Below the pieces are notes generated by a model. That model was not told where the DNA came from. It was given only the letters and a program-made list of their open reading frames with translations, and did no database searches. From an uncultured Gammaproteobacteria bacterium (lineage in GTDB: Bacteria; Pseudomonadota; Gammaproteobacteria; CAWCPV01), in contig CAWCPV010000004.1 of assembly GCA_963797555.1 (NCBI GenBank), forward strand, positions 480,001 through 544,000: a stretch of 64,000 nt of DNA, written 5' to 3'. Shown here piece after piece: positions 1-64,000 of the stretch. Made by a program: the position numbers and the translations under genes. Each line of letters begins with the position of its first letter. Within the stretch, counting starts at the first letter, position 1.

Positions 1-1
1 G

Positions 2-559
2 GTCAGACACCGCCGCCGATCCATCCGTCTGAAGGGCTACGATTATTCGCACGCCGGGGTGTATTTCGTGACCGTCTGCACCCAGGATCGGGCGTGCCTG
101 TTCGGCGAGGCTGTGGACCGCGAAATGCGGTTGAATGCCATGGGCCAGATCGTGGCTGATGAATGGTTGCGGTCGACGCGGATTCGGCAGGAAATCGAAT
201 TGGATGCGTTTGTGGTCATGCCTAATCACATGCACGGCATTGTCGCGATCACCGACCCGGACGTAGTAGGGGCGACCGGCCGGTCGCCCCTACGGTTTGC
301 GGAATCGCCCCAGCCGCGCGGTCCGGGGCGGCATTCGCTGGGCGCTCTGGTCGGCGGATTCAAATCCGCGGTTACCGTCCGGATCAATGTCCTGCGCGGC
401 ACACCGAGTGCGCCGGTCTGGCAACGCAACTACTACGAACACATCATCCGCGACGAGGCATCCTTGCATCCCATTCGGCAGTACATCGTCGATAACCCGC
501 TGCGTTGGGCCGTTGACCGGGAGAATCCAGCCGCCACCACCCCTGAAACCGGAGGATGC

Positions 560-572
<13 letters not shown>
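2..572 (+). mobile_element. REP-associated tyrosine transposase (RAYT, Y1 HUH), 5' end outside window; as written it reads in frame into hsdR
   Basis: Frame 2 reads [31 protein letters not shown] (HUH)..[18 protein letters not shown]. Likely native end is PEDAWRS* at 572 in the shifted frame. Confidence 0.88.
266..293. repeat. Perfect 28-bp GTAG-type REP palindrome inside the RAYT gene
   Basis: GTAGGGGCGACCGGCCGGTCGCCCCTAC is its own reverse complement. Confidence 0.85.
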
Positions 573-3691
<3,119 letters not shown>

Positions 3692-3958
3692 CGGTGCCCA
3701 CGTTCAGGAAGGCGGGCGACGCCGGCCAAGGCCGCCGAGGCAATGGGAGCACTCGGTCGGCGCCCCCCCACAGGAACCTCACTGCGGACAGGTCGTATCG
3801 TCGCAGTAGATGACGTTCTGCCAACAGAAAATCTGCGGCGAACGGGGATCGATGGTGAGCCGCAGCCATTCCCTGGGGTTGTTGGTCGAGCCCTGAGACA
3901 GGCCGCCCCGACCTCCGCCGCCTCTGCCAGCGTGGGGCAGGCCGGGCGGAAAATCACC

Positions 3959-5044
3959 TCAATGGCGGCCCGCCGTCGCTGCAGCAGGGGGTGGAGCGAA
4001 AGCGGCAGGTGCGAGCACTGGCGCAGAGCTGAAGTCGGCCGGCAGCTCGCCGGTCAGGCTCGCGAGGAAGGTGACGATGGCGCGCACCTCCTCGTCGCTC
4101 AGGGTCCTGCCGAGCTGAAGCTTCGCCATGATGCGAACCGCTTGCGGCAGAGCGGCGACGGAGCCGTCGTGGAAATAGGGCGGGGTCATGGCCACGTTGC
4201 GCAGGCTCGGGACCTTGAAGACGTAGCGGTCGCCCTCGGCTTGGGTGACTTTGTAGCGGCCCAAGTCGACCTCCCGGCTCCCCGTCTCCTTCCAGTAATC
4301 GCCGGTCAGTCCGAACTTCTGGAAGCTCCCGCCCCCGACCCCGACCCCGTTGTGACAACGGCTGCAGCGGAGATTCAGGAACGTCTCCAGGCCCTTCTGC
4401 GCCTCGGGGCTCAACGCCCCGGTGTCGCCTTGGAGGTAGTGGTCGAAGGGGCTGGGCGTCACGAGGGTGCGCTCGTAAGCGCCGATGGCCGCGCCCCAAT
4501 TCTCCGGCCGGACGGCCTCCGGCTCACCGGGAAAGGCGGCACGGAATGCCCCTTCATAGCCGAGGGACTTCAGCTTGGTCACGACGCTCGGGTAATCCGG
4601 ATTTCCGAAGCTGGCTGGACCGATGAGCGACTTCTGGGCTTGGTCTTCCACGTCCGCCCGGTCGCCGACCCAGTGTTCGCGGAACTGCAGGGCTGCGTTC
4701 AACACCGTGGGGGCGTTGCGGGGATTGAGCTTGTCGGCCACCCCGAGGCTTCTCGGCAACGCGTCGGTTGCGCAGAGCGCGGGCTGATGGCAACGCGCGC
4801 AGCTTACCGTGCCGTCGGCGGAAAGGCGCGGATCGAAGAACAAAGCCCGCCCGAGCTTGACCCGAGCCGGGGTAATGGGGTGGCCGGGGGTGGCCATGTC
4901 CTTCGGAAGCGGCTTGAACACCTGATGAGCGCGCTGCAAGAGCGCGTCTTCGGCAAGCGCATCGCGGGCCTCCGCGCTGAGCGCCCCGATCGCGGCCGCC
5001 ATCAAGGCCAGACCGAGCCATGTACCTTTGCCAAGGTCGTGCAT
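3959..5044 (-). CDS. Di-heme cytochrome c peroxidase (CcpA/MauG family)
   Basis: Signal peptide, LGRALFFDPRLS, CARCH and CSRCH heme motifs, FKVPSLRNV..PYFHDGS. Confidence 0.92.
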   Translation of the reverse strand: MHDLGKGTWLGLALMAAAIGALSAEARDALAEDALLQRAHQVFKPLPKDMATPGHPITPARVKLGRALFFDPRLSADGTVSCARCHQPALCATDALPRSLGVADKLNPRNAPTVLNAALQFREHWVGDRADVEDQAQKSLIGPASFGNPDYPSVVTKLKSLGYEGAFRAAFPGEPEAVRPENWGAAIGAYERTLVTPSPFDHYLQGDTGALSPEAQKGLETFLNLRCSRCHNGVGVGGGSFQKFGLTGDYWKETGSREVDLGRYKVTQAEGDRYVFKVPSLRNVAMTPPYFHDGSVAALPQAVRIMAKLQLGRTLSDEEVRAIVTFLASLTGELPADFSSAPVLAPAAFAPPPAAATAGRH

Positions 5045-5638
5045 CGCTTCTCCTCCGATCATCTTCATAAAGGACAGGCCAACGGGCCGCTGAAAGCTCG
5101 AGACTATCGCAGGCTCTCTCGCGATTTCGGTTCCAGTGCGCAGACGCGCATCGGCAGCAGGACACGTTTCCGAATGCCGTTCGGAGCGCGACACAGAGCG
5201 TGTCCAGGCGACCCGGGCGAGGTTCGAGAGCGCAGCGTGCAGCGCTCGGTCCGAGGATGATAGCAGTCATTGCTGACCGTGGGGTCACGGTCTGCAAGGC
5301 CGAAAACCGGGAGCTTGCGCAAGCCTCGCGGGGTTAGAGATCTCCAGGACATCAGGCCAGACCCTGGCACGCTTCATGCTCATATCCTTTCAGAGGGCGG
5401 AGGAGTCATCGGCCCTGGGAGACGCCCACCGGCGAGTCGACATGAACACCCACGTCTGCGACATGCTTAGTGCTCTTCGCCGCAGCCAAGTCCGGTGGCG
5501 GGGAAGGGGCCGTCGCGACGAGCGCGGCAGCAGCAGTCAAGAGGCACGCGCCTATGGTTTCCGCCCTGCCTTCCAGGATTATGGTACGGGCCGGTCTCGG
5601 GTCGGAGGCACCTCGGCGTCGGCGGTATTCGCGCCTGA

Positions 5639-5741
5639 AGCTTGTGAATGAATCTGCTGCGCGTCCCGGCAGCGGCGTTGCGCGGTGGTTGGCGTACCTC
5701 CCTGTACGCCACCCCGTCGGGGCGTCCTGCGGACGTGCCGA
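5639..5741 (+). repeat. Partial copy of dispersed MITE (matches reverse complement of about 62582-62686)
   Basis: Shares ..CTTGTGAAT.AATCT.CTGCGCGTCCCG..GCGTTGCGCGGTG..CTGTACGCCACCCC..GGCGTCCTGCGGACGTGCCGA. Confidence 0.75.
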
Positions 5742-5910
5742 CTATGAGACGTACCAAGCTCGACAGTGTATGGAAGCGATTATGGGTCCCGCGAGCCGAG
5801 CGTGGCCCGCCACGTATCCTGCTCGTCAGACCCCGCTGTCGCTCAGCAGCGACGTGAGTGGGGCGCAACGGAACGCCGTGAAGCCGCCGCACTCGAGGGT
5901 CAGGCGAAAC

Positions 5911-6915
5911 TCACTCGGGGTTTCCGGTGCCGTTGATGATCAGCACCTCGGCTCCCTGGACTCTCCCCTCCCGGAGGCGCGACAGAGCCTCGTTGGCCGC
6001 GGCCAGGGGTGAGATCTGGACCTCGGTGCGCACCGGCACCTGGGGAGCAAGAGCCAGAAACTCCTCCCCATCGCGCCGCGTGAGGTTCGCCACCGATCGC
6101 ACAGTGCGCTCACCCCAGAGGATATCGTAGGGGAAGGCGGGGATTTCGCTCATGTGGATGCCGGCGCACACCACGGTCCCGCCTTTGGCCACCGAGCGCA
6201 GGGCCGCGGGTACCAGCGATCCGATGGGCGCGAAGATGATGGCGGCGTCGAGCTCCTCCGGCGGTCGCGAGGTCGAGTCGCCGGCCCAGACCGCGCCGAG
6301 CCCGAGCGCGAACTTCTGGCCCTCATGGTCCCCGGGACGGGTCAACGCGAAGACCCGTCGGCCCTGGTAGTTGGCCACCTGGGCGATGATATGGGCCGCG
6401 GCGCCGAACCCGTAGATGCCGAGACGCTCTGCGTCGCCCGCCAGGGCGAGGGAGCGATAGCCGATCAACCCGGCACACAGCAGCGGGGCCGCCTGGGCAT
6501 CGCTGTATGCCTCTGGGAGGGAGAAGCAGAAATGCTCGTCGGCCACGGCATACTCCGCATAGCCTCCATCCAGGCTATAGCCGGTGAAGCGTGCCTGGTC
6601 ACACAGGTTCTCCCGACCGCTCCGGCAATAGCGGCAGACGCCGCAGGTGTGTCCCACCCACGGGACGCCCACGCGCTGGCCCACAGCGAGGCGTTCCACC
6701 CGTTCTCCCGCCTCGATGACCGTGCCCACTATCTCATGGCCCGGGATCAGCGGCAGCTTGGGCCGTGTCAGCTCTCCGTCCACCACGTGCAAGTCCGTGC
6801 GGCAGACGCCGCAGGCGTGGACCTGCAGGAGTATCTGCTGCGCGCCCGGCGTCGGGCGCGGCACTTCGCGCTGCACGAGGGCGCTGCCAGGCGCATCGAG
6901 CATCATTGCACGCAT
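5911..6915 (-). CDS. Zinc-dependent alcohol dehydrogenase (AdhP-like)
   Basis: CGVCRTDLH, GHE, CGVCRYC..ENLC, GIYGFGAA. Confidence 0.93.
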   Translation of the reverse strand: MRAMMLDAPGSALVQREVPRPTPGAQQILLQVHACGVCRTDLHVVDGELTRPKLPLIPGHEIVGTVIEAGERVERLAVGQRVGVPWVGHTCGVCRYCRSGRENLCDQARFTGYSLDGGYAEYAVADEHFCFSLPEAYSDAQAAPLLCAGLIGYRSLALAGDAERLGIYGFGAAAHIIAQVANYQGRRVFALTRPGDHEGQKFALGLGAVWAGDSTSRPPEELDAAIIFAPIGSLVPAALRSVAKGGTVVCAGIHMSEIPAFPYDILWGERTVRSVANLTRRDGEEFLALAPQVPVRTEVQISPLAAANEALSRLREGRVQGAEVLIINGTGNPE

Positions 6916-7085
6916 GAAATGACCTCCCGTCGAATCGGGCTCAGGTGACACTCCATCTGTCCATGACTATGACCACAAATCTTGCCGGTCGGGTAGATCC
7001 TGTGGGAAGGATTTCGCAACCCGTCAGGCCACGCCCGTCTCCGCGTGCCGGCGACGGCGCTGGTCGAGCCGCGGCGGGTGCTCCG

Positions 7086-7754
7086 TCACGCGATTCCCTG
7101 GCGTGCGAGGACACGACGACCCAGCACCCGCTCCAGCGCAGAAAGGCAGGACGCGCGGTCTACGAAGATCACGGCCCTCAGTCCCTGCGATCTGGCCCGC
7201 TCCACGTTGCCCTGGTCATTGTCCACTAGCAACACCGCCTGAGGCGGGATGCCGAGGGCGTGAACAACGTCGCCGAAGAGCGACGCATCCCGTTTAGTCT
7301 TGCCCAGCCGGTAGCTGATGAACACCCGGTCAAATCTCCCGTAGAAGGTGTCCCGTGTCTCCAGACGGTCGAGCCAGTCGCCGTGGTCGCTCAGGATCGC
7401 GGTCAGGTAACCTTCTCTCTTCAAGGCATCCACTATCTCGAGCATCTCCGGTCGCAAGACGTAGCGGCCGAGAATCTCATCCGTCAGGGCTCGATCGGAT
7501 CCGCGTATCTTCCAGGATTCCCGCACCTGCCTCCAGAACCCCGCCTCGTCCTCGTGCCCGGTGAAGTATCCCCGTTGGTACGCGGTATCCCTTGCCGCGC
7601 AATAGAAGCTCTCGGGATCGATCTGGTTGCGCTGGGCGATGGCGTAGAGTCCGTGACGGAAACCCTCCTCAGCCAACACTCCTCCATAATCGAACAGCAC
7701 CGCTCGGACGCGAGTCGTCTGGCTGCCGCCATCCCCGTACATCTCGCTATTCAC
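7086..7754 (-). CDS. HAD-superfamily hydrolase
   Basis: VLFDYGGVL motif I, LSD, LVDNDQGNV. Confidence 0.8.
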   Translation of the reverse strand: MNSEMYGDGGSQTTRVRAVLFDYGGVLAEEGFRHGLYAIAQRNQIDPESFYCAARDTAYQRGYFTGHEDEAGFWRQVRESWKIRGSDRALTDEILGRYVLRPEMLEIVDALKREGYLTAILSDHGDWLDRLETRDTFYGRFDRVFISYRLGKTKRDASLFGDVVHALGIPPQAVLLVDNDQGNVERARSQGLRAVIFVDRASCLSALERVLGRRVLARQGIA

Positions 7755-7893
7755 GCACGCGGCCCGCCCGACGGCTGGCAGATGCTGTCAGGCATCTGTA
7801 ACGAGCTCCAGGGCAGTCGTTCTTCGATGCGAAACGGAGCCAAATACGGCGTTCCCCCATCTGGATCTCTGCGGCTGCCGAGGAACGACCGGC

Positions 7894-8802
7894 TCACGCG
7901 CCGCGCGCGCTACCCAGGCGCTCCAACTCGTCCAGAGTCCGCGGCCAATCCTTTTTGAGCAGCCGGGATAGCGCGCGGTCCGCCAGCAGCCGGCCACCGG
8001 TCTGGCATCGCGGGCAGTAGTTGGTTTCGTTCGTCGCGTAGCGGATGCGCTGCACCGGCGCTCCGCAGGCCGGGCAAGCCTGACCGAAGCGCCCGTGCAC
8101 CTTCATGCCCTCGCGGAAGGCCGTCACCTTTTCCGGGAAGCGCTCGCCCGCCTGCGTGCGCAACCTCGCGACCCATTCGGTCAGGGTGTCTCGCGCCGCC
8201 CGGTGCAAGCGCTGGACATCGTCCGGGGCCAGTTTCTGGGTCATGGCGACCGGAGACAGCCGGGCACGGTGCAGGATTTCGTCCGGGTATGCGTTGCGAC
8301 GCCGCTGAAGAGCCGCGGGTCGGTCAGCGCCCTCTTGAGCGTGTGGTTCTCTCGGGTGAGCGCCGCGCGGAACATGTCCGGGTCCGCTTCCAAGATTTCG
8401 AGTCCGCCGGGGTCGTGAGCGCGGAGTGCTGCCTCACCCGGTACCACATGGAGCGACGCCCGCTTCTGGGTGCCGGCCTCGGTCAGCGTGAGCGTGCCGC
8501 TCGTGAACTCGAAGGCCGCCAACCCGTGCCTGCCGGGCAGCTTCGCGCCGAGCGCCCGCCAGTGCAGGCGTCCCGCAATCATCGAGATGGATGACCAGCC
8601 AGAGGTCGCCCTCGAGACCGAGCGCGATGCGCTTGCCGAGGCGCCGCAGCTCCCGGATTTCCCGGCCCTGGGTGCTGGTGACGGGCGGCTGCGCCGTGCG
8701 CAGCACGAAAGGGCTGGTGAGCCGGATGGTCTCCAGGCGTTGACCGAGAATCCGCCGTTCGAGGGCCTCGATGTAGAGGGTGATGTCGGGCAGTTCGGGC
8801 AT
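7894..8802 (-). pseudogene. Fpg/Nei DNA glycosylase split by two frameshifts (about 8580 and 8290), possibly sequencing errors
   Basis: MPELPD start, H2TH region [13 protein letters not shown], zinc finger CPAC..CPRCQ spread over three frames. Confidence 0.85.
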
Positions 8803-8901
8803 CGACGAGCGCGCAGATACAGGGCGTGGCGGCGCACACTTGCGGGCTTGGGTCGCAGGCGAGCGGGGCGGACCGCCACTCGGCGATGCAGGCCCTTTCC
8901 C

Positions 8902-10686
8902 CTAGCGGCGTCCGCTGCCGACGAATTCTTGCAGCGCGTGGTTCAGGAGGCTTTCCGACAAGTTCCTCCGCCTGACGAGAACCTCGCCCAGCTTCACTCG
9001 GCGGTCTCGGACCACTGTGTCCAGCTCCGGGATGGTCTCCTCGGTCGCAACCCCGAGCGCTAGCAGCGCCGTCCTGAAGCTGACGCCTTTCTGGCGTTGG
9101 TATCCCAGGCAGCCACGGAAGTCCTCCAGGGTGAGCAGGCCTGCTTCCAGTGCCGCCACCCCGTAGTGCTTGTTGATCTCGGTCTGGATCTTCACGGCCT
9201 CCGATAGCTCGCGCTCCGTGAGCAGTCCGCGCCGCACCAGAAACCGGCCAAACACCACGCTGCGCTCGATCTTGATTTCCTCCGATGCCGATGGCATCGC
9301 CTGAGATCCGACCTCTGCTGCAGTGCGCGGCGCGATGGCGCGTAGCCCCTCGGCCTCGGACCCACGGGAGGATGAAGGGATTGTCGTGTCCTCGACAGGA
9401 ACTGCTTTTGGCATGTGCTGCTCGGAGGGGGCCGCCGGAGCCGCACCGAGGCCCGGCTCCTGGTCAGCCCTGTCGCCGTCTTCAGGGGGAGCGGGTTCCA
9501 CGGGGATCTTGGGAATGGCCTCTTCTGCCGAAGCCACCAATTCCGCGGCGGAGGTGCCGTCCTCGGGAAATGTCGCGATCCCGATATCGAACAGGGGTGC
9601 GCTATCGGCCTCTCTGACGCCGGGCATCTCGGCGCCGTGGAGCGCTTTTCGCAACTGTTCCGCGACCGCCAGGCCGAGCGCCCGCGAGGTGTCATACAGG
9701 ATGACGCCGAAGCGTCCAATCCCCACGGAGCCCAGCCGGTCGGATGGCAGGATCTCGCGACCGACGACTCCGCGTACCACCGCATCGAGGTCACTGGTTT
9801 GGCCGAGGCCTTCCTGGCCGCCGCCAACACTCTCGGAGCTGCTCACCTGCAGCAACAGGACCGAGAGCGGGTGACGCCCCTCATTGCTGGCGAGGTCGGT
9901 CTCCAACTGCTGTACGAATTCTTCCCGACCCAGCATCGGCCGAGTCGTACCCGCCGGCGGCGCGGATCCCTCGCCGGAAGCCCCCGTCGAAATGCCGGCT
10001 GGCTCGGGGCGTGCGCCATGGGCCGAGAACCTCGCTTGCATCCGGTCATCGGCTGTGCTCGCGCCCGGCCGATGCATCAATGCGAGCGCGGCGACGCTTA
10101 CCAACCCACCGACTACCAGCGCGGCGAAGCAGGCGACGGCTGCCGTCAAGCGCACCAGCAGGGCCACTCTGCGCTCTACGGAAAAGGCGGGCCCCGACTG
10201 CTGCAGGCTGTCCAGCAGCGCGACCGCTTTTTGCAAATGCTCTTTCACATCACCGAGCCGTACGCCCGAGTTGAGGTTGCCGTTCAGCGCAATAGGGCGG
10301 GCTGCGCTACTCAGAGTGGCCTTGGCATCGGCCCACTCCCGCCGCGCCGCGTGGACGAGAGCCAGCTCTTGATCCAACCAGGAGTCCGACCCGGCGACGG
10401 CCGCGAAGCCGCTCTCTACGACGGCTGCTCGATCGAGCACCTTCGACAGCGATGCCCGATCGTCTACCAGGTCTGGGGCCGCCGTGCTGACGGCGAGGCT
10501 CAAGAGACGATTTTGCAGATCCAACACCGCCAGACGGTCGGCCAGCTCTCGGTCGCGCAGCTCCCTGGCGTCGCGAACCGCACCCTGGACGGCGAGCCAT
10601 GTGAGCAACGCCAGGGCTGCGAGCGCCAGCAGCGGAAGCCCCAGCAGACCTGCGCGCTTGCTGGGATGGAACGGCAGCCTCGTCAC
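8902..10686 (-). CDS. Membrane protein with degenerate GGDEF-like domain and C-terminal MshEN-like repeats
   Basis: Two TM segments; ILPSDRLGSVGIGRFGVIL..IGIATFPEDG; repeats FGRFLVRRGLLTERELSEAVKIQ and KLGEVLVRRRNLSESLLNHALQ. Confidence 0.7.
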   Translation of the reverse strand: MTRLPFHPSKRAGLLGLPLLALAALALLTWLAVQGAVRDARELRDRELADRLAVLDLQNRLLSLAVSTAAPDLVDDRASLSKVLDRAAVVESGFAAVAGSDSWLDQELALVHAARREWADAKATLSSAARPIALNGNLNSGVRLGDVKEHLQKAVALLDSLQQSGPAFSVERRVALLVRLTAAVACFAALVVGGLVSVAALALMHRPGASTADDRMQARFSAHGARPEPAGISTGASGEGSAPPAGTTRPMLGREEFVQQLETDLASNEGRHPLSVLLLQVSSSESVGGGQEGLGQTSDLDAVVRGVVGREILPSDRLGSVGIGRFGVILYDTSRALGLAVAEQLRKALHGAEMPGVREADSAPLFDIGIATFPEDGTSAAELVASAEEAIPKIPVEPAPPEDGDRADQEPGLGAAPAAPSEQHMPKAVPVEDTTIPSSSRGSEAEGLRAIAPRTAAEVGSQAMPSASEEIKIERSVVFGRFLVRRGLLTERELSEAVKIQTEINKHYGVAALEAGLLTLEDFRGCLGYQRQKGVSFRTALLALGVATEETIPELDTVVRDRRVKLGEVLVRRRNLSESLLNHALQEFVGSGRR

Positions 10687-10743
10687 CCTTTCCTCCTCAG
10701 AGCCTGCCGCCGGCTACAAAGCCGTAATGGGCCTCGCGCAACT

Positions 10744-11808
10744 TTAGGGTATGACCAGCACCATTCCTGGATAAATGGCATCGGCGTTTCCCAACAAGTG
10801 TGCGTTGGCCTGCAGAATGGCAGGCCATAGGTTCCTGTCGCCGTACAAAGCGGCAGCGATAGCGGACAGCGTGTCGCCGGGCTTGACGGTGTATACGTCC
10901 TTTGCGCTGGACAGGCGGGCAACGAGAGACTGCGCCGCATTCACCTCTCCCTGCAACTGTTTCAGGCGAGAGTCGGAGCCGCCCGGGCGCTCGGAGCGCC
11001 GCTCGCGATCCTGCACCATTTCGCGGTACGCGGCATTCAGCTTTGCGGCTGTTTCCTTGGCGTCTTCCAGCGTTTGCTGAGTCTGCTTTCCCACAGAGCT
11101 TCCTGGCGGCATGGCGCGACCCCCCCGCAGTGCAGCCAGGTCTTCTTTCGGCTCCTGCGCTGCGCCCGAAATGCGGCCCCGCTGGGCCCCCGGCGCCTCA
11201 GGGCCTCCGTTTCGGGGTGGCGAAACGGGCGGCCGCACGCCCGTCGGCGCCTGTTCCATTCCAGCATGTTGGCCCTGCGGAGGCTGCGAAGGGGTCGTCT
11301 GCGTTGGCCTCCGGGACCCTGTCGGGGCAGGTTCAGCGGCGGAACCTGCAGAGACGACGCACCCTCTGTCGAGTGCGCCGGCGATGGCATAGAGGTGGGC
11401 CTGCAGCAGCACGGCGTCTTGACGCAGCGATAGCGCCAAGCGGCTCGGGTCTATCGCTTCCGCCCCCGGGTTTCCAGCAGATAGAGTAGGGAACTGTGTG
11501 GCGGATCTCGCGCTCGGAGCGCGATCATTCAATGCCTCGAGTTGCTGTCGCAGCGTCTCGTTGCTCTCGCGGAGTCTCTCAATGGCCATCGCGAGTTCCA
11601 CGATGGATCTCCCCGCCCCCTCACCATCGCCGGGTCGATGATCGCGCAGCGCGGCCGACCCCGCCGCACCCGCATCACCCGGGAAGTCCGAGGCAGCCTG
11701 CACAGGAGAGAAAATTATCAGCAACAGCGCGCTCCACGAAGGAATGGAATTACTCGCGGAGCCGGCTTTGGCGGCGAACCGTTTATGTTGCTTGTGTGAT
11801 GTCAGCAA
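10744..11808 (-). CDS. Exported coiled-coil protein with C-terminal LysM domain
   Basis: YTVKPGDTLSAIAAALYGDRNLWPAILQAN..IYPGMVLVIP. Confidence 0.8.
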   Translation of the reverse strand: MLTSHKQHKRFAAKAGSASNSIPSWSALLLIIFSPVQAASDFPGDAGAAGSAALRDHRPGDGEGAGRSIVELAMAIERLRESNETLRQQLEALNDRAPSARSATQFPTLSAGNPGAEAIDPSRLALSLRQDAVLLQAHLYAIAGALDRGCVVSAGSAAEPAPTGSRRPTQTTPSQPPQGQHAGMEQAPTGVRPPVSPPRNGGPEAPGAQRGRISGAAQEPKEDLAALRGGRAMPPGSSVGKQTQQTLEDAKETAAKLNAAYREMVQDRERRSERPGGSDSRLKQLQGEVNAAQSLVARLSSAKDVYTVKPGDTLSAIAAALYGDRNLWPAILQANAHLLGNADAIYPGMVLVIP

Positions 11809-11938
11809 TGGCCGCCCTTCGAAGGCGTTCGAGCCGGCCGCATGATAGCACTTGTCGAGTGGGGGAAAAATGCAACTGGCGATACTTGTTTCTGGATTTC
11901 GGCCCCATGACCACGCAATTCGTCGGCGCTGCCGTCGC

Positions 11939-11968
11939 TTGACATGTGATACGCCCGTTGCATATCGT
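11939..11968 (+). promoter_or_regulatory. Putative sigma70 promoter for the riboswitch leader
   Basis: TTGACA-18 nt-TATCGT immediately upstream of the aptamer. Confidence 0.5.
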
Positions 11969-11982
11969 TGGCGCTCGGGAAG

Positions 11983-12068
11983 CCCCCGATAACGGCAAAC
12001 CTACCGTGAGGTAGTGGCGCAAAGCAACGGGTCTCCAGCCGGGGGGAGACGGCCGAGCTGCCGAAGGG
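11983..12068 (+). ncRNA. c-di-GMP-I (GEMM) riboswitch
   Basis: CGATAACGGCAAACCTACC-GTGA-GGTAGTGGCGCAAAGCAACGGGTCT..AGACGGCCGAGCTGCCGAA: GGCAAACC, GNRA tetraloop, GCAAAGC, P3, GCCGAA. Confidence 0.88.
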
Positions 12069-12384
12069 TCTCGTGCTGATTAGCAATAATTGGGGGGCAG
12101 CGAGGCCTGATGGACGACGACCGCGACACGGGTGTTCTCCCGCCGCTGTGCCACGCGGTCGCAGGCCCCCTCCACAGGCCCCACGAGCGCCGTCTCGGCG
12201 CCAGTTCGGAACTGAGAACCGTCGGGCGCCGCGGTCGCTGCCGCAGGTCCTCTGAAATGCCAGTGGCGCACGCCGGGCCAGACGGGCGCGGTACGCTTCG
12301 GATCACACCCGCGTTATTCATCGCGCCACGCGCCCCTGCATCCATCGAGGTCTGTTTGCGCCGCCGCGCGGCCTGTCGTTTCCC

Positions 12385-13917
12385 ATGGAAACAAGCTCCA
12401 GCCTGAGCCCCAAGCCGCTGCCGCCGCTCGCCGAGCCCCTGAAGGGTAACGGGCGGCGCATGCTGCTGATAGACGACGATCAGATCGATCGGGAGCTGGC
12501 CAAGCTCATCGTTGGGCGTGAGATGCCCGACGTGCAAGTGATCGAGATAACGGATGCCATCGGTTTCGGCGAGGCATTGGTCAGAGGCGATTTCAACGTC
12601 GTCGTTACGGAGTACCGCCTCTCTTACACCGACGGGCTGGCGATCCTGGAAACCGTGAAGAGCCGATATCCTGAGTGCCCGGTGGTGATGTTCACCGCCA
12701 CCGGTCCGGAAGACGTCGCCGCGAAGGCGATCAAGCTCGGGCTGGACGACTATGTGCTGAAGTCTCGCAAGGAGTTTCTGCGGCTTCCGAGCACCCTCGC
12801 GCAGGCGCTGGCGCGTGCCAATCTGCGTCAGCAGGCTCAGCAGTGGATGGCGCCCGTGCAGGCCCTGCTGGAGCGCTCCGCCGTAGGGACCTTTCGGGCC
12901 ACGCTCGCGGGCCGCTTGCTCGACGCCAACCAGACCCTGCTGCGGCTGCTGGGCGTAAACACCTTGCATCAAGCGCAGGGCCTCGATCTGCACAGCCTCT
13001 ACTTGGTTCCCGACAAGCAGCCGGCCGCGTCGGAACAGCTCAAGGAGAGCGGCTATCTGCGCTACCCACAGCTCGAGCTGCGGCGCCCGGACGGCGTCCA
13101 CCTGTGGGTATCGGTCACCGAGATGATCATGACCAGTCCCGGTGCTGTGGAGACCGTGGTGTACGGTCTGATGCAGGACGTCACTGCGCAGCGGGGAGCC
13201 GAGGACGAGCTGGCCCACAAGACGGAGCAACTGGCGAGATCGAACGCCGACTTGGAACAGTTCGCCTATGTCGCCTCTCACGAGCTGCAGGAGCCGCTTC
13301 GGATGGTGGCGCGCTACACCGAGATGCTGGCCCAACGCTACCAAGGCAAGCTCGACACCGATGCGGATCGCTTCATTGGCTATGCGGTGGACGGCGTGCA
13401 CCGGATGCAGCAACTCGTGGACGATCTGCTTACCTACTCGCGGGTGGGGACGCGAGGGAGGCCCTTCCAGACGACCCACACCGAAGCGGTGCTGAACGAG
13501 GCTGTCCGTCAACTGAAAGCGGGCATCGACGCGAGTGGTGCGGTGATCACGCACGACTCGCTGCCCACGGTGGTGGCTGATGAGGCACAGATGGTGCAGT
13601 TGTTCCAGAATCTGCTCGGCAACGCCATCAAGTTCCGCCGTGAGGAGACGCCGCGCGTGCACATCTCCGCCGAGCTAACGGGGCGTGACTGGGTGTTCGC
13701 ATTTGAGGACAATGGCATTGGTATCGAGCCCCAGGATAGCGAGCGCATCTTCGGCATCTTCCAGCGAGCGCAGACGACTGGCGGGCCTGGGGGCACGGGA
13801 ATCGGACTGGCGCTGTGCAAGAGGATCTTGGACCGGCACGCAGGTCGTATCTGGGTGGAATCGCGGCCCGGCGAGGGCTCCGTCTTCAAGTTCGCCGTAC
13901 CGGTACGGGCAACTTGA
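12385..13917 (+). CDS. Hybrid REC-PAS histidine kinase
   Basis: N-terminal receiver-like domain, FAYVASHELQEPL H-box, NLLGNAIKF, DNGIG, GTGIGL. Confidence 0.92.
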   Translation: METSSSLSPKPLPPLAEPLKGNGRRMLLIDDDQIDRELAKLIVGREMPDVQVIEITDAIGFGEALVRGDFNVVVTEYRLSYTDGLAILETVKSRYPECPVVMFTATGPEDVAAKAIKLGLDDYVLKSRKEFLRLPSTLAQALARANLRQQAQQWMAPVQALLERSAVGTFRATLAGRLLDANQTLLRLLGVNTLHQAQGLDLHSLYLVPDKQPAASEQLKESGYLRYPQLELRRPDGVHLWVSVTEMIMTSPGAVETVVYGLMQDVTAQRGAEDELAHKTEQLARSNADLEQFAYVASHELQEPLRMVARYTEMLAQRYQGKLDTDADRFIGYAVDGVHRMQQLVDDLLTYSRVGTRGRPFQTTHTEAVLNEAVRQLKAGIDASGAVITHDSLPTVVADEAQMVQLFQNLLGNAIKFRREETPRVHISAELTGRDWVFAFEDNGIGIEPQDSERIFGIFQRAQTTGGPGGTGIGLALCKRILDRHAGRIWVESRPGEGSVFKFAVPVRAT

Positions 13918-14074
13918 TGTTGCCTCGCTCGCCACGCCCCCGAAGCGGCCGTGCGGGCTATGATCGCGCCGATGAAAGGAATACCGGTCCCCTCCCGACC
14001 GCAATGCAGCGCACTCGGGTCGGCCGATGGTGGACGCCCTGCATACCGGTAGACGGCAGCCGAAGGGAGCGCAG

Positions 14075-16181
14075 ATGTCAACGGAAACGACTAAAGCATT
14101 GCTGGTCGAGGACAACCCCGGTGATGCCGATCTGGTGCGCGACATGCTGGCGCAGGTCCCGGGTACACAGTTCGATGTCGTCTGGGCGGACACTCTCGCG
14201 AAGGGGCTGGCGGCGCTGGACCGGGGTGGTATCGAGATCGTCCTGCTGGACCTGTCTCTTCCTGACTGCCGCGGGATCGAGACCTTCGAACGCGCTTACC
14301 AAAGGGCCCCGCAAGTTCCGTTCATCGTGTTGACCGGTCTGGCCGACGAGGATCTGGCCGCGACCGCGGTACGCCGGGGTGCGCAGGACTATCTGAACAA
14401 GAGGGACGTTCGCAGCGATCTGCTGGGGCGGGCGATCCGCTATGCCCTGGAGCGGCAGCAGGCGGCAAAGGCGCTGCGGGAGAGCGAAGAGCGGTATGCT
14501 CTGGCCACGCGCGGCGCGAACGACGGGTTGTGGGACTGGGACCTCAAGACAGACACGGTGTATTACTCCCCGCGCTGGAAATCGATGCTGGGCTATCGGG
14601 AGGAGGAGATCGGAACCTCGAAGGAGGAGTGGCTCGGCAGGGTGCACCCGGGGGATAGGGTGCAGATGGAGGTGAACATGGATGCCCATCTGAAAGGAGA
14701 GTTTCCGCACTTCGAGAACGAGCACCGGATGTTGCACAAGGACGGCTCGCACCGCTGGATGCTCGCCCGCGGACTCGCCATTCATGACGCGACCGGGCGA
14801 CCTTCCCGGATGGCGGGATCTCAGACCGACATCTCGGAACGCAAGAACGCCGAGGGCAGATTGCAATACGTTGCCTTCCACGACCGTCCTGACCGGGCTG
14901 CCCAACCGAGCCCTATTCATGGACCGGCTTCAGCATGCCCTGGTGCGGGGAGCGAGGCACCAGGACCACAGCTTCGGTGTGTTGTTCCTGGACTTGGACC
15001 GTTTCAAGGTCATCAACGACAGTCTCGGGCACTTCATCGGCGATCAGTTGCTCGCGGCGGTGGCACGCCGCATCGAGTCTTGTCTGCGGCCGGGGGATAC
15101 GGTGGCACGCCTCGGTGGCGATGAGTTCGCCGTCCTGCTCGAGGACGTGGACGGGAGCCCAGGCGCGACTCGAGTGGCCGAGCGCATCCAATTCCAACTG
15201 GCGAGGCCGTTTCTGCTCGAAGGGCACGAGGTCTTCGCCACGGCCAGCACCGGAATCGCCATGAGCCGAGCCGGCTACCACCAGCCAGAGGACCTGCTGC
15301 GCGATGCAGACCTGGCCATGTATCGAGCTAAGTCACTCGGGAAGGCGCGTTACATCCTGTTCGATGCGGACATGCATACGCGCGCCCTGCAACAGGTCGA
15401 GTTGGAGACCGACCTGCGGCGCGCTTGGGACCGTGGCGAGTTCCGCATCCACTATCAGCCGCTGATCTCGCTGGAGAACGGCGCCATTGCCGGTTTCGAG
15501 GCGCTGGTGCGCTGGCAGCATCCGCAGCGGGGGCTCCTCCATCCGGCCGAGTTCATCACGGTCGCCGAGGAGACCGGACTCATCATGGACATCGATCGAT
15601 GGGTCTTGCGCGAGTCCTGCCGTCAGATCGAGGCCTGGCAACATCGTTTCCCCCGAGAGACACCCATCGCCGTCTCCGTCAACCTTTCCGGGAAGCATTT
15701 CTCGCAGCCTCAGCTCGTCGCTCAGGTCCAGCAGGTCCTTCAGCAAACCAAGCTGGAGAAGGGAAGCCTGTGCATCGAGATCACCGAGAGCGTCCTCATG
15801 GAGAACCCCGAATTGGCCATTGTGGCGCTATCCCACCTGCGCAACCTCGGCGTCCGGGTGTGTCTGGATGACTTCGGCACGGGCTACTCATCCCTCAGCT
15901 ACTTGTGCAGGTTTCCAGCGGATGCGGTCAAGATCGACCGCTCCTTCGTGGCGCAAATCACCTCCCAGCAGACGAAGAACGTGGGAATCGTGAAAGCCAT
16001 CGTGATGCTGGCCAAGACTCTCGGAATGCGGGTCGTCGCCGAAGGTGTGGAGACGGAGGAGCAGTTGGCCCAGCTCAGCGCGCTGGGCTGCGACTATGCC
16101 CAGGGCTATCTCTTTGTGGAGCCGGTCGACGCACAGTCCATCTCCATGCTGGAGTCCGACCGGAACTGGTTGAACGGCTGA
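14075..16181 (+). CDS. REC-PAS-GGDEF-EAL protein with a frameshift at about 14885
   Basis: LLVEDN..LLDL, PAS, then LTGLPNR, RPGD..RLGGDEF, FEALVRW, DDFGTGYSS in the second frame. Confidence 0.88.
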
Positions 16182-16261
16182 GGGTCATCGACTTGCGCCG
16201 CGTGCTGCAGCTCGCGGCCCCGCTGTATGCGATCCCCGTCTCCCCGACGGACCGCCGGTCT

Positions 16262-17542
16262 TCAGCTCCGAAATCCGCTGGCAATCAGCTCTTGTGGACC
16301 GATCCCGTATTGGGCGGCACGGACCGCCGACTTTATCGTTATCGGCTTCACCGACGCAGAGCCCTGCATAGCGCGCAGATCCACCGTGGTCACCGCTGCG
16401 TAGCGCTGTCCTTGTGCGTCGACCAGCAGTCGCACCGTCGGGAGCAGCCGATACTGCGGGTGGGAAGCGACAACGACGCCGATGTCGCCCGTATCGAGCT
16501 CTACGATGCTGCCCACGGGATATATTCCGATGGACTCGATGAATTGGCCCACGAGAACCTCGCTGAAGAAAAGCTTGCGCAGCGAGTGCAGCGTCCCGAG
16601 GGCCTGGTAGGGCGCCACCCCTTCCCGCCACGGCCGGTCCGTGGTGAGCGCGTCGTAGGTGTCGACGATGCCGCCGATGATCCCATACAGCCCGATGTCT
16701 TTTCCTTGTAGGCCGCGGGGATAGCCGGTCCCGTCAGAGCGTTCGTGGTGGTCTCGAACGAGGTCCAGCGCGGCCGCAGGGATGCCCGGAGTGTCCTCCA
16801 GGATGTGGACGCCCTCCATGACATGGCTCCTGAGGAGATCCGACTGGTCCGGTGTCAACTTGCCCGGCTGGTCGAATATCTCCTTGGGTAACCTCGTGTA
16901 GCCTACGTCGTGCAGAAGGGCTCCTAGCCCAAGGGTATGCAGCCCGCTCGGGGCAAGTCCCAGGTAGCGGCCAAAAACGAGGGCAAAGATACACACATTG
17001 ATGGAGTGCAGCTCCAGGTAACGACCCTGGGCCCGAAGCTGGGTGAGAAAAACCATCGCATCCGGGTTCCGCAGGACGCTTTCCGCAATGTCACCCACAA
17101 GCTGCTTGACAGCGGGGGCATCGATGCTCTTCCCCAACCGCACGTCCTCCAGCACATGGTTGACGACGGCCCTGGTATCGCGATGCAGGTCGAAGGCAAA
17201 TTCGACCTCCTGTTCCATGGGCACCCGGTGCGGGAAAGCGCCGCCGTCCGCCGCGACGGATTGCTCCGTACCCCCGCTCGGTGTGACCACGGGGCGCTGC
17301 CGAACCCGCGTGACGATGCGTCGGGTCTCTCGACGCTCAACGTCCGAGCCGGATTCGTCGATGTCGTCGCCGCGCTCCGGGTCGATGTACACATGTTCGC
17401 AGTGTCGACGAAGCTCCTCGATCTCGTCTTCGCCGCGTATGACGAAACCTTGCAGGAGAAAGGGCGTGTCGAGCCACGGGCGGTCCAGCCGCGACACGAA
17501 CAGCCCCGGCCTCAACTGCGATGTGTCGACCAGCTTCTCCAT
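16262..17542 (-). CDS. HD-GYP phosphodiesterase with DUF3391-like N-terminus
   Basis: LRPGLFVSRLDRPWLDTPF, LLHDVG, HHERSDGTGYPRGL. Confidence 0.92.
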   Translation of the reverse strand: MEKLVDTSQLRPGLFVSRLDRPWLDTPFLLQGFVIRGEDEIEELRRHCEHVYIDPERGDDIDESGSDVERRETRRIVTRVRQRPVVTPSGGTEQSVAADGGAFPHRVPMEQEVEFAFDLHRDTRAVVNHVLEDVRLGKSIDAPAVKQLVGDIAESVLRNPDAMVFLTQLRAQGRYLELHSINVCIFALVFGRYLGLAPSGLHTLGLGALLHDVGYTRLPKEIFDQPGKLTPDQSDLLRSHVMEGVHILEDTPGIPAAALDLVRDHHERSDGTGYPRGLQGKDIGLYGIIGGIVDTYDALTTDRPWREGVAPYQALGTLHSLRKLFFSEVLVGQFIESIGIYPVGSIVELDTGDIGVVVASHPQYRLLPTVRLLVDAQGQRYAAVTTVDLRAMQGSASVKPITIKSAVRAAQYGIGPQELIASGFRS

Positions 17543-17622
17543 GACTAAACTCTCCCTGCGGCGCCGGCGGCGAGCACCAGATTCTGCCTGCCGCGGGAAT
17601 GCCGCCGCGTTTGTTGCGCTCA

Positions 17623-17747
17623 GAGCGTGTGAATAAATTGCCGTGGCCCCTGCCGCTCTCTCATCAGGGCGCGTGACAAGCCGATCGCAGGGCCGGATCG
17701 ATCGGCGGGCGGGATAAATCCCCTCCCTGTGGGTTTTTTACAAGCTC
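17623..17747. mobile_element. 125-bp MITE with GAGC.TGT ends flanked by TCA direct repeats
   Basis: tca|GAGCGTGTGAATAAAT ... TTTTTACAAGCTC|tca; ends resemble those of 62472-62686. Confidence 0.65.
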
Positions 17748-18185
17748 TCAGTCCCAAGAGACCGAGCATGCATGGTAGACAGCCGCATGCTATCCGGCGC
17801 CAAAAGCGGTCTGTGCGTCCCATAGGGGTGCAGCATGCCGGTCGTCTCGAGCCGTCCCATGTGATTCAGCAAAGTCAAACACAAAGGACAGGGCAGTTCA
17901 AGCCGTGAGTGGAGCGCACGCCGCCCTGCCTCAGCCCCTGTCGCGCGCCCGATTATGCCGCGCGGAGGGTGGTACGGTCTGCAGGTTTCGGGTCAAGAGC
18001 TTGGCGGTTACGGGAAGCCGCCAGGGCGGTGGCGTGCGCCGGCTGGCGTGCCGCGCGTCTGACCAGGCGTCCACATCTAGGCCGGGGCGAGACGCGGAGG
18101 CCGCCTCAGTCGTGAGGTCTGCATCGGCTCCAAGCGGCAGCGCCTCAGACCGCCTTTCGGCGGGGTGCGGGGTCCGGTCGCAAGC

Positions 18186-18446
18186 CTAACGGCTCACGGT
18201 CTCGCAGACCTTCTCGATGGCGCCGGGGCGTATCACCCAACGGCAGTTCTTACCGCACTCGTAGTCCCCTTTGCCGACGGCATGGAGGAATGTCAGGACC
18301 GCTATCGCCATCTTGCGGCAATCTTGGAGACTCGCGTGGGTTCCGACGTATTGGTAGACCTGGTTGTCCGTCCGATCAGGCTGCACAAAGCCCTCCCACT
18401 GGTCGTCCGAGCATCCTACGGCGAGCGCCGCGGTGAGGCATAGCAC
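18186..18446 (-). CDS. Small putative lipoprotein
   Basis: Lipobox-like LAVGC, then SDDQWEGFVQPD, YECGKNC. Confidence 0.55.
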   Translation of the reverse strand: MLCLTAALAVGCSDDQWEGFVQPDRTDNQVYQYVGTHASLQDCRKMAIAVLTFLHAVGKGDYECGKNCRWVIRPGAIEKVCETVSR

Positions 18447-18531
18447 CGATGCTCCGCCAGCCCGACGAACTGGCTGGTTTGCATCGCGACGGGCGCCCGG
18501 CAGGCCGCGCGGGTGTGCCCCGCCCCGGGGT

Positions 18532-20635
18532 CTAGCGGCGCCCTAGGACGCCGGGGACGAGCTTGGGGTCGACGGGAGCGTAGTGACTGACCTCGATGGA
18601 GAAGAGCCCCCGTCCCTGGGTGGCCGAGCGCAGGTCGGTCGCGTAATTGAACATCTCGGCCAACGGCACTTGGGCGCGGATCGTCTGGACACCGCCGGGT
18701 CCGGGCTCCGAAGCCGTGATATCGCAGCGGCGGGCTGCGAGCTGACCCAGGACGTCCCCGAGGTACTCCTCCGGGACCACGACCTCGAGCTTCACGATCG
18801 GCTCCAAGAGCAAGCTGCCGCCTTCCTCTAGACCGTGACGCATCGCCACGGCCGCAGCGCTCCGGAAGGCCAGGTCGCTGGAGTCCACCGGATGGAAGGA
18901 CCCGTCGTACAGGCGCACGGCCACGTCAGTTACCGCATAACCGCCCAGGATACCGTTCGCGGCAGCGTCCCGAACGCCCTTCTCCACGGCCGGGATGAAC
19001 TGCTGCGGGATGGCGCCGGCCTTGATGGCGCTTTCGAACAGCAGCCCGGAGCCGGCCGCCCCGGCCTCCAGCGCCAGGACCACGTGTCCATACTGGCCGT
19101 GGCCGCCGCTCTGCCGGACATGCCGCCCCTCGGCGCGAGGCACGGCGCGCGCCAGGGTTTCCTTGTAGGTGACGTGCGGACGCCCCATGTTGACCTGGAC
19201 ACCGTGCTCCCGGCGCACGCGGTCCATCAGAACCTCCAAGTGCAGCTCTCCCATACCTGCTACCACCGTCTGGCCGCTGTCCTCGTCCGTCGTCACCAGA
19301 AACGTCGGATCCTCTTCGGTCAGCGTGCGGAGTGCCGTCGCCACGCGCTCCGCGTCGGCCTGGGTGCGAGGCTCGACCGCGACGCGCACCACAGGCTCCG
19401 GGAAGCTGATGCTCTCGAGCAGCACCGGACGGTCCTGCGCGCACAGCGTATCCCCGGTGGACACCCCCTTCATCCCCAGGGCGGCGGCGATGTCGCCGGC
19501 CTGTACCTCCTCGATGTCTTCGCGTTCATCGGCATACATGCGCACCAGGCGGCCGATGCGCTCTCGGCGGTCGCGGGTGGCGTTGAGCACCGACACGCCG
19601 CTTGCCAGCGTGCCGGAATAGACCCGCAGGTAGGTCAGGTGGCCGGAGTACGGGTCCGCGGCGACCTTGAAAGCGAGCGCCGCCAGCGGCTCCCGCGGGT
19701 CGGGCTTGCGCTGGATCTGGCGCCCGTCGCGAGGATCCGTACCGGTGACGGCGCCAACGTCGATGGGGGAGGGGAGATAGTCCACCACTGCGTCCAGCAA
19801 CGGCTGGATGCCCTTGTTGTGCAGCGCGGAGCCGCACAGCACCGGAAACAAGCGGTTACCGATGGTCGCCCGGCGCAGGGCGGCGGTCAGCAGCGCGGTT
19901 TCCACCGGCTGACCCTCCAGGTAGGGCGCCAGGATCGTCGTCGTCGACCTCTGCCACCTGCTCGATCAGCTCGGCCCGCGCCCGCTCCGCTGCCTCACGG
20001 AGATGCTCGGGGACCTCGGTGACGACGGGCGGGGTGTCCGGCTCTGCCGCCCAGCGGATGGCCCGCATCTGCGCCAGGTCGACGACGCCCTCGAAGGCTC
20101 CTTCGGCCCCAATGGCGAGCTGCAGGGCCACCGCGTTCGCGCCGAGGCGGCTGCGCAAGCTCCTGAGCGCACGCTGGAAGTCGGCGCCGACCCGGTCCAT
20201 CTTGTTGACGAAGCAGAGGCGCGGTACCTTGAAGCGGTCCGCCTGCCGCCAGACCGTCTCGCTCTGGGGCTCGACGCCGTGTACGGCATCCAGCACCACC
20301 ACGCCGCTGTCCAGAACCCGCAATGCCCGCTGCACCTCCGCGGTGAAATCGATGTGCCCGGGGGTGTCGATGAGGTTGATCCGGTGCCCTCGCCACTCCG
20401 TGCTCACCGCGGCGAATACGATGGTGATGCCGCGCTCGCGCTCCTGGACCATCCAGTCGGTGACCGTGGTGCCGTCGTCCACCTCCCCCAGACGGTGGGT
20501 GCGCCCGCTGTAGAACAGGATGCGCTCCGTGACGGTGGTCTTGCCTGCATCGATGTGGGCGATGACGCCGATGTTCCGGATATGATCGATCGGCGTGCTG
20601 GCCGCGCCGGCGTCGGTGCGCGCATGTCTGGTCAC
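18532..20635 (-). CDS. fusA: Elongation factor G paralog with a frameshift at about 19930
   Basis: [50 protein letters not shown]. Confidence 0.88.
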
Positions 20636-20853
20636 GGCATGGGTCTCGGTGATGGTGCGCGGGAGGAGGGGTCGAGCCTTGCTTGAACCGGTCCGATCTT
20701 AGCGCCTTTTCGCCACGGCCGGCGTCTAGTGTTGCAATCGCCTGTTTCTTGAAGCACGTCCCACAACGGTCTAAGATTTGAGCATCGCCGAATAGCGCGG
20801 CGGAAAGACCGCGCCCGACCTCGCCCTTGCATTCGAAGCTGCTGCAGTGACGG

Positions 20854-23401
20854 ATGGGGCGGGATCATGGGGGGCCCGTGCAGCCGATTCAGCAGTCTTT
20901 CCAGCCGCTGCACACCAGCACGTGGCCGCCGATTGTCGTTTTCTTGGTTCTGGCCGCGGCTATCGCGGGTCTGGCCTACGTCGTCTTCGACCGTGTGGAG
21001 CAGGGCGTCAGCGCACAGCAGCAGGCCCTGCTGGCCGCGATTGCGGACCTGAAGGTCCGCGAAACCGCTTCGTGGATGGCGGAACGGCGGGGAGACGCCA
21101 AGGTCCTCACCCGCGACTCATTCTTGGCGGAACAAGTCGAACGCTGGCTGCAACAAGGTGCTCCACCGGACGCGGTGAGTCAGAAGCTCGCGCGCCGGTT
21201 GGGGAGCATCCAGGAAGCTTACGGTTACCGGGGTGTGTCGCTGCTCGACGAGCGCGGCGAGCTGAAGCTCGGCGCGGGGGAAAGCGGCGGGCCGATGGAG
21301 CCGGAGGACAAGAGCTTGGCGCTGAGGGCCATCCACAGCGGCGCGGTGGTGACTTCGGGCCTCCATTGGGCCGGTGGGCGGGAGTCGCGCGGCATTGAAT
21401 TCGACTTGGTGGCGCCGCTGCTCCTGACCGACGGCGGCCACACACGCTCTGTGGGTGCCCTCGTGCTGTCGATCGACCCGCAGCGGTACCTTTACCCGCT
21501 CATCCAGTCGTGGCCGACGCCGAGCCTCAGCGCGGAGACGCTCCTGGTCCGACGGGAGGGCGACGAGGTCGTGTTCCTGAACGAGCTGCGTCACCGCGGG
21601 GGCACGGCCCTCAAATTCCGCCTGCCGGTCACTACCAGGAATTTGCCGGCAGCCTTGGGACTGCACGGGCGGGAAGGCGTATTCGAGGGCGCCGACTACC
21701 GCGGGGTCCCGGTGCTCGCGGCGGCGCGCAAGGTTCCGCAGACCCCGTGGACCCTCATCGCCAAGGTGGACCTGGCGGAGATATACGCCCCGATCCATGC
21801 ATTCGCCCTGGCGATGGCTGCCGTCACCGGCCTGCTCATCGCTGCAGCGGGCCTATCGACCGCCTGGTGGTGGCGACAGCAGGGCGCTCGTTACGAGGCG
21901 GCACGGTACCGGACGGAGATGGAACGGCGGGCACTGTCCGAGCACTTCGACTACCTTACCCGCTACGCCAACGACAGCGTGCTGCTGGCGGACGAGTTTC
22001 GCTGCATCATCGAGGTCAACGAGCGTGCCGTGGACACGTACGGCTACGCCCGCGACGAGCTGCTCGGCACGGATCTCCGCCGGCTTCGGACACCGGCCTC
22101 CCTTTCCGATGCGCACCCAGGGTTCCAGGACTTGGAGCTCGCGGGCGTCGTCTACGAGACGGTCCATCGGCGCAAGGACGGCACGACCTTCCCGGTCGAG
22201 GTCAGCGCACGCGGCATCGTGGTCGAGGGCGGGAAGTTCTACCAGCAGATCATCCGGGACATTACCGAGCGCAAGCGTGCCGAAGAGGCGGTGCGGGACA
22301 GCGAAGCGCTGTTTCGAGGCTACTTCGAGCGCGGGCTGATCGGAATGGCCATCACCTCTCCGCAGAAGGGCTGGGTCGAGGTCAACGACCGCCTGTGCGA
22401 GATGCTGGGCTACTCGCGGGACGAGTTGCGGACGATGACCTGGGCGCAGCTCACCTACCCCGATGACCTGGCGCCGAGTGTCGCCCAGTTCGACAGGGTC
22501 CTCGCCGCGGAGAGCGACGATTATCGGCTCGATGCGCGCTTCATTCACAAGGACGGGCGCGTGGTTCACACCAATCGCTCGGTAGGCTGCGTCCGAAACC
22601 CCGACGGGAGCGTTCACCACTTCGTCGTCTCGGTGCAGGATGTCACGGAGCGAAAGCGGGCCGAGGACGAGATCCGCAGGCTCAACGCCGAGCTGGAACA
22701 GCGCGTGGCGGAGCGCACGGCCCAGCTCGAAGCCGCCAACCAGGAGCTGGAAGCGTTCGCCTACTCGGTGTCCCACGATCTGCGCGGCCCGCTGCGCGCC
22801 ATCGACGGGTTCAGCCAGGCGCTGCTCGAGGACTACCCCGCCGCCCTGGATGCGCAGGGGCGGGAGTATCTGCAGCGGGTGAGGGCAGCGACCCAGCACA
22901 TGGGCCGCCTCATCGAAGATATCTTGAAGCTGTCGCGCGTCACGCGCAGCGAGATGAGCTGGGCGCCGGTGGATTCTGAGCGCCCTGGCAAGGGCCTGCG
23001 CTGGGGAGCTGCAGCAGAGCCAGCCGGAGCGGAACGTCGAGCTGGTGGTCGCGGACGGGGCCGTGGTCGAGGGCGACGCTCAGCTCCTGAGGGTGGTCCT
23101 GGATAACCTGTTGCGGAATGCGTGGAAGTTCACGGGCACCCACGCGCACGCGCGTATCGAGTTCGGCGTCACGCAGGTCGACGGCGCGCGGACCTTTTTC
23201 GTGCGCGACGACGGCGCGGGCTTCGATCCCACATACGCCCACAAGCTGTTCACGCCCTTTCAGAGGCTTCACTCCGACAGGGAGTTTCCCGGGACCGGCA
23301 TCGGCCTGGCGACCGTGCAGCGGGTGCTGCGGCGCCACGGCGGGCGTGCCTGGGCCGAAGGGGCCGTGGAGGGGGGCGCCACGTTTTATTTTTCGCTGTG
23401 A
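20854..23401 (+). CDS. Membrane Cache-like/PAS-PAS histidine kinase with a frameshift at about 22975
   Basis: TM-periplasmic-TM, two PAS domains, [13 protein letters not shown]; HATPase [20 protein letters not shown] in the next frame. Confidence 0.88.
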
Positions 23402-23407
23402 CCAGCG

Positions 23408-23477
23408 CTGATACGGCGCTTCGCTGCGTGGGTGCGCCTCGCTCTCGGGCCCCTTGCGACGATTTCTTCACATGCTC
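23408..23477 (-). repeat. Partial MITE copy
   Basis: Reverse complement GAGCATGTGAAGAAATCGTCGCAAGGGCCCGAGAGC resembles 62472 onward. Confidence 0.7.
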
Positions 23478-23490
23478 TGAGGAGGGCGAT

Positions 23491-23946
23491 GTGGACGCGC
23501 GGACCAAGGTGATACTGCTGGTGGAAGACAACCTCGACGACGTGGATCTGGCTCGGCGGGCATTCAAGAAAAGCAATCTGGTGAACGACATCGTGGTCGC
23601 CAGCGACGGGGTGGAGGCGCTGGACTACCTGTTCGGGAACGGCGCATTTGCGGGCCGCGACCCGAGCCTCATGCCCGCCATCGTCCTGTTGGACCTGAAG
23701 CTGCCCAAGGTGGATGGTCTGGAGGTGCTGCGCCGGTTGCGGGCCGACGAGCGGACCCGCTACGTCCCGGTGGTCATCCTGACCTCCTCGGCGGAGGAGC
23801 GGGATGTGGTCGAGAGCTACAAGCTGGGCTGTAACAGCTATATCCGCAAGCCGGTGGACTTCGTTCAGTTCACCGAAGCCGTGCATCAGCTCGGCCTCTA
23901 CTGGCTGCTCCTGAACGAGCCGCCGCCCGCTGCCGGTGGTGGCTGA
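23491..23946 (+). CDS. Single-domain response regulator (Rcp1-like)
   Basis: [34 protein letters not shown]. Confidence 0.93.
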
Positions 23947-26644
23947 CGTGGGCTCTCGCCTGCGCGTGCTCATGATCGAGGACTCCGCGAACGACGCGCG
24001 GCTCCTGGAGCGCTCGCTGCGCAAGGAGTGGAGCGACCTCATCGTGCAGCGCGTCGATACGCCCGAAGCGCTGGAGGAAGCCCTGTCGACGCAGGAATGG
24101 GACGTCGTCCTGTCCGACGAAAACATGCCGCGGTTCAGTGCGGGGGCGGCTCTGGACATCCTGAAACGCCGCGGGCTCGCACTCCCTTGCATCGTGGTCT
24201 CCGGCCTGCTCTCGATGGAGGGTGCGGTCGGCCTGATGAAGGCCGGCGCCCACGACTTTGTGCGCAAGGACGACCTGGCCCGGCTGGCGCCGGCGATCCG
24301 TCGCGAGATCAGAGACGCCGAGGTCCGACGGCGTCGGAGGCAGGCAGAGCTGGCGGTCAAGGAGTCGGAGGAGAAGTACCGGCGCCTGGTGGAGAACCTG
24401 GCGAGCGGCTACGTTCTGTACAGCCATGACACCCAGGGCGTGTTCACCTACGTCAGCCCCTCCGTGACTTCTGTGCTCGGCTACTCGCCCGAGGAGTTCC
24501 TGACACATTACGCGGAGCATCTGACCGGCGCGCCCGTCAATCACGGGGTCGTCGAGCACACCGCCGGGACCCTGCGAGGAGAGCCGCAGCCTCCTTATCA
24601 GGTGGAGCTGTGTCACCAGGATGGCTCCCTACGCACCTTCGAGGTCCAGGAGGTGCCGGTCCTCGACGAAAACGGCCAAGTGACCGCCGTCGAGGGCGTG
24701 GCCCATGACGTCACGGCGCAACGACGCATGGTCGCGGCCCTGGCCGCGAGCGAGGAGCGCTTCCGGCTCGCCATGCGCGGGGCCAACGACGGGCTGTGGG
24801 ACTGGAATCTCGAGACCGACGAAGTCTACTACTCACCGCGCTGGAAGAGCATGTTGGGCTATGCCGACGAGGAGGTTGGCGCCAGTCCCGACGAATGGCG
24901 CACACGTCTCCACCCCGACGACTTGGAGCGCGTCTCATCAGCGGCGCAGAGCTACCTCCGCGGGGAGACGGACAGCTATGAGGCGGAGTTCCGGATGCGC
25001 CACAAGGACGGCCATCACGTGGACATCCTCGCCCGCGCGCTTGCGCTGCGCGACGCCCGCGGCAAGGCATTGCGTTTGACGGGGACGCACGTCGATGTCA
25101 GCGAGCGTAACCGGGCGGCACGGGAGCTGCGCGACAGCGAATCACGGGTGCGGCTGCTGCTCGATTCCACCGAGGAAGGGATCTACGCCATCGACACCGC
25201 AGGCGTGTGCACGATGTGCAACCCCGCAGCTGCCCGCCTGCTGGGCTACAGCCAGCCGCAGGCGCTGCTCGGCAAGGTGCTGCATGGGCTCGTCCACCAC
25301 AGCTACCCCGACGGTACCGAGTACCCCACCGAAGCGTGCCGGATCCACCGCGTGGTCCTCGATGGGACTCCGGCCCACAGCGAGGACGAGATGTACTGGC
25401 GGGCAGATGGGACGCGCTTCCCCGCGGAGGTCCGGGCGGCGCCCATTCGCCGGGACGGAGCGATCGTCGGTGCAGTGGTGAGCTTCTTCGACATCACGCA
25501 GCGCAAAGAGACCGAGCGTACCCTGCGGCGCCTCAGCCGCGCCCAGACGGCCTTGTCCCGGTGCAACGCGGCCATGGTGCGCGCCAGCGACGAGGCGGAG
25601 CTGACTCAGGCGGTATGCGATCTCCTGGTCGACGTGGGAGGCTACCGCCTTGCCTGGGTCGGCTCCGCCGAGCCCTCCGGGGATGGGCTGCGCCTGGTGG
25701 TGGTGGCTGGAGATCGCATCGATGTCCTGGAATCGGAGGGGCTCGCGCTGGAAGAAGCGGAACGCGAATTGGCGCGCTGGTGCGCCGCACTCGCTGTTCG
25801 CACCGGCCAGAGGCAGGTGGTTCGCGACCTTTCGCAAGCACCTGACTATGCGGCATTTGCGGCGTGTGGTCACCGTTCCTGTCTGTCCGTGCCGCTGCTC
25901 GACGAAGGCAAGTCCTTCGGTACTCTGAGCGTTCACGCGGCCGAGGTGGACGCATTCGACGCCGAGGAGCTGGCCCTGCTGGAAGAGCTCGCCAGCGATC
26001 TGGCTTACGGAATCCGCATGCTGCGCACTCAGAAGCAGCGGGACGAGGCACATGCTGGACTGGAGAAGTCCCTGCTGCAGACCATCGAGGCGGTGGCCCT
26101 GACCGTGGAGAAGCGCGACCCTTACACGGCAGGCCACCAGCGGCGCGTCGCCCAGCTCGCTGCGGCGATGGCCGAGGACATGGGGCTATCCGAGAGTCGC
26201 GTGCACGGTCTGCGCCTGGGGGCCATGATCCACGATATCGGCAAGATCTACATACCGGCCGAGATCCTCACTCGGCCGGGCAAGCTGTCCGAGGTGGAGT
26301 TCAAGCTGATCCAGACCCATCCCGAGGTGGGTTTCGAGATCATGAGGGGAGTGGAGTTCCCGTGGCCCGTCCAGGCGATGATCCTGCAGCACCATGAACG
26401 CTTGGACGGGTCCGGATACCCGCGGGGTCTGAGAGGAGAAGACATCCTACGCGAGGCCAAGATCCTGGGGGTGGCGGACGTGGTCGAGGCGATGGCCTCC
26501 CACCGACCCTTTCGTGTCGCCTTGGGTATCGAGGTTGCCCTGCAGGAGATCCAGCGCGGCCGGGGCACCCTCTATGACCCCGAAGCGGTGGATTCCTGTG
26601 TCCGGCTCTTCGGGGACGGCCGGTTCAAGTGGGAGAGTGGGTAG
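23936..26644 (+). CDS. REC-PAS-PAS-PAS-GAF-HD-GYP phosphodiesterase
   Basis: [32 protein letters not shown]. Confidence 0.93.
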
Positions 26645-27018
26645 ACCGGTCGACGCGTAGCTCTCGCGTGGCGGTCCCTGCGCCCCCTGGCGGTTGGGCC
26701 CCGGATCGAGAAGGGCTGGAATCCGACTGCGGGGTCTACCGGCAGCACCTGCCCGCCAAGACGCTCAGCACGTTTTCCGCGACCTCGCGCCTCACGCCAG
26801 AAAGCGGCCCTGCCCGGTGCCCTTGACACGGCAGGGTGCATCGTCACGGCCGCGGGGCGAGGGGCTAATTCCGCCGCCGTCCGGCCCCGACACCACAGAG
26901 CTTCAACGCCGCCGTCGGCGCGGCGCGCCTCGAACGGCGGCCCGCCTTGACATGCGATATGGGTCGATGTTACCAAGCAGTCGCAGTCAATACCCACAAC
27001 ATGAATGGAGGAGTGCAC

Positions 27019-28527
27019 ATGAACGCCGAGACAAAGCGCAGACCATACGACCGGCGCCGGTGGAGGGGCCTGTGCCTCGCTGCCTGCCTCATCGGAATAA
27101 GCAGTGCCGGGCACGCCGCTGCGGCGACGGCCGAGGCCGGTAAGGCGTGGGGCGACCCGGCCGGCCAGGCATGCATCGCGTGCCACATGACCCAGAGTCC
27201 CGGGCTCTACTGGGAATGGAACAACAGCAAGCACGGCCAGCGGGGCGTCAATTGCTTCGATTGCCACAAGGCGGAGAAGGGAGACATCGACGGTTTCGAG
27301 CATATGGGGCAACGTATCTCCATCATCGTGAGCCCCAAGGACTGCTCGCGCTGTCACAAGACCCAGTACGACCAAATGGAGGGGTCGCACCACGCCAAAG
27401 CCGGCGATATCTTGGCCTCACTGGACAACCTGCTGGGCGAGGTGCTCGGGGGACCGGCCGCGGTGAACGCGGGCTGCCGGCAATGTCACGGCGCCAAGGT
27501 CGAGGTCGGCCCGGATGGCAAACCGACGCCGACCACCTGGCCGAACACGGGGATCGGACGCATCAACCCGGACGGCTCCAAGGGCTCTTGCACCGCTTGC
27601 CACGGTCGTCACGCGTTCAGCCGGGCCCAGGCGCGTACCCCTGACACCTGCGGCAAGTGCCACGTCGGGCCGGACCATCCCCAGCAGGAGGTTTACAACG
27701 AGTCCAAGCACGGAATCCTGTTCCACTCGAATGTCTTCGACATGAACCTCAACTCCGACAAGTGGGTCGCCGGCGTCGACTACTCGGCCGCACCCACCTG
27801 TGCCACCTGCCACATGAGCGCTGCGCCCGGCATCGAGAGGACCCATGATGTCGGCGAGCGCATCTCCTGGACGCTGCGCCCGCCGATTTCGACGAAGATC
27901 AACCTGGTGCGCCTGGCTAACGGCGACGAGTTCGACGTGCCGGAGGGCAAGGAGCTCCCCAAGGTGGGGGCCGAGGTCAAGGGGGCCAAAGTGGTCGAGG
28001 TGCTCACCTGGAAGGAGCGGCGGGCCAAGATGCAGATCGTCTGCAAAGCCTGCCACGCCAGCGGCCTGGTGGAGGGCCATTACAAGCAGTTCGATGACGT
28101 TGTGGATCTCTACGACGACAAGTTCGCCAAGCCCATCGCGGGAGTCATGAACGAACTCGTGAAGGGCGGCTATCTGACGCCGGCCCCCTTCGACGAGCCT
28201 ATCGAGTGGACTTGGTGGGAAATCTGGCACCACGAAGGTCGACGGGCCCGTCACGGAGCGTCCATGAACGGTCCGGACTACACTTGGTGGCACGGACTCT
28301 ACGAGGTGGCCAAGCACACTTACTTCGAGTGGATCCCGCAGCTCAAAGAGGTGGTCAAGAAGAAGGACGGCAACACGAAGAAGGCCAACGAGCTCCTCGC
28401 CAAGTACTTCAAGCCCATCGAGGGCCATGACTGGTACTTCCACGGCCTGAGCAAGGAGCAGATCGAAAAGGTGCGCGAGGGCTACGCGAAGCGCTATGGA
28501 AAGGCCGGCGCGGGTGCCGTGGAGTAG
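27019..28527 (+). CDS. Octaheme HAO-family multiheme cytochrome c (epsilon-Hao-like)
   Basis: Signal peptide; 8 CxxCH motifs (CIACH, CFDCH, CSRCH, CRQCH, CTACH, CGKCH, CATCH, CKACH); GPDHPQ, WHHEGRRARHG, PDYTWWHG. Confidence 0.9.
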   Translation: MNAETKRRPYDRRRWRGLCLAACLIGISSAGHAAAATAEAGKAWGDPAGQACIACHMTQSPGLYWEWNNSKHGQRGVNCFDCHKAEKGDIDGFEHMGQRISIIVSPKDCSRCHKTQYDQMEGSHHAKAGDILASLDNLLGEVLGGPAAVNAGCRQCHGAKVEVGPDGKPTPTTWPNTGIGRINPDGSKGSCTACHGRHAFSRAQARTPDTCGKCHVGPDHPQQEVYNESKHGILFHSNVFDMNLNSDKWVAGVDYSAAPTCATCHMSAAPGIERTHDVGERISWTLRPPISTKINLVRLANGDEFDVPEGKELPKVGAEVKGAKVVEVLTWKERRAKMQIVCKACHASGLVEGHYKQFDDVVDLYDDKFAKPIAGVMNELVKGGYLTPAPFDEPIEWTWWEIWHHEGRRARHGASMNGPDYTWWHGLYEVAKHTYFEWIPQLKEVVKKKDGNTKKANELLAKYFKPIEGHDWYFHGLSKEQIEKVREGYAKRYGKAGAGAVE

Positions 28528-28550
28528 TGCGCTCTAGGTGGTGACGGTGT

Positions 28551-28581
28551 GCTGCCCCTCCCGGAGGCCGGGAGGGGCAGC
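28551..28581. terminator. 14-bp GC hairpin between convergent genes
   Basis: GCTGCCCCTCCCGG-AGG-CCGGGAGGGGCAGC. Confidence 0.6.
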
Positions 28582-28653
28582 GCTTCGCTCTCGCGGGTCC
28601 GGGGCCGGCGGTTTTCTCCGCGAGCCCGAGATTTCGTTCTCGCTGGCGGCGTT

Positions 28654-30690
28654 TCAACGCCCCTTGCGGTACTCCTCCTCCAGTTGCTTCTGGACGCTCG
28701 GTGGCACCGGCTCGTAGTGGCTGAAGTCCATGCGGAAGGTGCCGGCGCCGCCGGTGATCGACTTGAGCTTCGACTCGTAGCCGCCGAGTTCCGCCAGAGG
28801 GACGAGAGCCTTGATGGCGAGGGCCCCGCTCGGCAGGTGGTCGGTCCCGCCGATGCGGGCGCGCCGGGCCGAGAGGTCGCCGGTGATGTCGCCCACGACC
28901 GCGGCGGGCGAGCTGATCTCGACGCTCACGATGGGCTCCAGCACCACGGGCCGCGCGGCCAGGGCCGCCTCCTGCATGGCTTTCTTGCCCGCGGCGATGA
29001 AGGCGACCTCCTTGCCGTCGACCGGGTGGGTCTTGCCATCGTAGACGGTAACCCGGACGTCCTGCAGTGGATGGCCGGCGAGAATGCCTTCCTCCAGCGC
29101 CTCGCGCACGCCTCTCTCCACCGCCGGGATGAACTGATTGGGGATGGCGGCCCCGACGACCTTGTCGACGAACTCGAAGCCGCCGCCACGGGGCAGGGGC
29201 TCGACGCGCAAGTACACCTCGCCGAACTGACCGGCGCCCCCGGTCTGCTTCTTGTGCCGGTGGTGCCCCTCGGCGGGAGCGGTAATGGTCTCCCGGTAAG
29301 GGACGCTCGGTGCATGGGTCTCCACTTCGACGTGGTAGCGGGTCTTGAGGCGCTCCATCACCATGCGCAGGTGCAGCTCCCCCAGTCCCCACAGAATGGT
29401 TTCGTTGCGGGCCTGCTCCAGGCGCAAGCAGGGGTCCTCGTCCAACAGCTTGTGCAGCGCGTCGGCGAGCTTTTGCTCGTCGCCCCGGCGCAGCGGCTCG
29501 ATGGCCAGACCCTGCATCGGGGGCGGACACTCCATGGACTTCAGATGATGGTGGTCCTCGTCGTGGGAGTCGTGCACGACGGCGTCGAAGTGCAGGTCGT
29601 CGACTTTGGCCACGGCGCAGATATCGCCCGCGACGGCGCGGTTCAGCACCGTCTGGCTGTTGCCTTGGAGCCGGTAGAGGTGACCCACCTTGAAGGGCTT
29701 TCGGGCGTCCCCGATGTGGAGTTGGCCGTTGGTGATTACCGTCCCCTGGTGAACGCGGAGCATCGCGAGCTTGCCCTTGTAGGGGTCGTTGCTCACCTTG
29801 AACACGTGGCCGATGACGTGCCGCTCCGGGTCGGGCAGCACTTCTACGGGCGTTGCAGCCGTCCCCTCACCCTTGAGGAACGGCGGGGGATTGCCTTCCG
29901 TGGGGTTGGGCATGAGGCGCGAGAGCACCCGCAGCACCTCGTCCAGCCCGGCGCCCGTGCGTGCCGAGACGAAGCACACCGGGATCAGGTGTCCTTCGCG
30001 CAGCGCCGCCTCGAAGGGCTCGTGGAGCTGATCGGGCTGTAGAGATTCCCCCTGCTCCAGATACAGGGTCATGAGCTCTTCGTCGACCTCCACCACCTGA
30101 TCGACCATGGCCTCGTGGGCCTCCTCCACCGAAGAGAAGTCCACCGGCTGGGCCTGGGGATCGAAGAAGCAGTCCACGACGCGGCGCCCCCCGTCGGCGG
30201 GCAGGTTCAGGGGCAGGCACTCGGAGCCGAATGCCGCGCGGAGGTCCGTGAGCAGTGCCCTGAGGTCGATATCGGGGGAATCTATCTTGTTGACGATGAT
30301 CAGCCGATCCAGCCCTCGCTTGGCCGCGGTCTCCATCATTCGCCGGGTGACGGGCTCGATCCCCGCCGCGGCGCTCACCACGACGGCGGCGGTTTCCACG
30401 GCAGACAGAACGGTGAGGGCACGGCCGAAGAGGTCCGGATGGCCGGGCGTGTCCAGGAGGTTGACGTGGCAGCCGTCGGTCTCGAGATGCAGGAGCGAGG
30501 TGTCGAGGGAATACCCCTGAGCCTGCTCCAGAGGGTCGAAGTCGCTGACCGTGCCGGCGCTCCCCACGCTGCCGGCCTGGGGGATGGCCCCGGCGCGGGC
30601 CAGCAGCGCCTCGGCGAGGGTGGTCTTACCCGCCCCCGTGTGCCCCACGAGGGCGATGTTGCGGATGTCCTTGGTGGCATTGGCGGACAT
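28654..30690 (-). CDS. Divergent elongation factor G-like protein (EF-G2 type)
   Basis: GHTGAGKTT, divergent switch I (QGYSL), DTPGH, NKID, GLGELHL, KKQTGGAGQFG. Confidence 0.88.
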   Translation of the reverse strand: MSANATKDIRNIALVGHTGAGKTTLAEALLARAGAIPQAGSVGSAGTVSDFDPLEQAQGYSLDTSLLHLETDGCHVNLLDTPGHPDLFGRALTVLSAVETAAVVVSAAAGIEPVTRRMMETAAKRGLDRLIIVNKIDSPDIDLRALLTDLRAAFGSECLPLNLPADGGRRVVDCFFDPQAQPVDFSSVEEAHEAMVDQVVEVDEELMTLYLEQGESLQPDQLHEPFEAALREGHLIPVCFVSARTGAGLDEVLRVLSRLMPNPTEGNPPPFLKGEGTAATPVEVLPDPERHVIGHVFKVSNDPYKGKLAMLRVHQGTVITNGQLHIGDARKPFKVGHLYRLQGNSQTVLNRAVAGDICAVAKVDDLHFDAVVHDSHDEDHHHLKSMECPPPMQGLAIEPLRRGDEQKLADALHKLLDEDPCLRLEQARNETILWGLGELHLRMVMERLKTRYHVEVETHAPSVPYRETITAPAEGHHRHKKQTGGAGQFGEVYLRVEPLPRGGGFEFVDKVVGAAIPNQFIPAVERGVREALEEGILAGHPLQDVRVTVYDGKTHPVDGKEVAFIAAGKKAMQEAALAARPVVLEPIVSVEISSPAAVVGDITGDLSARRARIGGTDHLPSGALAIKALVPLAELGGYESKLKSITGGAGTFRMDFSHYEPVPPSVQKQLEEEYRKGR

Positions 30691-30883
30691 GGCTGGGCTC
30701 CTGTGCGATTCTGCTTTTCAGTATACCTGCCGGAGGCCGTTCAGGCCGCTCGCCTCGGGGGTCGATAGGCCGATAGGGTGCGGCCATCGGCAGCCCCGCC
30801 TGCGAGAGCATCCGCTGGCGCTGGCGGATGCCGCCAAGCGCGGATGGCGCTTCGCTCGTGCTGCGCAGGAGCGCGCCTGAAGG

Positions 30884-30965
30884 CGTCGCGAGCGGTCCGA
30901 GAACGAGGGGCACGGAGCGCAGCGACGAGACCTGATCGAGTAGAGTGGCGAGGAGCGACCGAATG
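30884..30965 (+). repeat. Partial MITE copy
   Basis: CGTCGCGAGCGG..CGGAGCGCAGCGACGAGAC..GGCGAGGAGCGACCGAATG matches about 62488-62568. Confidence 0.75.
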
Positions 30966-31009
30966 ACCGACCCGCAGGTTTCGGGCGCGGCTGGGGGGCG
31001 CCTTGCGGG

Positions 31010-31252
31010 TCAGGCCGATGTCTTCAATAGCGCATACAGCCGGTCTTTCAGGCGCACCCGACGCTTCTTCAGATCCTCGATGGTTTCGTCGGCCACCGGC
31101 TGACCGAGCGCCTCCAGATCCCGGATCTGGGTGTCGATCTCATCGTACTGATCCATGAGCTGTGAGAATGTGCCATACGCCTTCCTCAGCTCATGGATCC
31201 TGCTCTCCAGTTCGGGGAATTCGTGCACTAGATCGTGGGGCTCACCAAGCAT
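31010..31252 (-). CDS. YdcH/DUF465 family protein
   Basis: HDLVHEFPE..LKKRRVRLKDRLY. Confidence 0.85.
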   Translation of the reverse strand: MLGEPHDLVHEFPELESRIHELRKAYGTFSQLMDQYDEIDTQIRDLEALGQPVADETIEDLKKRRVRLKDRLYALLKTSA

Positions 31253-31308
31253 GCTTGTCTCTCCCGCCGCGACGCGCACCGGATGGTATAACACTCGGGC
31301 CATGTTCA

Positions 31309-34300
31309 TCAAACCTCTGGCGGACGCGGCGGACTGCCGCGCTGCTCGAGGATCGGGCGCAGGAACCTCGCGGTGTGGGAGCCCCTGCTGCGGGCGATGC
31401 CTTCCGGCGTGCCCTGGCTGACCACCTGTCCCCCGCCGTCACCGCCCTCCGGCCCGAGATCGATCACCCAGTCCGCCTCGGCGATGACGTCCAGATTGTG
31501 CTCGATGACCACCACCGTGTTGCCGGCGGCCACCAGACGGTGCAGGACGCGGACCAACTTCTCAACGTCCGCCATGTGCAGTCCGATGGTGGGCTCGTCG
31601 AGGACATACAGAGTCTGGGCGCCAGCCGCGGGCCGCTGCTCTCCCCACGCTTCGGGGCCGGTTTCTCCGGCCCCCGGTCTGGCTTTGGCCAGCTCGGTGA
31701 CCAGCTTGATGCGTTGCGCCTCGCCGCCGGAGAGCGTCGGGCTCGGCTGTCCCAGGGTGAGGTAGCCCAGCCCCACGTCTTGAAGCAGGCGAAGGACGTG
31801 GTGCACCGAAGGCTGCGCGGCGAAGAAGGCCGTCGCTTGGTCCACGCTCATGGCGAGCACCTCGCCGATGCTCTGGTCCTTGAAGCTCACCGCCAGCGTT
31901 TCGGGGTTGAACCGCGCCCCGCGGCAGACCTCGCACAGGACTTTGACGTCCGGGAGGAAGCTCATCTCCATGGTCTTGACGCCCTGGCCCTCGCAGGCCG
32001 CACAGCGTCCGCCCGCCACGTTGAAGGAGAACCGGCCTGGGCCATAGCCGCGCATGCGCGCATCAGGCGTTGCCGCGAACAGCCGCCGGATGGCATCCCA
32101 TAATCCGACATAGGTCGCCGGGCAGGAGCGCGGCGTCTTGCCGATAGGGGTCTGGTCCACCTCCAGGACGCGGCGCAGCGCTTCCCAGCCGCGAACTTCC
32201 CGACACCCGTGCAGACGGGCGGCGGAGCGTGGACGTTGCCCGCGGCGGCTGTCGTGGAGCAGTTGCTTCAGGTTCTCGTGCAGTACCTCCCGTACCAGGG
32301 TGCTCTTGCCGCTTCCGCTGACACCGGTCACGCACACGAGCCTCCTCAGGGGGACGCGGACTTGCAGGTCCTTCAGGTTGTGGAGAGCGGCGCCCGTGAT
32401 CGCGAGATGCGGGTCGGTGTCCGGGTCGGTCGGCCTGCGCTCCATCAGCGGGTGGCGCAAGGGCTCGGCCAGAAACCGTCCGGTCACCGACTCGGGGCTG
32501 CGCATCAGCTCTTCCAGGGTGCCCTCGGCGACGACGCGTCCCCCGTTGACGCCGGCCGCGGGACCGAGATCGACCACGTACTCGGCGCGGCGGATGGTGT
32601 CCTCGTCGTGCTCCACCACCACCACGGTGTTGCCTTTGTCCTCCAGGCGTCCCAGGGTGTCGAGGAGCATCCGGTTGTCGCGGGGGTGCAGGCCGATGGT
32701 GGGCTCGTCCAGGATGTAGCACACGCCCCGCAGGTTGGAGCCCAACTGGGATGCCAGGCGGATGCGCTGGGCCTCGCCGCCGGACAGGCTGGGGGCCGAG
32801 CGCTCCAGTGCGAGATAGGAGAGTCCGACCTCCCTCAGGAAGGCCAGCCGCGACCGCAGCTCGGGGAGGATGTCCCGGGCGATCTCGGCCTCGCGCCCGC
32901 GCAGCCTCAGGGAACGGAAGAACCGCTCCGCGGCCGTCACCGACATCTCGGTCAGCTCCGCGATGGAGCGCTCGCGGAAACGCACCGCCAGAGCCTCCGG
33001 GCGCAGCCGTCGCCCGTGGCAGGCCGAGCATGGCCGCTCCTGACCTTCCCACCAGTCGTTCCACCAGATCTCCTCGCCGCTCTGATCGGCCTCGAAGCCG
33101 GGCAGATCCAGCCCGGTGCCGTAACAGCGCTGGCACCAGCCGTGTTTCGAGTTGTAGGAGAACAGACGCGGGTCCAGGGCCTCGAAGCTACGCCCGCAGC
33201 CCGGGCAGGCCCGCCGGGTGGAGAACAGGGCCTCGCCCACGGTCATCGCATCCGAGGAGGGCGTTCCCTCGCCTCGCCTGCCTCGGCGCGCGCGTGCGCC
33301 CCCGGCTCCTGCGCCGCCCGCCGCCGCCACCCGCACCACCCCCTTGCCCAGGTCCAGGGCGCGCGCCAGCACCCGGCGCAGCTCCGGCTCGGCCCGGGCG
33401 CCTGCCGTGATCTCGCCGACCGGCAGCTCGATATCGTGCTCCTTGAACCGATCCAGCCTGGGCCAGGGGTCGGTAGGCGTCGGCTCGCCGTCCACCCGGA
33501 AGCTGGAAAAACCCTTGGCGGCTGCCCACTTGGCCAAGTCGGTGTAGTAGCCCTTGCGCGCCACCACCAGCGGGGCGAGCAACGACACCGTGCGGCCGCG
33601 GTAGTCGCGCAGGATACGCGCCAGGATCGTCTCGGGCGTCTGGGGCTCGATGGGCAGGTCGCAGTCCGGGCAATATTGGGTCCCCAGCTTGACGAACAGC
33701 AGCCGCAGGAAGTGGTAGATCTCGGTCATCGTGGCCACGGTGCTCTTCCTGCCGCCGCGGCTGGTGCGCTGCTCGATGGCCACCGTCGGCGGGATGCCGA
33801 AGATGGCGTCCACGTCCGGCCGCGAGGCGGGCTGCACGAACTGCCGGGCATAGGCGTTGAGGGACTCCAGGTAGCGCCGTTGGCCCTCCGCGAACAGGAT
33901 GTCGAAGGCCACCGTGCTCTTTCCGGAGCCGGAAACCCCGGTGATGACAGTGAAACGATCCTGCGGGATGCGGATGTCGACGTTCTTGAGGTTGTGCTCC
34001 CGCGCACGGTGGATGGAGACCGAGTTGTCCCTGGCGGGGCCCGCCGGGCCGCCCGTCTCCGCCACCGCGGCCGGTTCGCGCGAGGGCGCCTCGGCCGGCG
34101 GCACCGCACTGGCGCCGATGCCGGCCTGGATTTCGCGCAGCGCACGGCCGGTGTGGCTGGTGGCGTGGGCTGCGACCTCCTGGGGCGTGCCCGTGCACAC
34201 CACCTGGCCGCCCGCGTCGCCACCCTCCGGGCCGAGATCGATGATCCAGTCGGCGGCGCGGATGACCTCCAGGTTGTGCTCGATCACCAGCAGGGAGTGC

Positions 34301-36996
34301 CCCTCGGCAAGCAGCTTACGGAAGGCTCCGAGCAGTTTGGCGATGTCCTCGAAGTGCAGGCCCGTCGTCGGCTCGTCGAACAGGAACAGTGTCGCCCCCC
34401 GGCGCCGCCCACGGGTCTCCGCCAGATGGCCCGCCAGCTTGAGCCGCTGGGCCTCGCCTCCGGATAGCGTCGGCACCGGCTGACCGAGGCGCAGGTAGTC
34501 CAGGCCGACCGCGGCCAGAGGCTGTACCGCGCCCAGGATGTCCGCCCGGTCGGCAAAGAAGCCGACGGCCTCCGACACGGTCATGTCCAGGATGTCGGCG
34601 ACGGACCGGCCCGGCCCGCCGCCGGCGGGGAACAGCTTCACCTCCAGCACCTCGTCGCGGTAGCGCCGGCCGTTGCAGTCCGGGCAGCGCAGGTAGACGT
34701 CGCTCAGGAACTGCATCTCGACGTGCTCGAACCCGTTGCCGCCGCACGTGGGGCAGCGGCCGTTCCCGGAGTTGAAGCTGAACGTGCCGGCGGTGTAGCC
34801 GCGCTCGCGCGCCAGCGGCTCGGCCGCGAACAGCTTGCGGATGGCGTTTAGCGCGCCCACGTAGCTCGCCGGGTTCGATCGTGTGGTCTTGCCGATGGGC
34901 GACTGATCGACCAGCACCACCTCGTGGAGGTACTCGTGCCCCCGAAGGCCCCGGTGCCGCCCCGCCGCCTCCACGGGCCTGCCCTGGAGCTTGCGCAGGG
35001 CGTTGTAGAGCACGTCCTGGACCAGCGTGGACTTCCCGGAGCCGCTCACCCCGGTGACGCACACCAGGCGCTGGAGCGGGATGCGGAGGTCGATGTCCTT
35101 GAGGTTGTGAGCGGCGGCGCCCAGCACCTCCAAGTGAAGGGACGACGGGGCAGGGGGGATGGCTCCAGGGGCCTCGACGGTCCTGCGGCCGCTCAGGTAC
35201 TGCGCCGTCAGGGAGGCATCGGAGCGCACCAGCGCCTGCGGGGTGCCGAAGAACACCACCTCGCCGCCGCGCTCGCCGGGGCCGGGCCCCAGGTCCAGAA
35301 CGCGGTCTGCGGCGAGCATGACCTGGGGGTCGTGCTCCACCACGATGAGCGAGTTTCCCGCGTCGCGCAGGCGGTGCAGAACGCCGATGACCCTTCCCAT
35401 GTCCCGGGGGTGCAGCCCGATGCTGGGCTCGTCCAGCACGAAGAGCGTGTTCACGAGCGAGGTGCCCAGGGCCGTGGTGAGGTTGATGCGCTGCACCTCC
35501 CCGCCGCTCAGGGTGCGGGATTGGCGGTCCAGGGTGAGGTAGCCGAGGCCGACGTCCGCGAGATAGCCGAGGCGGGCGCGGATTTCCCCGAGCAGCAGCT
35601 CGGTGGCCTGGTCCAGCGGGGCGGGCAGGTGCAGGCTCGCGAAGAACTCGCGGCAGCGGGCGATAGCCAGGCACACCAGGTCGTGAAGCGTCAGGCCGGG
35701 CAGGGAGGCGTAAGCCTCGGGCGGGATCTCCAAGCCTGCCGGCCGGAACCGGTCCGCGGCGGGCAGCACCCGGCCGGCGTCCTCCCGGGTGCCGAGCCTC
35801 CACAGCAAAGCCTCGGGCTTGAGGCGTGCTCCCCGGCAGGCCGGGCACAGCTCGTAGGCCCGGTACTTGGAGAGCAGCACCCGGATGTGCATCTTGTAGC
35901 TCTTGGTCTCCAGCCACTGGAAGAAGCGGTTCACCCCGTACCAGAGGTTGTCCTCCCAGTCCCCCTCGCCCTCCAGCACCCAGCGCCGGTGCTCGGCTTC
36001 GAGATCCCGCCACGGCACGTCGGTCGGCACGCCGCGCTTCCGCGCGAAGCGCCGCAAATCCGCCTGACACTCGCGGTAGCTCTCGGTCTGCCACGGCTTG
36101 ACGGCGCCGTCCGAGAGCGTCTTCGATTCGTCCGGGACCACCAGGTCGTGGTCGATGCCCATGGTGCGGCCGAAGCCGCGGCAGGTCTCGCAGGCCCCGA
36201 TGGGCGAGTTGAAGGAGAACAGGTTGGGGACCGGGTCGCGGCAATGGAGGTCGCAGTCCGGGCAGTGCAGGTCCGCCGAGAAGCGCCAGGGGAGGGCGGA
36301 TGCGCCTTCGTCGTCCACGGAGTAAACCGCCACCCGGCCGCGCCCGTGGTGGAGCGCGGCTTCCAATGCCTCGACGATGCGCGAGCGGCGCTCGGCCGAA
36401 AGGCGCACCCGGTCCTGGACGACTTCGAGCAGCCCCGGGCTGCGCCGGTGGATCTTCGTGTAGCCCTGCTTCTCCAGCAGGGCGATCACTTCCGGCTCGG
36501 TGAAGCTCTCGGGGACCCGCACCGGAAAGGTGATCAGGGCGCGCGGCTGCCTTCCCCCCTCAGCCTTCGAGAGCAGCGCCTCGAAGATCGAATCCGGCGT
36601 ATCCCGGCGCACCGGCCGGCCGCATCCCCGGCAGAAAAGCTGCGCCGCCCGCGCGAACAGCAGCTTCAGGTGGTCGTTCAGCTCCGTCATCGTGCCCACG
36701 GTGGAGCGCGAGGTACGCACCGGGTTGGTCTGGTCGATGGCGATGGCGGGCGGGATGCCATCGATGCGCTCCGCCTGCGGCTTGTCCATGCGGTCGAGGA
36801 ACTGGCGGGCGTAGGGAGAGAAGGTCTCCACGTAGCGCCGCTGCCCCTCGGCGTAGACGGTGTCGAAGGCGAGCGACGACTTGCCCGAGCCGCTGACGCC
36901 GGTCACCACGATCAGCTCGCCGAGCGGAAGCTCCAGATCCAAGCCCTTCAGGTTGTTCTGGCGGGCGCCCCGGATGAGGATGGAATGGCTGCTCAA
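31309..36996 (-). CDS. uvrA: Double-length (four ATPase domain) UvrA
   Basis: 1895 aa, four GVSGSGKS and four LSGGE motifs, zinc fingers. Confidence 0.95.
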   Translation of the reverse strand: MSSHSILIRGARQNNLKGLDLELPLGELIVVTGVSGSGKSSLAFDTVYAEGQRRYVETFSPYARQFLDRMDKPQAERIDGIPPAIAIDQTNPVRTSRSTVGTMTELNDHLKLLFARAAQLFCRGCGRPVRRDTPDSIFEALLSKAEGGRQPRALITFPVRVPESFTEPEVIALLEKQGYTKIHRRSPGLLEVVQDRVRLSAERRSRIVEALEAALHHGRGRVAVYSVDDEGASALPWRFSADLHCPDCDLHCRDPVPNLFSFNSPIGACETCRGFGRTMGIDHDLVVPDESKTLSDGAVKPWQTESYRECQADLRRFARKRGVPTDVPWRDLEAEHRRWVLEGEGDWEDNLWYGVNRFFQWLETKSYKMHIRVLLSKYRAYELCPACRGARLKPEALLWRLGTREDAGRVLPAADRFRPAGLEIPPEAYASLPGLTLHDLVCLAIARCREFFASLHLPAPLDQATELLLGEIRARLGYLADVGLGYLTLDRQSRTLSGGEVQRINLTTALGTSLVNTLFVLDEPSIGLHPRDMGRVIGVLHRLRDAGNSLIVVEHDPQVMLAADRVLDLGPGPGERGGEVVFFGTPQALVRSDASLTAQYLSGRRTVEAPGAIPPAPSSLHLEVLGAAAHNLKDIDLRIPLQRLVCVTGVSGSGKSTLVQDVLYNALRKLQGRPVEAAGRHRGLRGHEYLHEVVLVDQSPIGKTTRSNPASYVGALNAIRKLFAAEPLARERGYTAGTFSFNSGNGRCPTCGGNGFEHVEMQFLSDVYLRCPDCNGRRYRDEVLEVKLFPAGGGPGRSVADILDMTVSEAVGFFADRADILGAVQPLAAVGLDYLRLGQPVPTLSGGEAQRLKLAGHLAETRGRRRGATLFLFDEPTTGLHFEDIAKLLGAFRKLLAEGHSLLVIEHNLEVIRAADWIIDLGPEGGDAGGQVVCTGTPQEVAAHATSHTGRALREIQAGIGASAVPPAEAPSREPAAVAETGGPAGPARDNSVSIHRAREHNLKNVDIRIPQDRFTVITGVSGSGKSTVAFDILFAEGQRRYLESLNAYARQFVQPASRPDVDAIFGIPPTVAIEQRTSRGGRKSTVATMTEIYHFLRLLFVKLGTQYCPDCDLPIEPQTPETILARILRDYRGRTVSLLAPLVVARKGYYTDLAKWAAAKGFSSFRVDGEPTPTDPWPRLDRFKEHDIELPVGEITAGARAEPELRRVLARALDLGKGVVRVAAAGGAGAGGARARRGRRGEGTPSSDAMTVGEALFSTRRACPGCGRSFEALDPRLFSYNSKHGWCQRCYGTGLDLPGFEADQSGEEIWWNDWWEGQERPCSACHGRRLRPEALAVRFRERSIAELTEMSVTAAERFFRSLRLRGREAEIARDILPELRSRLAFLREVGLSYLALERSAPSLSGGEAQRIRLASQLGSNLRGVCYILDEPTIGLHPRDNRMLLDTLGRLEDKGNTVVVVEHDEDTIRRAEYVVDLGPAAGVNGGRVVAEGTLEELMRSPESVTGRFLAEPLRHPLMERRPTDPDTDPHLAITGAALHNLKDLQVRVPLRRLVCVTGVSGSGKSTLVREVLHENLKQLLHDSRRGQRPRSAARLHGCREVRGWEALRRVLEVDQTPIGKTPRSCPATYVGLWDAIRRLFAATPDARMRGYGPGRFSFNVAGGRCAACEGQGVKTMEMSFLPDVKVLCEVCRGARFNPETLAVSFKDQSIGEVLAMSVDQATAFFAAQPSVHHVLRLLQDVGLGYLTLGQPSPTLSGGEAQRIKLVTELAKARPGAGETGPEAWGEQRPAAGAQTLYVLDEPTIGLHMADVEKLVRVLHRLVAAGNTVVVIEHNLDVIAEADWVIDLGPEGGDGGGQVVSQGTPEGIARSRGSHTARFLRPILEQRGSPPRPPEV

Positions 36997-37228
36997 GCTG
37001 AGGTGTCGACGGAGTTGGAGGCACTCACGAGAAGGGATCCTCCCACGCGGGAGGATGCGTACGGCACCGGGCAGTGTAAGGGAAATGGAGGCCGGTTAGC
37101 GAGGAGGGCTGTAGCGCCAAAAGTTGTAATATCCCCTGGGCCGAGGTGCGCCAGCGTGCCGGAGTCGGTACCACAGCGCTCAACCCGTATGGTAGTCTTC
37201 GAAGAACACACTGAACACAGAGAACACC

Positions 37229-37507
37229 ATGCAAAGCAAAGGCAAGAGCGTGTCCGTACGGCTGGACGACGACACCCTGGAGCGCTTGGAAACTCTGGCT
37301 AAGACCATGGATCGTCCCCGCGCCTGGGTGATGGCTCAGGCCATCCGTCAGTATGTGGAGGCCCAGTCCTGGCAGGTCGCGGCCATCCGGCAGGCCACGG
37401 AACGAATTCACAAAGGCGAAGCGAAGTTCGCGGCGCATGAGGAGGTCGAAGCCTGGCTGGAGACCTGGGGTAACGATGATGAGAAGGCGCCCCCGGAGTG
37501 CCGCTGA
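37229..37507 (+). CDS. CopG/RHH antitoxin
   Basis: VSVRLDDDTLERLETLAKTMDRPRAWV..AIRQY. Confidence 0.85.
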   Translation: MQSKGKSVSVRLDDDTLERLETLAKTMDRPRAWVMAQAIRQYVEAQSWQVAAIRQATERIHKGEAKFAAHEEVEAWLETWGNDDEKAPPECR

Positions 37508-37788
37508 GCCTGCGTTGGCAAGAAGACGCTATCGCTGACCTTCAGGCACTGCGAGCCTACATCGCACAGGATAACCCGCGGGCCGCATCACGGGTTGCAA
37601 GGCAAATACGGGAAGCGGTTGGCCGGCTGCGCGATCAACCAGCGATGGGCAGACTCGGCAGGGTGCCGAATACACGCGAGTGGGTGGTCCCCGGAACTCC
37701 CTACGTACTGGCTTACCGGGTGGACGAGAGGATGCTTACAGTGCTCCGGCTGCTTCACGGGGCGATGCGATGGCCGATGTCATTCTGA
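37498..37788 (+). CDS. RelE/ParE toxin
   Basis: YIAQDNPRAA..PAMGRLGRVPNTRE..PYVLAYRV..LLHGAMRWP. Confidence 0.88.
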   Translation: MPLSLRWQEDAIADLQALRAYIAQDNPRAASRVARQIREAVGRLRDQPAMGRLGRVPNTREWVVPGTPYVLAYRVDERMLTVLRLLHGAMRWPMSF

Positions 37789-37847
37789 CGGAACTCGTCG
37801 CGAGGATTAGCGATAGTGTAGATTTGCCGACGCACGACATCTCATGC

Positions 37848-37878
37848 GGCGCAATACCCTGAGGCTATTGCGCCCTAC
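37848..37878 (-). repeat. GTAG-type REP hairpin
   Basis: Minus strand GTAG-GGCGCAATA-loop-TATTGCGCC. Confidence 0.55.
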
Positions 37879-38150
37879 GCGGGGTGTAACGCCAAGGTCG
37901 TAACGTCCCCTGGGCCAAGGTATCCGCACGCTGTGGTGCCGCGGTGCCAAGCATACCGACAAGGGTCCACCCCGTGCGTCTCATTTCGCTCCGGCGAAAT
38001 GTTTTCCGTGAGTGCCTTCATCCAGGTGGACACGTGCGACCCAGCGGGACTGGAGCGGTGGTCTGCGCCGTTGCGCCCGACCGCCTTGATCGCTTTGCGC
38101 GCGGCCACTACACTGCTCCCACCCTAGGCCGGTGAATTTCGAATCCTTTC

Positions 38151-39719
38151 ATGATGTCTGCTAAAGGGTTATGGTCTTCAGAGGTCGAAGCACTTGAAAC
38201 GGCGGTGGAAGAGGCTGCGCGCTCAACGGAAAAGGGTGTTGAACGGTTCGTTGAACCAGCGCATGGAGTACTTCGCCGGGCTGTCTCCGCGCGGAATCAC
38301 CTGATCTTCGGACGCCGCGGGTCCGGGAAGTATAGTCTCCTCCGGAAAGCCTGTGCAGAGCTCACGGTCCAGCGGCGACCAATTGCCTACGTGGACTTGG
38401 AGCCGTTCAAGGGCCATAGCTATCCAGATGTCCTGCTCAGCGTCTTAATCGAAGCCTTCGAGCGGTTTGCCGAATGGCTAGAAACTGCGGCAGTCAATCC
38501 CGCTCACAAGGCCTCCTTTTGGAAGAGGCTCTTTGGCACGAAACCGAAGCAGCCGCCCTTAAACCGGAAAGAAGCGGATAGGCTCGCCACCCAGCTCAGG
38601 TCCAAGGTAAGAGAGCTGGAAGCCGAATTACATCGACACGACTCGGTCCAAACGGAGGCGCTGGATCGGCTGGAAGCACAGAAGAATTCTGGCTCATCGA
38701 TCGGTGGACATGTTGGCACCGAACGGTTGCAAGTTCAGGCGGGGGCGAAGCAAGGCCAAAGCCACTTGGCGACGCGGGAAGTACGGCGCACATTTGCCGA
38801 CAAAAAGAGGGACTTCCTTCATCGTCACATCCAGGAATACCGACAGCTATTTCGAAGCATCTCAGAATTGGCTTGCGGCGATTGCTACCTCGTCTTGGAC
38901 GACGCGTACCACATCCGACGAGCGGACCAACCATTAGTCATCGACTATTTTCACCGCGTTTCAAAGGGAAACAGGCTGTGGCTCAAGATTGGAACAATAA
39001 GGCATCGCTCGAGTTGGTACGTGAACGGCGATCCTCCCACCGGCATGAAAATTGGCGATGACGCCGATGAAATAAGTCTTGACCTGAGCCTAGAAAAGTT
39101 TCGCAATACTCGCGATTTTCTTCTCCAGATCATAGATGGCTTCTTCAAGGCCTGTGAGTTGAGCCGCAGGGATCTTGTGACCGATGGCGCGGTTGACCGG
39201 CTTGTACTCGCGAGCGGGGGTGTTGCGAGAGACTTCCTCGGTATCTTTCGCCGGGGCATCGACCAGGCGCGAGAGCGGCACGATGATAAGCGGCCCAAGT
39301 TGAACGCTGAAGATGTCAACAATGCCGCCGGTGAGTATGACAAGTCGAAACAGCAAGAATTCCGTCGCGATACCTCCGAAGATATTTCTGAGCTAGAGAT
39401 CGAATTCGGGAGAATCCGCGACTTCTGTACTCGGCGGACCAAGAAGAACGTGTTTCTAGTAGACAAGGACTCACCAGGAACTTTTCGTGATCGATTGGAG
39501 GAACTTGTAGACTTGCGCCTAGTTCACAGAGTGAACTCTCGCGTGACCGTCAGTGGTAGGAAGAGCAAGCTGTACGAAGCTTTCATGCTTGACATCAGTC
39601 AATACACGGCTGCACGCAAGATCAGGGATTTCGAGATTATCGAATTCTGGCGCCAAGATCGGCGTGACCGCATTCGGCTGTTATCGATCATCTGCGAGCC
39701 GGAGGGGGCCTCCGTTTGA
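38151..39719 (+). CDS. Uncharacterised P-loop ATPase
   Basis: HLIFGRRGSGKY (Walker A), YLVLDDAY (Walker B), SGGVARDFL; visibly lower GC than its flanks. Confidence 0.75.
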   Translation: MMSAKGLWSSEVEALETAVEEAARSTEKGVERFVEPAHGVLRRAVSARNHLIFGRRGSGKYSLLRKACAELTVQRRPIAYVDLEPFKGHSYPDVLLSVLIEAFERFAEWLETAAVNPAHKASFWKRLFGTKPKQPPLNRKEADRLATQLRSKVRELEAELHRHDSVQTEALDRLEAQKNSGSSIGGHVGTERLQVQAGAKQGQSHLATREVRRTFADKKRDFLHRHIQEYRQLFRSISELACGDCYLVLDDAYHIRRADQPLVIDYFHRVSKGNRLWLKIGTIRHRSSWYVNGDPPTGMKIGDDADEISLDLSLEKFRNTRDFLLQIIDGFFKACELSRRDLVTDGAVDRLVLASGGVARDFLGIFRRGIDQARERHDDKRPKLNAEDVNNAAGEYDKSKQQEFRRDTSEDISELEIEFGRIRDFCTRRTKKNVFLVDKDSPGTFRDRLEELVDLRLVHRVNSRVTVSGRKSKLYEAFMLDISQYTAARKIRDFEIIEFWRQDRRDRIRLLSIICEPEGASV

Positions 39720-40202
39720 ATTCGGACCCGGCTCCGCTCGGCGACCGTGGGGACGGTTTGTGCGGGGACTACGGCGCGAAATGCTGGAAGCCTGCGCCAC
39801 CGCCCCTTAGAGCTATCGGGGGATCTCGTTGCCCATCCGGCTGCTATATTGCGAGGGCCAGCCCTACTGCGGTCACTGCAAGACGGGCACTTCGACAGCC
39901 TCAGGACAGGGCATGGGACCAGACTGGCGCGATGTCTCCTCCATTACCGGCAGGAAGCTATACCGGTACTCGAGGCCGCAGAGGACACCAACGGATCCCG
40001 TACGCCGCGCTGGCGCAATAATTCTACAACTGGTCCAGCGCCGCATGCACCGCGAGGTCCGGCGGCCAGCAGATGTGCTGTTGTGCCGATGGGGTTCCTG
40101 AGTCGCCATGGTGCCGTTCCCCGCCCAGGCGGGAGTTACTGCCCTCCCTGAGCGCGGCAACGCGGATCGGATCGGTGAGGGACTGTGCAGACCGCGTAGG
40201 GC

Positions 40203-40443
40203 GAGGCGCCTCGGGGCTCACGCCCGGGAGGCGCCTCTATTTTGTATATGCCCGACGGGCTGCCCCGGAGGGCCTTCCGTGCGGACGGGACTCGCCTGCG
40301 CCATCTTCAACCCTTCGCCTCGGGCCGCAAACCGTGGTCGGCGGCCATTTCCGGAAGCGCTGCCCGGGCCGGTGAGGGTGGGGGCGCCCGCAACCGGTCG
40401 GTGGACAACACACGAGACGACCGGCGCCGTTGAAGGGGGGTAA
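40203..40443 (-). ncRNA. Structured trailer/spacer of DGR template RNA
   Basis: Non-coding, hairpin-rich (CCGGTCG..CGACCGG), ends in GAGGCGCCTC..GAGGCGCCTC stem; directly 3' of the TR. Confidence 0.55.
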
Positions 40444-40579
40444 AGATGTGGGACGCGCACACCAGCCGAAAACCCAGATTGTCGTTGCGGTTGTCGGGGG
40501 TGTTGTGGTTGCGGTAAGCCGCGCGCGCGTTGTCCGGATTGTTGTTCCAGGAGCCGCCGCGCACCACCCGTTGCTCGTT
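40444..40579 (-). repeat. DGR template repeat (TR)
   Basis: AAC-rich; conceptually [40 protein letters not shown]; matches the VR except at adenines. Confidence 0.95.
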
Positions 40580-40614
40580 GCCAGGGAGCCCCACCGGCCG
40601 AGGCCGGCGCGATG

Positions 40615-40643
40615 ATTGTGCCACGATCCCGGCGAGCCCGCAA
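40615..40643 (-). promoter_or_regulatory. Putative promoter for the TR RNA
   Basis: TTGCGG-17 nt-CACAAT with extended -10 TG. Confidence 0.5.
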
Positions 40644-40654
40644 AAAATCGCGCG

Positions 40655-40691
40655 GAGCGCGCTGCGCGCGCTCAATGCCGCTCACGCGGCA
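40655..40691 (-). promoter_or_regulatory. Two GC hairpins downstream of the VR (DGR target-recognition cruciforms)
   Basis: TGCCGC-GTGA-GCGGCA and GAGCGCGC-GCA-GCGCGCTC just after the target stop codon. Confidence 0.75.
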
Positions 40692-40706
40692 CCCAGTGGT
40701 CAGGGA

Positions 40707-43700
40707 TCAGGAGATGGGGGACGCGCACACCAGCCGAAAACCCAGACTGACGTCGCGGGCGCTCGGGGGGGTCGAGGCAGCGGCAAGCCGCGCGCGCGTA
40801 GGCCGGATTGACGTCCCAGGAGCCGCCGCGCACCACCCGAAGCACGCCTGACTCCGGCCCCCGGGGATTGTCCCGCGGGCTGCGGGCATAGTAGCCGGCG
40901 TCGTACCAATCCTCGACCCACTCCCAGACATTGCCCGCCATCTCATGGCAGCCGTACGGGCTGGCGCCGGCCGGATAGTGCCCGACGGGGGTCGTCCCGC
41001 GCCCGGAGACGTTGCACTTGTTGCCGTCCCAGCGCTCTCCCCAGGGGTAGCGGCGAGCGTCCGTGCCGCGGGCGGCCTTCTCCCACTGCGCCTCGGTGGG
41101 CAGCCGCTTGCCGCACCACTCGGCGTAGGCGCGGGCATCGTCCCAGGTCACGTTGACCACCGGGTGGCGCTCTTTGCCGGGCGCAAAGGCGCCGTGCCAG
41201 TCGCCCGCGGCCCGGTAGCCGGTCTCCTCGACGAAGCGGGCGTACTGGGCGTTGGCGACGGGGAACCGGTCAATCCAGTACTCGGCCAGGACGGCAGTGT
41301 GTTGTGGCCTCTCGTCGGCGGAGTCGCTGTCGCTGCCCATCCGGAACTCGCCCGCGGGCACGTGGACCAGGGGGTGGCCGAGCCTCTCCAAGAGGTCGAG
41401 GATGCGCGCGCGCAGGTGGGGGGCGGCGCGGGGCAGCTCGGCGTGCAGCAGGCGCAGGATGCGGCCCTGGTCGGCGAACAGCCTGGCTTCCGTGGCCTGG
41501 TCCGCCCCCTGGGTGAGGGCGAGCAACGCAGCAAGCGCCACTGCGGCCTCCACGCCCTCGCTCGAAACGGCATCGGCGAGGAACGCCTTCGCCCCCCAGC
41601 CAGAGAACGTCCGCCAGGGCGTCCGCCGCCGTCCTGGCGCCGGGCCGGTTCCTGCTGAACCAGGCCCTGCAGGTCGCCGACGATGGCCTCGGCGCTGCGG
41701 CGAAAGCTCGCGGTGTCCTGGGGGCGGGCGTCAGCGAGGCAGCCCGCGGCGAGCAGCAGATCCGTTTCGCGAAACCGTTCCAGGAGGAGTGTGGCATCGC
41801 CCTCCAGCCCGGCATAGAGCCGGATGACCTCCCGCCACCAGTCCTCCCCGGCATGGGCGAGCAGCGCCTCGGCGTCCCCGCGCTGGCGAAAGGCGCGTGC
41901 GGTGAAGAACTCCTGGAAGGTCAGGTGCACGAAGTCGTAGGAAATGCGAGATTTCTGGCGCAGCAGGCCGGTGTGGCGCATCAGCTCCTCGAGCAATTCG
42001 CCCGGGTCCGCCCCGCCGCAGCCGCAGGCGGGCAGGGCATCTTCGAGTGCTGCCAGCAGCCCGGCAAGCTCGAACACTCGCGTGCCCGCCTGGTGAAAGC
42101 GCGCGGCCACCTCGGTCAGGATCGCTTGCTGCTGCGCCGGGGAAAAGCGCGGCGCCCGCGTGACACCCCGCCGGCGGTCCCACTCGGCGGTGAGCAGCCC
42201 GACGCACTCCTCGTAGACCACCGCCCGGCGCTCCGGCAGGTCCCAGCGGTTCTCGTAGAGCAGCGTCATCAGGGACAGCAGCAGCGGGTTGCTCGCCAGG
42301 GCCCGCAGGCGCGGGCTGCGCCCGAGCGCCTGCAGCAGCCCCTCCACACGGCGCTCGCGCGCCTGCGCATCCGGCGTGTCTGCAAACCAGCCGTGCACGA
42401 AGGCCGCGATCTGCGCCTCCTTGAGCGCCTCCACCTCGAGCTGGCGATACCCGGTGAGGGTCCCCGGAAAACCCGCGATGCGCGAGGTCACCAGGATCTG
42501 ATTGCCCTCGCCGTGGCCGGTGCGCAGGCGGTTGACTTCCGCCACCACGCGCTGGCGCGCCGTCGGGTCCACCACCTCGTCGAGCGCGTCCAGCAGCAGC
42601 ATGCACTCGCCCCGCGCGAGCCTGCGGGCGAGGAAGCGCTCCCCGTGGGCGAACCGTGCACCTGCCAGGGCCTCGGCGAAATGCGCCTCGATCGGCCGGG
42701 CGTCGTGCGCGAGGTGGTTCAGCGTGAGGTAGACGGGCAGCGGGTAGCGCGTGGCGCGCTGCAGCACCCGGCGCAGCAGCGCGAGCGGCGGGCGTATCCA
42801 GTAGGGATAGAGCCAGAGGGCGACGCCGAGGCCCATCAGCCCGACGGCGAGCGGCCCGACCAAACCGGGTGCCGAGACTGTGTAGGCGAGCCCGCCCAAC
42901 GCGAGGCCGATGCCGACCAGGGTCGACTTGCGGCTGAACTTCACGGCGATCAGTAACAGCGCGACGAGGAACAGGACCCACAGTCCCAGGGCCGTGAGCG
43001 GCATGGGCGAGCGGAAGACCTGGGCGAGCCAGACGACCAGGGCCGCCAGGCTCGTGAGAAAACCCGGCCAAAAAACGCTCGCCCCGGACAGGAAACGGAT
43101 CGCGGGCTCCAGGATCCGGGTGAGGCGCGCGGGCATCAGGGCGCGGGCGAAGGGGGCGAGGCGCGGGTCCCGGCGGGCGAGCTGCAGCACCAGGTACTTC
43201 AGCAGGGTGGTCTTGCCGGAGCCGGGGTCCCCTAGCACCACCAGGCGCCGGCCGAGCGCAAGCGCCTCGGCAACGTCCACCGTGCGCCCGGCGTCGGGCA
43301 CGGGCAGCTCGTCGGCAGGGCCGGTCGGGGCATCGGGCTGCAGCGCCGGGGGACTGTGCGCGCCCACCTTGAGGCTCACGTAGATATGCTCCAGGTCGAG
43401 TGGTGTCGCCCGGCCGAGAAAGCTGAACTCGCGGTGCTGGGCCTCCAGGGTGCGCAGGTAGCGTCGAGTGTTGCGCCGCGCGAAAAGGGTGGCCGCGAGC
43501 CATGCCTGCCACCGCTGCCAGAGTCCGGGCGCACCCGCCGGCGGCGCCAGCCGCAAGCGATCCCATTGTCCGACCGAGATACTCACCTGCCGGCCCAGCT
43601 CCGTGGCGCTGTCGAAGAACCCGACCATTTGCTCGCACCCGAGCTCGCGGCGCAAGGCGGCGATGCGCCCGCCCGCCTCGTCGTCCCCGGTGGCGTCCTT

Positions 43701-44036
43701 CCACTCCTCCAGCCACGGCGTGCCGTCCTTCAGCAGGAACAGGCGGCACGGCTTGCCGGTCTCGAGCGCCTTGCGGTACTCCAGCTCGGTGATGGACCTC
43801 TGCCCGGGGTTGCCGTGCTCGGGCGGGGGCACGTAGCCGTAACGCCAGGCGAACAGACCCAGGTACAGGTCACAACCGGCCACGTCGGCCAGGCATTTCA
43901 CGACCGGGCGCTGGTCCGTGGCGACGTAGTCCTCCATCGCGATGACGTCGTGCCCCATCTGCCGCAGGGTGCGGTAGACCGTCTCGCGGTAGTCCTTGAG
44001 GTCAGCGTAGGTGGAGGAGACGTAGATCCTTGCCAT
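40707..44036 (-). CDS. DGR target: DUF4062-NACHT(with TM insert)-helical-FGE-sulfatase/C-lectin protein, with three 1-nt frameshifts as written
   Basis: IYVSSTYADL..SITELEY; GDPGSGKTT, LLLDALDE, VTSR, NPLLL, FVHLTFQEFF; FRMGS..RLPTEAQWEKAARG..MAGNVWEWV..RGGSW. Confidence 0.88.
40712..40848 (-). repeat. DGR variable region (VR)
   Basis: 22 substitutions versus the TR, all at TR adenines, plus one 1-nt insertion at 40762. Confidence 0.95.
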
Positions 44037-44071
44037 GGGCGCGTTTGTTACCGTCACCGCGACCGAGCGCG

Positions 44072-44407
44072 TCAGCATTCAACGCCGGATGCGGTGCGAC
44101 GCACCCGGCGCGACACCTTGCCGCCGCTCAAAGCCGTCAGGCCACCGCCACGCGGCGTGGAACACGTGCAGATCTGAACCCGGTCGTTTTTGATGCGATA
44201 GGGCAGGATATAGCAAGGCATAACGACCAGCTCTCGCGTGCCTTCGACGCGGCCCGGCCTTCCCATTTGGGGATGGTCGGCCAGACTCTCGGCCGCCTCC
44301 CGCATCTTCGGGATGGTTGCGTGAGCGGCCGCGGGGTTGTCTGCCGCAATGTACGAAGCGATGTGATCGAGGCTCCGCTCCGCGCGCCGCAGCCATCTTA
44401 CCCTCAT
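44072..44407 (-). pseudogene. RelE/ParE toxin, frameshifted near the 3' end
   Basis: YIAADNPAAA..PQMGRPGRVEGTRELV; LHVFHAAWRWP lies in another frame. Confidence 0.8.
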
Positions 44408-44649
44408 TGTCCAGGTAGGTACTTGTTGTTGAGGGCCTCGACCTCCTCCTGGCTCGCGAAATCTTCAGCGTCAGCTTCGGGATTGGCCGTCTTGGTCTGC
44501 TCTACCTGCCACCGCTGCACTTCGAGGAACATATCGATCGCTTGCACCACCACCCAATCGCGCGATCGGCGGAAGCGACGCGCGAGCTGATCGATCTGCT
44601 CTTGCTTCTCTCGGTCGATACGAACAGTAAAGGCTGTCTCCTGGGTCAT
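44404..44649 (-). CDS. CopG/RHH antitoxin
   Basis: FTVRIDREKQEQIDQLARRFRRSRDWVVVQAI. Confidence 0.8.
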   Translation of the reverse strand: MTQETAFTVRIDREKQEQIDQLARRFRRSRDWVVVQAIDMFLEVQRWQVEQTKTANPEADAEDFASQEEVEALNNKYLPGQ

Positions 44650-45050
44650 ATGAGTAAGCACCGCTGCAATGGTGGTTCAATACGAACCATAGGGCTTGGA
44701 TCTTCGATGGTCAATCCCTGGAGGTGTCGGCCATGCTGCAGGTCTTCGCTGTCGAGCCGGGCACATCCGGCGTCGAGGGCGGCGGCGATGATCGGGGCGT
44801 CGTAGAAGCCGTAGCGGTAGCGCGCCTGGATATCGAGGGAGCGGTGAAGTTCTTGCAGCGCTTCCACCTCAACGCAGGACGCTGCGCGATACTGAGTCAG
44901 CCCCCTGCCAAGTGCTGCACCTCGTAGGATTTCCGCATCAACAGTCTCGGGAACGCTGATCGCTTTGAACAGGGGGCGCAGAACGTCCAGCCGGTCAATG
45001 AGGGCGAGAGAGGCAAGCGGGCCGGTGTTCGAGATCAACAGGTCTCTCAC
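44646..45050 (-). pseudogene. Chimeric PIN gene (DUF3368-like N-half joined to a different PIN C-half)
   Basis: ISNTGPL..VPETVDAEI then RSLDIQARYRYGFYD..SEDLQHG, similar to 47413-47570. Confidence 0.7.
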
Positions 45051-45303
45051 GGGGTGCGCCCTTCGAACTCGGCCTCTAGCTCGTCCTCGTCCCAGGCCAC
45101 AGTCGCTACACCGTACCGCCTGCAGCTCAGCAGGAACTCCACGCGCGGGATACTACGAGCCTGGCCGCCTGGACGGAGGTCAAGCCGCCTATCTCGTAGA
45201 GCTTCACCGCCACGGCCATCCGGGCCTCTTCCTCGGAAGACTCGGGGCTCATGTTGAGGCTGGCCAAGACCGATTCCGGGTACTCGATGGTCAGTCTCTC
45301 CAT
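45047..45303 (-). pseudogene. UPF0175-family antitoxin, frameshifted
   Basis: MERLTIEYPESVL..AVKLYE..QAARL / PRVEFLL..YGV; GTGA overlap with the PIN gene. Confidence 0.7.
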
Positions 45304-45413
45304 GTCGCTATCCTCCTATGGCACCCGTCTCATACCTCTCATAAAGAATCGGACATAGAATCTCCACGGAATAAGTCAACATCATCGCAGCGCTATGGTC
45401 CTCGCCATTTCCT

Positions 45414-46328
45414 CTATGACTTTGATGTGGTTTCCCGCTGCCTTCGCTTCAGGAAGTCCTGCATGTCCTCCGCGTTGTCCCAATCGATTCTTCCGGTATT
45501 GAGGAGAAAGCGAACCAACCGTTTGAAGCTGACCAGATCGGAACTCTTGCCGCGCTCACGCTGGTATCTTTGCAGGTCGTCAACATCAAGATCTAACAGC
45601 GATCGAGGCGGATCGGACGCCGACAAATAAGCGTCGGTGAAAGTCGTAATCGTGCTGGCGTGTTGCTCGGTCATCTTCAAGCTTAATCCGGAAGCAGCGA
45701 GGTCTTTGCGGAAAGCTTCCAGCACTTTTCGATTGCTGGTGTGGATGGCTTGCCGGATATCCTCCACGCTGCGCGGATCCAGCGAAATAATCACCTCGCC
45801 GCGTTCCTGAATCTGGCGGTAACCGTCGTTCAAGTTGCGCCGGATCCCGCTGCCGAATGTCACCGGGTATGGGACCAATAGGCTATCGTAAATGATCTTG
45901 CCTTCGAAGGGGAGTAAGACGGCCTGCACCAGCACCGGCAGTGCCGGGGAGGGGGTAATCTCCTGGATAGAGCTTGCCAAGCCCAGCACCCCATAGGCCT
46001 TGGGTGGGCGCTCTTGAGCGAGGAAGATGGAGTATTTCTTGAGATGCCGAAGGATGAAAAACTGTCCTGTCACGCGATCACGCCAGCTCGCCGCCAGCGC
46101 TAAGTCCGCTGCCGGCAGGCCGGCCGGGTTGTCCGCAATAAAGGCCTCGCGCAGCTCATCCGAGGCCCATAGCACTTGGCGGATTCGATGGGCATCTTCG
46201 CTTTTGAGCCTCATCTCTCCAGGTACCGGCGGCAGATCGGGGACAATGCGGTGCTGTGCATTGACATAGCGCAGCAGCGCCCACCAGATGCGGTAGAAAC
46301 GCTCAGTGTCTTGGGCGGACAATTTCAT
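45414..46328 (-). CDS. Hypothetical protein
   Basis: 304-aa [34 protein letters not shown]; lower GC. Confidence 0.7.
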
Positions 46329-46343
46329 GTATTTGATCCTTGG

Positions 46344-46719
46344 CGAGGCGGGCCCGGATTTCCCCGAGCAGCAGCTCGGTGGCCTGGTCGAGGGGGGCGG
46401 GCAGGTGCAGGCTTGCGAAGAATTCGCCGCAACGCGCGATGGGCAGGCACGCCAGCTCGTGCACGGTGAGGCCGGGCAGAGAGGCGCAAACCTCCGGCGG
46501 GACCTCCATCCCGAGGGGCCGGCACCGCTCCGCGCCGGGCAGGACGCGGTCGGCGTCCTCACGGGTGCCGAGCCTCCACAGCAGGGCCTCGGGTTTGAGG
46601 CGCGCTCCCCGGCAGGCCGGGTAAAGCTCGTAGGCGCGGTACTTGGAGAGCAGCACCCGGATGTGCATCTTGTAGCTCTTGGTCTCCAGCCACTGGAAGA
46701 AGCGTTTGACCCCGTACCA
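46344..46719 (-). pseudogene. Diverged 376-bp internal fragment of uvrA (homologous to 35568-35943)
   Basis: [46 protein letters not shown]. Confidence 0.9.
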
Positions 46720-47412
46720 CCCGCATCTTGCCCTGCTCGCAGCCAGCGGAGCCTTGCGCCGACCGGGCGAGGCCGCATGGACCGCACCCATCACCGCCAC
46801 GGCCAGACACCGAAACGGCTTTTTCTCTATCCACTAGACAAGCGCGCCCGCGAGAAACTGGCAAAGCCGTCACCACAGGGCACACGCATGGTCGACTTAG
46901 CCGGCTACTCGGAGGGTTCGCTTAAGTAAGCGCCATTCGTGTCCGACCCCATGGAGCGGGAGGGTCAAGTCTTGCAATCGAGCACATGGGTCCCATACCG
47001 GACAATAAGGGACGGACCTGGACATACCACGATTACCTCTGAGTGGCTTCGCTGGGCGGTTTCAGGGGGGCGGCGGTCCTTTAGCACGACCGGGCGCCGC
47101 CGGCTGCGATCGGTCATTTTCAGGCAGGGCCGTGTATTCCATCCTCGAGGACGAAGGTGGACTGCTGAGATGACAGTGTCCAGCCATGGGGTCTACCATC
47201 GGATTTATGCAGCCCGCACAGAAGCGCATGGGAGGGACGAGGTGCGGCGCGTCATAGGGCGGTCCTGGCTGCGCCCATCGCGGGCCGCTCGATCCCGATG
47301 CGGCCCATAACTTGCCGGCACTGTTGGCGGCGGGCTCGATACGCGCTCACGGCCCCAGCGTTCGTGCCTGTCGTCGGCAACCCCAAACCGCAAATACCTC
47401 ATCGAGAAGTCG

Positions 47413-47835
47413 TCACTCTTCGAACGGATTTTCGATGGTCAGTCCCTCGATGCGTTGACCATGCTGCAGCTCTTCGCTGTAGAGCCAGGTGCATCCGGCA
47501 TTGAGGGCGGCGGCGATGATCAGGGCGTCGTAGAAACCGTAGCGGTAGCGCGCCTGGATATCGAGGGCGCGGTGATAAAGCCCCTGGCTGGGCCATGATG
47601 CGCCACAACGGCACGAGCACTTGGTCCATGAAACGCCGCGCGTCTTCCGGGGTTGCCGGCGTTTCGAGCTTGCGGGTGATGACATGAGGGTTTCCTGAAT
47701 CACCTGGAAGCTGATACCGGCTGTACCGGTTTCCAGCGCCGAGTAGATCAGTTGTTCTGAGGTCTGGCGTTTGCGGGGGTCGGTCTCGTCGAACAGGTAG
47801 AGGAAGACGTTGGAGTCGATGAACTCACCGCTCAT
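47413..47835 (-). pseudogene. PIN/VapC toxin, frameshift at about 47685
   Basis: FIDSNVFLY..SFQVIQE / FYDALIIAAAL..YSEELQHG. Confidence 0.82.
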
Positions 47836-48049
47836 TCATCTCGTCCCGAGTAAACTTGCGCCCACCCGTGCGTACATAGTCCCGCAGGCGCTCCACCACG
47901 GCCATCGCCTCATCGGCCCGCTGCTTGCGCTGGCCGTAATCGGCGAGCCAGCGCCGGAACTGCTCGTTGAGCGTGGTATGCTCGGCGCGCGCGCGCTTGC
48001 GGGCCGCCTCGATGAGCTTCTCGTCGGCGCTCAGCGTGATGTTTTTCAT
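47825..48049 (-). CDS. Antitoxin (RHH-like)
   Basis: MKNITLSADEKLIEAARKRA..RKFTRDEMNER, overlapping the PIN gene. Confidence 0.8.
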   Translation of the reverse strand: MKNITLSADEKLIEAARKRARAEHTTLNEQFRRWLADYGQRKQRADEAMAVVERLRDYVRTGGRKFTRDEMNER

Positions 48050-48325
48050 GGCTCGGACCTCTCGGTGAATTCGAACACGAGCGCAGTGTACACGATTGCC
48101 GCGTGCACTCAGCGCGGGGTGCCTCGTTCTCGACCCAGGCGGCGATCATGGGGTGCGACTCAGCCTCGATCCGATGGTTTTCGGGGTACCAGCGCAAGGT
48201 CAGCCGCTCCGGTCGTAGTCAATTTGATCCGCTGCGGGTTACGCTGCCGGTTCCTGGGTTTCAGTTCCTCGGGGTACGGCGAGCGTAATGGAGATCGCGG
48301 ACTTGTGCCCAAAGCTTGCGGCTGA

Positions 48326-48772
48326 TCACTGCCGCTCGAACGACTCTCGCGGCAGGCTGGAATGCCGGATAACGGACTGCAACGTGCCGACGCGGATCTC
48401 GTCATGCAACGGTACCGGGACGGTGACAGTGGTTCCCCCGATGCGTTTCCACATGACGGCGCGACTTCCGCGCTGTCGAACCTGCTCGAATCCGTGCTCG
48501 GCCAGCAAGGGGCAAAGCTCCCGGCCTGAGAATATCCGGAGCCTAACCAATATAGTAACCTCGACGCGGGTCACGAATACTTCTTCGTGCAGCCTCCCCT
48601 CTACCTCGGACGGGTCGGCCGTCTCGAAGAAAAGCTCGATCGCCTCTGCAAGATTGCGGCGCGCCTCCTCGATGGTGGTGCCCTGACTAGCGACGTCGAT
48701 CTCGGGGCAGAGCGCGGCGTAACCGTCGCCTTCTCGCTCGATGATGGCCGTGAGTTGCCGTTTCAGAGCCAT
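48326..48772 (-). CDS. HicB-HicA in-frame fusion
   Basis: HicB AIIEREGDGYAALCPE..SQGTTIEEA; HicA FSGREL..HGF..QRGSR..GTLQSV. Confidence 0.78.
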   Translation of the reverse strand: MALKRQLTAIIEREGDGYAALCPEIDVASQGTTIEEARRNLAEAIELFFETADPSEVEGRLHEEVFVTRVEVTILVRLRIFSGRELCPLLAEHGFEQVRQRGSRAVMWKRIGGTTVTVPVPLHDEIRVGTLQSVIRHSSLPRESFERQ

Positions 48773-49109
48773 GGCGAACACCTCTCATTTCGGGTTGGCT
48801 CAGTGTAGCAGCCCGCAGAGGACGGAACTATGGATGGGTTCCGCCGCTCCGGGGCAAGCCGAGATGCAAGCCGCCCCGCGGGCATCCGGGCCGCGACGCA
48901 TCGCACGCGATCGAGCGGACCTCCTGCCTGGCCACTCGGTGCTTTGGAGTGGTAAACGCGAACTACTGGGGTCTGTAGGGAGGGTCGAGGCGCAGATGCA
49001 CGCCGGTTGTAGCGGTTAGCTTGCCTCACCAGCGCGACGTCGCCCGCGAGTATGGGTCGCGGTCGGCGGTCTCCGGGTAGCGCCAACTCCAGAACGTTTG
49101 GATCGTCCG

Positions 49110-49304
49110 TCATGCGCTGTGCTCTTGCCCGTCCGGAATCGCCTCCGGGCTCAGCCAGACGACCTTGCCGTCGCGCCACACCGCCACCGCGTTTCCGGCC
49201 TTCTTGTGCCGGGCCAGCGCCTCCCGCACGGCGGCGCGCAAGGCGCTCTCCACCTTGGCCGTGTCCGATAATAGCTGTTCCAGGTCCTGGGGCTGCTGTC
49301 TCAT
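49110..49304 (-). CDS. Small orphan antitoxin-like protein of the type found beside zeta/AAA toxins
   Basis: AVREALARHKKAGNAVAVWRDGKVVWL. Confidence 0.6.
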   Translation of the reverse strand: MRQQPQDLEQLLSDTAKVESALRAAVREALARHKKAGNAVAVWRDGKVVWLSPEAIPDGQEHSA

Positions 49305-49524
49305 CGGAAGTCCTCCAGCAAGTTTGACCATGTCGCGCTGTCGCTGACATCATGCCGTGTGCACTGAGCGCAGGCTGCCTGCGGGCGCCTCCTCGCGCAA
49401 GCCCAGCCATGCTTCGCTCCCCTGGTAGCTCGCGAGGCCGGGTCGGGAGCAAGGATACTGTCACCGGAATTCCGCCGAGTGCTACGTCAGCTCAACGCGG
49501 TTGTCGGGGACACTCGTCAGGCAG

Positions 49525-50354
49525 CTACTTTCGCCTGCGCCAGTAGCTGGGGCGACGGCTGTGGTGGGCTACGGCCAGGATCCGGATCTCTTCTCCGGAA
49601 ACGCTGTGGATGAGCGCATATGGAAACAGCTTCATGACGCAACGGCGAATATCGCGCCGCCGCCAAAGCGTTCCCAGCCGCGGATGTCGCAGTAGGACAG
49701 CGACGGAACGTTCGAACTCGCCCAGCAGGGGCTGGGAAAGAGCGATGCCTGCGCGCTCTCGATAGAACTCGGCTGCGTCCGAAGGCATCCCATTACACAC
49801 AACTCAAAGGGCTTGGGCCTCACGGGCGTAGTGGAGTCCAAACGGTATCACGTGCTGATCTGGTCTGGTACGAAGCGCATGAGCGCATGGAGAATGCCAT
49901 CTTGCGCGAGAAACAACTGAAGAAATGGTCCCGCGCCGCCAAAATCCGGCTGATCGAACAGGGCAACCCCGGCTGGAGCGATTTGTGGCCCGGGCTGGTA
50001 TCCCCACCCCTGGATTCTGGATTCCGGCATTCTCCATGGGAAAAGACGGGGCCGGAATGATGACTCGCGCAAGCATCCTTGCTCGGGGGGGCGAGTCCGG
50101 GTGAGGGTCCAGGCGCGTAGTCCGGACCGCACTTCCAGCGACTCGCATGGGATGGGTTAGCCGCATACCGTTCCACGCACTCGTCATTCCGGCAGGGAGT
50201 GCCGGAATCCAGTGGCCAGGGATGGTCATCCGGATCACTTCCCTGTGTCCTGGATTCCGCCATTCCCTGGCGCAATGACGGTGACACGTCGTTTTGTGTG
50301 TAACGACATGGTCCGAAGGGCCCTCTCAGGCTCGGGGTGCAGCGAATATCTCAT
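49525..50354 (-). pseudogene. ParE toxin interrupted by a 525-bp insertion
   Basis: MRYSLHPEPERAL at 50354; resumes DAAEFYRE..FPYALIH..ILAVAHHSRRPSYW below 49785. Confidence 0.78.
49786..50310. mobile_element. Non-autonomous IS-like element with 9-bp target duplication, carrying a GIY-YIG fragment and palindromic repeats
   Basis: GTCCGAAGG at 49777-49785 and 50311-50319; ends CATCCCATTACACACAA / CATGTCGTTACACACAA; internal LVWYEAH..AILREKQLKKW..NPGWSDL. Confidence 0.78.
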
Positions 50355-50560
50355 CGAAAGTCGGCTTTAAGCTTTTCCAAGGTCTCTGGACCCGGGAGCA
50401 GCGAAACGGCTCCGCTTTCAATCTGGGCATGGCGGCGCTCGACTTCTGCGGCTCATGCCTCTTCGGTTTCGGGGTCGACATCGAGGCTGGCAATCAGCCT
50501 CTCGACCAGTCGCGCTCGTTCGGCTGCCGGCAACCGCAACGCCTCGGCTTCCAGCGTTTC
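50351..50560 (-). pseudogene. Addiction-module antitoxin with an internal stop and no start
   Basis: EAEALRLPAAERARLVERLIASLD..EEA*AAEVERR..IESG; ATGA overlap with the parE start. Confidence 0.75.
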
Positions 50561-50571
50561 TAGCCAACCAA

Positions 50572-50611
50572 GGGAGACCCCCCGGCTTTGCCGGGGTGGC
50601 AGTAGGAGTTA
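50572..50611 (+). mobile_element. IS200/IS605-type end hairpin remnant
   Basis: CCCCGGC-TTT-GCCGGGG hairpin. Confidence 0.45.
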
Positions 50612-50620
50612 CTCCACCCG

Positions 50621-51055
50621 CTACGTGTTGATACCACGGGTGACAGGCAGCTTGAGGATCTTGCCCGCGTCGAGGAACCCACCGTCGAGCGTCAGAATCT
50701 TCTTGGCACCGTGGTTCGCGGCGACGGCCAAATGCAGCGCGTCACCGCCGCGAAGCCCCGTCGAAAAGTGCTCGATGTAGTCTCTGGCCAAACTGAAATC
50801 CCCCACCGTCGGCAGCAGCACGCTCAAGGACTCGTTGATCAGACGATCGAACTCGCGAAGCACGGTGCGGGCATCGGCGTCCGCCAGGTTCTTCAGGCGA
50901 ACCTCCCGGGCAATGACGCTGGCAAATTCCAACACCGTCCAGTGGCTGATATACGAACTACCCGCCGGCAAGTTGCCGACAAACGCCTCGACCGCTGCGC
51001 TGGTGGCTTCGTTGAGTAGCAGCGGAGCGATGAAGCTGGTGTCGAGGTAATACAC
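50621..51055 (-). CDS. vapC: VapC/PIN toxin
   Basis: YLDTS..WTVLEFAS..LRGGDALHLA..TLD. Confidence 0.88.
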   Translation of the reverse strand: MYYLDTSFIAPLLLNEATSAAVEAFVGNLPAGSSYISHWTVLEFASVIAREVRLKNLADADARTVLREFDRLINESLSVLLPTVGDFSLARDYIEHFSTGLRGGDALHLAVAANHGAKKILTLDGGFLDAGKILKLPVTRGINT

Positions 51056-51058
51056 CGG

Positions 51059-51292
51059 TCATCGTTCCTCGTCGCGCACGGCGCGCACGAGGGAGGCGCT
51101 ATCTTCCGACCAGCCGGGCAATCCCGCCCGAAAGGCGGCCCGTGAGGCGACCACACGCTTCGGTCGCTCGACAGGCAAGAGACGCACTACCGGTCGTCCG
51201 TGGCGCGTGATCAGAATTTCCTCACCCTTCTCAGCCTGGTTAATCAGCTCGCTGAGCTGGGCCTTTGCGGTGGCAAGGCTCACGATGCGCAT
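51059..51292 (-). CDS. Phd/YefM antitoxin
   Basis: AKAQLSELINQAEKGEEILITRHGRPVVRL. Confidence 0.9.
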   Translation of the reverse strand: MRIVSLATAKAQLSELINQAEKGEEILITRHGRPVVRLLPVERPKRVVASRAAFRAGLPGWSEDSASLVRAVRDEER

Positions 51293-51525
51293 GGCTGGTC
51301 CTTTATGGTCATGGAATTGGTCAGATTATACGGCCCTTGCTGGGGCGCCGGTAGTGCGCCCAGCACGCAGCCAACACCCTACGAGCATGCTCGGCGCACT
51401 TGGTGCGGTCGTAAGTTTCGCTCAAGGCGCAGGACCAATGGGCCACGGTATGCGCCGGTTGCGTTCCAAGCCGCGCGGTCTACCGCCGTTCGATAGGACA
51501 CGTGGGCGCTGAAGCCACCCCCGCA

Positions 51526-51654
51526 TCTCGTCATTCTGCACGAGGGGTGCAGGAAGTGTACGGAATCCAGGAGCGAGGATGCCCGACCCATGCCGTCCGT
51601 GGCGTCTGGATTCCAGCTTCACAGCCGGAATGACAGTCGCGACCGGGAGTCGTG
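51526..51654 (+). repeat. GTCATTC..GGAATCC / GGATTCC..GGAATGAC palindromic repeat, inverted copy of 55547-55664
   Basis: Shared AGTGTACGGAATCCAGG, CATGCCGTCCGTG, CTGGATTCC, GCCGGAATGACAGTCG. Confidence 0.8.
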
Positions 51655-51816
51655 TGCAATGGTATGCGCCGAGCCCCTGAATGGACTGCGGCGCTTTCTG
51701 TCGTTGAGATCGTCCCCGGCGAGGCGTATAAAAAAGGTCGCGGAACCATGCCCGGACCAAGAAGTTCGGGCGACCCCGGCCGGGGTGCACCGGCCGACAC
51801 CAAGGAGGATAGCGCC

Positions 51817-52422
51817 ATGGCAACTGACTGGAGGCTCAAGGGGTCGTACTTCGAGGCGTGCAACTGCGAGGCGGCATGCCCCTGCAACTTCCATGGACCG
51901 CCGACCGACGGCAACTGCACCGTGCTGGTGGGCTGGCACATCGACCAGGGGATATTTGGGGATACCAAGCTCGACGGACTGAACGTCAGCATGGTCGCGC
52001 ACTCGCCGGGCCACATGTTGGAAACGAAGTGGAAGGTGGCCCTGTATCTCGACAGCCGCGCGAGCGACGCGCAGCGCGAGGCGCTGACGCAGATATACTC
52101 GGGCAAGGCCGGCGGCCTCATGGGGGATCTGTCCGCGGTCATCGGGGAAGTGGCCGGCGTGCGCAGCGTGCCGATCGAATACCGGGCCGAAGGACGCACG
52201 CGCTCAATCCGCATCGGTAACGTCGGCGTCGCCGACATCGAGGCCATCAAAGGCGGCGACGGCGGCGAGACGCTGATCCACAATCCTCCGCTGAACCTCG
52301 CGGTGGGCGAGCCGCTGGTCGTCGCACGCAGCAAGAAGTACCGGTTCGCCGACTACGGCATGCAGGTCGAGGTCTCGAACAAGAACGGCTTCTACGCGCC
52401 GTTCACGTACACGCCGGCCTGA
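51817..52422 (+). CDS. DUF1326 family protein
   Basis: W.LKGSYFEACNCEAACPC..GNC; SD AAGGAGG. Confidence 0.88.
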   Translation: MATDWRLKGSYFEACNCEAACPCNFHGPPTDGNCTVLVGWHIDQGIFGDTKLDGLNVSMVAHSPGHMLETKWKVALYLDSRASDAQREALTQIYSGKAGGLMGDLSAVIGEVAGVRSVPIEYRAEGRTRSIRIGNVGVADIEAIKGGDGGETLIHNPPLNLAVGEPLVVARSKKYRFADYGMQVEVSNKNGFYAPFTYTPA

Positions 52423-52436
52423 CGCGGCGCCAGCCG

Positions 52437-53201
52437 ATGACGCCGGCGCCCGAGCGCGCGGCGCGCGTGCTGGTGTTCGCCGCGCTGGCGGTGCTGACCG
52501 GGCTGGCCTGGGCCTGGCTCAGCCCGATGAACATGGTCCCGACGGGCGTTCTGTCCCGTGCACCGCCGGCGTTCCCCGCGCCCTGGACCGGGAGCATGGC
52601 GCTGTTCATGTTCGTCATGTGGAGCGTGATGATGGCGGGCATGATGATCCCCTCGGCAGCCCCGATGGTCTTCGCGGTCGAGCGCATGGCGCGCCAACGT
52701 CGGGACGGGCGGCCGCTCGCCGTCACGGCGGCGTTCGTGCTCGCCTACGTCGTCGTGTGGACGGCATTCAGCGCGGTCGCGACCGCCGCGCAGTGGGCGC
52801 TCGAACGCGCGGGGCTCATGTCGAACACGATGGCGAGCGCGAACGTCTGGCTGACCGGACTCGTCCTGGTCGCCGCGGGTCTCTACCAGTTCAGTGCGCT
52901 CAAATATGCGTGCCTCACCCGCTGCCGCACGCCGATGGGCTTTCTGCTTACCGAATGGCGTCCTGGCGTTCGCGGGGTCTTCGTCACCGGCTTGCGCCAT
53001 GGCGCCCATTGCGTCGGCTGTTGCTGGGCGTTGATGGCCTTGCTCTTCGTGTTCGGTACCATGAACCTCGCTGCGGCGGCAGGCCTTGCGGCACTCGTGC
53101 TCGCGGAGAAAGCGCTCCCCGGCGTGCCCGTCATCGCCCGAGTCATCGGGGTTGCCCTCGCGGGCTGGGGGCTCTGGATCCTCATCCGCGCAGTTGCGTG
53201 A
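52437..53201 (+). CDS. DUF2182 metal-binding membrane protein
   Basis: MWSVMMAGMMIPS, YQFSALKYACLTRCRTP, CVGCCWALM. Confidence 0.9.
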   Translation: MTPAPERAARVLVFAALAVLTGLAWAWLSPMNMVPTGVLSRAPPAFPAPWTGSMALFMFVMWSVMMAGMMIPSAAPMVFAVERMARQRRDGRPLAVTAAFVLAYVVVWTAFSAVATAAQWALERAGLMSNTMASANVWLTGLVLVAAGLYQFSALKYACLTRCRTPMGFLLTEWRPGVRGVFVTGLRHGAHCVGCCWALMALLFVFGTMNLAAAAGLAALVLAEKALPGVPVIARVIGVALAGWGLWILIRAVA

Positions 53202-53275
53202 CGCTCACCGGGGAGGGGGGCCACGGACGTCGGCGATCCACAGGCGCTTGCCGCTCGGGCGGAGGCGCTGCCAAC

Positions 53276-54541
53276 GTGAGCGCGAAACGCTTGCCGCCGG
53301 TATTCGTCGGCCATGAGATCTACCGCCAGCCTGCCTACGGCAACAATCACCCGTTGGCAATTCCGCGCGTCGAGCGCGTCATCGACTTGTGTCACGCGCT
53401 CGGCTGGCTGCACCCGGAAGAATTCTGCCCGAGTCCATGCGCGAGCGCCTCCGAGCTCGCGCGCTTCCACACGCCCGAATACATCGCGGCGCTGCGTCGG
53501 GCGGCGCAGGAGGGCAAGGCCGACGCGCAGACGCGCGAACGCTTTGCCATCGGCACTCTGGAGAACCCGCTGTTTCCGGGACTGTTCGAGCGTGCGTCGA
53601 CCTGCGTCGGTGGCTCGATCCGTGCGGCGGAGCTGAGCCTCGAAGGCCGCATCGTTTTCCACCCGGCGGGCGGTACCCACCACGGCCGGCCGGATCGGGC
53701 GAGCGGTTTCTGCTACTTCAACGATCCCGCGCTTGCCATCCTCACGCTGCTCGATCGCAGCATCGAACGACTGCTTTACGTCGACTTGGACGCGCACCAT
53801 GCGGATGCGGTCCAGGATGCTTTCGCCGCGGAGGCGCGGGTGTGGACGATTTCCGTGCATGAGCAGGGCCGCTGGCCGTACACGGGGGCGGTAAGCGACA
53901 CCGCGGGTGGGCGCGCCTGCAATCTCCCCGTGCTTTCGGGGTTTCACGATCGAGAGCTGCGCTTTCTGCTCGATGAGGTGATTCTGCCCCTTGGGCAGTG
54001 GGCCGCGCCGCAGGTCGTCGTGCTCGTGTGCGGTGCGGATGCGCTGGCCGGCGATCCCCTGTCCTCGATGGCGCTGTCGAACGTTGCGCTGTGGTCCGCC
54101 GCGTCCGACATCGTGGCGCTCGCGCCGGCGGCTGTCGTGCTGGGCGGCGGGGGGTACAACCCGTGGACGGCTGCGCGCTACTGGACCGGGCTGTGGGGGA
54201 CCTTGTCCGGCCGAGAAATGCCGCCGACGTTGCCGCCGGCCGCGCGTGAGGTTTTCGCGGGACTGGAATGCGATCTGATCGATGCCGAGGACGTGTCGCC
54301 CCTCTGGTCGACGACGCTCGCCGACGCACCCAATGAAGCGTCGGTACGGCACGAGATCGAAGAGCTGCGCGATGAGGTGCTGCGCCTCACGGGTGCACGG
54401 TGCTGGTCGCCAACGCCAGGGGCCGCAGCGGAACCGGTGCTGGTTGCACCTTCGTCGTGCGCGGCACGACCACGGACGGCGGCAACCGGCATACGGTCCC
54501 CCGGACTGCGCGAACGTCCCCCAAACCGGGACTGGCCTTGA
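53276..54541 (+). CDS. acuC: AcuC/HDAC-family deacetylase
   Basis: HPLAIPR, GGTHHG..ASGFCYFND, DLDAHH, GADALAGDPLS, GGGGY. Confidence 0.88.
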   Translation: MSAKRLPPVFVGHEIYRQPAYGNNHPLAIPRVERVIDLCHALGWLHPEEFCPSPCASASELARFHTPEYIAALRRAAQEGKADAQTRERFAIGTLENPLFPGLFERASTCVGGSIRAAELSLEGRIVFHPAGGTHHGRPDRASGFCYFNDPALAILTLLDRSIERLLYVDLDAHHADAVQDAFAAEARVWTISVHEQGRWPYTGAVSDTAGGRACNLPVLSGFHDRELRFLLDEVILPLGQWAAPQVVVLVCGADALAGDPLSSMALSNVALWSAASDIVALAPAAVVLGGGGYNPWTAARYWTGLWGTLSGREMPPTLPPAAREVFAGLECDLIDAEDVSPLWSTTLADAPNEASVRHEIEELRDEVLRLTGARCWSPTPGAAAEPVLVAPSSCAARPRTAATGIRSPGLRERPPNRDWP

Positions 54542-54580
54542 CTGGTCCGCGCTATTCGGCGCTTAGGGACTGGCCTTGCG

Positions 54581-55240
54581 CTAGGCCGGATGCGGCTGAA
54601 TTTCCCACTTGCCGAAACGGATCAGCGCGAAGTGGCCAAGCGGAGGCATCGAGCGGCGCTCGATCAGATGCACTTCCTCAGTCCGCGCGGCCCAGCGGGC
54701 GAACCGCGCCCAAGGAAACTCGGAGCGCCATCCGAGCCGGCTCACCAGGGGCATGAGCCAGCGCTCGACGGTGCGCCTCGGCCCGGCTTCCGCGCCGACC
54801 CGGTTCAGGAGCACCAGCTCGCCGCCGGGCTTGAGCACGCGCGCGAATTCGTCGAGCGTCGCCTCCGGGTTCGGGACCGTGTTGATGACGTACTGCGCGA
54901 CGACGACGTTGAACGCGGCGTCGGGGAAGGCCAACCGCTCGGCGTCCATGACCGCGAGCCCCGCCACGTTGTGCAAATTCAGCCCGGCGACGCGCTCCTG
55001 CGCCTTGCGCAGCATCGCCAGAGACAGATCGACTGCGACGACGCTCGCCGCCTTCGCATAATGCGGTAGCGCAATGCCGGTCCCAACGCCCACGTCGAGG
55101 ATGCGCCCGCCGATCCGAGCGGCGGCGTCAATGGCCGCCTGCCGCCCGCGGTCGAAGAGTGAGCCGAAGACGAGGTCGTAGACCGGTGCCCATCGCTCGT
55201 AAATCTTGCTGACCGCCTCCCTGTCGAGCTCCGTTCCCAT
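54581..55240 (-). CDS. Phospholipid N-methyltransferase (PmtA-like)
   Basis: YERWAPVYDLVFG, ILDVGVGTG, VMDAE, EFARVLKPGG, PPLGHF. Confidence 0.85.
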   Translation of the reverse strand: MGTELDREAVSKIYERWAPVYDLVFGSLFDRGRQAAIDAAARIGGRILDVGVGTGIALPHYAKAASVVAVDLSLAMLRKAQERVAGLNLHNVAGLAVMDAERLAFPDAAFNVVVAQYVINTVPNPEATLDEFARVLKPGGELVLLNRVGAEAGPRRTVERWLMPLVSRLGWRSEFPWARFARWAARTEEVHLIERRSMPPLGHFALIRFGKWEIQPHPA

Positions 55241-55546
55241 TGATCTTCTTTTGCCGCTGGAACCCGCGGCCGGGCCGGCTGCCCGCTCCGGCGACACGAG
55301 TACGCAACTTTCATCCGATCGATCGCTCTTTGTCATGGTGATTTCACGAAATCGCCTCAAGTTCTAAACAGTTAGTTCGTACTTTGAGCATCGTACTTTA
55401 ACTCAGTACGGCGAAATAATACCAGAGCCTGACCGATGCGACTGTGAGTACAGGTGGAACGCGGTGTTTATCTCGAAGCGGCGCAAGAAGCGAATCTTCG
55501 GGAGGGCGGCCCACAGTCTTATGGCCCTGCGAGGTATGACATGACC

Positions 55547-55664
55547 CACGACTGGCGGTCTCGACTGTCATTCCGGCCGGGAAGCCGGAATCCAGGGATC
55601 ACGGACGGCATGCGCGGCCTCCGTGCGCCTGGATTCCGTACACTCCCTGCACGGAATGACGAGA
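55547..55664 (-). repeat. Palindromic repeat, inverted partner of 51526-51654
   Basis: CTGTCATTCCGGC..GCCGGAATCCAG..CTGGATTCCGTACAC..GGAATGACGAGA. Confidence 0.8.
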
Positions 55665-55679
55665 CGTGTGAAAACGCGT

Positions 55680-55731
55680 GCCTTCGAGGGGCTCACCGAA
55701 TAGGCCTCCGGCTTGCCGGAGGTCGTTCAAC
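55680..55731 (+). mobile_element. IS200-type end remnant
   Basis: GCCTTCGAGGGGC then CCTCCGGC-TT-GCCGGAGG hairpins. Confidence 0.5.
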
Positions 55732-55761
55732 TTGTGTGCAACCGGTGCCGAGGAGGGATTG

Positions 55762-55862
55762 ATGCGCGGGTTTCTTCGAGCTCTCGAAGTGCAGCGGTGG
55801 GACGACCACCGGTACACCACCACAGCTACATCAACCAGGCGCTGCACTTCGTGGTGAAGTAG
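55762..55862 (+). pseudogene. Truncated 5' fragment of a probable membrane protein gene
   Basis: SD GAGGAGG; MRGFLRALEVQRWDDHRY/HHSYINQALHFV then stop. Confidence 0.5.
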
Positions 55863-55969
55863 CATCTGCCCTGACTGGTCGCAAATTGTAGGCTCTTTCG
55901 GAAATTGTGTGGGTCGCGGTGCCGCAAGACAGTGCTGCTCGCCATCTGGGGGCTCTCGCCGCTCGCGCT

Positions 55970-56175
55970 CTATTTCGACCCGACCCTGACCGGCAGCTCG
56001 AGGCGCTTACCCGCCGCCAGGAGCCCGATGTCGAGCGTCGGGATCTTCTTCGCACCTTGGTTCGCTGCAATGGCCAGGTGAATCGTATCCCCACCGCGAA
56101 GCCCGGTCGCAAAGCCCTCGATGTAGTCTCTGGCCAAGCTGAAATCGGCCGCCGACTCCCTCAATGTGCTCAGGT
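55970..56175 (-). pseudogene. 3' fragment of a vapC paralog of 50621-51055
   Basis: DFSLARDYIEGFATGLRGGDTIHLAIAANQGAKKI versus DFSLARDYIEHFSTGLRGGDALHLAVAANHGAKKI. Confidence 0.82.
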
Positions 56176-56290
56176 GGTGTTGACTGGTCCGCACCTGAGG
56201 ACTACCCTTCCGCTGTCGCCAGCGACGGCTGGATTTCCTTCCAGGGCGGAGTCGTTTCAGCGATGGCATAAAAGCAGCCATTCAGCGCCG

Positions 56291-57967
56291 ATGGGAGCCA
56301 AGCCGGAAGTGAAACGTACTCGTCTCCCTCTAGTGGTCGTATCCGACGTGGGGGACGGGTTGGCCGGAAAGACGGGAATCGCATCGCGTCTGAGCTTCGC
56401 AACCCGAACGAGCGCCCTAGCCCTTGGCGCCGTGCTGGGCGGCTGCAGCATGGTTGGCCCCAATTTCGTGACCCCCAAATCCGATGTCGCCAAAGCCTGG
56501 GCGACGAAAGAGGCGGCGCGTATCAGCACCGCTCGCCCTGAAGACGCCGCCTGGTGGAAGACCTTTGGCGATCCGACGCTCAACCGCCTGATCGATCTCG
56601 CCTACAGGCAGAATCTGGGACTACAGCAGGCCGGCGTAAACGTCTTGCGGGCGCGGGCCCAACTGGGGGCGGCGATCGGCGAGGAGTATCCACAGCAGCA
56701 GCAGGGATTCGGACAGTATCAGTACCGCAACCGCGGCAGCGACGACTTCACCTCGCTTCCGATCGGCACCACGGATTTTTCGTACAGCACGCTGCGGTAC
56801 GGATTTACATCGAGCTGGGAAATCGATTTCTGGGGGAAATTCCGACGCGCTGTTGAATCGGCTGACGAAAATTTCCTGGCATCCATCAGCAATTACGATG
56901 CCGCGCTGGTCAGCCTGACGGCGACTGTCGCCACCACTTACGTCGCGATCCGCACCTTCGAGGCAAGGCTCGGAGTCGTACGCCAGAACGTCAAGGTCCA
57001 AGCACAGAATCTCAAAGTAGCCCAGGCGCGATACCAAAACGGCGAGACCGGCGAGCGTGACGTGACCCAGGCCAGCTCGCAACTGGCCGAGACGCAGGCG
57101 CAAATTCCGCCGCTCGAGGTGAGCCTGGCACAGAACAAGAATGCGCTTGCGGTGCTTTTAGGCATCACCCTTGCCCAGCTTGGCGCTGAGCTTACGGGGG
57201 ACCGGCCAATTCCCACTGCGCCCGGCAAAGTCGCGGCCGGAATCCCGCGCGATCTGTTGCGCCAGCGTCCGGACGTGAAACAGGCGGAGCAAGTGGCGGC
57301 GGCGGAATCGGCGCTGATCGGTGCCACGAAGGCCGACCTTTATCCCGCCTTTTCTCTCAGCGGCACCTTCGGATTCAGCTCATCCGACATCGCCAACCGC
57401 ACCCTGGGCGACGCATTCACGTGGAACGGCCGCGTGGCCAGCATCGGCCCGGCGTTCCAGTGGAATCTTTTCAATTACGGCCAGATCACCAATCAGGTCC
57501 GTGCCCAGGATGCCCAGTTCCAGGCCGCGGTTTTGGCTTATCAAAACACCGTGCTCGAAGCGCAGCGCGAAGTCGAAGACGCGCTGGTCGCCTTCGTCAA
57601 AGCGGGCGAGACGGTGCGCTATTTGGAACGTGCTGTTGCAGCCGCGAAACGCAGCGTCGAGCTTTCGGTCGCCCAATACAAGGAGGGTGCCACCGATTTC
57701 ACCACCGTGCTCACCGCGGAACAAAGCCTGTTGCGACAGCAGGACCAGCTGACCGTCGCGCGCGGCAACGTGCCGCAAAGCCTCATCTCGGTCTTCCAGG
57801 CGCTGGGCGGCGGCTGGCAGATCCGCGAAGGCCACGACTTCGTGCCGGACGACATCAAGGACGAGATGCGCAAACGTACCAACTGGGGAGATCTGCTCGA
57901 AGTCAAGACCCACGCTCCGCCGTCCGCGGAAGAGCGAAAAGCGCTCATCCGCCGGCCGGACTGGTAA
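56291..57967 (+). CDS. Efflux outer-membrane factor lipoprotein (OprM/NodT family); start uncertain
   Basis: LGGCSMVGP lipobox, WWKTFGDPTLN, SWEIDFWG, LLRQRPDV, ALGGGW. Confidence 0.92.
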   Translation: MGAKPEVKRTRLPLVVVSDVGDGLAGKTGIASRLSFATRTSALALGAVLGGCSMVGPNFVTPKSDVAKAWATKEAARISTARPEDAAWWKTFGDPTLNRLIDLAYRQNLGLQQAGVNVLRARAQLGAAIGEEYPQQQQGFGQYQYRNRGSDDFTSLPIGTTDFSYSTLRYGFTSSWEIDFWGKFRRAVESADENFLASISNYDAALVSLTATVATTYVAIRTFEARLGVVRQNVKVQAQNLKVAQARYQNGETGERDVTQASSQLAETQAQIPPLEVSLAQNKNALAVLLGITLAQLGAELTGDRPIPTAPGKVAAGIPRDLLRQRPDVKQAEQVAAAESALIGATKADLYPAFSLSGTFGFSSSDIANRTLGDAFTWNGRVASIGPAFQWNLFNYGQITNQVRAQDAQFQAAVLAYQNTVLEAQREVEDALVAFVKAGETVRYLERAVAAAKRSVELSVAQYKEGATDFTTVLTAEQSLLRQQDQLTVARGNVPQSLISVFQALGGGWQIREGHDFVPDDIKDEMRKRTNWGDLLEVKTHAPPSAEERKALIRRPDW

Positions 57968-57976
57968 CGCCGGCCC

Positions 57977-59194
57977 ATGAAGAGACCACTTTTTCCTGTT
58001 CCAAGCCGCCGCTTCGTCCCCCCGGGCACGCTCGCCGTTTTGCTGTCCCTTTCCGCCTGCGGCGAGGGCAATAAATATGAGCCGCCGCCGCCCCCGCCGG
58101 TCACGGTCGCCCATCCGGTCGTCGAGCCCGTGACCAATTTTCTGGACCTGACCGGATCCGCGAGCGCGGTGGCATCCGTCGATCTGGTGGCGCGGGTGCC
58201 CGGCTATCTCGAGTCTGTGAATTTCGAGGACGGCAGCGTGGTCAAGAAGGGCGACTTGCTGTTCGTGATCGAGCCGGCACCTTACGAAGCTAACGTCAAG
58301 TTGGCCGAGGCGACGTTGGCCGAACAACAGGCGCAACTGATACGCGCCAGCGCCGAATACGACCGCCAACTCCGTCTCGTGAAGCAAAGCGCCAGCTCTC
58401 AGGCCAATGTCGAGAAATGGCTGGCGGAGCGCAATTCCGCCGCCGCCGCCGTCGATCAGGCCAAAGCCAATATCGATATCGCCAAGATCAACTTGAGCTA
58501 CACGAAGGTCACAGCGCCTTTCACTGGCCGAATCGGCCGGCATCTGGTGGACGCCGGAAATCTGGTGGGCACGCCGTCACCCACCAAGCTCGCCACCATC
58601 GAACAGATCAAGCCTATCTATGTTTACTTCAACGTGGACGAGCAGACCGTGCTGCGCATCCGCACCATGATGCGGCAGCGCGGTCTCGGCCCGGCCGACT
58701 TGAAGAAGGTACCGGTCTACGTGGGCCTGCAAACCGACAACGGTTATCCGCACGAGGGGAAGCTGGATTTCGTCGCTACCGGCGTCGATACGTCTACCGG
58801 CACGCTACAAGTCCGCGCCGAGCTTCCCAATCCCGACCGGATTCTCCTTCCCGGCGTATTCGTCCGGGTGCGTGTCCCCGTGGGGCGGGATGAACACGCA
58901 CTTTTGGTGAGCAACCGTGCGCTGGGTGTCGATCAGACGGGCAGTTACGTGCTGGTCGTCAACGCCGACGTAGTGGAGCAACGCGCGGTCCAGATCGGCG
59001 CTTTGGTGGATGGTATGCGGGTCATCTCCAAGGGTCTGCAGCAGACCGATTGGGTAGTGGTCGAAGGTCTGCAGCGCGCGACGCCGGGAACGAAAGTCGT
59101 GGTAACCCGCGCGGGCCGGACGGCGGCAAATCGGCCGCCCGGCGGCGCGCCGGCTCCGGACGCGCCAAAGCCCGAGTCCGGCGCGGTGCAGTAG
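57977..59194 (+). CDS. RND membrane fusion protein
   Basis: LSAC lipobox, ARVPGYL..VKKGDLLFVI, APFTGRIG, TGTLQVRA. Confidence 0.93.
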   Translation: MKRPLFPVPSRRFVPPGTLAVLLSLSACGEGNKYEPPPPPPVTVAHPVVEPVTNFLDLTGSASAVASVDLVARVPGYLESVNFEDGSVVKKGDLLFVIEPAPYEANVKLAEATLAEQQAQLIRASAEYDRQLRLVKQSASSQANVEKWLAERNSAAAAVDQAKANIDIAKINLSYTKVTAPFTGRIGRHLVDAGNLVGTPSPTKLATIEQIKPIYVYFNVDEQTVLRIRTMMRQRGLGPADLKKVPVYVGLQTDNGYPHEGKLDFVATGVDTSTGTLQVRAELPNPDRILLPGVFVRVRVPVGRDEHALLVSNRALGVDQTGSYVLVVNADVVEQRAVQIGALVDGMRVISKGLQQTDWVVVEGLQRATPGTKVVVTRAGRTAANRPPGGAPAPDAPKPESGAVQ

Positions 59195-59204
59195 GACCAA
59201 GCCT

Positions 59205-62200
59205 GTGTTTTCTAAATTCTTTATCGAGCGTCCGGTCCTATCCAACGTCCTCGCCATCATCATCGTGCTGATCGGCGCGGTGGCGCTTTACCGTCTTCCA
59301 GTGTCGCAGTATCCGGAAATCACGCCGCCCATCGTCCAGGTGCAAACCCGCTATCCCGGCGCCAGCGCGCAGATCATCGCCGACACCGTCGCCAATCCCA
59401 TCGAAGAACGGGTGAACGGCGTCGAGGGCATGATCTACATGCAATCCACCAGCGCTGCAGACGGGACCTACACTCTCAATGTCACCTTCGACGTCGGTAC
59501 GGATCTCGATTTCGCCCAGACGTTGGTTCAAAACCGCGTGGCGCAGGCGCTGCCCCAGCTTCCGGATGCCGTCCAGACCCAGGGAGTGACTACGCGCAAG
59601 AAGTCGACGGCCATTTTGCAGATCATCACGCTGAGTTCTCCGAACGGACGTTACGACAGCCTCTTTCTGGCTAACTATGCAACCATCAATTTACGCGACG
59701 AGATCGCGCGGCTGCCCGGCGTCGGCGACGTCACCATCTTCGGAGCCGGGGAATACAGCATGCGGGTGTGGCTCGATCCCGACCAGCTCGCCGCTCGCAA
59801 GCTGACACCGGCCGACGTCGTCGACGCCATCCGCGGCCAGAACCAGCAGGTCGCGGCGGGCCAGGTGGGGGCGCCGCCCGCCCCGCCCAATCAGGACTTC
59901 CAGATCACCGTCGACGTGCCGGGCCGTCTCGTCGACCAGAAAGAATTCGGCGACATCATCGTGAAAACGGAGCAAGGTCCGGACACGCGCATCACCCGCG
60001 TGCGGGACGTGGCGCGTACGGAACTCGGGGCACAAACCTACAGCCAATTTTTCCGCCTCGACACGAAACAGGCGGCAGGCATCGCGGTGTTCCAGCTACC
60101 CGGCGCCAACGCGCTCGATGTCGCCCAGGAAGTCACCTCCAAGATGGCGGAGCTTTCCAAGAATTTTCCGCAAGGTCTCGAATACGGAGTTCCCTTCGAT
60201 ACCACCTTGTTCGTCAAGGCTTCGATCCACGAGGTCTACATAACGCTGGCCGAGGCGGCGATTCTGGTGCTCATCGTCATTCTGGCGTTCGTTCAGGATT
60301 GGCGCGCCATGCTGGTGCCAGCGACCACCGTTCCGGTCACCATCATCGGCGCCTTCGCGGCGATGGCCGCGCTGGGCTTTACCGTAAATCTCCTCACGCT
60401 CTTTGCCGTCGTGCTGGCTATCGGCATCGTCGTGGATGACGCCATCGTCATCGTGGAGGGCAGTTCCCACCATATCCAGCAAGGCAAAGCGCCCAAGGAA
60501 GCCGCCATTGCGGCGATGTCCGAGTTGTTCGGACCGATCATCGGCATCACTCTGGTTCTCATGTCGGTGTTTTTGCCCGCGGCGTTCTTGCCCGGTATCA
60601 CCGGCGAGATGTACCGTCAATTCGCCCTCGTCATCGCCGCGACGGCGCTCATCAGCGCCATCAATGCGATCACGCTGAAACCGACGCAGTGCGCGTTGTG
60701 GATGCGCCCTGCGCGTGCGGATACGAAGAAGAATTTCATTTACCGCGGCTTCAACGCGCTCTACGGCGCATTGGAGCGCGGTTACACCGGTCTAATCGGC
60801 CGCATGGTCCATCGTAGCGCCGCCATGACCCTGATCGCGTTGACCTTGGCCGCTATCGGGGTCTGGGGCTTGGTGCGGTTGCCCACCTCCTTCATCCCCA
60901 TCGAGGACCAGGGCTACGTGCTGGTGAGCGTCACGCTCCCGGACGGCGCTTCCCTGGAGCGCACGCGCAGCGTGGTGGCACAGGTCGAAGCCGCAGTGAT
61001 GAAGGTTCCCGGCGTCGAGCACGCCATCTCCATCGGGGGCATTTCGATTCTCGACAATTCAGCCACACTGGCCAATGCCGGCGTCACCTATGTGGTGTTG
61101 AAGCCCTGGGATGTCCGCGGCACCAAAGAGGGGTTGCGCCCTGTCCTGGAACATATCCAGGAGGCGGTTTCGGGTATTTCCGAGGCGGTCGCGTTCGTGA
61201 TCGTCCCGCCGCCGATCCAGGGCATCGGGAATTCCAGCGGCTTCCAGATGCAGGTCGAGCTGCGCGACAGCAGCAAGGACTACGTGAAACTACAGCGAGT
61301 GACGGAGGCGATCACCGCGGACGCGTCCACGCAATCCGGAATCCTGCGTGTCATCTCGACCTTCAGCGCCAACGTCCCGCAGATCATGGTCGAGGTGGAC
61401 CGTATCAAGGCACGTCAGCTCGGCGTCGACGTCAACGATGTGTTCAGCACCTTGCAGGGCTATCTGGGCTCGACCTATGTCAATCAATTCAACAAGTTCG
61501 GCCGAACCTTCCAAGTCTATGTCCAGGCCGACCGTCAATACCGGCTCGACCCCGCGGATGTCGGCCGCTTTTATGTGCGCAATGCGAGCGGCGGGATGGT
61601 CCCGCTCGGGACGCTCGCCGATGTCCGTTACGTGCCCGGGCCGTCGCTCATCGGCCTTTATAACCTTCATCCCAGCGCTGCCGTCATCGGCGCGCCCAAC
61701 CTCTTCTTCAGCTCCGGGCAAGCCATTTCACTTCTGGCCCAAATCGCCGACCGGAAGCTTCCGTCCGGCATGGGGTATGAGTGGACCGGGATGTCCTATC
61801 AGGAGAAGCTCGTGGGCAGCCAAGCCTATTTCATCTTCGCCATCGCGCTGGTACTCGTCTTTTTGGTGCTCGCTGGCCAATACGAGAATTGGCTGACCCC
61901 CTTCGCCGTCATTCTCGCCGTTCCCTTGGCGCTGTTGGGCACCGTCGGCGTGCTGACCGCAGTGCACGTCGCGAACAATATCTATATCCAAATCGGCATC
62001 GTGCTGTTGATTGCGCTCTCAAGCAAGAACGCCATCCTGATCGTCGAGTTCGCCCGCGATCTGCGCGAAAAGCAAGGCATGACTTTGGCGGAGGCGGCGA
62101 CCGAAGCGGCGCGTTTGCGCTTCCGCCCCATTCTCATGACGTCTTTCGCGTTCATCCTGGGCGTCTTGCCCCTCGTGCTCGCCACCGGCGCCGGCGCCTC

Positions 62201-62378
62201 GAGCCGCAAATCCATCGGGATCACGGTCTTCAGCGGCATGCTGGCGTCCACCTGCATCGCGGTGCTGTTCGCGCCGTCCTTCTTCGTCGTATGCCAGCGC
62301 ATCCATGAATGGCGCCAGCGGCACAAGAAAGGGACCGCGCCGGCTCGCAGTCCCGGCCTGCCGCCCAGCGCGGAATGA
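59205..62378 (+). CDS. RND efflux permease (HAE1/AcrB family)
   Basis: FFIERPV, LPVSQYPEI, GIVVDDAIV, KNAILIVEFA, RFRPILMTS. Confidence 0.95.
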   Translation: MFSKFFIERPVLSNVLAIIIVLIGAVALYRLPVSQYPEITPPIVQVQTRYPGASAQIIADTVANPIEERVNGVEGMIYMQSTSAADGTYTLNVTFDVGTDLDFAQTLVQNRVAQALPQLPDAVQTQGVTTRKKSTAILQIITLSSPNGRYDSLFLANYATINLRDEIARLPGVGDVTIFGAGEYSMRVWLDPDQLAARKLTPADVVDAIRGQNQQVAAGQVGAPPAPPNQDFQITVDVPGRLVDQKEFGDIIVKTEQGPDTRITRVRDVARTELGAQTYSQFFRLDTKQAAGIAVFQLPGANALDVAQEVTSKMAELSKNFPQGLEYGVPFDTTLFVKASIHEVYITLAEAAILVLIVILAFVQDWRAMLVPATTVPVTIIGAFAAMAALGFTVNLLTLFAVVLAIGIVVDDAIVIVEGSSHHIQQGKAPKEAAIAAMSELFGPIIGITLVLMSVFLPAAFLPGITGEMYRQFALVIAATALISAINAITLKPTQCALWMRPARADTKKNFIYRGFNALYGALERGYTGLIGRMVHRSAAMTLIALTLAAIGVWGLVRLPTSFIPIEDQGYVLVSVTLPDGASLERTRSVVAQVEAAVMKVPGVEHAISIGGISILDNSATLANAGVTYVVLKPWDVRGTKEGLRPVLEHIQEAVSGISEAVAFVIVPPPIQGIGNSSGFQMQVELRDSSKDYVKLQRVTEAITADASTQSGILRVISTFSANVPQIMVEVDRIKARQLGVDVNDVFSTLQGYLGSTYVNQFNKFGRTFQVYVQADRQYRLDPADVGRFYVRNASGGMVPLGTLADVRYVPGPSLIGLYNLHPSAAVIGAPNLFFSSGQAISLLAQIADRKLPSGMGYEWTGMSYQEKLVGSQAYFIFAIALVLVFLVLAGQYENWLTPFAVILAVPLALLGTVGVLTAVHVANNIYIQIGIVLLIALSSKNAILIVEFARDLREKQGMTLAEAATEAARLRFRPILMTSFAFILGVLPLVLATGAGASSRKSIGITVFSGMLASTCIAVLFAPSFFVVCQRIHEWRQRHKKGTAPARSPGLPPSAE

Positions 62379-62471
62379 TGCGAGGCATGAGGGCACGAAT
62401 AACGCCTATTTGCGCCAGCCCGACCGCGGTCCGGCTTCGCCCCTGTCGTCGCTCCTCTGGCGGAGGACTCA

Positions 62472-62686
62472 GAGCTTGTGAAGAAATCGTCGCGAGCGGC
62501 CCGAGAGCACGGCGTACGGAGCGCAGCGACGAGACATATCAAGTAGATAGGCGAGGAGCGACCGAATGGCAGGATGGCCATTCGGCACGTCCGCAGGACG
62601 CCCAAAAGGGGTGGCGTACAGGGGGTACGCCATGAACACCGCGCAACGCGGCTATCGGGACGCGCAGTAGATTTATTCACAGGCTC
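62472..62686. mobile_element. 215-bp full-length MITE with imperfect TIRs and TCA target duplication
   Basis: tca|GAGCTTGTGAAGAAATC ... GATTTATTCACAGGCTC|tca. Confidence 0.8.
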
Positions 62687-62811
62687 TCAGATCCAGAACG
62701 TGAGCACCAGGGGCAGCACCAGCACCGCGAGCAGGGTCGAGGATTCACCTGGCACCCGCACGCGCACGACTCACCCGCCGGACCCCCGTGGTCGCGCCGA
62801 AAGTGGCGCGG

Positions 62812-63037
62812 TCAGGCGGTATCCAGCTTCTTCTGGAGTTCTTCTTGGCGGACTCGGTATTCGCCTTCCAAGGCTTCGATATGTGCGAGCACGTTTTCCA
62901 AGGCTTCCTGCTTCGAATCGTCTTGCGCCTCCTCCACCCACTGTGCGAACTCTTCGTGCAATGTAAAGAGAAGATCCGAAAGCTCCCTTGACTTCGTGAA
63001 GCTCTCGTTCCAACTGGGAAATGCTATCGCTTGACAT
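62812..63037 (-). pseudogene. Small acidic coiled-coil protein, frameshift at about 62985
   Basis: MSSDSISQLERELHEVK / ELSDLLFTLHEEFAQWVEEAQDDSKQEALENVLAHIEALE.. Confidence 0.55.
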
Positions 63038-63648
63038 GCGAGATCCGTTCATATGCCGTTGTTTGTGAAAATCCCGGAATGCGACTTCGACACGCACTTG
63101 CCACAGCACGAATACTCTTGCCCCCGGCCGGCCGATGATAGCAGTAATCTGTGTGCATTCATACGGATCCGGCCAAGGCCGGAGAACCGACCCGGTACCG
63201 GCGAATGACCGAGCGGCATCGGTGCGTCGCCGCGAGTATGGCAAAGGACATGGGGCGATGGGAGGCGCAGGCAGATCGTTGTGCGACCCCGAGGCCGAGC
63301 GCCAGTCCGGGGCGGTGGGGTGGAGGACACATGACGCCAGTCGAGTCCACGGGCTGACTAGACCTGCCGTGCGGCGCTTGCTACGCTTGCGCTGAAAACA
63401 ATTCCAACGCCAATCGACCGTCTTCAGGATGAACGACGCGGCTAAAAGAATCCACGGGTTTGGTGGTCGGCCGGAATCGAGCCGAAATGGGAACCCGATG
63501 GACCGGGGCCGCTGCCCATCGGCGCTGGCCCCCGCCGGACCGGGTGGCCGGTGCATGCGCGTTCCGGCTCCGGGCGCGCCAGCTTCGCGCTACGTGCGGT
63601 GAGGATGGCTGCCTGCGCGCATTCCGGTCGGGAGGCTGGATACCCTAA

Positions 63649-64000
63649 ATGCTCCATTTTCCGCTTCAGACTTCGGGTCTTTCTGTCCTCGCCGGGTGAC
63701 GTCGCTGACGAGCGCTCGCTGGCGCGCAGGCGGCTGCAGTACCTGAACAAGGACCCGTCGCTTCGGGGACGCGTGGCTCTGGAAGAGGTGTCCTGGGACG
63801 ACCCGGCCGCTCCGGTACCCTTGGCCGCACACCTCACCCCCCAGGAGGCCATCAACCAGCAGCGACCGAAGCCTTCCGACTGCGACATCGTGGTGGTGAT
63901 CCTGTGGTCCAGAATGGGAACGCCGCTGCCGGCCAGCGACCGAAAACCGGACGGCAGCCCTTACGCGTCGGGCACGGAGTGGGAATTCCTCGACGCGATC
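63649..64000 (+). CDS. DUF4062-like N-terminal domain protein, runs off the window end
   Basis: RVFLSSPGDVADER..SWDD..TPQEAIN..PSDCDIVVVILWSRMGTPL..SGTEWEF; ATG 63649 is 1 nt out of frame across a T run. Confidence 0.78.

Follow-up and report, generated by a model that had tools for sequence, protein, structure and literature searches.

The stretch of DNA analysed here (the window; C4:480001-544000) is 64,000 nucleotides long and carries on its minus strand a DGR target gene (40707..44036). The gene encodes a DUF4062 domain (about 43767-44030; Pfam 1e-22), a STAND NTPase of the NACHT type (Pfam NACHT 9.9e-10) that contains a hydrophobic insert, then a helical linker, and lastly an FGE-sulfatase/C-type-lectin-fold domain (about 40738-41370; Pfam 3.9e-56). 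The FGE-sulfatase match spans residues 77-287 of the frame that enters the VR, the last 19 codons being out of frame in the assembly. The VR is therefore located at the C-terminus of a C-type-lectin/FGE-fold target, as expected of a DGR. The gene occupies three frames in the assembly: DUF4062 and NACHT are read from 44036 to about 41632, the FGE domain from about 41605 to 40765 in another frame, and the tail again in the DUF4062 and NACHT frame, ending at the stop TGA (40707-40709). Three-frame translation places two frame breaks, both +1 and separated by 25 nt, in the linker between the NACHT and FGE domains (41606..41631, minus strand), and the stretch between them gives a sensible reading in the third frame. 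Related metagenome contigs lack one base at 41606 (two contigs of X1 and one of X2) and one at 41631 (one contig each of X1 and X2); these contigs are short and belong to relatives at about 85-97% identity, and their source runs are among six public runs that share only 0.05-0.07 of the sampled words.

The VR (40712..40848, 137 nt) and the TR (40444..40579, 136 nt, 31 adenines), both on the minus strand, differ in a global alignment by 22 substitutions (10 A>G, 8 A>T and 4 A>C). All of them fall at TR adenines, changing 22 of the 31, with none at the 105 non-A positions (hypergeometric P 1.6e-18), and 30 of the 31 TR adenines occupy codon positions 1-2. The adenine-only pattern reported in the original prediction is thus confirmed by the alignment; a one-base insertion in the VR near 40762, which shifts the frame of the last 19 codons of the target, had been missed. 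The two repeats are a real DGR repeat pair. The lack of non-A changes over ~105 sites per repeat has little power, and by estimate caps the neutral divergence since the last homing event at roughly 1.4%.

Two hairpins follow the stop codon of the target, as predicted, and all elements between the target and the TR lie on the minus strand. The first (40676..40691; 6 pairs, loop GUGA, with CACTG-type motifs before it) lies 20 nt past the VR and is common to a sister locus in the same genome and to the relatives, and is a candidate target-recognition element. The second (40655-40673), followed by a T run (40642-40647), folds like a terminator of the target gene and is kept in relatives. Overlapping this T run is a promoter-like sequence for the template RNA, TTGCGG-17-CACAAT (40615..40643), read from the sequence with TTGCGG at 40638-40643 and CACAAT at 40615-40620. 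A generic sigma-70 scan returned no site at this sequence, whereas most of the 19 related loci that were aligned have TTGCnn-17/18-CAtAcT in the corresponding position; the proposed promoter before the TR is backed by conservation but not by the scan. The template RNA would begin with a 5' hairpin (40592..40609), placed by folding and followed by a conserved GGGGC, the stem of which varies in sequence between loci and, judged by eye, keeps its pairing. The promoter, the 5' hairpin, the post-VR hairpin and the terminator of the window locus are all conserved in position.

The TR is followed by the spacer (Sp) RNA (40203..40443, minus strand), which consists of a variable stretch and then a conserved core with helices at 40323-40346 and 40250-40286 and a terminal hairpin at 40203-40237 (-36.7 kcal/mol, z -5.3). 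In an alignment of 25 spacers, the window copy among them, 35 pairs were defined, with 97.5% of cells paired as against 38-47% when the partner was slid. Compensatory change is seen at 16 of the 35 pairs, and the observed covariation score was reached by none of 500 shuffles. The window copy has all 42 invariant columns of the alignment and the three covarying helices. The spacer is a conserved structured RNA, and the structured trailer anticipated after the TR is thereby verified. When scored with a profile built without it, the window spacer obtained 126.4 bits, as compared to 102-146 bits for RT-linked members, 121.8 bits for the sister copy (also held out) and 78-96 bits for decayed copies. 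It is 72% identical to the spacer of the sister locus. A search of the genome with the spacer profile returned only three copies, all on placed sequence, and an Rfam search of 39800-41000 of the window gave no match at E<=1.

Neither RT nor Avd is encoded in the window, in agreement with the original prediction. None of the 19 RVT_1 matches of the genome falls inside C4:480001-544000, nor do any of its 4 PF05635 and 8 bAvd matches, and tblastn with the RT and Avd of the sister locus detected no remnants of either in the window. Homology to the relatives stops just past the terminal hairpin of the spacer, where low-GC DNA adjoins. This low-GC block (36997..39900; GC 0.51-0.62, with about 0.70 to either side) occurs only once in the genome and sits where the relatives have avd and RT. 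On its plus strand it encodes an RHH protein (37196-37504) as well as a P-loop ATPase (38151-39719), the latter being the ATPase that had been noticed past the trailer, convergent with the target and TR. No IS or MITE-like repeats were found in 36900-40250, just three matches of 72-89 nt at 74-78% identity, and the best PADLOC matches of the ATPase (E 8.7e-4) and of the target (E 1.5e-5) were not convincing.

Among the relatives with enough flank, 17 of 21 display the order VR, TR, spacer, avd (on the opposite strand) and RT, while a full RT is missing from 4 of the 21. The opposite-strand avd and the RT straight after the spacer are present in the sister locus and absent in the window locus. 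In this lineage avd runs convergently to an RNA gene that has a promoter and a terminal hairpin of its own, so that the RNA and the two proteins always come together as separate products. The order corresponds to architecture B3, TR-(avd)-RT, of Wu et al. (2018; PMC5758913), with avd on the opposite strand in the relatives and the sister; the window locus departs from B3 in having neither avd nor RT. B3 is described there as nearly absent outside candidate-phyla-radiation genomes, whereas the present lineage occurs in metagenome-assembled genomes titled, by their records, Gamma-/Betaproteobacteria, Alphaproteobacteria and Anaerolineae. A TR/spacer-like match was obtained in 7 of 300 genomes of the class (G000 included), a set with no second genome of the same family or order.

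A profile search of the whole genome for DGR RT and Avd, as had been proposed, revealed five full-length RT-bearing loci and one fragment, one of the five being of the same lineage and intact. This sister locus (C4:373.6-380.3 kb), the only complete DGR of the lineage in the genome, lies 143 kb upstream on the same contig and comprises two targets, TR, spacer, Avd and RT. Its RT (335 aa) is encoded in one frame with IGNLTSQ and YVDD motifs, its Avd scores 83.5 bits against a curated cut-off of 80, and its two VRs carry 18 A and 1 non-A, and 23 A and 1 non-A changes. The sister TR is 80% identical to the window TR, from which it differs at 23 non-A positions. Also present in the genome are a relic that retains fragments of avd and RT (C6:49k), an orphan VR-like repeat with 17 A and 8 non-A differences from the window TR (C5:112k), and an RT interrupted by at least two frame breaks (C3:48k).

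The VR/TR pairs of other RT-less or truncated loci of the lineage have drifted at non-A positions (5/24 in L060; 8/19 and 9/21 in the C6:49k relic), or show no A bias (L058) or a fusion of VR and TR (L048). All RT-less loci examined other than the window locus display some decay, ranging from 1 non-A change in 11 (L057) to full loss of the A bias; the contrast between fresh and decayed loci is drawn from five or six loci. Another genome (G301) has one complete locus and a truncated one, the two VRs of which are nearly A-only (10 A + 1 and 20 A + 3), and the spacers of the two loci differ (76.8% identity).

The target contains three frame breaks in 3.3 kb, as compared to two others in the remaining ~60 kb of the window. 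Each of the 11 frame breaks that were localised across the assembly is a +1 shift. Two VRs of RT-linked loci are affected, as are three non-DGR genes (an EF-G paralogue, a histidine kinase and a dnaE2-like gene), a pattern that speaks for consensus error rather than decay. As a gauge of the indel rate of the assembly, dnaE is intact and the dnaE2-like gene is split, whereas neither the rpoB nor the rpoC model gave a match in this incomplete genome; the 105 stop-free frames of at least 900 aa show only that errors are not dense. The +1 insertions found in 3 of the 10 VRs of the genome may mark VRs that are heterogeneous in the sampled population. Without reads, frame breaks of this assembly, those in VRs included, should not be taken for pseudogenes.

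The reading of the locus as a degenerate DGR of a B3-type lineage, which has lost the avd-RT module while retaining target, VR, TR and spacer, is well supported by these comparisons. Any second convergent target would have been lost together with avd and RT; the break lies just past the terminal hairpin of the spacer, and unrelated low-GC DNA now takes the place of the module. The remaining cis set is complete, comprising a STAND-NTPase/C-lectin target with VR, post-VR hairpin, terminator, promoter, 5' hairpin, TR and spacer, and as far as can be judged from sequence all these parts look as intact as in the RT-linked relatives. The original prediction had offered two possibilities, a satellite or a recent loss of RT. 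The loss of avd-RT is supported by the common order of the relatives and by the end of homology, a helper exists, and the template RNA gene looks intact; between the two possibilities the evidence leans only slightly, as set out below.

Service of the cassette in trans by the RT-Avd pair of the sister locus comes near to an even chance. The template RNA of roughly 400 nt would still be transcribed on its own, and the conserved core of its spacer would be bound by the sister RT-Avd pair, which would then prime adenine-mutagenic cDNA synthesis on the window TR; the cDNA would home into the window VR, and the locus would be a non-autonomous template-plus-target cassette. Service in trans is favoured by the A-only VR/TR changes (22 A, 0 non-A) as against the drift in other RT-less loci, by a window spacer that scores inside the RT-linked range as a structured RNA with the cis parts kept, and by genome G301 with its complete and truncated loci and near A-only VRs. 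The intact helper RT and Avd in the genome provide the precondition for borrowing. Expression in trans of avd, TR and brt has been reported to work (PMC5758913), and incomplete DGR loci of PB-PSB1 are described as diversified in nature (PMC10907252). Cross-recognition is, however, not assured, as nearly the whole spacer is reported to be needed for cDNA synthesis in the Bordetella phage (PMC6182149) and the sister spacer and TR are diverged. The three frame breaks of the target, if real, would mean a dead gene, and the C6:49k locus has decayed in the same genome despite the helper; both argue against service in trans.

Alternatively, the locus may be an inert, recently orphaned relic, in which avd-RT was deleted or replaced recently, the VR is frozen, and the RNA gene and target are decaying unserved; this appears somewhat less than evenly probable. 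Relics are common in the lineage, as evident from the related loci without a full RT, and the genome itself holds the C6:49k relic, the orphan C5:112k repeat and the frame-broken C3:48k RT. The concentration of frame breaks in the target, the foreign-looking DNA adjoining the spacer and the divergence of the helper spacer and TR agree with such a relic as well. However, no decay is seen in any non-coding functional part, neither as non-A differences between VR and TR nor in the spacer score, whereas every other RT-less locus examined has some, and the frame breaks, being all +1, resemble consensus error.

An artefact of assembly or population, with avd-RT really present past the spacer in the cells or in some strains and a deleted variant or chimeric join at about 40200, is improbable. 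Long reads of PB-PSB1 gave intact and degraded variants of one DGR locus side by side (PMC10907252), the present assembly has consensus errors and is 84.6% complete with no rpoB or rpoC match, and none of the related metagenome contigs listed spans 39259-40011. Yet an 846-kb contig encloses the site, the 3.35 kb of flank occur nowhere else in the genome and offer no repeat to seed a false join, and no unplaced contig carries a matching avd-RT beside a copy of the window spacer. The original prediction gives as background that a remote target usually relies on the TR at the main locus. Such a remote target of the sister DGR (C4:375k), to which the local TR-like repeat would be irrelevant, would fit the same contig, the same lineage and the similar post-VR elements, but the generalisation does not apply to this locus: the window VR has 16 non-A mismatches and a gap against the sister TR and none against its own, and this explanation is thereby ruled out, save for the very slight chance that the roughly 15% of the genome missing from the assembly contains another TR.

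RT-less, degenerate DGR loci that accompany a complete locus and are suspected of activity in trans have already been described (PMC10907252); on present evidence the window locus is an ordinary member of this type, and its novelty is modest. In Thiohalocapsa sp. PB-PSB1, Dore et al. (2024) proposed activity in trans, most of the incomplete loci being diversified in nature; the likeness extends to one complete locus per class beside loci with RT missing or broken, and to STAND NTPase (NACHT/nSTAND) targets with a C-terminal C-lectin VR. RT is replaced there by MITE-like arrays, whereas the window locus has a unique low-GC flank without repeats. The RT-less VRs of PB-PSB1 are moreover reported to match the TR of the complete locus at all non-A sites, while the window VR matches only its own TR, itself 23 non-A positions off that of the helper; if the cassette is active, the helper proteins would therefore have to work on a template RNA other than their own. 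Searches of published main text, PMC10907252 and PMC5758913 included, yielded no account of an RT-less locus whose TR differs from that of its helper. Remote DGR targets, for example that of the Treponema DGR (PMC5758913), similarly have a VR far from any RT, but they are described as matching the main TR, with no TR or spacer of their own, whereas the window locus has both and does not match the main TR.

The spacer between TR and RT is reported to be non-coding, structured and required for self-primed cDNA synthesis (Bordetella phage BPP-1, Handa et al. 2018, PMC6182149; RT-10 motif, Weinberg et al. 2017, PMC5737381). The window spacer is likewise a structured RNA past the TR, but it shows no sequence or Rfam match to the BPP-1 RNA or the RT-10 motif, and differs from them in having its own promoter-like element and terminal hairpin with no RT after it. 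The structured spacer RNA family defined here, with 25 aligned members and no Rfam match in the searched region, can find TR genes independently of RT, and the conserved promoter, 5' hairpin and terminal hairpin document what appears to be an independently transcribed DGR RNA.

It is tentatively suggested, as a possibility on the doubtful side of even, that a single RT-Avd pair acts on two distinct template RNAs. The TR-spacer gene would then be a free-standing, exchangeable module in this lineage, and the window locus, having lost its own enzymes, a satellite that persists beside its target and is kept fresh by a diverged sister DGR. If the cassette is active, what DGR proteins recognise would be a conserved core of the spacer and not a single private RNA. 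That would account for the pattern of one complete locus next to several RT-less ones in DGR-rich genomes, and would give a simple rule to predict which orphan TR/VR pairs are still alive. Should one RT-Avd pair serve several RNAs, one reverse transcriptase could sustain several independent programmes of diversification in a genome.

The DGR is real. Global alignment of the TR (40444-40579, minus strand, 136 nt) with the VR (40712-40848, minus strand, 137 nt) reproduced the original prediction, with all 22 substitutions at TR adenines: 22 of the 31 adenines and none of the other 105 positions are affected, a placement expected by chance at 1.6e-18. All but one of the TR adenines (30/31) fall at codon positions 1-2. 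Both hairpins past the target stop were found, together with the T run, the promoter-like TTGCGG-17-CACAAT sequence and the structured trailer (hereafter the spacer, 40203-40443, minus strand), and neither RT nor Avd is encoded in the 64 kb, as had been claimed. The predicted anatomy is correct except for two oversights: the VR carries one extra base near 40762, and the target is split over several frames. Its DUF4062 and NACHT domains (Pfam, 1e-22 and 9.9e-10) occupy one frame from 44036 to ~41632, the FGE-sulfatase/C-lectin domain (3.9e-56) lies in another frame from ~41605, and the last 19 codons, past the VR insertion, return to the DUF4062/NACHT frame and end at the stop 40707-40709, all on the minus strand. 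The NACHT domain also contains a hydrophobic insert of ~110-130 residues with several membrane-helix-like segments (~42790-43110, minus strand), which separates Walker A (GDPGSGKT) from the remaining NTPase.

At 41606 and again at 41631, related metagenome contigs (~89% identity) are one base shorter, and the 25 nt in between make sense in the third frame; the window therefore holds two single-base insertions besides that of the VR. A +1 insertion is present in the same AAC-rich part of two more VRs, both at RT-bearing loci (C14:9492-9617 and C3:49477-49605), giving 3 of the 10 VRs of the genome. Outside homopolymers, a +1 shift also splits three other genes: two of the window, encoding an EF-G paralogue and a histidine kinase, and a dnaE2-like one. 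The C3 RT, at its first break, and an FGE gene of C5:112k are shifted by +1 too (break sites: window ~19930 and 22975, C14:~280010, C3:~48940, C5:~112.5 kb). Since all 11 localised breaks of the assembly are +1 and outside long homopolymers, insertion-type consensus error is suggested as a better fit than natural decay. Long genes are intact elsewhere in the genome (dnaE, and 105 frames ≥900 aa). The breaks are strongly concentrated, with the 3.3-kb target accounting for three of them and 1.3 kb of VR sequence likewise for three; this clustering may reflect heterogeneous VRs upsetting the consensus, cross-mapping of TR and VR during polishing, or rare RT-made insertions, which the Bordetella enzyme produces at 0.1% according to PMC6182149. 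As several causes are alike possible, the breaks are not taken as proof of a target pseudogene.

Conserved blocks in the 240 nt past the TR give 72% identity to the post-TR stretch (C4:376.7-377.07 kb) of a complete sister DGR (C4:373.6-380.3 kb, hereafter C4:375k). This sister shares the contig, 143 kb upstream, and its spacer is followed by an opposite-strand avd and then by the RT on the TR strand. The sister Avd matches NCBIfam DivGenRetAVD (83.5 bits, cut-off 80) and Pfam bAvd (70.9 bits, cut-off 40); the sister RT has 335 aa in a single frame, with the RT motifs IGNLTSQ and YVDD. An exact-pattern scan with the conserved spacer core, covering one genome per species, returned 23 loci, by record title from Zoogloea, Accumulibacter, Thauera, Sedimenticola, Chromatiaceae, Ectothiorhodospiraceae, Alphaproteobacteria and Anaerolineae MAGs. 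Among the 21 with at least 600 nt downstream, 17 have an opposite-strand avd and then RT, three only a C-terminal RT remnant without avd, and one neither. The requirement for an exact core and the presence of two near-duplicate Zoogloea MAGs make these counts a biased sample. An opposite-strand avd followed by RT corresponds to architecture B3, TR-(avd)-RT, of Wu et al. (PMC5758913). At one RT-less locus (L048/L042; genome G171, contig C339, 445-900) the TR place just before a recognisable spacer holds a VR-like repeat that is poor in adenine and continuous with the 3' end of a truncated FGE gene, with neither avd nor RT in the next 3.7 kb; this looks like VR/TR recombination with loss of the interval between them.

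In the window, homology to the sister locus and relatives ends at ~40200, within a few tens of bases past the terminal hairpin, and GC falls from ~0.70 to 0.51-0.62 between ~39900 and 37000. This low-GC block is unique within the genome, holds no IS-like or MITE-like repeats when compared against it, and encodes a ribbon-helix-helix protein and a 522-aa P-loop ATPase with weak family matches only (Sll1717-family, 7.6e-07, below its cut-off; ORC-CDC6-like, 1.8e-04). The avd-RT module has therefore been deleted or replaced, and the locus represents the B3-type lineage in degenerate form, with avd and RT lost. The 1895-aa product of 31309-36996 (minus strand) combines UvrA-like with several P-loop domains and matches PADLOC mad3 (5.6e-156) and mad8 (3.3e-66). 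With it, a type I restriction R subunit (2-3688) and, at 44-51 kb, genes for ParE, RHH, HicA and two PIN copies place the target inside a defence-rich, toxin-antitoxin-rich stretch.

DGR-type RT homologues of the source genome lie at C4:375k, C3:48k (frame-broken), C6:61k, C14:8k and C14:228k, with a fragment at C6:49.6k, and Avd adjoins each. C4:375k is the only RT-bearing locus with this spacer family and B3 order, and a genome-wide profile search found three spacer copies: the window locus, C4:375k and a C6 relic. The sister VRs are fresh, with 18 adenine + 1 and 23 adenine + 1 differences. The two targets have only the FGE domain in common (36% identity), the TRs differ at 23 non-adenine sites and the sister TR mismatches the window VR at 16 non-adenine positions. 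It follows that the locus is not a recent duplicate of C4:375k, nor is it a remote target of that DGR; if it is active, the sister proteins must use the RNA of the window locus itself. The relic (C6:49041-49760) belongs to the same lineage and is decayed, with a TR-like repeat, a spacer, two drifted VR-like repeats, an opposite-strand avd fragment and an RT fragment (aa 252-319). An orphan VR-like repeat ends an FGE-domain gene at C5:111981-112111 with no TR or spacer nearby; in sequence it is most similar to the window TR (17 adenine and 8 non-adenine differences). The DGR at C3:44.6-49.6 kb has the order RT-avd-TR, two VRs (16 adenine + 2 and 14 adenine + 2 differences) and an RT in at least three frames, which is not among the RVT_1 matches of the genome search.

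Dore et al. (PMC10907252) describe nine DGR loci of four classes in Thiohalocapsa PB-PSB1, each class with one complete locus and others degenerate, in which RT or TR is absent or broken; the targets are of the STAND NTPase/C-lectin kind, diversification was seen in situ at all loci but one, and trans activity was proposed for VRs matching the TR of another locus. The window locus is of the same kind as the degenerate loci, with one mark setting it apart: it is RT-less yet has a private TR and spacer, unlike those of C4:375k, its putative helper. In full-text literature searches no description of an RT-less locus with a private TR differing from the helper's was found; the figures and supplements of PMC10907252 and PMC5758913 may contain one. 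According to PMC5758913, avd, TR and brt are functional when supplied in trans; PMC6182149 and the abstract of 10.1101/2023.10.23.563531 state that cDNA synthesis needs upstream and downstream RNA segments.

Service of the locus in trans by the C4:375k enzymes stands just short of an even chance. With a profile trained on 17 RT-linked spacers only, the held-out window and sister spacers score 126.4 and 121.8 bits, within the range of the training members (102-146), and the truncated L060, the RT-less L048 and the C6 relic score 96.4, 86.8 and 77.8 bits. The truncated L057 and L058 reach 137.1 and 124.1 bits, so a good spacer score by itself is no proof of service. Non-adenine VR/TR differences are 0/22 at this locus and 0-2 in most RT-linked VRs, as against 1/11 and 3/23 at L057, 5/24 at L060 and 8/19 and 9/21 in the relic; those of L058 show no adenine bias, and at L048 a VR-like repeat is fused to the spacer. 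That the locus is a fresh but inert relic is a serious prospect, somewhat below evens.

An Accumulibacter MAG (G301; L066, L070, L076) has, from the same spacer lineage, one complete locus and two degenerate ones, a pattern like that of the source genome and PB-PSB1, and its truncated locus has nearly adenine-only VRs and a spacer 76.8% identical; the sole same-lineage RT trace of G303 is a truncated locus with a drifted VR (5/24 non-adenine). These patterns, from very few genomes, are suggestive. The source genome is the sole one of its family and order among those compared; the rpoB and rpoC family models found no match in it and its completeness is 84.6%, so it is partly unassembled and further DGR loci may exist. 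That a structural variant or misassembly lies behind the RT-less locus is improbable.

The spacer of the B3-type lineage is a conserved structured RNA. RNAalifold of 25 spacers (window 40203-40376; L018, L041 and L043-L065) gave 35 pairs in four helices, with compensatory changes in 16 pairs; 97.5% of the alignment cells are paired as against 38-47% with the partner slid, both-side changes number 88 cells against 25.6 in shuffles, and none of 500 shuffles reached the covariation score. Rfam 15 has no match in window 39800-41000. The order upstream of the TR is common to most of 19 aligned relatives: the VR is followed by CACTG-type motifs and a hairpin, then by a terminator hairpin and T run, and directly past these by TTGCnn, 17-18 nt and CAtAcT; next come a 5' hairpin, GGGGC and the TR, stem covariation being judged by eye. 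A generic sigma-70 scan did not call the window TTGCGG-17-CACAAT motif, and its standing as promoter-like thus comes from conservation. A strong hairpin (-36.7 kcal/mol, z -5.3) closes the TR-spacer unit, and avd is convergent with that unit; the lineage's TR-spacer RNA is therefore most simply viewed as an independent transcript of ~400 nt, meeting RT and Avd as separate products. The spacer family could be used as an RT-independent probe for TR genes.
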